Below, in pieces: positions 1-64,000 of a stretch of DNA of 64,000 nucleotides. This stretch comes from Eledone cirrhosa. Taxonomy: Eukaryota. The translations under genes and the position numbers were made by a program. The DNA lies in assembly GCA_964016885.1 (NCBI GenBank), contig OZ024751.1, positions 3,410,001-3,474,000 on the forward strand. The letters are read 5' to 3'. Each line of letters starts with the position of its first letter. The first letter of the stretch is position 1. A model generated the notes under the pieces. That model saw only the letters and a program-made list of their open reading frames with translations. It did no database searches and was not told the origin of the DNA.

Positions 1-14
1 TGTGTGTATGTGTA

Positions 15-57
<43 letters not shown>

Positions 58-315
58 GTGTGTGTGTGAGTATATAATTACATATACATATGTGTGTGTG
101 TTTAATATGTATACGTGTGCGTGTTTGTGTACGTATGTGTTTTTGTGTTTGTTTATGTATATTTATGTGTGAGAGTGTGTGTATGTGTTTACTGTTTCGT
201 ACGTATGTGTGCGTGCTTTTTTTGTGTGTATTACTTACTACGCGTGTCTGTCCTGTTAACTGGGTCATGTATCGCTGTCAAAAATTTAAAAATGTATATA
301 TATATATATATATAT

Positions 316-2034
316 AATTGCTCTTCTTTGAACCTAAATTTATGGTTTGGTACTTCTGAAGTGATTGGCTGGTTCAACAAATTGGATAATAAAAACACCC
401 TAAAATTTATTCAATTTGATATTGCCAGCTACTATTCCTCCATTTCGCCTTCACTTCTCAATAATGCTCTATCTTTCGCACTTAAATATTCTGACATCAC
501 CACAGATGAACTTCACATCATCCTCACCGCACGTAAAACCATCCTAGAGTTCAACAACGAATATTGGACCAGAGCCGATACCTCTAACAACTTCGACATC
601 ACAATGGTAACATCCGATTCATCCCAATTGACTGATTTTATTGGTATCTTCATTTTGAACTCTTTGAGTCGGAAAATTCCTCAACTTCGCGGTGGAATTT
701 ATCGTGACGATGGACTCTTTACTATCCTAAATTGCAATATAGTTAACCTTAATATTATTAAGAACAATATACGTAATCTCTTTAACCAACATAACCTAAA
801 AATTGAATTTGATAATAGTATCAAACTAGCTAATTTCTTGGATGTATCTCTTAATCTTGACACTGGCCTATATTACCCTTACCATAAAAACAATGAGAAC
901 CTTAATTATGTTAACTTTAAATCTAACCATCCTACCAATATCAAGAATGCTATAGTTAATAATATTGGAAATAGAATATCTAACATATCTTCTAATAAAA
1001 ACATCTTTGATGCTAACGCCAATTACTATAATAACGCACTTTCTAAAGCCGGCTATCCAGATAAAATCAAATATAGTAAAGAAACAAATTCTAGAAAAAC
1101 TTACAGTAGAATAATTAATCATGACCATTCCAATAATTTTAATAAAAGACCTAGATACAAAAATATAATCTGGTATAATGCTCCTTTCTCCATCTCTATT
1201 AATAACAATATTCCTAAATTATTTTTTAGTGCCTTAAATAAATGCTTCCCTCACTCACATATCTATAGTAAAATATTTAACAAACACACCATCAAATTTT
1301 CGTATTCTACATCCTCCAATATTTCCAACATCATCTCTAAACACAACAATAAAATACTAAATACTAAATCTCTTCCTTCCAATATTGAATTTCATAATAA
1401 CAGTAATAGTACTCCCGACGTCATTGTAAACCCTAGGCTAACTTCTGTAAACCCAAATACAACGTCAAACACAACTTCGCTAAATGTTCATAATCCAACT
1501 CTAAATCAAGAAACTATTATTCCTATTATTCCTATCGCAAACAACTTCTCCAATCCAATTCCTTCTATAGATAACACTAGATCACTCATTAATAATCTCT
1601 CTAATTGCAACTGCCGCATTTAAAATAAATGTCCTCTCAACAACCATTGTCTCGATAAAAACTTAATTTATGAATGTAAAATTATAACTAGCACCAATTC
1701 CTTCACCTATTTTGGCTCCACTTCCACCTCTTTTAAAGCTCGTCTCTATAATCATCATTCATCTTTCAAATACAAACTTAAAAGAACTAACACTGCTCTC
1801 TCAGAACTCATATGGTCCTTAAAAGACAAAAACATTAAATATACCATCTTTTGGAAGAAGATTTCTCCTGCATCCTCATACTTGAACAGCTCTCTATCTA
1901 AAATCTGTAATCTCTGCCTAAATGAAAAATTTACCATTATCTCTAACCTAGATTCTATAATAAATAGACGCACAGATTTGTTTTCTATCTGCCTGCATAA
2001 ATTCCATAGAACTTTTCACAAAGTATACAGTTAA
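316..2034 (+). pseudogene. Penelope-like reverse transcriptase + GIY-YIG endonuclease, N-terminally truncated, one in-frame TAA at 1621-1623
   Basis: RT motifs FIQFDIASYY, GIYRDDGL, NFLDVSLNL and IIWYNAPFS. Reading through the TAA in frame gives CNCRI*NKCPLNNHCL, then NLIYEC...YFGST..FKARLYNH (GIY-YIG) and CNLCLNEK..NRR..SICLH, with a stop at 2032-2034. The first ~67 aa of track ORF 115..1623 are microsatellite. Confidence 0.92.
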
Positions 2035-3003
2035 TATTCAATTCTTTATCAATTTAGAATCTTTTCTCAAAGGCACATATACATACACCTCTTTAAAATA
2101 TACCCATCTACCTTACTTTAAAGGGCATTATACACTCTATAATACTTGTTTACTCATTACCCTCAAATCATAACATATACATCTGTTGTTTTGACGTTAG
2201 AATATTCATCCGCAATCATTATTATTTTTTCTCTCTATCATAAATCTTTTTAATCTCAATTTCATCCTTAATTTATTATTTTTTTCTCCCCATCAACGAA
2301 CTCATTATTAATACATATTAACTCTTTATTCGCATATATTATCAATTCAATCAATATACAAACTTTAACTTCACATTATTTTTCTCAAATCCTTCTACAC
2401 ACAAACCTTAATAATTTTTCTCTTCGTTAATTTTGAAATTGCCACAATACATACATTTCTTTTTTTGACGTTAGAATATTCATCCACAATTATTATTTGT
2501 TTCTCTCTATCTTCATACATAATTTCCCTTCGTTAATTTTCAAATTCCTTTAATTTATACATTATCTTCCAACGGTTCCCAACCTCTCTATGTTAAAACA
2601 ATATATCTTTTTCTCAGTTATAAAAACTATCTCTTTCTCTCTATCACCCATCTCTCCCTCTCCACCTTCACTCTCATCTCCTCCCCCTTTTTTTCATCCC
2701 CCCCTCCATAAATAAAATATTTTTTCAAAATTTTTAATTTATACAGTATTCTCCAACGGTTTTCAACCTCTCTATGCAAAAAATATATCTCCTCTCAGTT
2801 ATAAAAACTATCTCTTTCTCTCTATCACCCATCTCTCCCTCTCATCTCCTTCCCTTTTCATCCTTTACCCCCCCCCCCCCACCCCCTCTCTAAATAAAAT
2901 ATTTTTCCCAATATCACACATCAATCTAAAACCACTTTTCATGTGTTGATTTAAAACTGCACTATCCACAAGTGTTTTTTAGTCTCCATATCATGTTCTC
3001 CTG

Positions 3004-3070
3004 TTTTATCTGATGAAAACACAAATATTATTGCATGATGATGTTTGTTTTTGAAATGCGCATAATAAAA
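3004..3070 (+). ncRNA. Minimal type I hammerhead ribozyme, canonical core
   Basis: TTTTAT-CTGATGA(3010-3016)-36-nt stem-loop II-GAAA(3053-3056)-TGCGCA palindrome-TA-ATAAAA. Stem I is TTTTAT/ATAAAA; cleavage triplet AUA. Confidence 0.85.
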
Positions 3071-3329
3071 TACATGGAACTCCTTTAACCATCTTTTGAT
3101 CTTATATATTTATATATATATATATATTTTTTTTTTCTTATTTTTATTTGCGTGTGCGAATATGTAGAGGAGTGCATTCATGTATGTGTATGTATGTACG
3201 TTTTCTATGTTTGTGTGAATGTATGTATGTGCGTATATATATGTGTGTGTATGGCTATGTTTGTGTATGTGTATGCTTGTACACACACATGCGTATGTGT
3301 GTGTATGTGTGTGTGTGTGTATATGTATA

Positions 3330-3438
<109 letters not shown>

Positions 3439-3477
3439 ATATATATATATATATATATGTGTATATATATATATATA

Positions 3478-3512
<35 letters not shown>

Positions 3513-3516
<4 letters not shown>

Positions 3517-4336
3517 TAGGTATGATACATTTTATTACTAATTATATCTAAATGTTTCTTCTCTCTTCATAATGTATTTTTAACTCTGATACTGGTTCAG
3601 TCTGGTTCAAACTGAATTGGTCTGTCCCAGTCATTCATTGAGCAACATCGGTGAAGTTGGCACCCTTAACTCACAGTTGGGTGCGGATGCATTCATGTAT
3701 ATATGTGTGTGTCCGCATGTATCTGTGTGTTTTTAAATATATTAATAACTCCCTCTGGTCGAGCAATCTTTGAAGTGTGGGGACAACTAACTGGAAAGCT
3801 TCCATTACTCATACTTCTCGCCTTCTTCACTACCTCTTCTGCGGCCTCGATATGAATACCCCCTCCGCCTCCGTGGTATTTTCTTCGTGGTTATAAGAGG
3901 CTTAGCTCTGTTTCTCGACCGTTATATCGCGTGACTATCTCCCCCTCCGCCTTTTGGGATTCTTTCTCACGTCGTGTAGACGCGTTCTTGAGACTAGTAA
4001 AATGAGGTATCCTCTTGATAAGTCGGCAGACCTCGCAAGGACTCTATATCTTTGATATATTGTTTTTGTTTATGCCACGAAACTACGTAGTCGAGGAATT
4101 TAGGAACAGTTTAGGTATGATACATTTTATTACTAATTATATCTAAATGTTTCTTCTCTCTTCATAATGTATTTTTAACTCTGATACTGGTTCAGTCTGG
4201 TTCAAACTGAATTGGTCTGTCCCAGTCATTCATTGAGCAACATCGGTGAAGTTGGCACCCCTTAACTCACAGTTGGGTGCGGATGCATTCATGTATATAT
4301 GTGTGTGTCCGCATGTATCTGTGTGTTTTTAAATAT
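3513..4336 (+). mobile_element. Non-coding element with ~228-bp direct repeats (595-bp period) and a degenerate hammerhead
   Basis: 3513-3740 recurs essentially identically at 4108-4336. A hammerhead-like fold lies just before the second repeat. Microsatellites flank both ends. Confidence 0.7.
4010..4097 (+). ncRNA. Degenerate minimal hammerhead ribozyme
   Basis: TCCTC-TTGATAA (2 changes from CTGATGA)-GT(C)GGCA...TGCCAC-GAAA-CTACGTAG palindrome-TC-GAGGA. Confidence 0.65.
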
Positions 4337-4558
4337 ATATATAATATATATATATATATGTACACATATATATATATGTGTGTGGATATGTGCGTGTGTG
4401 TGTGTGTGCGTGTGCGTGTGCGTGTGTGTGTGTGTGTGCGTGTGTGCGTGTGTGTATATGTATTAATGTATGTATGTGTATATGTGTGTATATATGTGCT
4501 TGTGTAGGTAAGTGTACGTTTTTTATATATATGTGTGTATGTGTATGTGTGAATGCGT

Positions 4559-4610
<52 letters not shown>

Positions 4611-4760
4611 AAGTATGCTTTTGGTTTTTTTGTGTGTGTGTTTGCACGCGTCGTTTTATTTTATTTTATTTTTCCTTTCCTTCTCCCTTCTCCAGCCTCA
4701 CTTTCATATAGATTGTATTTTTTGGTTTGTAATCCAAATTCAATAAACAAACCAGCTTTT

Positions 4761-4819
4761 TTCCCGTTCTGAGGATTGAAAGCAAAACCTTTGCTTTAAG
4801 AAACCACTGGTAAATGGAA
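4761..4819 (+). ncRNA. Minimal type I hammerhead ribozyme, canonical core
   Basis: CCGTT-CTGAGGA(4769-4775)-stem II AAAGCAAA/TTTGCTTT-GAAA(4800-4803)-CCACTGG-TA-AATGG; cleavage triplet GUA. Confidence 0.8.
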
Positions 4820-4997
4820 TAATTGCCTTATGTTGTTTATTACATAATATAATAATATATATATATATATATAATATATACATATATATATATAATATAT
4901 ATATATAATATAATATATACATATATATATATATATATATAATATATACATATATATATATATATAATATATATATATATATATAATATATACATAT

Positions 4998-5040
<43 letters not shown>

Positions 5041-5438
5041 TATATAATATATATATATATATATAATATATACATATATATAATATATACATATATATAA
5101 TATATACATATATATAATATATACATATATATATATAATATATACATATATATATATATATATAATATATACATATATATATATAATATATACATATATA
5201 TATATATATAATATATATATATATACATAATATATACATATATATACATAATATATACATATATATATATATATAATATATACATATAATATATATAATA
5301 TATATATAATATATACATATAATATATACATATATATATAATATATACATATAATATATACATATATATATATAATATATACATGTATATACATATATAT
5401 ATACATATATATACATATATATATATATTATATATATA

Positions 5439-5480
<42 letters not shown>

Positions 5481-5481
<1 letters not shown>

Positions 5482-6239
5482 GGAACGCTGTACTAGTTTC
5501 AAGCTTGTTAGCTATCGTCAAAAAGTAACGAGCTTGAAACTAGTACAGCGTTCCATTGTCAGTGTCGAACAAACGAGCAACGGTGGTTGCTAGACACTAC
5601 GGCTTAATACGGGATGTTTGTTTACAAACACACCGAGCATTATAATAAATGTTTGGTGAATCCATACGTACATATATATATGTGTGCATGTATGTATATA
5701 TATATACATACTACTGTGCGTCTGTATACATATATCTATGTACGTATACATACTTATATTTAAGTAACAGCCGTACTAAGAGTGGGAAATGAAATTCCGT
5801 TTCATTTTTTCCGTTTATCGTTTTCGGTGCACCCGGCCGATTAACCCACTCGATATGCAAATTGAGCTACTCAGCCGTTAATATGCATAAGGAATGTATA
5901 TCCTTTCGGATGTTCAACTATCTGGCAGGAAGATATACGTTGCTGACGATAGCTAACAAGCTTGAAACTAGTACACCGTTTCTTTGTCAGTGTTCAACAA
6001 ACGAGCAACGGTGGTTGCTAGACACTACGGCTTAATACGGGATGTTGTTTACAAACACACCGAGCATAATAATAAATGTTTGGCGAATCCATACGTACAT
6101 ATATATATGTGTGCATGTATGTATATATATATACATACTACTGTACGTCTGTATACATATATGTATGTACGTATACATACTTATATTTAAGTAACAGCCT
6201 TACTAAGAGTGGGAAATGAAATTTCGTTTCATTTTTTCC

Positions 6240-6241
<2 letters not shown>
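5481..6241 (+). mobile_element. Retrozyme-like element: 428-bp partial tandem repeat preceded by an inverted 40-bp hammerhead fragment
   Basis: 5531-5814 repeats at 5959-6241. 5481-5520 is the reverse complement of TGACGATAGCTAACAAGCTTGAAACTAGTACAGCGTTCC. Confidence 0.8.
5937..5979 (+). ncRNA. Minimal type I hammerhead ribozyme, canonical core
   Basis: ACGTTG-CTGACGA(5943-5949)-AGCT/AACA/AGCT hairpin-GAAA(5964-5967)-CTAG-TA-CACCGT. Sister copies read CAGCGT, which pairs fully with ACGTTG. Confidence 0.8.
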
Positions 6242-8738
<2,497 letters not shown>

Positions 8739-9503
8739 TCTAAGAACAGTTTAAAGTTTAAGCAAAGAATCGCTGCTTTAACGGGACCTTCTGAAAATAA
8801 AAAAATTATCTTACACAAATAACACCAACAATAATAGCCATTCCAACACCACCACCACCAGGCGCTAACAAAAATATTACAACTAAAGGCCACCTTAGAA
8901 AACATACATAACCAAATGGTTTTAAATTGTTCGCCAAGAAAGATTAAAGAAATATACATTTCGTTTCGTATTTTTCCCCGTTTCACATTTTTTCTAATAT
9001 TTTATTTTATTTTATTTATTTATTTATTCATTATCTATATATTTTATTTATTTATTTCTGTGACGTCTGGATAACAAATGTTGATATTATCGTTTTAGTT
9101 TAGACCCAACATAGTCTTGATGTTTTTCAACACAAACTTCTGTTCAAAGAAAAAATGCTCTCGTCTTCGATCAGAACTCGAAGAGGCTCTGTTGTTTTTT
9201 TTTTTGTTTTGTTGTTGTTGATATTCTTGCTTTTTTTTTTTTTTCTTTTGTCGCTAAAAAAAAACTTTAGAAATATACAATAAAATACGCAACAAGTAGA
9301 AATTTCAATCCACCATTTTTTTTGGCGGGCAGGCGGCATCTTTCACTGTAGTGTGGGGGTTTTCTTCCATTGGGAGGGGGGGGGGGGACTTTGGCTATAG
9401 TGTCAGCTTTTTCTTCCATTTGCTTTTTATATTCTCTCCTTTAGTTATTTATTATTTTCTTTATTTTCTTTGTGTTTCTAGCAGCTGAAACAACCACGAG
9501 ATT

Positions 9504-9612
9504 ATATGTATATATATTTCTATACATACATATATATATATATATGTATACACATACACATATATAACTATATATACACATACACACACACATATATATA
9601 TACATATATATG

Positions 9613-9643
<31 letters not shown>

Positions 9644-10034
9644 GTATTTATATGTATATATATATATGTGTGTGTATATATATATATATGTATATATGTG
9701 TACATATATATATATACACACACACATATATATGTATGTACACACATATCTATACACATATATTATATATATATATGTATTTATATGTATATATATATAA
9801 GTGTATATATATATATGTAGAGAAATATATACACATATATATATATATATATGTACATATATATATGTACGTATATATATATGCATATATATATATGTAC
9901 ATATATATATATGTATATATATATATATATGTACATATATATATATGTATATATATATATACGTATATATATATATATACGTATATATATATATACGTAT
10001 ATATATATATATATATACGTATATATATATATAC

Positions 10035-10078
<44 letters not shown>

Positions 10079-10194
10079 GTATATATATATATATATATAT
10101 ATATACGTATATATATATATACGTATATATATATATATATATATACGTATATATATATATACGTATATATATATATACGTATATATATATATAC

Positions 10195-10244
<50 letters not shown>

Positions 10245-10279
10245 GTATATATATATATATATACGTATATATATATACG

Positions 10280-10313
<34 letters not shown>

Positions 10314-10380
10314 CGTATATATATATATATATATATACGTATATATATATATACGTATATATATATATATATATATATAC

Positions 10381-10447
<67 letters not shown>

Positions 10448-10503
10448 TATATATATATGTATATATATGTACACACATATATATATTCATATATATATAC
10501 ATA
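9504..10503. repeat. (TA)n microsatellite with periodic TACG/TACA interruptions
   Basis: Direct reading of the sequence. Confidence 0.95.
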
Positions 10504-11024
10504 TCAAGTAAGAATATTTTCGAAACACCGAGTGGGTTTGAAATTATTAGAAATGTAAGTTTTCGCCGTATTTTGACTAAAGAAATTATCCACGACAATA
10601 CAATGGGAAGGGGCAGTGCGGTTTTAATGATGTGGGTTCGACTCCCATGTACGTCAATACTCATCTTTTTCCATTTCTCCGAGGATTCTTAACCCCTCTA
10701 TCAGGCTAAATAATTTCTTTAATTTCTATAGTCAAAATACTCGATAGCTTACATTTCTAATAATTTCTAACCCATTCGCTGTTTCGAAAATATTCTTACT
10801 TGACATTACAGTCGCTAAGTTTATAGATTCTAATTTGAATGGAAAGAAACGGGTGATGTGTTGGTGTAAATGGTATCACAGTGGTCCGGATAACTAACGA
10901 TGTGGGTTCGACTCCCATGTACGTCAATACTCATCTTTTTCCATTTCTCCGAGGGTTCTTAACCCCACTATCAGGCTAAATAATTTCTTTAATTTCTTTA
11001 GTCAAAATACGGCGATAGCTTACA
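10504..11024 (+). mobile_element. 270-bp partial tandem repeat containing a tRNA-like unit, with an inverted 85-bp copy at its 5' side
   Basis: 10629-10754 repeats at 10899-11024. 10504-10588 is the inverted copy of 10720-10803. TA tracts flank both ends. Confidence 0.7.
10855..10926 (+). ncRNA. tRNA-like sequence (pseudo-tRNA or SINE-type Pol III head)
   Basis: 72-nt cloverleaf: acceptor GATGTGT/GTACGTC, D-arm GTGTAAATGGTATCAC, T-arm GTGGG-TTCGACT-CCCAT. A- and B-box-like motifs are present, with T5 at 10936-10940. The anticodon loop CCGGATA lacks U33 and purine 37. Confidence 0.6.
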
Positions 11025-11128
11025 TATATACATATGTATATATTTTATAGAATATATAGATTTATATATTATATTATATATATATATATATATATTATAT
11101 TATATATATTTTATATTATATATGTATC

Positions 11129-11159
<31 letters not shown>

Positions 11160-11210
11160 TATATTATACAAAGTGTTAAAACAACCAAATCTTTGTTTAA
11201 TACATTTATT

Positions 11211-11257
11211 TGCTGACAATTGTTTCTTCCAGGGGGAGGTCTAAAATCATCGGAGCA
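11211..11257 (-). ncRNA. Degenerate minimal hammerhead ribozyme
   Basis: Minus strand: TGCT-CCGATGA (1 change)-TTTTAG..CTGGAA-GAAA-CAATTG palindrome-TC-AGCA, followed by AATAAA. Confidence 0.7.
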
Positions 11258-11614
11258 TAGTGAATGTCAAAACGGGTGATTAAAATCCTAGTCATTCAGA
11301 ACATTTAGGTAGATACATAAGTGTTGTTAGTATCATAGACATCATGTAGAGAATCAGGAGTTAAAAATATGTTATGCTTGAGAGAACACAATTACAGGGA
11401 GCACTGATTGAAAGTGTAAGAGTTACAAGCAAAAAGTACAGGCAACAAAAGTTACAAGCAAGGAAAAATGTATGATAGGATACACATAAGATATAAGATA
11501 TAAGATATCTTAGCATATTTATAATTGTATATTAAACATATATAAGTATAAATATTCTTATTACTATATTATATTATATATATATATATATATTACTATA
11601 TTATATTATATATA

Positions 11615-11803
11615 GGGCGGTGGATTGGCAGTATCGGTAGAGGGTCGGACGCCATGCTTTCCAACATAGTTACGTCACTTTACGATCTGAGTTCAAATCT
11701 CGCCGAGGTTGACTTTGCCTTTCATCCTTACGGGGTCGATAAAATAAAGTACCAGTAATGCACTGGGTAATTGCTGCCCTTGTGCCTAAAGTAGAAACAA
11801 TTA
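11615..11803 (+). mobile_element. tRNA-derived SINE (octopus-type)
   Basis: A-box TGGCAGTATCGG, B-box GAGTTCAAATC, conserved body GACTTTGCCTTTCATCCTTACGGGGTCGATAAAATAAAGTACCAG. A second copy lies at 16231. Confidence 0.85.
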
Positions 11804-11821
11804 TATATATATATATTACTA

Positions 11822-12513
11822 TGCTTGCCAGCATTATTTCTGAATTTTGCGATTCGTTTCGCCTTTTCTTCCCGCTGAAATGCGATTCTCGCTAAATCTA
11901 TATTTGTATTAATCTCCCGAGTCTTACAATTAACTTGTTAATAATTTTTATTGACAGATTAATTGTATAAGTTTATTTTAATAACCACCCGGTTGAGAGC
12001 TTATTCCATTTGTGCTATTTATGCAATGTTTTGCATCGTATACACATACTGAATTCATTTGCCAAAATATGGGGTTTTTCCCCTTGTGAATTCCACACGT
12101 GCTTTTACGTGCCTCTGTGTCATTCACAAATTTGGTAAAGAGGAAAATACCTGTTGATAACGTGATATTCCTTGTTCGATCATTATACCTAAGGCTTATA
12201 TTTTTAAGCAGACAGTATTTTGATTTAGGTGTCATAGAAACCCTGCATTTGGATTTTAACATCAATTCCAACGGATCTAGGTCTGCGTTTTTTTTATCAT
12301 TTATTTTGTTTTGGCCTGTTTAGCTTGATTTGCTTTTTGGCTTAGGTGGTTGATGCTTTCTTGACCACTATTTCAGTTTCGTATGGCGTCTTAACATATT
12401 GTTTAGCTCTGGATGTTTAACTATGGAGCGCTTGCCAGCATTATTTCTGATTTTTGCGTTTCGTTTCACCTTTTCTACCCGCCGAAATGTGATTCTCGTT
12501 AAAACTATATTTA
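11822..12513. repeat. Diverged ~85-bp direct repeats bracketing ~520 bp
   Basis: GCTTGCCAGCATTATTTCTGA...CTATATTT occurs at ~11823-11905 and ~12430-12512. Confidence 0.7.
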
Positions 12514-12997
12514 TATTACTACATATATATTATATACATATATTATATAAATATATATATTCTATATATATATATTCTATATATATAGTGTATGTATATT
12601 ATATATATATTGTATTATATATTATATATATATGTTATATATATATATTACTATATATATATTATATTATATACATATTGTATGTATATATTATATATAT
12701 ATATTTTATATATATATACATAATATATATATATATATACATATATATTATATATATATATATTGTATGTACATATTATATATATAAATATCTATTATAT
12801 TGGGTCGACAAGTATATAATTTGTAGAAATGGAGTTGCGACCGATAGATAGTACTAGCAACTGGAAAGACCAACGGAAACATTGTTTCCGATTTGACGAA
12901 AGTCGATCGATCCTTTTATATCTTATATATATACATATATATTGTATGAAGAAATATATAAACAAGGAATCAGTGATACATTAAAACATAATTTATT

Positions 12998-13091
12998 AAC
13001 ATATCACATATGTTTCACCGACGATCAGCTCAATGCAGGATCTATTATAGATCGAACCTGACTCTGCACTTGCAAGGTCCTCAGATATGTT
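12998..13091 (-). ncRNA. Hammerhead ribozyme with long stem II and mutated cleavage site
   Basis: Minus strand: AACATAT-CTGAGGA-61 nt including the hairpin GATCTATAATAGATC-GAAA-CATATG palindrome-TG-ATATGTT-AATAAA. Stem I is a perfect 7 bp; position 17 is G. Confidence 0.75.
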
Positions 13092-13319
13092 TATCGTTTT
13101 CAAAGCATTTCTTCATACTGACAATATTCAGTCCGTTTGAACCCCATCCATTGACATCATCCTGTTTAAGCAGCATACTCATTGGCTAAGAATTTGAGGC
13201 GTCACTTCGTCCCTTGACCAGTCCAATGTGACCACTGGCTGCATTTGGCGAGCAAACTACTACCATGCGGGCGGAGCCGTGTAAAAGTATCTGCCATAGT
13301 TCAAGTCAGCTCATTCACC

Positions 13320-13915
13320 GACACACACACACATATATACGTGCGTACATACATACATACAAGCCCATACACGCACGTTAATGTATAAACATACACACAC
13401 ACATACGCACACGTATGTATACATATACATGTGCATACATGTATATACACACACATGTACGCACATATAGATACGCATACAGATACACTCCGTTGCATAC
13501 ATCCATATATACACACACATGCAGGCACACACACATACATACACAAACACACAGGCAGGCGCCCACAGACACGTACTCCCGCGCTAGTACCCGCGTGCAC
13601 CCTTATACATGCATACATACATATACACACACATACACACCGACACACACATATGTGTGTGTATATATATATATATATACACACACAAATGACACACATA
13701 AGCATAGACATAGATATATATAACTACACACGCACTCACGTATACACACACAAATATAGATACACACTTACACACACGCATAAAATTATAGGCCTACAAA
13801 CGCACACCTGCATGCATATCGACGCGCACATACCTACACATATATACACATTTGCATAAGATAAACCTACAGTTACACACCCACATACCCACCTACACAT
13901 ATAAATACAAACTAC

Positions 13916-13992
<77 letters not shown>

Positions 13993-14190
13993 TTATACGC
14001 ACACGTGTACATACACACATACGTGCATGTGTACTCATCCACGCATGCGTGTGTAGACAGCCATACATACACACACCCATCTATACACAGATATACACCT
14101 ACAAACATATGTGTATACGCACACGTACACACGCCCGCATAGGTCCACACACATACACACATATGCGTATATACACACACACATATATAC
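13320..14190. repeat. Degenerate (CA)n/(TA)n compound microsatellite
   Basis: Direct reading of the sequence. Confidence 0.9.
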
Positions 14191-14223
14191 ATCGAGTAGG
14201 GTGAGATAAGGTATTAACGTGAA

Positions 14224-15471
14224 ATAAACCATATAAAAAAGACAAAGTTTTCTATCCAGGTTGATGAGGGTACAAATCATAACCAAGCTATCCTTCTGGT
14301 CTATGTCAGATTCATCCATGAAGATGATATAAGGGAAGAAATGTTATTCATTAAAAGTTTGCCTGAAACTACTAATGATAAAAATATTCCATTGACTAAT
14401 TTGATCAACATTGCATCAGATGGAGCTGCAGCCATGACTGAAAAAGTGAAAGGCTTTCTTTCTAGAATTAAATCAGTTGCTCCTCACATCTTTTATATAC
14501 ATTGCATTATCCACAGACAGCATTTGGTTGCTAAGAATATTGGAGGAGACATGCAAAAAGAACTCAACACTGCCATACATGCAATTAACTTTGTCAAATC
14601 AAACTCAGTGAATAATAGATTTTTTTGTGCAATTCTGTGAAGATGAAAATTTTAAAACCCTATTGCTTCACACAGAAGTAAGATGGTTGTCAAAAGGGCT
14701 GAGCCTTGAAAGACTAGTGAATTTGTGGGAACCATTAATCAACTTTCTCATGTTCAAGTCCCAAATGACTCATTACAACTCCAAGAAGCAAGCTGATACA
14801 GCTAAGGAAATTTTGGAAAGACTTCCTGAGTTTAAATAAAAAATATTCTACCTGAGTGATATTTTTAAAACAGTGAATCTGCTTAACTTGGAGTTGCAAG
14901 GTAGAAGATCAGATTTAGTCACCTGTGCTCAGAAGATAAAAGGCTATATGGGGAAATTGACATTTTTGAAAAAAACAGTTTGAGAAAAAAATTTAGCATC
15001 ATTTCAAAATTTCAACACCACTGCTCCTACATCAGAATACATTGCTGCATGCATTGCCCATCTTGAAGGTCTTCATGTAGACTTTGAGAGAAGATACAAT
15101 GATCTATTAAAGATGAATTATCCACTCTGGTTTGTAGACCTAGAAAATTATGAGCCAGGAGATGAAAATGTTGAGTTGGCTGAAATGTTGTTGGACTTGA
15201 AAGAGAATGTAAAACTGAGAAGAGGAGTTGACAAAGAAGGCGTCTTTGCCTACATATCGATAAAGGACTCACACCCAAATACTTTTCAACATGTAGAAGC
15301 AAGCATCATTTCTTTCCCTACCACATGGATGGTGGAATCTGGATTTTCAGCTGTTGTAGATGTTTTCAGAAATAAATTAGATCTCAACAGCAGAGGAACT
15401 ATCTGAATGACTTCATCAAAATTGATTATGATATCTTGTGTCAGAAACACCAAGATCAAGGTAGTCACTAG
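14224..15471 (+). pseudogene. Disrupted Buster-type hAT transposase
   Basis: Motifs FSIQVDE, SDGAAAM, HCIIHRQHL, LLLHTEVRWLSKG, FPTTWMVESGFS and C-terminal HQDQGSH*, spread over several frames by frameshifts and stops. Confidence 0.9.
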
Positions 15472-15687
15472 CTGAATGGACTAACACTGAATGACTTCAT
15501 CAAAATTGATTTTGATATCCTGTGTTTATCCTTAAAATAAATTTTAAAGTGTAAATAGACTATTTTGTCTTTTCATTAAGTATTTTAGTGTGAAAATGGA
15601 ACAGCTTAAAAGTAAAAGTAGGAGTGGTCCATTGGAATGTTTTGAAGAAAAAATGGTCCATGGGCTGAAAAAGGTTGAGAAGCACTG
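14224..15687 (+). mobile_element. hAT (Buster/Charlie-type) DNA transposon relic, left end missing
   Basis: Transposase fragments plus a right TIR AAAAAGGTTGAGAAGCACTG (15668-15687), followed by ATCTAAAC, which resembles the NTCTAGAN target. Confidence 0.9.
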
Positions 15688-16018
15688 ATCTAAACCACTA
15701 CTACTCATAATTAGCTGCTTTAGGACTTAGCCCACAACACACCACCGAACATCTACCTTATCAATGTTACTTAACTTGGCATGTTATAATTAATAAACAC
15801 CTTCCCCAAATTTTTTAATGATAAATGCAACATAGTTACTTCTCTTAGATTATTACGCCCCTTTGTAACCACCATTTTTAATTTACAAATTAGATCTATT
15901 TGAATTTATCGTCCTAAGTTATGCACTCTGACGTCTATTTGCCGACCGTTTAAAGGAATTTTTATCCAAGAAAAGATTAGTTGGACTAACTTTCAATAAC
16001 ATCAATATAAACTATTCT

Positions 16019-16140
16019 TTATTCTCTGAAGATTCCATACAAATATCACTAATAACAATATATATGCGTGCGTACATGCACACATATATGTGAGAACTGA
16101 TATTCGTTATTGTATAGATGAAACACTGTGTAAGATGTAA
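16019..16140 (+). ncRNA. Hammerhead ribozyme with 87-nt stem II, canonical core
   Basis: TCT-CTGAAGA(16026-16032)-nested stems ATACAA/TTGTAT, ATATCA/TGATAT and ATATATGCGTGC/GCACACATATAT-GAAA(16120-16123)-CACTGTG-TA-AGA. Stem I is short. Confidence 0.6.
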
Positions 16141-16230
16141 AGTTTGTTTTTTAATGTATTGCCTTCTCTTACATTTATTCTGATTATTTTACATTATACA
16201 TACATATATATATATATATATAAATATAAA

Positions 16231-16379
16231 ACGGGGAATTGGCAGTATCGGTAGAGGGTCGGACGCATAGAGTTACGGCCCTTTATGATCTGCGTTCAAA
16301 TCCCGCCTAGGTTAACTTTGACTTTCATCCTTACGTGGTCGATAAAATAAAGTACCAGTAATGTATTGGGGTAATTGCT
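16231..16379 (+). mobile_element. tRNA-derived SINE, second copy, 3'-truncated
   Basis: Aligns by eye to 11615-11775, with an internal deletion. Confidence 0.85.
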
Positions 16380-17324
16380 TGGATTCATCAACAATGGAAA
16401 GATGTACAGTACATTTTATATGTCAGTATTTTGATGAAAGCGCATAGATGTATGTGTGAAGTTATCTGTTTTATCAGCAATTTGCGGTCGTCTGCTTAGG
16501 GGATATCTTCCACTATGAGGAGCAATAACTTAATAGGCCACACTCAGTCCGCCATGTTACACAGCCAGGCGAGGTTAAACAACACGTGACACTGACGTTC
16601 ACCTCCCCCCAACCCTTCCGCACACAATAGAAAACAGTCTGAAAAGCTAATTCAATTCACTCGTCATCTATTATGCGTTGTTGCATTATATCAAACTACA
16701 TACTTTTTAGTAAACACATTCATACATAAATACATATACATACATATATATAAATGTGTGTGTGTATATGTACACATATGTATATTTGAATATATAAATA
16801 TATATATATATTTGTCTATATATGATATATATATGACAATATATATATATATGTTTATATATCATATATACATATATGACTATATATATATATATGTCTA
16901 TGTGTGTGTGTGTATGGATATATGTCTCTCTCTCTCTATCTCTCTATATATATATACATACATATAAATATATATATGTGTGTGTGTGCGCGCATGTGTG
17001 TATATATCTATATATGTAAATGTATATATATATATGTATATATATGTGTGTGTGTGTGCCGCCCCTCCTCTAATCAGCCGCCGCCCCATTTTATTTCTTA
17101 ATCCTTATTTTGTTTTATTGTTTTAATTTCTTTTCTTAGCAATTCCCCTTCTCCCATTTTGTCAACATCAGCTATTATTTTTCTTTCGACAAACAATGGT
17201 ATAGCACATACATGCCATGTGTCTTAGTCCTTTCTCTACACCACACACTCTCTCTCCCTCTCTCTCTCTCCCTTCTTCTCCCTATCTCTCTCTGCCCCTG
17301 CCTCTCTTTTCCCCTATCTCTCTA

Positions 17325-19491
<2,167 letters not shown>

Positions 19492-20273
19492 ATGGTGGCT
19501 GCCAACTCGTTTTCGAGTACGGCCACTACTTTATATCCATGTAGGAGAACCCCTACCGATGCGCTGAACGAGTGTGACTTTTTAGTCCAGCCAGCGACTT
19601 GAAAACTCTGGTACAAACACTACACTTGTGACAATTATTGACACTTAGTGCTGGGCCCATGGTACCATGTGACGACAAGTGCAGAGAGATCTCCAGATAT
19701 AAAGCAATGCCTGTGCTGTGAAGCTTTTATAGTGAGCAAAGGCACTGCACAAAGCCAGTCCCACTCTCTTAACCAAGATGATATTTACCAAAAAGAAGAA
19801 CAAGTCAACATCATTGGATGCCATCAGGGTTGCAGGTGTTATATCAGAGTTTTCCTTCTCCTAGAATTCTGCCTTGACAAAGGCTAAGGGGTCATCTCTC
19901 CCAATATATATATATATATATATATATACTCTGGTACAAACACTACACCTGTGACAATTATTGACACATAGTGCTGGGCCCATGGTACCTTGTGACGACA
20001 AGTGCAGAGAGATCTCCAGATACAAAGCAATGCCTGTGCCGTGAAGCTTTTATAGTGAGCAAAGGCACTGCACAAAGCCAGTCCCACTCTCTTAACCAAG
20101 ATGATATTTACCAAAAAGAAGAACAAGTCAACATCATTGGATACCATCAGGGTTGCAGGTGTTTTATCAGAGTTTTCCTTCTCCTAGAATTCTGCCTTGA
20201 CAAAGGCTAAGGGGTCATCTCTCCCGGTGATTTTGGATGGCCATTGACTCTTAAGAGCTCCTTTGCTCTTTGA
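19492..20273 (-). mobile_element. RTE-type LINE 3' fragment with an internal 298-bp duplication
   Basis: Minus strand encodes a terminal C2H2 finger, [25 protein letters not shown] (~19553-19630). A short 3' UTR with the hairpin CTCGAAAACGAG follows. 19605-19902 is duplicated at 19928-20225. Confidence 0.7.
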
Positions 20274-21385
<1,112 letters not shown>

Positions 21386-22780
21386 TGACCCACTTCCTTG
21401 AGAGTAACAATATGCTGAACTCCAACCAGCATGGATTCCGTAATGGAAGGGATTGCCTGACGCAACTACTGCATCACTTTGATGACATTTTGAGAGCCTT
21501 GGGAGAGGGTTCCAACACTGATGTTATCTACCTTGATTTCAGCAAGGCCTTTGACAGGGTTGATCATAACATTCTACTGAGAAAGCTGTCCAATATTGGT
21601 GTCACTGGAAAGCTGCTGCAGTGGATCAAGAGCTTCCTGTCAAACAGAACCCAACATGTTGTAGTTGAGGGAGTCAAATCAAGCCCAGCCAAAGTCAGTA
21701 GTGGAGTCCCACAAGGCACTGTGTTGGGCCCACTTCTCTTCATCATCTATATTAATGACATCACTGATATCATCAAACACAGCAACATTAAAATTTTCGC
21801 TGATGATTCCAAGCTCCAAAAGGTCATCAATGGCGTGGATGACCGGATAAGCCTTCAGTCAGACCTACTGGCTGTTACCCAATGGGCAGAAAAGAACAAC
21901 ATGTTACTGAACGAGGACAAATTCGAACTGATCCACTTTGGAAAAGAGGATGCTCTGAAACTCCCGTACTCCCTTCCCTCCGGGGAAACTCTCGTGGCAT
22001 CTAACAACATCAGAGACTAGGGAGTAACCGTGGACAGCAACATAAGCTGGACCACGCATATAAGCAGCAAAGTTGACATGGCCCGCAGAATGTGTTCCTG
22101 GATCCTCAGAACCTTCCAGTCGAGAGATTCCCGCACCATTATCCTTCTCTTCTCTACTTTCGCCCGACCACACCTTGAATACTGTTGTCCACTGTGGTCT
22201 CCCCACACGAAACAAAGTATCATGAAACTTGAAGCTCCTCAAAGGGCAATCACGAAAAAGATAGATGGCATGTCAGACCTTGACTACTGGGGTCGATTGG
22301 AAAACCTGAAACTTTACTCACTCCAACGTCGCCGTGAGCGTTATATTATCTGCATGATGTGGAAAATGTTCCATCATCACTGCCCAAATGATGTTGGCAT
22401 CGCCTTCAAGATACACCCAAGGCTTGGGCCCCGTGCTATCCGTCCCATTCAAAAATCTAAATCGCAACTCATAACAACAATACGGCACAATTATTTCACC
22501 TCAATCGGCCCTGCTCTCTTCAACATCACACCAGGACACGTCAAAACAGAAACTGACCACTCAAAATTCAAGAAGTCTTTGGACAAATTCCTCCAAGTAA
22601 TCCCGGACAAACCACCCACACCCGGATATGTCTCCGCAAACAGTAATTCTCTTCTCGAATGGGCCATGGTGCCCAAATCCTGAATTGAAAGACTTCGCCA
22701 GGTGGTGCTATTAAGTTAGACATGGCCTGGGCCAATACTGGCCAAAACATTTCAAAGTTATTCAAAGTTATTCAAAGTTA
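21386..22780 (+). mobile_element. CR1/L2-group LINE, 5'-truncated copy 1 (RT pseudogene, premature TAG at 22018-22020)
   Basis: [28 protein letters not shown] and RPHLEYC motifs. Natural stop at 22683; tail (TTCAAAGTTA)3 at 22751-22780. Confidence 0.93.
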
Positions 22781-23021
22781 CATACATATATAAATATACA
22801 TACATATATATATATACATATATATACATACATATATATATATACATACATATACATATATATATATACATACATATATATAGATACATATATATATATA
22901 CATACATATATATATATATACATACATATATATATATACATATATATATATACATACATATATATATATATACATACATATATATATATATACATATATA
23001 TATACATACATCAATATACAT

Positions 23022-25223
23022 ACATCAAAAAGTCCTGGCAGACATTTGTGGACACTGTTACAAACATATGTGCTAAACATACCCCATTAAGAACTATAAA
23101 CAAATCTAAGAGCAGAATCCCTAGAAATAGAAAAACGCTCATCAGAAAAATTAAGAGAACGAACAAAAAAATCAACAAGCTGAAATACTGTCAGCAGCAA
23201 CACATCAACTTGATTGCCATTTCATCACTAGAGATTAAAAAACATAACCTCCAAAACAACATAATGTCCCTCATCAACAATCAGAGAAGAGCTGAAGAGG
23301 CCTGGGCCATTGAGAAGATCAAACTCAATCCCAAAGTGTTCTTTTCATTTGCAAAAAAACACAAAATCACTGGCTCTACTGTTGGCCCTCTAATTGATGA
23401 AAATGGCACTCTTCAAGACAATGCTAAAACCATGGGTGAGATACTGCAGAAACAATACTGCTCTGTTTTCAGCAATCCTGATATGGCCGATCTGGGCTGT
23501 ATCGGCGATGTTACTCCCCATTACACCTTATCGGACATAACGTTTGGCGCCCCTGATGTCTTGGCGGCAATAAAGGAAATCAAGCATAATTCAGCAGTAG
23601 GTCCCGATAGGTTCCCTGCTTGTGTCTTGAAGGCGTGTCAACACCAACTTGCTTCTCCTCTTGCCAATCTGTGGCGGAACTCACTGGATGCTGGATATGT
23701 GCCAGAAAACCTTCTATCCCAGTCTGTTGTCCCAGTTTTCAAAAAGGGAAACAAATCCCTTGCCGTGAATTACCGTCCAATCTCACTCACCTCTCATATC
23801 ATTAAGGTATTTGAGCGAGTGGTGAGATCGCGAATGACCCACTTCCTTGAGAGTAACAATATGCTGAACTCCAACCAGCATGGATTCCGTAATGGAAGGG
23901 ATTGCCTGACGCAACTACTGCATCACTTTGATGACATTTTGAGAGCCTTGGGAGAGGGTTCCAACACTGATGTTATCTACCTTGATTTCAGCAAGGCCTT
24001 TGACAGGGTTGATCATAACATTCTACTGAGAAAGCTGTCCAATATTGGTGTCACTGGAAAGCTGCTGCAGTGGATCAAGAGCTTCCTGTCAAACAGAACC
24101 CAACATGTTGTAGTTGAGGGAGTCAAATCAAGCCCAGCCAAAGTCAGTAGTGGAGTCCCACAAGGCACTGTGTTGGGCCCACTTCTCTTCATCATCTATA
24201 TTAATGACATCACTGATATCATCAAACACAGCAACATTAAAATTTTCGCTGATGATTCCAAGCTCCAAAAGGTCATCAATGGCGTGGATGACCGGATAAG
24301 CCTTCAGTCAGACCTACTGGCTGTTACCCAATGGGCAGAAAAGAACAACATGTTACTGAACGAAGACACATTCGAACTGATCCACTTTGGAAAAGAGGAT
24401 GCTCTGAAACTCCCGTACTCCCTTCCCTCCGGGGAAACTCTCGTGGCATCTAACAACATCAGAGACTTGGGAGTAACCGTGGACAGCAACATAAGCTGGA
24501 CCACGCATATAAGCAGCAAAGTTGACATGGCCCGCAGAATGTGTTCCTGGATCCTCAGAACCTTCCAGTCGAGAGATTCCCGCACCATTATCCTTCTCTT
24601 CTCTACTTTCGCCCGACCACACCTTGAATACTGTTGTCCACTGTGGTCTCCCCACACGAAACAAAGTATCATGAAACTTGAAGCTCCTCAAAGGGCAATC
24701 ACGAAAAAGATAGATGGCATGTCAGACCTTGACTACTGGGGTCGATTGGAAAACCTGAAACTTTACTCACTCCAACGTCGCCGTGAGCGTTATATTATCT
24801 GCATGATGTAGAAAATGTTCCATCATCACTGCCCAAATGATGTTGGCATCGCCTTCAAGATACACCCAAGGCTTGGGCCCCGTGCTATCCGTCCCATTCA
24901 AAAATCTAAATCGCAACTCATAACAACAATACGGCACAATTATTTCACCTCAATCGGCCCTGCTCTCTTCAACATCACACCAGGACACGTCAAAACAGAA
25001 ACTGACCACACAAAATTCAAGAAGTATTTGGACAAATTCCTCCAAGTAATCCCGGACAAACCACCCACACCCGGATATGTCTCCGCAAACAGTAATTCTC
25101 TTCTCGAATGGGCCATGGTGCCCAAATCCTGAATTGAAAGACTTCGCCAGGTGGTGCTATTAAGTTAGACATGGCCTGGGCCAATACTGGCCAAAACATT
25201 TCAAAGTTATTCAAAGTTATTCA
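23022..25223 (+). mobile_element. CR1/L2-group LINE, 5'-truncated copy 2 (RT pseudogene, premature TAG at 24809-24811)
   Basis: Complete RT domain ([21 protein letters not shown]) without the endonuclease. Natural stop at 25132; tail ~2.4 copies of TTCAAAGTTA. Confidence 0.95.
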
Positions 25224-26277
<1,054 letters not shown>

Positions 26278-26929
26278 CCCTGACGGCGGAATGTTTCACT
26301 ATATCTTCTTCGGAAAATATATTTACTCCATTCCAGAAACTAATTAGTTGGAAGTGATAATTTAGTAAGTAAGTTTATTTTATAATTTTCTTATTTTACG
26401 TCTCTCATATTATTGTTCTGCAACCCCATGCATTGAACCACAATGTTACTAAGACAAAACCTATATATTTGCTAGCATTGATATGCATCTGTATGTATAT
26501 ATATGTTACTAGATATTAATTCTTTATAATTATCTCCAAATTATTTGTCGAGCAATATTGGCCATGACTGCTGCTATGGTAGTAGGCAGGCCGCTGTCTT
26601 ATTAGCAAACCACTTTCCACTGATTGACCTCGATGTCACGTGATTGATTCTTTTTGAAATCGCCACAGACGCAGAGCCAGTGATTTTCTCAATGGCTAGG
26701 AATTCAGTCCACGCTTTGCTATTTCCTATCCACTGAATTATTTTTTAATAAGTTTCCAGAGTCCTCGCTTTGCCTGGAAACTTAGCTGAGAATAGACTTC
26801 CCTGACGACGGAATGATTCCCAATATCTTCTTCGGAAAATATATTTACTCCATTCCAGAAACTAATTAGTTGGAAGTGATATTTTATAGTAAGTAAGTTA
26901 ATTTTATAAATTTCTTATTTTACGTCTCT

Positions 26930-26932
<3 letters not shown>
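26278..26932 (+). mobile_element. Retrozyme-like element: ~132-bp hammerhead-containing direct repeats, 522-bp period
   Basis: 26278-26409 repeats at 26800-26932 around a non-coding interior, with (TA)n on both sides. Confidence 0.8.
26796..26877 (+). ncRNA. Minimal type I hammerhead ribozyme, canonical core (truncated and mutated sister at 26278-26355)
   Basis: ACTTCC-CTGACGA(26802-26808)-GGAATG...CATTCC-GAAA(26858-26861)-CTAATTAG palindrome-TT-GGAAGT; cleavage triplet GUU. Confidence 0.85.
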
Positions 26933-27011
<79 letters not shown>

Positions 27012-27087
27012 CATATATATATATATGTGTGTGTATATATATATGTATATATATGTATATATATATATATATACATACATACATACA

Positions 27088-27136
<49 letters not shown>

Positions 27137-27192
27137 GTGTGTATATATATATATATGTATATATATGTATATATATATATATATATACATAC

Positions 27193-27245
<53 letters not shown>

Positions 27246-27580
27246 CATACATACATATATATATATATATACGCAATTATGTGGAAAACGCATTTTGACA
27301 CCAGATATACCTTTAACTATACAAGGTTCAAAACAGACTTCCGCAATTCCGAGGTTATATAAATAATGTATATATACTGCACAACTATTCAAATATATCT
27401 ATCTCTTGATACCTCTCCCCTTCACCAATCCCCCAAACCACATCTACCCCATACCCACTTCACGCTTTCCATTGTCATGTTTATCCTGGTCACATTTTTT
27501 CATCCTCCATCCCACCCACTCTCTCCTCAGATTGTGTCTGCTATTGCAGGTAATTGTGTCACAAACTTTGCAGTGCTATA

Positions 27581-27645
<65 letters not shown>

Positions 27646-27673
27646 AAAACACGTTGAAAATTTATATAATTTA

Positions 27674-28019
<346 letters not shown>

Positions 28020-28409
28020 AAAATTTTACTCAAGAGAATTCTCTAGGGCCGCAGTCAAGTGTGGTTTAGTCATATTCTCTATCTTGCTATCTCACTCCCT
28101 TTCACAATCTCTATCTCAAAACTATCCCTCTCTCTCTGTCTCTCTCTCTCTCTCTCTCACTCTTTCACATATGTACATTCTCTATCTATCTTTAGATAAG
28201 GTCTTATCACAAACACACATTCTCTCTCTGGTTTCTTCAATGTCTAGTCACTATTTGGTTGACAGGAGTTGTTCACATCTTTCTGCCATTTTTTCAAATC
28301 CAGCTGTCCAATACAAAGACACTTAAATTTACGCAGTAAGGTTCTCAACTAACGACACCATTGTATAACATCGAAGACAGATTTGAGAACCAGGCTTGAT
28401 CTTTCAGTT

Positions 28410-31400
28410 GACTACCAGCATACCAGAGGACTAATGGATTAAGGCTGACTACCAGCATACCAGAGGACTAATGGATCAGTGCTGACTACCAGCAAACCAG
28501 AGGGCTAGAGGATAAGGGCTGACTACCAGCATACCAGAGAACTAAAAGATCAAGGCTAACTATCGGCACACCAGAGGGCTACTGGATCAGGGATGACTAC
28601 CAGCACAACAGAGGACTACAAGATCAAGGCTGACTACCAGCACAGCAGCGGACTACAGGATCAAGGCTGACTACCAGCATACCAGAGGACTACAGGATAA
28701 AGGCTGACTACCTGCACAGCAGAGCACTACAGGATCAAGGCTGACTACCAGCACACCAGAGGACTACAGGATCAAGACTGACTACCAGCACACCAGAGGA
28801 CTACAGGCACAAGACTGACTACCAGCACACAAGAGGACTACAGGCACAAGACTGACTACCAGCACACCAGAGGTTTACAGGATCAAGACTGACTACCAAC
28901 ACACCAGAGGACTACAGGATCAAGACTGACTACCAGCACACCAGAGGTTTACAGGATCAAGACTGACTACCAGCACACCAGAGGACTACAGGATCAAGAC
29001 TGACTACCAGCACACCAGAGGACTACAGGATCAAGACTGACTACCAGCACACCAGAGGTCTACAGGATCAAGACTGACTTCCAGCACACCAGAGGTCTAC
29101 AGGATCAAGACTGACTACCAGCACACCAGAGGTTTACAGGATCAAGACTGACTACCAGCACACCAGAGGACTACAGGATCAAGACAGACTACCAGCACAC
29201 CAGAGGACTACAGGATCAAGACAGACTACCAGCACACCAGAGGACTACAGGATCAAGACTGACTACCAGCACACCAGAGGACTACAGGATCAAGACTGAC
29301 TACCAGCACACCAGAGGACTACAGGCACAAGACTGACTACCAGCACACCAGAGGTCTACAGGATCAAGACTGACTACCAGCACACCAGAGGACTACAGGA
29401 TCAAGATTGACTTCCAGCACACCAGAGGTCTACAGGATCAAGACTGACTACCAGCACACCAGAGGTTTACAGGCACAAGACTGATTGCCAGCACACCAGA
29501 GGTCTACAGGATCAAGACTGACTACCAGCACACCAGAGGACTACAGGATCAAGTCTGACTACCAGCACACCAGAGGTTTACAGGCACAAGACTGATTGCC
29601 AGCACACCAGAGGTCTACAGGATCAAGACTGACTACCAGCACACCAGAGGACTACAGGATCAAGACAGACTACCAGCACACCAGAGGACTATAGGATCAA
29701 GACTGACTACCAGCACACCAGAGGACTACAGGATCAAGACTGACTATCAGCACACCAGAGGACTACAGGCACAAGACTGACTACCAGCACACCAGAGGAC
29801 TACAGGATCAAGGCTGACTACCAGCAAACCAGAGGTCTACAGGATCAAGGCTGACTACCAGCACACCAGAGGTCTACAGGATCAAGACTGACTACCAGCA
29901 CACCAGAGGACTACAGGATCAAGACTAACTACCAGCACACCAGAGGACTACAGGATCAAGACTGACTACCAGCACACCAGAGGTCTACAGGATCAAGACT
30001 GACTACCAGCACACCAGGGAACTACAGGATCAAGACTGACTACCAGCACACCAGAGGACTACAGGATCAAGACTGACTACCAGCACACCAGAGGACTACA
30101 GGCACAAGACTGACTACCAGCACACCAGAGGACTACAGGCACAAGACTGACTACCAGCACACCAGAGGTCTACAGGATCAAGACTGACTACCAGCACACC
30201 AGAGGACTACAGGATCAAGACTGACTTCCAGCACACCAGAGGTCTACAGGATCAAGACTGACTACCAGCACACCAGAGGTTTACAGGCACAAGACTGATT
30301 GCCAGCACACCAGAGGTCTACAGGATCAAGACTGACTACCAGCACACCAGAGGACTACAGGATCAAGACTGACTACCAGCACACCAGAGGTTTACAGGCA
30401 CAAGACTGATTGCCAGCACACCAGAGGTCTACAGGATCAAGACTGACTTCCAGCACACCAGAGGTCTACAGGATCAAGACTGACTACCAGCACACCAGAG
30501 GTTTACAGGATCAAGACTGACTACCAGCACACCAGAGGACTACAGGATCAAGACAGACTACCAGCACACCAGAGGACTACAGGATCAAGACTGACTACCA
30601 GCACACCAGAGCACTACAGGATCAAGACTGACTATCAGCACACCAGAGGACTACAGGCACAAGACTGACTACCAGCACACCAGAGGACTACAGGATCAAG
30701 GCTGACTACCAGCAAACCAGAGGTCTACAGGATCAAGGCTGACTACCAGCACACCAGAGGTCTACAGGATCAAGACTGACTACCAGCACACCAGAGGACT
30801 ACAGGATCAAGACTGACTACCAGCACACCAGAGGACTACAGGATCAAGACTGACTACCAGCACACCAGAGGTCTACAGGATCAAGACTGACTACCAGCAC
30901 ACCAGGGAACTACAGGATCAAGACTGACTACCAGCACACCAGAGGACTACAGGATCAAGACTGACTACCAGCACACCAGAGGACTACAGGCACAAGACTG
31001 ACTACCAGCACACCAGAGGACTACAGGATCAAGGCTGACTACCAGCACACCAGAGGTCTACAGGATCAAGGCTGACTACCAGCACACCAGAGGTCTACAG
31101 GATCAAGACTGACTACCAGCACACCAGAGGACTACAGGATCAAGACTGACTACCAGCACACCAGAGGACTACAGGATCAAGACTGACTACCAGCACACCA
31201 GCGGACTGCAGGCACAAGGCTGACTACCAGCACACCAGAGGACTACAGGATCAGGACAGACTACCAGCACACCAGAGGACTACAGGATCAAGACTGACTA
31301 CCAGCACACCAGAGGTTTACAGGATCAAGACTGACTACCTGCACACCAGAGGACTACAGGATCAAGACTGACTACCAGCACACCAGAGGTCTACAGGATC

Positions 31401-34400
31401 AAGACTGACTACCAGCACACCAGAGGTCTACAGGATCAAGACTGACTACCAGCACACCAGAGGACTACAGGATCAAGACTGACTACCAGCACACCAGAGG
31501 TTTACAGGCACATGACTGATTGCCAGCACACCAGAGGTCTACAGGATCAAGACTGACTACCAGCACACCAGAGGACTACAGGATCAAGACTGACTACCAG
31601 CACACCAGAGGTCTACAGGATAAAGACTGACTACCAGCACACCAGGGAACTACAGGATCAAGACTGACTACCAGCACACCAGAGGACTACAGGATCAAGA
31701 CTGACTACCAGCACACCAGAGGACTACAGGCACAAGACTGACTACCAGCACACCAGAGGACTACAGGATCAAGGCTGACTACCAGCACACCAGAGGTCTA
31801 CAGGATCAAGGCTGACTACCAGCACACCAGAGGACTACAGGATCAAGACTGACTACCAGCACACCAGAGGTCTACAGGATCAAGACTGACTACCAGCACA
31901 CCAGAGGTCTACAGGATCAAGACTGACTACCAGCACACCAGAGGACTACAGGATCAAGACTGACTACCAGCACACCAGAGGTCTACAGGATCAAGACTGA
32001 CTACCAGCACACAAGAGGACTACAGGATCAAGACTGACTACCAGCACACCAGAGGTTTACAGGATCAAGACTGACTACCTGCACACCAGAGGACTACAGG
32101 ATCAAGACTGACTACCAGCACACCAGAGGTCTACAGGATCAAGACTGACTACCAGCACACCAGAGGTCTACAGGATCAAGACTGACTACCAGCACACCAG
32201 AGGACTACAGGATCAAGACTGACTACCAGCACACCAGAGGACTACAGGATCAAGGCTGACTACCAGCACACCAGAGGTCTACAGGATCAAGGCTGACTAC
32301 CAGCACACCAGAGGTCTACAGGATCAAGACTGACTACCAGCACACCAGAGGACTACAGGATCAAGACTGACAACCAGCACACCAGAGGACTACAGGATCA
32401 AGACTGACTACCAGCACACCAGAGGACTGCAGGCACAAGGCTGACTACCAGCACACCAGAGGACTACAGGATCAGAACTGACTACCAGCACACCAGAGGA
32501 CTACAGGATCAAGACTGACTACCAGCACACCAGAGGTTTACAGGATCAAGACTGACTACCTGCACACCAGAGGACTACAGGATCAAGACTGACTACCAGC
32601 ACACCAGAGGTCTACAGGATCAAGACTGACTACCAGCACACCAGAGGTCTACAGGATCAAGACTGACTACCAGCACACCAGAGGACTACAGGATCAAGAC
32701 TGACTACCAGCACACCAGAGGTCTACAGGATCAAGACTGACTACCAGCACACCAGAGGACTACAGGATCAAGACTGACTACCAGCACACCAGAGATTTAC
32801 AGGATCAAGACTGACTACCTGCACACCAGAGGACTACAGGATCAAGACTGACTACCAGCACACCAGAGGTCTACAGGATCAAGACTGACTACCAGCACAC
32901 CAGAGGTCTACAGGATCAAGACTGACTACCAGCACACCAGAGGACTACAGGATCAAGACTGACTACCAGCACACCAGAGGTCTACAGGATCAAGACTGAC
33001 TACCAGCACACAAGAGGACTACAGGATCAAGACTGACTACCAGCACACCAGAGGTTTACAGGATCAAGACTGACTACCTGCACACCAGAGGACTACAGGA
33101 TCAAGACTGACTACCAGCACACCAGAGGTCTACAGGATCAAGACTGACTACCAGCACACCAGAGGTCTACAGGATCAAGACTGACTACCAGCACACCAGA
33201 GGACTACAGGATCAAGACTGACTACCAGCACACCAGAGGTCTACAGGATCAAGACTGACTACCAGCACACAAGAGGACTACAGGATCAAGACTGACTACC
33301 AGCACACCAGAGGTTTACAGGATCAAGACTGACTACCTGCACACCAGAGGACTCCAGGATCAAGACTGACTGCCAGCACACCAGAGGTCTACAGGATCAA
33401 GACTGACTACCAGCACACAAGAGGACTACAGGATCAAGACTGACTACCAGCACACCAGAGGTTTACAGGATCAAGACTGACTACCTGCACACCAGAGGAC
33501 TACAGGATCAAGACTGACTACCAGCACACCAGAGGTCTACAGGATCAAGACTGACTACCAGCACACCAGAGGACTACAGGATCAAGGCTGACTACCAGCA
33601 CACCAGAGGACTACAGGATCAAGACTGACTACCAGCACACCAGAGGTCTACAGGATCAAGACTGACTACCAGCACACCAGGGGACTACAGGATCAAGACT
33701 GACTACCAGCACACCAGAGGTCTACAGGATCAAGACTGACTACCAGCACACCAGAGGTCTACAGGATCAAGACTGACTACCAGCACACCAGAGGACTACA
33801 GGATCAAGACTGACTACCAGCACACCAGAGGACTACAGGATCAAGACTGACTACCAGCACACCAGAGGACTACAGGCACAAGATTGACTACCAGCACACC
33901 AGAGGTCTACAGGATCAAGACTGACTACCAGCACACCAGAGGACTACAGGCACAAGACTGACTACCAGCACACCAGAGGACTACAGGATCAAGGCTGACT
34001 ACCAGCACACCAGAGGTCTACAGGATCAAGGCTGACTACCAGCACACCAGAGGACTACAGGATCAAGACTGACTACCAGCACACCAGAGGTCTACAGGAT
34101 CAAGACTGACTACCAGCACACCAGAGGTCTACAGGATCAAGACTGACTACCAGAACACCAGAGGACTACAGGATCAAGACTGACTACCAGCACACCAGAG
34201 GTCTACAGGATCAAGACTGACTACCAGCACACAAGAGGACTACAGGATCAAGACTGACTACCAGCACACCAGAGGTTTACAGGATCAAGACTGACTACCT
34301 GCACACCAGAGGACTACAGGATCAAGACTGACTACCAGCACACCAGAGGTCTACAGGATCAAGACTGACTACCAGCACACCAGAGGTCTACAGGATCAAG

Positions 34401-37400
34401 ACTGACTACCAGCACACCAGAGGACTACAGGATCAAGACTGACTACCAGCACACCAGAGGACTACAGGATCAAGGCTGACTACCAGCACACCAGAGGTCT
34501 ACAGGATCAAGACTGACTACCAGCACACCAGAGGTCTACAGGATCAAGACTGACTACCAGCACACCAGAGGACTACAGGATCAAGACTGACTACCAGCAC
34601 ACCAGAGGTCTACAGGATCAAGACTGACTACCAGCACACCAGAGGACTACAGGATCAAGACTGACTACCAGCACACCAGAGATTTACAGGATCAAGACTG
34701 ACTACCTGCACACCAGAGGACTACAGGATCAAGACTGACTACCAGCACACCAGAGGTCTACAGGATCAAGACTGACTACCAGCACACCAGAGGTCTACAG
34801 GATCAAGACTGACTACCAGCACACCAGAGGACTACAGGATCAAGACTGACTACCAGCACACCAGAGGTCTACAGGATCAAGACTGACTACCAGCACACAA
34901 GAGGACTACAGGATCAAGACTGACTACCAGCACACCAGAGGTTTACAGAATCAAGACTGACTACCTGCACACCAGAGGACTACAGGATCAAGACTGACTA
35001 CCAGCACACCAGAGGTCTACAGGATCAAGACTGACTACCAGCACACCAGAGGTCTACAGGATCAAGACTGACTACCAGCACACCAGAGGACTACAGGATC
35101 AAGACTGACTACCAGCACACCAGAGGTCTACAGGATCAAGACTGACTACCAGCACACAAGAGGACTACAGGATCAAGACTGACTACCAGCACACCAGAGG
35201 TTTACAGGATCAAGACTGACTACCTGCACACCAGAGGACTACAGGATCAAGACTGACTGCCAGCACACCAGAGGTCTACAGGATCAAGACTGACTACCAG
35301 CACACAAGAGGACTACAGGATCAAGACTGACTACCAGCACACCAGAGGTTTACAGGATCAAGACTGACTACCTGCACACCAGAGGACTACAGGATCAAGA
35401 CTGACTACCAGCACACCAGAGGTCTACAGGATCAAGACTGACTACCAGCACACCAGAGGACTACAGGATCAAGGCTGACTACCAGCACACCAGAGGACTA
35501 CAGGATCAAGACTGACTACCAGCACACCAGAGGTCTACAGGATCAAGACTGACTACCAGCACACCAGGGGACTACAGGATCAAGACTGACTACCAGCACA
35601 CCAGAGGTCTACAGGATCAAGACTGACTACCAGCACACCAGAGGTCTACAGGATCAAGACTGACTACCAGCACACCAGAGGACTACAGGATCAAGACTGA
35701 CTACCAGCACACCAGAGGACTACAGGATCAAGACTGACTACCAGCACACCAGAGGACTACAGGCACAAGATTGACTACCAGCACACCAGAGGTCTACAGG
35801 ATCAAGACTGACTACCAGCACACCAGAGGTCTACAGGATCAAGACTGACTACCAGCACACCAGAGGACTACAGGATCAAGACTGACTACCAGCACACCAG
35901 AGGACTACAGGATCAAGACTGACTACCAGCACACCAGAGGACTACAGGCACAAGGCTGACTACCAGCACACCAGAGGTTTACAGGATCAAGACTGACAAC
36001 CAGCACACCAGAGGACTACAGGCACAAGACTGACTACCAGCACACCAGAGGACTACAGGATCATGACTGACTACCAGCACACCAGAGGTTTACAGGATCA
36101 AGACTGACTACCAGCACACCAGAGGACTACAGGATCAAGACTGACTTCCAGCACACCAGAGGTCTACAGGATCAAGACTGACTACCAGCACACCAGAGGT
36201 TTACAGGCACAAGACTGATTGCCAGCACACCAGAGGTCTACAGGATCAAGACTGACTACCAGCACACCAGAGGACTACAGGATCAAGACTGACTACCAGC
36301 ACACCAGAGGTTTACAGGCACAAGACTGATTGCCAGCACACCAGAGGTCTACAGGATCAAGACTGACTTCCAGCACACCAGAGGTCTACAGGATCAAGAC
36401 TGACTACCAGCACACCAGAGGTTTACAGGATCAAGACTGAATACCAGCACACCAGAGGACTACAGTTTCAAGACAGACTACCAGCACACCAGAGGACTAC
36501 AGGATCAAGACTGACTACCAGCACACCAGAGGACTACAGGATCAAGACTGACTATCAGCACACCAGAGGACTACAGGCACAAGACTGACTACCAGCACAC
36601 CAGAGGACTACAGGATCAAGGCTGTCTACCAGCAAACCAGAGGTCTACAGGATCAAGGCTGACTACCAGCACACCAGAGGTCTACAGGATCAAGACTGAC
36701 TACCAGCACACCAGAGGACTACAGGATCAAGACTGACTACCAGCACACCAGAGGACTACAGGATCAAGACTGACAACCAGCACACCAGAGGACTACAGGA
36801 TCAAGACTGACTACCAGCACACCAGAGGTCTACAGGATCAAGACTGACTACCAGCACACCAGGGAACTACAGGATCAAGACTGACTACCAGCACACCAGA
36901 GGACTACAGGATCAAGACTGACTACCAGCACACCAGAGGACTACAGGCACAAGACTGACTACCAGCACACCAGAGGACTACAGGATCAAGGCTGACTACC
37001 AGCACACCAGAGGTCTACAGGATCAAGGCTGACTACCAGCACACCAGAGGTCTACAGGATCAAGACTGACTACCAGCACACCAGAGGACTACAGGATCAA
37101 GACTGACTACCAGCACACCAGAGGACTACAGGATCAAGACTGACTACCAGCACACCAGAGGACTGCAGGCACAAGGCTGACTACCAGCACACCAGAGGAC
37201 TACAGGATCAGGACTGACTACCAGCACACCAGAGGACTACAGGATCAAGACTGACTACCAGCACACCAGAGGTTTACAGGATCAAGACTGACTACCTGCA
37301 CACCAGAGGACTACAGGATCAAGACTGACTACCAGCACACCAGAGGTCTACAGGATCAAGACTGACTACCAGCACACCAGAGGTCTACAGGATCAAGACT

Positions 37401-40400
37401 GACTACCAGCACACCAGAGGACTGCAGGATCAAGACTGACTACCAGCACACCAGAGGTCTACAGGATCAAGACTGACTACCAGCACACCAGAGGACTACA
37501 GGATCAAGACTGACTACCAGCACACCAGAGGTTTACAGGATCAAGACTGACTACCTGCACACCAGAGGACTACAGGATCAAGACTGACTACCAGCACACC
37601 AGAGGTCTACAGGATCAAGACTGACTACCAGCACACCAGAGGTCTACAGGATCAAGACTGACTACCAGCACACCAGAGGACTACAGGATCAAGACTGACT
37701 ACCAGCACACCAGAGGTCTACAGGATCAAGACTGACTACCAGCACACAAGAGGACTACAGGATCAAGACTGACTACCAGCACACCAGAGGTTTACAGGAT
37801 CAAGACTGACTACCTGCACACCAGAGGACTACAGCATCAAGACTGACTACCAGCACACCAGAGGTCTACAGGATCAAGACTGACTACCAGCACACCAGAG
37901 GTCTACAGGATCAAGACTGACTACCAGCACACCAGAGGACTACAGGATCAAGACTGACTACCAGCACACCAGAGGTCTACAGGATCAAGACTGACTACCA
38001 GCACACAAGAGGACTACAGGATCAAGACTGACTACCAGCACACCAGAGGTTTACAGGATCAAGACTGACTACCTGCACACCAGAGGACTACAGGATCAAG
38101 ACTGACTACCAGCACACCAGAGGTCTACAGGATCAAGACTGACTACCAGCACACAAGAGGACTACAGGATCAAGACTGACTACCAGCACACCAGAGGTTT
38201 ACAGGATCAAGACTGACTACCTGCACACCAGAGGACTACAGGATCAAGACTGACTACCAGCACACCAGAGGTCTACAGGATCAAGACTGACTACCAGCAC
38301 ACCAGAGGACTACAGGATCAAGGCTGACTACCAGCACACCAGAGGACTACAGGATCAAGACTGACTACCAGCACACCAGAGGTCTACAGGATCAAGACTG
38401 ACTACCAGCACACCAGAGGTCTACAGGATCAAGACTGACTACCAGCACACCAGAGGACTACAGGATCAAGACTGACTACCAGCACACCAGAGGACTACAG
38501 GATCAAGACTGACTACCAGCACACCAGAGGACTACAGGCACAAGGCTGACTACCAGCACACCAGAGGTTTACAGGATCAAGACTGACAACCAGCACACCA
38601 GAGGACTACAGGCACAAGACTGACTACCAGCACACCAGAGGACTACAGGATCATGACTGACTACCAGCACACCAGAGGTTTACAGGATCAAGACTGACTA
38701 CCAGCACACCAGAGGACTACAGGCACAAGACTGACTACCAGCACACCAGAGGACTACAGGATCAAGACTGACTACCAGCACACCAGAGGACTACAGGATC
38801 AAGACTGACTACCTGCACACCAGAGGACTACAGGATCAAGGCTGACTACCAGCACACCAGAGGACTACAGGATCAAGGCTGACTACTAGCACACCAGAGG
38901 ACTACAGGCACATGACTGACTACCAGCACACCAGAGGTTTACAGGATCAAGACTGACTACCAGCACACCAGAGGACTACAGGATCAAGACTGACTACTTG
39001 CACACCAGAGGACTACAGGATCAAGGCTGACTACCAGCACACCAGAGGACTACAGGATCAAGGCTGACTACCAGCACACCAGAAGACTACAGGATCAAGG
39101 CTGACTACCAGCACACCAGAGGACTACAGGATCAAGACTGACTACCAGCACACCAGAGGACTACAGGATCAAGACTGACTACCAGCACACCAGAAGACTA
39201 CAGGCACAAGACTGACTACCTGCACACCAGAGGTCTACAGGATCAAGACTGACTACCAGCACACCAGAGGACTACAGGCACAAGACTGACTACCTGCACA
39301 CCAGAGGACTACAGGATCAAGACTGACTACCAGCACACCAGAGGACTACAGGATCAAGACTGACTACCAGCACACCAGCGGTTTACAGGATCAAGACTGA
39401 CTACCAGCACACCAGAGGACTACAGGATCAAAACTGACTACCATCACACCAGAGGACTACAGGATCAAGGCTGACTACCAGCACACCAGAGGACTACAGG
39501 CTCAAGACTGACTACCAGCACACCAGAGGACTACAGGATCAAGGCTGACTACCAGCACACCAGAGGACTACAGGATCAAGGCTGACTGCCAGCACACCAG
39601 AGGACTACAGGATCAAGGCTGACTACCAGCACACCAGAGGACTACAGAATCAAGGCTGACTACCAGCACACCAGAGGACTACAGGATCAAGACTGACTAC
39701 CAGCGCACCAGAGGACTACAGGATCAAGGCTGACTACCAGCACACCAGAGGACTACAGGATCAAGACTGACTACCAGCACACCAGGGGACTACAGGATCA
39801 AGACTGACTACCAGCACACCAGAGGTTTACAGGATCAAGACTGACTACCAGCACACCAGAGGACTACAGGATCAAGACTGACTACCAGCACACCAGAGGT
39901 TTACAGGATCAAGACTGACTACCAGCACACCAGAGGACTACAGGATCAAGACTGACTACCAGCACACCAGAGGACTACAGGATCAAGATTGACTACCAGC
40001 ACACCAGAGGTTTACAGGATCAAGACTGACTACCAGCACACCAGAGGACTACAGGATCAAGACTGACTACCAGCACACCAGAGGTTTACAGGATCAAGAC
40101 TGACTACCTGCACACCAGAGGACTACAGGATCAAGACTGACTACTTGCACACCAGAGGACTACAGGATCAAGGCTGACTACCAGCACACCAGAGGACTAC
40201 AGGATCAAGGCTGACTACCAGCACACCAGAGGACTACAGGATCAAGGCTGACTACCAGCACACCAGAGGACTACAGGATCAAGACTGACTACCAGCACAC
40301 CAGAGGACTACAGGATCAAGACTGACTACCAGCACACCAGAGGACTACAGGCACAAGACTGACTACCTGCACACCAGAGGTCTACAGGATCAAGACTGAC

Positions 40401-43400
40401 TACCAGCACACCAGAGGACTACAGGCACAAGACTGACTACCTGCACACCAGAGGACTACAGGATCAAGACTGACTACCAGCACACCAGAGGACTACAGGA
40501 TCAAGGCTGACTACTAGCACACCAGAGGACTACAGGCACAAGACTGACTACCAGCACACCAGAGGTTTACAGGATCAAGACTGACTACCAGCACACCAGA
40601 GGACTACAGGATCAAGGCTGACTACCAGCACACCAGAGGACTACAGGATCAAGACTGACTACCAGCACACCAGAGGACTACAGGGTCAAGACTGACTACC
40701 AGCACACCAGAGGTCTACAGGATCAAGACTGACTACTAGCACACCAGAGGACTACAGGATCAAGACTGACTACCAGCACACCAGAGGACTACAGGATCAA
40801 GACTGACTACCAGCACACCAGAGGACTACAGGCACAAGGCTGACTACCAGCACACCAGAGGTTTACAGGATCAAGACTGACTACCAGCACACCAGAGGAC
40901 TACAGGCACAAGACTGACTACCAGCACACCAGAGGACTACAGGATCAAGACTGACTACCAGCACACCAGAGGTTTACAGGATCAAGACTGACTACCAGCA
41001 CACCAGAGGACTACAGGCACAAGACTGACTACCAGCACACCAGAGGACTACAGGATCAAGACTGACTACCAGCACACCAGAGGACTACAGGATCAAGACT
41101 GACTACCTGCACACCAGAGGACTACAGGATCAAGGCTGACTACCAGCACACCAGAGGACTACAGAATCAAGGCTGACTACTAGCACACCAGAGGACTACA
41201 GGCACAAGACTGACTACCAGCACACCAGAGGTTTATAGGATCAAGACTGACTACCAGCACACCAGAGGACTACAGGATCAAGACTGACTACTTGCACACC
41301 AGAGGACTACAGGATCAAGACTGACTACCAGCACACCAGCGGTTTACAGGATCAAGACAGACTACCAGCACACCAGAGGACTACAGGATCAAGACTGACT
41401 ACCATCACACCAGAGGACTACAGGATCAAGGCTGACTACCAGCACACCAGAGGACTACAGGCTCAAGACTGACTACCAGCACACCAGAGGACTACAGGAT
41501 CAAGGCTGACTACCAGCACACCAGAGGACTACAGAATCAAGGCTGACTACCAGCACACCAGAGGACTACAGGATCAAGACTGACTACCAGCGCACCAGAG
41601 GACTACAGGATCAAGGCTGACTACCAGCAAACCAGAGGACTACAGGATCAAGACTGACTACCAGCACACCAGGGGACTACAGGATCAAGACTGACTACCA
41701 GCACACCAGAGGTTTACAGGATCAAGACTGACTACCAGCACACCAGAGGACTACAGGATCAAGACTGACTACCAGCACACCAGAGGTTTACAGGATCAAG
41801 ACTGACTACCAGCACACCAGAGGACTACAGGATCAAGACTGACTACCAGCACACCAGAGGACTACAGGATCAAGATTGACTACCAGCACACCAGAGGTTT
41901 ACAGGATCAAGACTGACTACCAGCACACCAGAGGACTACAAGATCAAGACTGACTACCAGCACACCAGAGGTTTACAGGATCAAGACTGACTACCTGCAC
42001 ACCAGAGGACTACAGGATCAAGACTGACTACTTGCACACCAGAGGACTACAGGATCAAGGCTGACTACCAGCACACCAGAGGACTACAGGATCAAGGCTG
42101 ACTACCAGCACACCAGAGGACTACAGGATCAAGGCTGACTACCAGCACACCAGAGGAATACAGGATCAAGACTGACTACCAGCACACCAGAGGACTACAG
42201 GATCAAGACTGACTACCAGCACACCAGAGGACTACAGGCACAAGACTGACTACCTGCACACCAGAGGTCTACAGGATCAAGACTGACTACCAGCACACCA
42301 GAGGACTACAGGCACAAGACTGACTACCTGCACACCAGAGGACTACAGGATCAAGACTGACTACCAGCACACCAGAGGACTACAGGATCAAGGCTGACTA
42401 CTAGCACACCAGAGGACTACAGGCACAAGACTGACTACCAGCACACCAGAGGTTTACAGGATCAAGACTGACTACCAGCACACCAGAGGACTACAGGATC
42501 AAGGCTGACTACCAGCACACCAGAGGACTACAGGATCAAGACTGACTACCAGCACACCAGAGGACTACAGGATCAAGACTGACTACCAGCACACCAGAGG
42601 TCTACAGGATCAAGACTGACTACTAGCACACCAGAGGACTACAGGATCAAGACTGACTACCAGCACACCAGAGGACTACAGGATCAAGACTGACTACCAG
42701 CACACCAGAGGACTACAGGCACAAGGCTGACTACCAGCACACCAGAGGTTTACAGGATCAAGACTGACTACCAGCACACCAGAGGACTACAGGCACAAGA
42801 CTGACTACCAGCACACCAGAGGACTACAGGATCAAGACTGACTACCAGCACACCAGAGGTTTACAGGATCAAGACTGACTACCAGCACACCAGAGGACTA
42901 CAGGCACAAGACTGACTACCAGCACACCAGAGGACTACAGGATCAAGACTGACTACCAGCACACCAGAGGACTACAGGATCAAGACTGACTACCTGCACA
43001 CCAGAGGACTACAGGATCAAGGCTGACTACCAGCACACCAGAGGACTACAGAATCAAGGCTGACTACTAGCACACCAGAGGACTACAGGCACAAGACTGA
43101 CTACCAGCACACCAGAGGTTTATAGGATCAAGACTGACTACCAGCACACCAGAGGACTACAGGATCAAGACTGACTACTTGCACACCAGAGGACTACAGG
43201 ATCAAGACTGACTACCAGCACACCAGCGGTTTACAGGATCAAGACTGACTACCAGCACACCAGAGGACTACAGGATCTAGACTGACTACCATCACACCAG
43301 AGGACTACAGGATCAAGGCTGACTACCAGCACACCAGAGGACTACAGGCTCAAGACTGACTACCAGCACACCAGAGGACTACAGGATCAAGGCTGACTAC

Positions 43401-46400
43401 CAGCACACCAGAGGACTACAGGATCAAGGCTGACTACCAGCACACCAGAGGACTACAGGATCAAGGCTGTCTACCAGCACACCAGAGGACTACAGGATCA
43501 AGGCTGACTACCAGCACACCAGAGGACTACAGGATCAAGACTGACTACCAGCACACCAGAGGACTACAGGATCAAGGCTGACTACTAGCACACCAGGGGA
43601 CTACAGGATCAAGACTGACTACCAGCACACCAGAGGACTACAGGATCAAGACTGACTACCAGCACACCAGAGGTTTACAGGATCAAGACTGACTACCAGC
43701 ACACCAGAGGACTACAGGATCAAGACTGACTACCAGCACACCAGAGGTTTACAGGATCAAGACTGACTACCAGCACACCAGAGGACTACAGGATCAAGAC
43801 TGACTACCAGCACACCAGAGGACTACAGGATCAAGGCTGACTACCAGCACACCAGAGGACTACAGGATCAAGACTGACTACCAGCACACCAGAGGACTAC
43901 AGGATCAAGACTGACTACCAGCACACCAGAGGACTACAGGCACAAGACTGACTACCTGCACACCAGAGGTCTACAGGATCAAGACTGACTACCAGCACAC
44001 CAGAAGACTACAGGCACAAGACTGACTACCTGCACACCAGAGGACTACAGGATCAAGACTGACTACCAGCACACCAGAGGACTACAGGATCAAGGCTGAC
44101 TACTAGCACACCAGAGGACTACAGGCACAAGACTGACTACCAGCACACCAGAGGTTTACAGGATCAAGACTGACTACCAGCACACTAGAGGACTACAGGA
44201 TCAAGGCTGACTACCAGCACACCAGAGGACTACAGGATCAAGGCTGACTACCAGCACACCAGAGGACTACAGGATCAAGACTGACTACCAGCACACCAGA
44301 GGACTACAGGATCAAGACTGACTACCAGCACACCAGAGGACTACAGGCACAAGACTGACTACATGCACACCAGAGGTCTACAGGATCAAGACTGACTACC
44401 AGCACACCAGAGGACTACAGGCACAAGACTGACTACCTGCACACCAGAGGACTACAGGATCAAGATTGACTACCAGCACACCAGAGGACTAAAGGATCAA
44501 GACTGACTACCAGCACACCAGCGGTTTACAGGATCAAGATTGACTACCAGCACACCAGAGGACTACAGGATCAAGACTGACTACCATCACACCAGAGGAC
44601 TACAGGATCAAGGCTGACTACCAGCACACCAGAGGACTACAGGCTCAAGACTGACTACCAGCACACCAGAGGACTACAGGATCAAGGCTGACTACCAGCA
44701 CACCAGAGGACTACAGGATCAAGGCTGACTGCCAGCACACCAGAGGACTACAGGATCAAGGCTGACTACCAGCACACCAGAGGACTACAGAATCAAGGCT
44801 GACTACCAGCACACCAGAGGACTACAAGATCAAGGCTGACTACCAGCACACCAGAGGACTACAGGATCAAGGCTGACTACCAGCACACCAGAGGACTACA
44901 GGATCAAGACTGACTACCAGCACACCAGGGGACTACAGGATCAAGACTGACTACCAGCACACCAGAGGTTTACAGGATCAAGACTGACTACCAGTACACC
45001 AGAGGACTACAGGATCAAGACTGACTACCAGCACACCAGAGGTTTACAGGATCAAGACTGACTACCAGCACACCAGAGGACTACAGGATCAAGACTGACT
45101 ACCAGCACACCAGAGGACTACAGGATCAAGATTGACTACCAGCACACCAGAGGTTTACAGGATCAAGACTGACTACCAGCACACCAGAGGACTACAGGAT
45201 CAAGACTGACTACCAGCACACCAGATGTTTACAGGATCAAGACTGACTACCTGCACACCAGAGGTCTACAGGATCAAGACTGACTACTAGCACACCAGAG
45301 GACTACAGGATCAAGACTGACTACCAGCACACCAGAGGACTACAGGATCAAGACTGACTACCAGCACACCAGAGGACTACAGGCACAAGGCTGACTACCA
45401 GCACACCAGAGGTTTACAGGATCAAGACTGACTACCAGCACACCAGAGGACTACAGGCACAGGACTGACTACCAGCACACCAGAGGACTACAGGATCAAG
45501 ACTGACTACCAGCACACCAGAGGTTTACAGGATCAAGACTGACTACCAGCACACCAGAGGACTACAGGCACAAGACTGACTACCAGAAACACAAGAGGAC
45601 TACAGGATCAAGGCTGACTACCAGCACACCAGAGGACTACAGGATCAAGGCTGACTACCAGCACACCAGAGGACTACAGGATCAAGGCTGACTACCAGCA
45701 CACCAGAGGACTACAGGATCAAGACTGACTAACAGCACACCAGAGGACTACAGGATCAAGGCTGACTACTATCACACCAGAGGACTACAGGATCAAGACT
45801 GACTACCAGCACACCAGAGGACTACAGGATCAAGACTGACTACCAGCACACCAGAGGACTACAGGATCAAGACTGACTACCAGCACACCAGAGGTTTACA
45901 GGATCAAGACTGACTACCAGCACACCAGAGGACTACAGGATCAAGACTGACTACCAGCACACCAGAGGTTTACAGGATCAAGACTGACTACCAGCACACC
46001 AGAGGACTACAGGATCAAGACTGACTACCAGCACACCAGAGGACTACAGGATCAAGATTGACTACCAGCACACCAGAGGTTTACAGGATCAAGACTGACT
46101 ACCAGCACACCAGAGGACTACAGGATCAAGACTGACTACAATCACACCAGAGGTTTACAGGATCAAGACTGACTACCTGCACACCAGAGGACTACAGGAT
46201 CAAGACTGACTACCAGCACACCAGAGGACTACAGCATCAAGACTGACTACCAGCACACCAGAGGACTACAGGATCAAGGCTGACTACCAGCACACCAGAG
46301 GACTACAGGATCAAGACTGACTACCAGCACACCAGAGGACTACAGGATCAAGACTGACTACCAGCACACCAGAGGTTTACAGGATCAAGACTGACTACCA

Positions 46401-49400
46401 GCACACCAGAGGACTACAGGATCAAGACTGACTACCAGCACACCAGAGTTTTACATGATCAAGACTGACTACCAGCACACCAGAGGTCTACAGGATCAAG
46501 GCTGACTACCAGCACACCAGAGGACTACAGGCACAAGACTGACTACCAGCACACCAGAGGTCTACAGGAGCAAGACTGACTACCAGCACACCAGAGGTTT
46601 ACAGGATCAAGACTGACTACCTGCACACCAGAGGACTACAGGATCAAGACTGACTATCAGCACACCAGAGGACTACAGGATCAAGACTGACTACCAGCAC
46701 CCCAGAGGACTACAGGTTCAAGACTGACTACCAGCACACCAGAGGACTACAGGATCAAGACTGACTACCAGCACACCAGAGGACTACAGGATCAAGACTG
46801 ACTACCAGCACACCAGAGGACTACAGGATCAAGACTGACTACCAGCACACCAGAGGACTACAGGATCAAGACTGACTACCTGCACACCAGAGGTTTACAG
46901 GATCAAGACTGACTACCAGCACACCAGAGGACTACAGGCACAAGACTGACTACCTGCACACCAGAGGACTACAGGCACAAGACTGACTACCAGCACACCA
47001 GAGGACTACAGGCACAAGGCTGACTACCAGCACACCAGAGGACTACAGGATCAAGACTGACTACCTGCACACCAGAGGACTACAGGATCAAGGCTGACTA
47101 CCAGCACACCAGAGGACTACAGGATCAAGACTTACTACCAGCACACCAGAGGACTACAGGCACAAGACTGACTACCAGAAACACAAGAGGACTACAGGAT
47201 CAAGGCTGACTACCAGCACACCAGAGGACTACAGGATCAAGGCTGACTACCAGCACACCAGAGGACTACAGGATCAAGGCTGACTACCAGCACACCAGAG
47301 GACTACAGGATCAAGACTGACTAACAGCACACCAGAGGACTACAGGATCAAGGCTGACTACTATCACACCAGAGGACTACAGGATCAAGACTGACTACCA
47401 GCACACCAGAGGACTACAGGATCAAGACTGACTACCAGCACACCAGAGGACTACAGGATCAAGACTGACTACCAGCACACCAGAGGTTTACAGGATCAAG
47501 ACTGACTACCAGCACACCAGAGGACTACAGGATCAAGACTGACTACCAGCACACCAGAGGTTTACAGGATCAAGACTGACTACCAGCACACCAGAGGACT
47601 ACAGGATCAAGACTGACTACCAGCACACCAGAGGACTACAGGATCAAGATTGACTACCAGCACACCAGAGGTTTACAGGATCAAGACTGACTACCAGCAC
47701 ACCAGAGGACTACAGGATCAAGACTGACTACAATCACACCAGAGGTTTACAGGATCAAGACTGACTACCTGCACACCAGAGGACTACAGGATCAAGACTG
47801 ACTACCAGCACACCAGAGGACTACAGCATCAAGACTGACTACCAGCACACCAGAGGACTACAGGATCAAGGCTGACTACCAGCACACCAGAGGACTACAG
47901 GATCAAGACTGACTACCAGCACACCAGAGGACTACAGGATCAAGACTGACTACCAGCACACCAGAGGTTTACAGGATCAAGACTGACTACCAGCACACCA
48001 GAGGACTACAGGATCAAGACTGACTACCAGCACACCAGAGTTTTACATGATCAAGACTGACTACCAGCACACCAGAGGTCTACAGGATCAAGGCTGACTA
48101 CCAGCACACCAGAGGACTACAGGCACAAGACTGACTACCAGCACACCAGAGGTCTACAGGAGCAAGACTGACTACCAGCACACCAGAGGTTTACAGGATC
48201 AAGACTGACTACCTGCACACCAGAGGACTACAGGATCAAGACTGACTATCAGCACACCAGAGGACTACAGGATCAAGACTGACTACCAGCACCCCAGAGG
48301 ACTACAGGTTCAAGACTGACTACCAGCACACCAGAGGACTACAGGATCAAGACTGACTACCAGCACACCAAAGGACTACAGGATCAAGACTGACTACCAG
48401 CACACCAGAGGACTACAGGATCAAGACTGACTACCAGCACACCAGAGGACTACAGGATCAAGACTGACTACCTGCACACCAGAGGTTTACAGGATCAAGA
48501 CTGACTACCAGCACACCAGAGGACTACAGGCACAAGACTGACTACCTGCACACCAGAGGACTACAGGCACAAGACTGACTACCAGCACACCAGAGGACTA
48601 CAGGCACAAGGCTGACTACCAGCACACCAGAGGACTACAGGATCAAGACTGACTACCTGCACACCAGAGGACTACAGGATCAAGGCTGACTACCAGCACA
48701 CCAGAGGACTACAGGATCAAGACTTACTACCAGCACACCAGAGGACTACAGGCACAAGACTGACTACCAGCACACCAGAGGACTACAGGCACAAGACTGA
48801 CTACCAGCACACCAGAGGACTACAGGCACAAGACTGACTACCAGCACACCAGAGGACTACAGGATCAAGGCTGACTACCAGCACACCAGAGGACTACAGG
48901 CACAAGACTGACTACCAGCACACCAGAGGTCTACAGGATCAAGACTGACTACCTGCACACCAGAGGTTTACAGGATCAAGACTGACTACCAGAACACCAG
49001 AGGACTACAGGATCAAGACTGACTACCAGCACACAAGAGGACTACAGGATCAAGACTGACTACCTGCACACCAGAGGTTTACAGGATCAAGACTGACTAC
49101 CAGCACACCAGAGGACTACAGGATCAAGGCTGACTACCAGCACACCAGAGGACTACAGGATCAAGACTGACTACCAGCACAGAAGAGGACTACAGGCACA
49201 AGACTGACTACCAGAAACACAAGAGGACTACAGGATCAAGGCTGACTACCAGCACACCAGAGGACTACAGGATCAAGGCTGACTACCAGCACACCAGAGG
49301 ACTACAGGCACAAGACTGACTACCTGCACACCAGAGGTCTACAGGATCAAGACTGACTACCAGCACACCAGAGGACTACAGGCACAAGACTGACTACCTG

Positions 49401-52400
49401 CACACCAGAGGACTACAGGATCAAGACTGACTACCAGCACACCAGAGGACTACAGGATCAAGGCTGACTACTAGCACACCAGAGGACTACAGGCACAAGA
49501 CTGACTACCAGCACACCAGAGGTTTACAGGATCAAGACTGACTACCAGCACACCAGAGGACTACAGGATCAAGGCTGACTACCAGCACACCAGAGGACTA
49601 CAGGATCAAGACTGACTACCAGCACACCAGAGGACTACAGGATCAAGACTGACTACCAGCACACCAGAGGTCTACAGGATCAAGACTGACTACTAGCACA
49701 CCAGAGGACTACAGGATCAAGACTGACTACCAGCACACCAGAGGACTACAGGATCAAGACTGACTACCAGCACACCAGAGGACTACAGGCACAAGGCTGA
49801 CTACCAGCACACCAGAGGTTTACAGGATCAAGACTGACTACCAGCACACCAGAGGACTACAGGCACAGGACTGACTACCAGCACACCAGAGGACTACAGG
49901 ATCAAGACTGACTACCAGCACACCAGAGGTTTACAGGATCAAGACTGACTACCAGCACACCAGAGGACTACAGGCACAAGACTGACTACCAGAAACACAA
50001 GAGGACTACAGGATCAAGGCTGACTACCAGCACACCAGAGGACTACAGGATCAAGGCTGACTACCAGCACACCAGAGGACTACAGGATCAAGGCTGACTA
50101 CCAGCACACCAGAGGACTACAGAATCAAGGCTGACTACCAGCACACCAGAGGACTACAGGATCAAGACTGACTAACAGCACACCAGAGGACTACAGGATC
50201 AAGGCTGACTACTATCACACCAGAGGACTACAGGATCAAGACTGACTACCAGCACACCAGAGGACTACAGGATCAAGACTGACTACCAGCACACCAGAGG
50301 TTTACAGGATCAAGACTGACTACCAGCACACCAGAGGACTACAGGATCAAGACTGACTACCAGCACACCAGAGGTTTACAGGATCAAGACTGACTACCAG
50401 CACACCAGAGGACTACAGGATCAAGACTGACTACCAGCACACCAGAGGACTACAGGATCAAGATTGACTACCAGCACACCAGAGGTTTACAGGATCAAGA
50501 CTGACTACCAGCACACCAGAGGACTACAGGATCAAGACTGACTACAATCACACCAGAGGTTTACAGGATCAAGACTGACTACCTGCACACCAGAGGACTA
50601 CAGGATCAAGACTGACTACCAGCACACCAGAGGACTACAGCATCAAGACTGACTACCAGCACACCAGAGGACTACAGGATCAAGGCTGACTACCAGCACA
50701 CCAGAGGACTACAGGATCAAGACTGACTACCAGCACACCAGAGGACTACAGGATCAAGACTGACTACCAGCACACCAGAGGTTTACAGGATCAAGACTGA
50801 CTACCAGCACACCAGAGGACTACAGGATCAAGACTGACTACCAGCACACCAGAGTTTTACATGATCAAGACTGACTACCAGCACACCAGAGGTCTACAGG
50901 ATCAAGGCTGACTACCAGCACACCAGAGGACTACAGGCACAAGACTGACTACCAGCACACCAGAGGTCTACAGGAGCAAGACTGACTACCAGCACACCAG
51001 AGGTTTACAGGATCAAGACTGACTACCTGCACACCAGAGGACTACAGGATCAAGACTGACTATCAGCACACCAGAGGACTACAGGATCAAGACTGACTAC
51101 CAGCACCCCAGAGGACTACAGGTTCAAGACTGACTACCAGCACACCAGAGGACTACAGGATCAAGACTGACTACCAGCACACCAGAGGACTACAGGATCA
51201 AGACTGACTACCAGCACACCAGAGGACTACAGGATCAAGACTGACTACCAGCACACCAGAGGACTACAGGATCAAGACTGACTACCTGCACACCAGAGGT
51301 TTACAGGATCAAGACTGACTACCAGCACACCAGAGGACTACAGGCACAAGACTGACTACCTGCACACCAGAGGACTACAGGCACAAGACTGACTACCAGC
51401 ACACCAGAGGACTACAGGCACAAGGCTGACTACCAGCACACCAGAGGACTACAGGATCAAGACTGACTACCTGCACACCAGAGGACTACAGGATCAAGGC
51501 TGACTACCAGCACACCAGAGGACTACAGGATCAAGACTTACTACCAGCACACCAGAGGACTACAGACACAAGACTGACTACCAGCACACCAGAGGTCTAC
51601 AGGCACAAGACTGACTACCAGCACACCAGAGGACTACAGGCACAAGACTGACTACCAGCACACCAGAGGACTACAGGATCAAGGCTGACTACCAGCACAC
51701 CAGAGGACTACAGGCACAAGACTGACTACCAGCACACCAAAGGTCTACAGGATCAAGACTGACTACCTGCACACCAGAGGTTTACAGGATCAAGACTGAC
51801 TACCAGAACACCAGAGGACTACAGGATCAAGACTGACTACCAGCACACAAGAGGACTACAGGATCAAGACTGACTACCTGCACACCAGAGGTTTACAGGA
51901 TCAAGACTGACTACCAGCACACCAGAGGACTACAGGATCAAGGCTGACTACCAGCACACCAGAGGACTACAGGATCAAGACTGACTACCAGCACAGAAGA
52001 GGACTACAGGCACAAGACTGACTACCAGAAACACAAGAGGATTACAGGATCAAGGCTGACTACCAGCACACCAGAGGACTACAGGATCAAGGCTGACTAC
52101 CAGCACACCAGAGGACTACAGCATCAAGACTGACTACCAGCACTCCAGAGGACTACAGGATCAAGGCTGACTACCAGCACGCCAGAGGACTACAGGATCA
52201 AGACTGACTACCAGCACAGCAGAGGACTACAGGATCAAGACTGACTACCAGCACACCAGAGGTTTACAGGATCAAGACTGACTACCAGCACACCAGAGGA
52301 CTACAGGATCAAGACTGACTACTTGCACACCAGAGGACTACAGGATCAAGGCTGACTACCAGCACACCAGAGGACTACAGGATCAAGGCTGACTACCAGC

Positions 52401-55400
52401 ACACCAGAGGACTACAGGATCAAGGCTGACTACCAGCACACCAGAGGACTACAGGATCAAGACTGACTACCAGCACACCAGAGGACTACAGGATCAAGAC
52501 TGACTACCAGCACACCAGAGGACTACAGGCACAAGACTGACTACCTGCACACCAGAGGTCTACAGGATCAAGACTGACTACCAGCACACCAGAGGACTAC
52601 AGGCACAAGACTGACTACCTGCACACCAGAGGACTACAGGATCAAGACTGACTACCAGCACACCAGAGGACTACAGGATCAAGACTGACTACCAGCACAC
52701 CAGAGGTTTACAGGATCAAGACTGACTACCAGCACACTAGAGGACTACAGGATCAAGGCTGACTATCAGCACACCAGAGGACTACAGGATCAAGGCTGAC
52801 TACCAGCACACCAGAGGACTACAGGATCAAGACTGACTACCAGCACACCAGAGGACTACAGGATCAAGACTGACTACCAGCACACCAGAGGACTACAGGC
52901 ACAAGACTGACTACATGCACACCAGAGGTCTACAGGATCAAGACTGACTACCAGCACACCAGAGGACTACAGGCACAAGACTGACTACCTGCACACCAGA
53001 GGACTACAGGATCAAGACTGACTACCAGCACACCAGAGGACTACAGGATCAAGACTGACTACCAGCACACCAGCGGTTTACAGGATCAAGACTGACTACC
53101 AGCACACCAGAGGACTACAGGATCAAGACTGACTACCATCACACCAGAGGACTACAGGATCAAGGCTGACTACCAGCACACCAGAGGACTACAGGCTCAA
53201 GTCTGACTACCAGCACACCAGAGGACTACAGGATCAAGGCTGACTACCAGCACACCAGAGGACTACAGGATCAAGGCTGACTGCCAGCACACCAGAGGAC
53301 TACAGGATCAAGGCTGACTACCAGCACACCAGAGGACTACAGAATCAAGGCTGACTACCAGCACACCAGAGGACTACAGGATCAAGACTGACTACCAGCA
53401 CACCAGAGGACTACAGGATCAAGGCTGACTACCAGCACACCAGAGGACTACAGGATCAAGACTGACTACCAGCACACCAGGGGACTACAGGATCAAGACT
53501 GACTACCAGCACACCAGAGGTTTACAGGATCAAGACTGACTACCAGCACACCAGAGGACTACAGGATCAAGACTGACTACCAGCACACCAGAGGTTTACA
53601 GGATCAAGACTGACTACCAGCACACCAGAGGACTACAGGATCAAGACTGACTACCAGCACACCAGAGGACTACAGGATCAAGATTGACTACCAGCACACC
53701 AGAGGTTTACAGGATCAAGACTGACTACCAGCACACCAGAGGACTACAGGATCAAGACTGACTACCAGCACACCAGAGGTTTACAGGATCAAGACTGACT
53801 ACCTGCACACCAGAGGACTACAGGATCAAGACTGACTACTTGCACACCAGAGGACTACAGGATCAAGGCTGACTACCAGCACACCAGAGGACTACAGGAT
53901 CAAGGCTGACTACCAGCACACCAGAGGACTACAGGATCAAGGCTGACTACCAGCACACCAGAGGACTACAGGATCAAGACTGACTACCAGCACACCAGAG
54001 GACTACAGGATCAAGACTGACTACCAGCACACCAGAGGACTACAGGCACAAGACTGACTACCTGCACACCAGAGGTCTACAGGATCAAGACTGACTACCA
54101 GCACACCAGAGGACTACAGGCACAAGACTGACTACCTGCACACCAGAGGACTACAGGATCAAGACTGACTACCAGCACACCAGAGGACTACAGGATCAAG
54201 GCTGACTACTAGCACACCAGAGGACTACAGGCACAAGACTGACTACCAGCACACCAGAGGTTTACAGGATCAAGACTGACTACCAGCACACCAGAGGACT
54301 ACAGGATCAAGGCTGACTACCAGCACACCAGAGGACTACAGGATCAAGACTGACTACCAGCACACCAGATGACTACAGGATCAAGACTGACTACCAGCAC
54401 ACCAGAGGTCTACAGGATCAAGACTGACTACTAGCACACCAGAGGACTACAGGATCAAGACTGACTACCAGCACACCAGAGGACTACAGGATCAAGACTG
54501 ACTACCAGCACACCAGAGGACTACAGGCACAAGGCTGACTACCAGCACACCAGAGGTTTACAGGATCAAGACTGACTACCAGCACACCAGAGGACTACAG
54601 GCACAAGACTGACTACCAGCACACCAGAGGACTACAGGATCAAGACTGACTACCAGCACACCAGAGGTTTACAGGATCAAGACTGACTACCAGCACACCA
54701 GAGGACTACAGGCACAAGACTGACTACCAGAAACACAAGAGGACTACAGGATCAAGGCTGACTACCAGCACACCAGAGGACTACAGGATCAAGGCTGACT
54801 ACCAGCACACCAGAGGACTACAGGATCAAGGCTGACTACCAGCACACCAGAGGACTACAGAATCAAGGCTGACTACCAGCACACCAGAGGACTACAGGAT
54901 CAAGACTGACTACCAGCACACCAGAGGACTACAGGATCAAGGCTGACTACTATCACACCAGAGGACTACAGGATCAAGACTGACTACCAGCACACCAGAG
55001 GACTACAGGATCAAGACTGACTACCAGCACACCAGAGGTTTACAGGATCAAGACTGACTACCAGCACACCAGAGGACTACAGGATCAAGACTGACTACCA
55101 GCACACCAGAGGTTTACAGGATCAAGACTGACTACCAGCACACCAGAGGACTACAGGATCAAGACTGACTACCAGCACACCAGAGGACTACAGGATCAAG
55201 ATTGACTACCAGCACACCAGAGGTTTACAGGATCAAGACTGACTACCAGCACACCAGAGGACTACAGGATCAAGACTGACTACCATCACACCAGAGGTTT
55301 ACAGGATCAAGACTGACTACCTGCACACCAGAGGACTACAGGATCAAGACTGACTACCAGCACACCAGAGGACTACAGCATCAAGACTGACTACCAGCAC

Positions 55401-58400
55401 ACCAGAGGACTACAGGATCAAGGCTGACTACCAGCACACCAGAGGACTACAGGATCAAGACTGACTACCAGCACACCAGAGGACTACAGGATCAAGACTG
55501 ACTACCAGCACACCAGAGGTTTACAGGATCAAGACTGACTACCAGCACACCAGAGGACTACAGGATCAAGACTGACTACCAGCACACCAGAGTTTTACAT
55601 GATCAAGACTGACTACCAGCACACCAGAGGTCTACAGGATCAAGGCTGACTACCAGCACACCAGAGGACTACAGGCACAAGACTGACTACCAGCACACCA
55701 GAGGTCTACAGGAGCAAGACTGACTACCAGCACACCAGAGGTTTACAGGATCAAGACTGACTACCTGCACACCAGAGGACTACAGGATCAAGACTGACTA
55801 TCAGCACACCAGAGGACTACAGGATCAAGACTGACTACCAGCACACAAGAGGACTACAGGATCAAGACTGACTACCAGCACACCAGAGGACTACAGGATC
55901 AAGACTGACTACCAGCACACCAGAGGACTACAGGATCAAGACTGACTACCAGGACACCAGAGGACTACAGGATCAAGACTGACTACCAGCACACCAGAGG
56001 ACTACAGGATCAAGACTGACTACCTGCACACCAGAGGTTTACAGGATCAAGACTGACTACCAGCACACCAGAGGACTACAGGCACAAGACTGACTACCTG
56101 CACACCAGAGGACTACAGGCACAAGACTGACTACCAGCACACCAGAGGACTACAGGCACAAGGCTGACTACCAGCACACCAGAGGACTACAGGATCAAGA
56201 CTGACTACCTGCACACCAGAGGACTACAGGATCAAGGCTGACTACCAGCACACCAGAGGACTACAGGATCAAGACTTACTACCAGCACACCAGAGGACTA
56301 CAGGCACAAGACTGACTACCAGCACACCAGAGGACTACAGGCACAAGACTGACTACCAGCACACCAGAGGACTACAGGCACAAGACTGACTACCAGCACA
56401 CCAGAGGACTACAGGATCAAGGCTGACTACCAGCACACCAGAGGACTACAGGCACAAGACTGACTACCAGCACACCAGAAGTCTACAGGATCAAGACTGA
56501 CTACCTGCACACCAGAGGTTTACAGGATCAAGACTGACTACCAGAACACCAGAGGACTACAGGATCAAGACTGACTACCAGCACACAAGAGGACTACAGG
56601 ATCAAGACTGACTACCTGCACACCAGAGGTTTACAGGATCAAGACTGACTACCAGCACACCAGAGGACTACAGGATCAAGGCTGACTACCAGCACACCAG
56701 AGGACTACAGGATCAAGACTGACTACCAGCACAGAAGAGGACTACAGGCACAAGACTGACTAACAGAAACACAAGAGGACTACAGGATCAAGGCTGACTA
56801 CCACGACACCAGAGGACTACAGGATCAAGGCTGACTACCAGCACACCAGAGGACTACAGGATCAAGGCTGACTACCAGCACACCAGAGGACTACAGGATC
56901 AAGACTGACTACCAGCACACCAAAGGACTACAGGATCAAGACTGACTATCAACACACCAGAGGACTACAGGATCAAGACTGACTACCAGCACACCAAAGG
57001 ACTACAGGATCAAGACTGACTGCCAGCACACAAGAGGACTACAGTCACAAGACTGACTACTAGCAGACCAGAGGACTACAAGATTAAGACTGACTACCAG
57101 TACACCAGAGGACTACAGGATCAAGGCTGACTACCAGCACACCAGAGGACTACATGATCAAGGCTGACTACCAGCACACCAGAGGACTACAGGCACAAGA
57201 CTGGCTACCAGCACACCAGAGGTTTACAGAATCAAGACTGACTACCAGCACTCCAGAGGACTACAGGATCAAGACTGACTACCAGCACACCAGAGGACTA
57301 CAGGCACAAGACTGACTACCAGCACACAAGAGGACTACAGGATCAAGGCTGACTACCAGCACACCAGAGGACTACAGGATCAAGACTGACTATCAACACA
57401 CAAGAGCTCTACAGGATCAAGACTGACTACCAGCACAGCAGAGCACTACAGGATCAAGGCTGACTACCAGCACACCAGTGGACTACAGGCACAAGACTGA
57501 CCACCAGCACACCAAAGGACTACAGGATCAAGACTGACTACCAGCACACAAGAGGTCTACAGGATCAAGACTGACTACCAGCACCACAGAGCACCACAGG
57601 ATCAAGGCTGACTACCAGCACACCAGAGGACTACAGGATCAAGACTGACTACCAGCACTCCAGAGGACTACAGCATCAAGACTGACTACCAGCACTCCAG
57701 AGGACTACAGGATCAAGGCTGACTACCAGCACACCAGAGGACTACAGGATCAAGACTGACTACCAGCACAGCAGAGGACTACAGGATCAAGGCTGACTAC
57801 CAGCACACCAGAGGTCTACAGACACAAGACTGACTACCAGCACACCAGAAGTTTACTGGATCAAGACTGACTACCAGCACACCAGAGGACTACAGGATCA
57901 AGGCTGAATACCAGCACACCAGAGGACTACAATATCAAGACTGACTACCAGCACACCAGAGGACTACAGGATCAAGACTGACTACCAGCACACCAGAGGA
58001 CCACAGGATCAAGACTGACTACCAGCACACCAGAGGACTACAGGCACAAGTCTGACTACCTGCGCAGCAGAGGACTACAGGATCAAGACTGACTACCAGC
58101 ACACCAGAGGTTTACAGGATCAAGACTGACTACCAGCACACCAGAGGACTACAGGATCAAGACTGACTACTTGCACACCAGAGGACTACAGGATCAAGGC
58201 TGACTACCAGCACACCAGAGGTCTACAGGATCAAGACTGACTACTAGCACACCAGAGGACTACAGGATCAAGACTGACTACCAGCACACCAGAGGACTAC
58301 AGGATCAAGACTGACTACCAGCACACCAGAGGACTACAGGCACAAGGCTGACTACCAGCACACCAGAGGTTTACAGGATCAAGACTGACTACCAGCACAC

Positions 58401-61400
58401 CAGAGGACTACAGGCACAAGACTGACTACCAGCACACCAGAGGACTACAGGATCAAGGCTGACTACCAGCACACCAGAGCTCTACAGGCACAAGACTGAC
58501 TACCAGCACACCAGAAGTTTACTGGATCAAGACTGACTACCAGCACACCAGAGGACTACAGGATCAAGGCTGAATACCAGCACACCAGAGGACTACAATA
58601 TCAAGACTGACTACCAGCACACCAGAGGACTACAGGATCAAGACTGACTACCAGCACACCAGAGGACTACAGGCACAAGACTGACTACCAGCACACAAGA
58701 GGACTACAGGATCAAGGCTGACTACCAGCACACCAGAGGACTACAGGATCAAGACTGACTATCAACACACAAGAGCTCTACAGGATCAAGACTGACTACC
58801 AGCACAGCAGAGCACTACAGGATCAAGGCTGACTACCAGCACACCAGTGGACTACAGGCACAAGACTGACCACCAGCACACCAAAGGACTACAGGATCAA
58901 GACTGACTACCAGCACACCAGAGGACCACAGGATCAAGGCTGACTACCAGCACACCAGAGGACTACAGGATCAAGACTGACTACCAGCAAGGCAGAGGAC
59001 TACAGGATCAAGGCTGACTACCAGCACACCAGAGGTCTACAGGCACAAGACTGACTACCAGCACACCAGAAGTTTACTGGATCAAGACTGACTACCAGCA
59101 CACCAGAGGACTACAGGATCCACGCTGAATACCAGCACACCAGAGGACTACAGGATCAAGACTGACTACCAGCACACCAGAGGACTACAGGATCAAGACT
59201 GACTACCAGCACACCAGAGGACTACAGGATCAAGACTGACTACCAGCACACCAGAGGACTACAGGCACAAGACTGACTACCTGCGCAGCAGAGGACTACA
59301 GGATCAACACTGACTACCAGCACACCAGAGGTTTACAGGATCAAGACTGACTACCAGCACACCAGAGGACTACAGGATCAAGACTGACTACTTGCACACC
59401 AGAGGACTACAGGATCAAGGCTGACTACCAGCACACCAGAGGACTACAGGATCAAGGCTGACTACCAGCACACCAGAGGACTACAGGATCAAGACTGACT
59501 ACCAGCACACCAGAGGACTACAGGCACAAGACTGACTACCAGCACACCAGAAGTCTACAGGATCAAGACTGACTACCTGCACACCAGAGGTTTACAGGAT
59601 CAAGACTGACTACCAGCACACCAGAGGACTACAGGATCAAGACTGACTACCAGCACACAAGAGGACTACAGGATCAAGACTGACTACCTGCACACCAGAG
59701 GTTTACAGGATCAAGACTGACTACCAGCACACCAGAGGACTACAGGATCAAGGCTGACTACCAGCACACCAGAGTTTTACAGGATCAAGACTGACTACCA
59801 GCACACAAGAGGACTACAGGATCAAGGCTGACTACCAGCACACCAGAGGACTACAGGATCAAGACTGACTACCAGCACACAAGAGGACTACAGGCACAAA
59901 ACTGACTACCAGACACACAAGAGGACTACAGGATCAAGGCTGACTACCAGCACATCAGAGGACTACAGGATCAAGGCTGACTACCAGCACACCAGAGGAC
60001 TACAGAATCAAGGCTGACTACCAGCACACCAGAGGACTACAGGATCAAGACTGACTACCAGCACACCAGAGGACTACAGGATCAAGGCTGACTACTATCA
60101 CACAAGAGGACTACAGGATCAAGTCTGACTACCAGCACACCAGAGGACTACAGGATCAAGACTGACTACCAGCACACCAGAGGTTTACAGGATCAAGACT
60201 GACTACCAGCACACCAGAGGACTACAGGATCAAGACTGACTACCAGCACACCAGAGTTTTACAGGATCAAGACTGACTACCAGCACACCAGAGGACTACA
60301 GGCACAAGACTGACTACCAGCACACCAGAGGTCTACAGGATCAAGGCTGACTACCAGCACACCAGAGGACTACAGGCACAAGACTGACTACCAGCACACC
60401 AGAGGTCTACAGGAGCAAGACTGACTACCAGCACACCAGAGGTTTACAGGATCAAGACTGACTACCTGCACGCCAGAGGACTACAGGATCAAGACTGACT
60501 ATCAGCTACCAGAGGACTACAGGATCAAGACTGACTACCAGCACCCCAGAGGACTACAGGTTCAAGACTGACTACCAGCACACCAGAGGACTACAGGATC
60601 AAGACTGACTACCAGCACACCAGAGGACTACAGGATCAAGACTGACTACCAGCACACCAGAGGACTACAGGATCAAGACTGACTACCAGCACACCAGAGG
60701 ACTACAGGATCAAGACTGACTACCAGCACAGCAGAGCACTACAGGATCAAGGCTGACTACCAGCACACCAGAGGACTACAGGCACAAGACTGACCACCAG
60801 CATACCAAAGGACTACAGGATCAAGACTGACTACCAGCACACAAGAGGTTTACAGGATCAAGACTGACTACCAGCACCACAGAGCACTACAGGATCAAGA
60901 CTGACTACCAGCACACCAGAGGACTACAGGATCAAGACTGACTACCAGCACTCCAGAGGACTACAGGATCAAGACTGACTACCAGCACTCCAGAGGACTA
61001 CAGGATCAAGGCTGACTACCAGCACACCAGAGGACCACAGGATCAAGGCTGACTACCAGCACACCAGAGGACTACAGGATCAAGACTGACTACCAGCACA
61101 GCAGAGGACTACAGGATCAAGGCTGACTACCAGCACACCAGAGGTCTACAGGCACAAGACTGACTACCAGCACACCAGAAGTTTACTGGATCAAGACTGA
61201 CTACCAGCACACCAGAGGACTACAGGATCAAGGCTGAATACCAGCACACCAGAGGACTACAAGATCAAGACTGACTACCAGCACACCAGAGGACTACAGG
61301 ATCAAGACTGACTACCAGCACACCAGAGGACTACAGGATCAAGACTGACTACCAGCACACCAGAGGACTACAGGCACAAGTCTGACTACCTGCGCAGCAG

Positions 61401-64000
61401 AGGACTACAGGATCAAGACTGACTACCAGCACACCAGAGGTTTACAGGATCAAGACTGACTACCAGCACACCAGAGGACTACAGGATCAAGACTGACTAC
61501 TTGCACACCAGAGGACTACAGGATCAAGGCTGACTACCAGCACACCAGAGGACTACAGGATCAAGGCTGACTACCAGCACACCAGAGGACTACAGGATCA
61601 AGACTGACTACCAGCACACCAGAGGACTACAGGATCAAGACTGACTACCAGCACACCAGAGGACTACAGGCACAAGTCTGACTACCTGCGCAGCAGAGGA
61701 CTACAGGATCAAGGCTGACTACCAGCACACCAGAGGTCTACAGGATCAAGACTGACTACCTGCACACCAGAGGACTACAGGATCAAGACTGACTACCAGC
61801 ACACCAGAGCTTTACAGGATCAAGACTGACTACCAGCACACCAGAGGACTACAGGCACAAGACTGACTACCAGCACACCAGAGGTCTACAGGATCAAGGC
61901 TGACTACCAGCACACCAGAGGACTACAGGCACAAGACTGACTACCAGCACACCAGAGGTCTACAGGAGCAAGACTGACTACCAGCACACCAGAGGACTAC
62001 AGGATCAAGACTGACTATCAGCTACCAGAGGACTACAGGATCAAGACTGACTACCAGCACCCCAGAGGACTACAGGTTCAAGACTGACTACCAGCACACC
62101 AGAGGACTACAGGATCAAGACTGACTACCAGCACACCAGAGGACTACAGGATCAAGACTGACTACCAGCACACCAGAGGACTACAGGATCAAGACTGACT
62201 ACCAGCACACCAGAGGACTACAGGATCAAGACTGACTACCTGCACACCAGAGGTTTACAGGATCAAGACTGAATACCAGCACACCAGAGGACTACAGGCA
62301 CAAGACTGACTACCAGCACACCAGAGGACTACAGGCACAAGACTGACTACCAGCACACCAGAGGACTACAGGATCAAGGCTGACTACCAGCACACCAGAG
62401 GACTACAGGCACAAGACTGACTACCAGCACACCAGAGGTCTACAGGATCAAGACTGACTACCTGCACACCAGAGGTTTACAGGATCAAGACTGACTACCA
62501 GAACACCAGAGGACTACAGGATCAAGGCTGACTACCAGCACACCAGAGTTTTACAGGATCAAGACTGACTACCAGCACACAAGATGACTACAGGATCAAG
62601 GCTGACTACCAGCACACCAGAGGACTACAGGATCAAGACTGACTACCAGCACACAAGAAGACTACAGGCACAAAACTGACTACCAGACACACAAGAGGAC
62701 TACAGGATCAAGGCTGACTACCAGCACACCAGAGGACTACAGGATCAAGGCTGACTACCAGCACACCAGAGGACTAGAGGATCAAGGCTGACTACCAGCA
62801 CACCAGAGGACTACAGAATCAAGGCTAACTACCAGCACACCAGAGGACTACAGGATCAAGACTGACTACCAGCACACCAGAGGACTACAGGATCAAGGCT
62901 GACTACTATCACACCAGAGGACTACAGGATCAAGACTGACTACCAGCACACCAGAGGACTACAGGATCAAGACTGACTACCAGCACACCAGAGGTTTACA
63001 GGATCAAGACTGACTACCAGCACACCAGAAGACTACAGGATCAAGACTGACTACCAGCACACCAGAGTTTTACAGGATCAAGACTGACTACCAGCACACC
63101 AGAGGACTACAGGCACAAGACTGACTACCAGCACACCAGAGGTCTACAGGATCAAGGCTGACTACCAGCACACCAGAGGACTACAGGCACAAGACTGACT
63201 ACCAGCACACCAGAGGTCTACAGGAGCAAGACTGACTACCAGCACACCAGAGGTTTACAGGATCAAGACTGACTACCTGCACGCCAGAGGACTACAGGAT
63301 CAAGACTGACTATCAGCTACCAGAGGACTACAGGATCAAGACTGACTACCAGCACCCCAGAGGACTACAGGTTCAAGACTGACTACCAGCACACCAGAGG
63401 ACTACAGGATCAAGACTGACTACCAGCACACCAGAGGACTACAGGATCAAGACTGACTACCAGCACACCAGAGGACTACAGGATCAAGACTGACTACCAG
63501 CACACCAGAGGACTACAGGATCAAGACTGACTACCAGCACAGCAGAGCACTACAGGATCAAGGCTGACTACCAGCACACCAGAGGACTACAGACACAAGA
63601 CTGACCACCAGCACACCAAAGGACTACAGGATCAAGACTGACTACCAGCACACAAGAGGTTTACAGGATCAAGACTGACTACCAGCACCACAGAGCACTA
63701 CAGGATCAAGGCTGACTACCAGCACACCAGAGGACTACAGGATCAAGATTGACTACCAGCACTCCAGAGGACTACAGCATCAAGACTGACTACCAGCACT
63801 CCAGAGGACTACAGGATCAAGGCTGACTACCAGCACACCAGAGGACCACAGGATCAAGGCTGACTACCAGCACACCAGAGGACTACAGGATCAAGACTGA
63901 CTACCAGCACAGCAGAGGACTACAGGATCAAGGCTGACTACCAGCACACCAGAGGTCTACAGGCACAAGACTGACTACCAGCACACCAGAAGTTTACTGG
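28410..64000 (+). repeat. 37-bp satellite array, ~960 monomers, runs off the window end
   Basis: Consensus GACTGACTACCAGCACACCAGAGGACTACAGGATCAA, head-to-tail with no spacers. The first ~8 monomers are diverged. Stop codons occur on both strands. Confidence 0.99.

Follow-up and report, generated by a model that had tools for sequence, protein, structure and literature searches.

A non-coding type I hammerhead repeat inserted between (TA)n microsatellites, probably by way of a Hydra-clade PLE

What kind of element is a short non-coding sequence that carries two hammerhead motifs between microsatellites, and would it release the RNA that its architecture suggests? The question arises at positions 26278-26933 of the 64,000-nucleotide stretch of DNA analyzed here (the window), which consists of animal-like repeat DNA, with TA/CA microsatellites, LINE fragments, and a 37-bp satellite. 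An initial annotation described this locus as a retrozyme with hammerhead-bearing terminal repeats around a 390-bp non-coding core, and predicted a 522-nt unit RNA.

The element (656 bases) comprises 1.25 head-to-tail units of a non-coding repeat of 522-524 bp, and forms an island between two (TA)n-type microsatellite tracts. The left flank (25218-26277), a (TA)n/(CA) microsatellite, represents the insertion target, in which a target-site duplication is unreadable; the right flank (26934-27272) is a (TA)n/(TACA)n microsatellite. The two hammerhead-bearing repeats described 522 bp apart are real: the upstream repeat (26278-26409, + strand), a 5′-truncated pseudo-LTR copy, aligns with the downstream repeat (26800-26933, +) over 134 columns, 9 of which differ (7 substitutions and one 2-nt indel); the offset between them is 522 where the hammerhead lies and reaches 524 by the 3′ end. 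The downstream repeat ends 62 nt beyond the predicted cut, with 3-4 nt (CATA) common to the flank. Private changes (26820, 26910, 26286) and family polymorphisms (26822 and the indel at 26885) both contribute to the differences between the repeats, a mix that is compatible with a circular and a linear template alike.

The core of 390 bp (26410-26799, +; GC 0.38, with 0.36 for the unit) is non-coding, as was claimed: it contains no remnant of a Penelope-like element (PLE) protein, and the longest stop-to-stop frame lying wholly within the element is 58 aa. As an ORF with RT and GIY-YIG is absent from the element, it does not qualify as an autonomous PLE, and none of 72 PLE homologue proteins matched it better than E 2.2.

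The downstream repeat carries what is, by its sequence, a type I hammerhead (26796-26877, +), a predicted self-cutting RNA motif. Stem I (26796-26801/26872-26877) and helix II (26810-26815/26851-26856) are 6 bp each, with C26809 and A26857 unpaired at the base of the latter (a C.A mismatch). The core is made up of CTGACGA (26802-26808), GAAA (26858-26861), and a GTT triplet (26869-26871), and cleavage is predicted after 26871. Loop 2 measures 35 nt and contains a cUUCGg hairpin, while the short helix III sits inside a 12-nt palindrome (26860-26871) that is also present at the upstream copy (26338-26349); the palindrome had been noticed initially, with its length understated. All features of the type I fold (the CUGANGA core, GAAA, NUH, and three helices with helix I open) were found in the downstream copy, and the upstream copy departs from them at A9. 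For 26790-26885, the centroid structure is that of the hammerhead.

A descriptor that requires helix III to be palindromic and both stem I and stem II to reach 6 bp matched 0 of 20,000 dinucleotide shuffles of the element, and 2 of 20,000 when relaxed to stems of 4 and 4 bp; the downstream hammerhead is complete, as first described. The isolated downstream hammerhead was not unusually stable relative to shuffles (z -0.38), and the Rfam hammerhead models gave no match to the element at the gathering score or at E<=10, probably on account of the long loop 2. As to the triplet, a NUH site admits U, with GUC and GUA cleaved fastest according to the available text of PMC3138052. The upstream hammerhead (26280-26355, +; predicted cut after 26349) is defective in the way first described: it reads CTGACGG (A9>G, G26286) and is cut within stem I, keeping 2 nt of the 5′ strand. 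With A9>G and a truncated stem I upstream, the locus lacks the two consecutive complete hammerheads that define an "active" element in the rule of Li et al.

The interior motifs of the initial annotation were present, and were weak. CCAAT/ATTGG occurred in 3069 of 5000 shuffles, which is chance level, and 1750 of 5000 had an inverted repeat of 7 bp without mismatch; TCACGTGA, a motif chosen after the fact, occurred in 10 of 5000. GTCACGTGA (26635-26643), an E-box-like palindrome, is a candidate promoter element; the region around it (26627-26658) is a local depth peak with no variant among the differences listed. An AT-rich hairpin (26465-26516, +) was as stable in 3 of 200 shuffles. The TTTCCAG..CTGGAAA hairpin directly 5′ of the hammerhead (26749-26784, +) has longer arms than those first given (11 bp, 26749-26759/26774-26784), and 7 of 200 shuffles fold as well. 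Donor-like GTAAGT words lie at 26365-26374 and 26889-26898, and a hairpin in the 3′ tail, considered as an RT signal, was not better than shuffles (26/200 and 41/200).

Whether the unit exists beyond this locus was addressed in public sequencing runs. A search for such runs gave 15 rows with the stretch or part of it, 3 of them with at least half of its words, with no RNA runs among those listed; the monomer (26410-26933) was then compared with 4 of the 19 listed runs (X1, X4, X8, and X17), and the rows with a small share (X5-X7 and X9-X15) do not enter the results. Matches were found in organism A (1,900 of 16,285,364 contigs in X1 and 6,865 of 12,467,656 reads in X17), organism B (74 of 8,254,286 contigs), and organism E (10 of 23,643,904 contigs, two of which, of low depth, cover the hammerhead); summed contig depth does not equal copy number. 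The head-to-tail joint 26933->26410 was recovered in 492 reads from 64 starts (X17), in 5 contigs of X1, and in 2 contigs of X4, and in none of the matches from organism E (X8). The unit thus belongs to a family of many copies, whose head-to-tail joint is shared by at least two organisms. The recurrence of this joint means that the unit closes on itself, and that the two repeats of our locus, rather than being LTR-like, arise where a partial tandem of 1.25 units (a pseudo-LTR) overlaps itself; the terminal repeats of the initial annotation therefore stand as hammerhead-bearing repeats only. No contig spanning the whole unit was among those listed.

Among the 40 of 185 differences listed, the lone variant in the catalytic core falls on the free position 7, none affects U17, and most of those in the hammerhead fall in loop 2; avoidance of the core is not significant by itself (P 0.18). 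At 26811, G>A occurs in about 30-60% of copies and would break pair 10.2-11.2, with no compensating change at 26855 among the same 40, while 26874 A>G retains a wobble pair in stem I. Loose ends in all 4 runs (24 of 328 listed) retain CTGATGAC with other starts of helix II, and their sequences show sister subfamilies that differ at this point. Some of the listed loose ends mark unlike sequence at the internal sites 26618 and 26756. Compared with the family, the locus itself has at least six near-private changes. Four of the 6 read-end pile-ups listed for X17 lie at AATT sites of the window; these are likely digest ends, and so cannot reveal ends defined by a ribozyme.

Scans of sequence collections yielded 1 match in a metagenome scan, 2 in a viral scan, 1 in a genome scan, and 0 in three further scans, and no family member. 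L001-L003 had no blastn match to the element, and the hammerhead look-alikes of L002 and L003 (1501-1563, -), on phage contigs, are antisense to a 281-aa ORF and were put down to chance; in L004, the core was absent. The literature search, which did not extend to Repbase or Dfam, where the family may already be catalogued, returned no paper on this repeat family, and the available text of PMC13282606 does not mention a hammerhead.

Would the locus release a 522-nt RNA? In predicted folds of the whole transcript, the palindromes of the two copies pair at P about 0.5, which supports the suggestion that they permit dimeric folding. The partners are swapped, however: the dimer has the downstream core forming its stem I with the upstream site (P 0.36). 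Cleavage by this intact core would then fall at 26349, and the core left opposite 26871 would be the upstream one, defective through A9>G and its truncated stem I. As a consequence, a 522-nt monomer is unlikely to arise by double cleavage without refolding or a second transcript, contrary to what was first predicted for this locus. The element at 26278-26933 is likely a decayed copy in which the dimer fold would allow at most one cut (26349), and it would be a poor source of circles, since the intact core would cut at that site and not at 26871.

The ribozyme itself is likely slow and gated, going by the same models. Its weak helix III would favor a double-hammerhead fold by way of the 12-nt palindrome, and U17 would allow an A14-U17 pair, giving an inactive form; this pair extends the helix at P 0.33-0.41, and folds that are active in the strict sense account for only about 1% of the ensemble predicted for the monomer and 3% for the dimer. 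Of 9 dimer retrozymes from Xenopus, 8 failed to cleave in vitro in the available text of Li, Clavereau & Pollet (2026, bioRxiv 10.64898/2026.07.22.740005), so activity does not follow from a hammerhead motif.

Folded as a circle, the cut-to-cut unit (26350-26871, +; 522 nt) was more stable than shuffles on the + strand only: z -3.5, with 0 of 60 shuffles folding as well, and 1 of 40 block shuffles, compared with 6 of 40 for the minus strand. Two sister units folded as circles each gave 0 of 30 shuffles as stable, with 3 of 30 for a LINE control and 11 of 30 for a transposase-like control. The signal is not specific to circles, because the 3′ region of a PLE also gave 0 of 30. Searching RNA-seq for circular junctions, as was first proposed, would not settle the matter with short reads: going by the anatomy, a ligated junction restores the exact genomic sequence, so that such reads cannot diagnose circles.

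The first 28 kb of the window contain four more hammerhead motifs (3010, 4015, 4769, and 5943). One belongs to a decayed, 5′-truncated PLE (106-3110, +), with ORF pieces at 106-2034 interrupted by one stop (1621-1623). Internal duplications mark its long 3′ UTR, which includes a hammerhead (3010-3064), again with a long helix II. Its ORF pieces have 72 homologues at 31-46% identity, and two pieces searched against Pfam gave no match. The assignment to the Hydra type relies on motifs in the window (the CxCX5C linker, CxxC, and CxH) and in the 2 of 72 homologues that were inspected, both of which have DKT and one RWK.

Two further elements are non-coding partial tandems. The one at 3514-4344 (+) has a period of 595, a hammerhead (4015-4092) with a U3-A8 core variant and a long, structured loop 2, a 5′ end 17 nt after the cut-equivalent site, and a unit circle with z -6.3. 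The other, at 5482-6240 (+), has a period of 428, a 5′ inversion, a unit fold with z -8.6, and a short hammerhead (5943-5973) with a U.U at the base of helix II. It also contains ATGCAAAT, which we take to be an octamer-like word. The remaining motif (4769-4812), with a non-palindromic helix III, lies in a short truncated end at about 4700-4855 (+). All five elements, including the one at 26278-26933, extend 40-270 nt beyond the hammerhead cut site, and the 3′ hammerhead was therefore copied uncut in each.

Several other repeats were observed in the window, whose repeat landscape gives a cephalopod-like impression. At 10504-11020 (+), a partial tandem with a 270-bp period and a 5′ inversion lies in (TA)n and includes a tRNA-like gene (10854-10927; Rfam 34.3 bits; ARAGORN Ser-GGA); this is a PLE-style footprint with a tRNA module, in which the descriptor found no hammerhead. 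Two RT-bearing LINE 3′ parts stand in tandem at 21386-25221 (+), 99.6% identical over 1387 bp, ending in a TTCAAAGTTA-type repeat and with (TA)n between them; a Pfam RVT_1 domain was detected in a LINE fragment at 23057-24811. A 297-bp direct repeat (97.6%) at 19606-20225 is split by a short (TA)n tract, and a perfect 70-bp inverted repeat at 27691-28002 surrounds (TA)n and (TG)n tracts. Transposase-like ORF fragments at 14218-15406 (+), without a Pfam match, are presumably hAT-like, going by resemblance. Two copies of a SINE-like repeat (11610-11775 and 16224-16379) are 82% identical, and a strongly A-skewed 37-bp satellite extends over 28409-63990 with 961.5 copies and 92% matches.

On the features tested, the sequence of the unit identifies it as being of the animal non-LTR retrozyme type, so the retrozyme architecture first proposed was upheld for its kind and not for its terminal repeats. 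Like the animal retrozymes in the available texts of PMC7229834 and Li et al. 2026, the unit is non-coding and head-to-tail, with a GC content below 50% and many copies, has one type I hammerhead with a weak palindromic helix III, needs no PBS/PPT, and co-occurs with PLEs. Its 522 bp fall within the 51-972 bp of the elements that Li et al. 2026, in the portion available, treat as non-autonomous PLE derivatives, and exceed the 170-400 nt given for circles in the accessible text of Cervera & de la Peña 2020 (PMC7229834), where animal retrozymes are described to yield RNA circles. The present element differs from those covered in these texts in that it has 1.25 units, lacks a canonical contact between loops 1 and 2, and is known from sequence alone. 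Plant LTR retrozymes, in the descriptions available, share the two hammerhead-bearing direct repeats that flank a non-coding middle; they have type III hammerheads, true LTRs, PBS/PPT, 4-bp target duplications, and Ty3/Gypsy enzymes, whereas our element has a type I hammerhead, an unequal partial repeat, and a microsatellite target. A plant-type LTR retrozyme is ruled out by the type I topology and the unequal repeats.

The hammerhead itself resembles those of PLEs. According to the available text of PMC4209133 (Cervera & De la Peña 2014), PLE hammerheads combine a helix II that is long with a helix III that is palindromic, insert one base behind A9, and have G10.1-C11.1; their activity is described as low and dependent on dimers, and GUU is frequent in the alignment. 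The downstream hammerhead shares the long helix II, the extra base, G10.1-C11.1, GUU, and the palindromic helix III/loop 3, and low, dimer-dependent activity would be expected of it; it differs from the minimal motifs in that text by an extra A before G12, a helix III of 3-4 bp, and an extended loop 2.

For Hydra-clade PLEs, we counted by hand 26 Hydra rows in File S2 of Craig 2021 (PMC8557442, seen in part), in which one family is listed twice. A mismatch at the base of helix II occurs in 15 of these 26 rows, U at the cut site in 10, an ACT..AGT helix III in 17, and a motif 87-210 nt from the 3′ end in 23, and (TA)n is the listed target of nearly all Hydra families. Our element shares with the Hydra-clade PLEs the helix II base mismatch, the ACT..AGT helix III, and the U at the cut site, as well as the (TA)n target, the partial tandem, the 5′ truncation, and a hammerhead near the 3′ end (about 158 nt). 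The exact C.A mismatch is also found there in PLE-X1_cBra, while U.U is usual among the Hydra PLEs covered. Loop 2 has 3-10 nt in all 26 rows, in contrast to the 35 nt with a cUUCGg hairpin here, and our element has no ORF.

These shared oddities of the motif, together with the decayed Hydra-type PLE and the three further hammerhead-bearing pieces in the window, suggest that the element is a non-autonomous PLE derivative. Four short motifs compared with the Craig 2021 supplement gave 0 matches, and the element showed no sequence similarity beyond simple repeats to the window PLE or to the other hammerhead elements, so the Hydra-clade partner is deduced only from motif type and target. We consider it probable that the element represents a many-copy non-coding type I hammerhead repeat inserted into (TA)n, as seen at this one locus, by target-primed reverse transcription with the RT and GIY-YIG endonuclease of a Hydra-clade PLE.

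Under such a mechanism, the PLE protein would act in trans and nick (TA)n, and the hammerhead sites would likely still be intact in the source RNA. The cDNA would start inside this RNA, roughly 62 nt beyond the downstream cut on its 3′ side; from there, copying would run back through one unit and stop once it had passed the upstream cut by 72 nt. Neither end of the insertion falls within the cut-to-cut unit, so a linear monomer released by cleavage and read a single time cannot have been the template. We lean slightly toward an uncut transcript longer than one unit; a 522-nt circle, re-ligated and traversed beyond a single round, is the less probable template, and a template switch that generated the 1.25 units would be a surprise. 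The only PLE to have been assayed in vitro inserted mainly from uncut RNA, and a Poseidon element from anole initiated internally on uncut RNA (PMC11167929). Reading of a circle past its junction to obtain cDNA longer than a unit has been proposed in the texts available of PMC4209133 and PMC7229834. A more specific proposal, which we hold only tentatively and think rather doubtful, is that these units are microsatellite-targeted RNA-circle parasites of Hydra-clade PLEs, whose 1.25-unit copies would result from an RT that passes more than once round the circle, and whose hammerhead would act as a gated switch; the gate here refers to the 35-nt, UUCG-capped loop 2 and the 12-nt palindrome, and may depend on protein or on dimer formation.

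Other origins were weighed against this trans-mobilized hammerhead repeat. The stretch could have come from a coding PLE, as its 3′ end (3′ UTR and pseudo-LTR) or as what an internal deletion left of it, without ever moving as a 522-bp unit. Such 5′-truncated, hammerhead-bearing PLE ends are common according to the text available of PMC4209133 and occur in the window itself (4700-4855 and 106-3110), and the unlike sequence at 26618 and 26756 in listed loose ends (24 of 328) would fit as well. We regard this as unlikely: the unit closes on itself, with its joint in 492 reads and 7 contigs from two organisms, and the element has no ORF above 58 aa and no match to the 72 PLE homologues better than E 2.2. 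The initial annotation had named the end of a coding element as the finding that would overturn it, which is the case judged unlikely here. Even less probable is a spread at the DNA level as a minisatellite, by unequal crossover or DNA rolling circle, with the hammerhead as a vestige of PLE ancestry. Arrays also give head-to-tail joints, the 37-bp satellite at 28409-63990 lies nearby, and the available part of Li et al. 2026 proposes local tandem amplification after birth from a pLTR. Against this, our copy is solitary, 1.25 units long, and set between microsatellites; two unrelated non-coding units (3514-4344 and 5482-6240) share its partial tandem build, one of them with the 5′ inversion typical of PLEs; and the folding signal is on the + strand only.

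That the locus is itself an active retrozyme, with two hammerheads that release a circularizing 522-nt monomer, seems highly improbable. Both NUH sites and palindromes are intact, the circle folds better than shuffles (0/60), and circles are made by animal retrozymes in the text available of PMC7229834, but the upstream core, with A9>G and a truncated stem I, would face 26871 in the dimer, and the locus carries at least six near-private changes. Finally, the hammerhead likeness could be due to chance in AT-rich repeat sequence, an explanation that we find barely credible: although Rfam gave no match and the fold is no more stable than shuffles, the descriptor matched 0 of 20,000 shuffles, 28 kb contain four further motifs, all of them in repeat elements whose 3′ end follows after 40-270 nt, and the motif agrees feature by feature with published PLE hammerheads.

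Non-coding hammerhead repeats mobilized in trans have already been described in many animals, so the locus itself alters little. It is useful, rather, as test material for the role of PLE hammerheads, which is debated: the texts available present them either as making circles for longer-than-unit cDNA (PMC4209133) or as dispensable for insertion in vitro (PMC11167929). A short, many-copy family that leaves both ribozyme sites uncut in its insertions makes this role testable, as the two overlapping repeats of a circle-derived copy should be identical when it inserts, including at sites that vary within the family. PLE hammerheads with long loops escape Rfam, which suggests that such families are probably under-counted. 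If these units are indeed circle parasites of Hydra-clade PLEs, the origin of pseudo-LTRs could be settled from genome sequence alone, aided by the presence, within one genome, of several families that share this build without being related.
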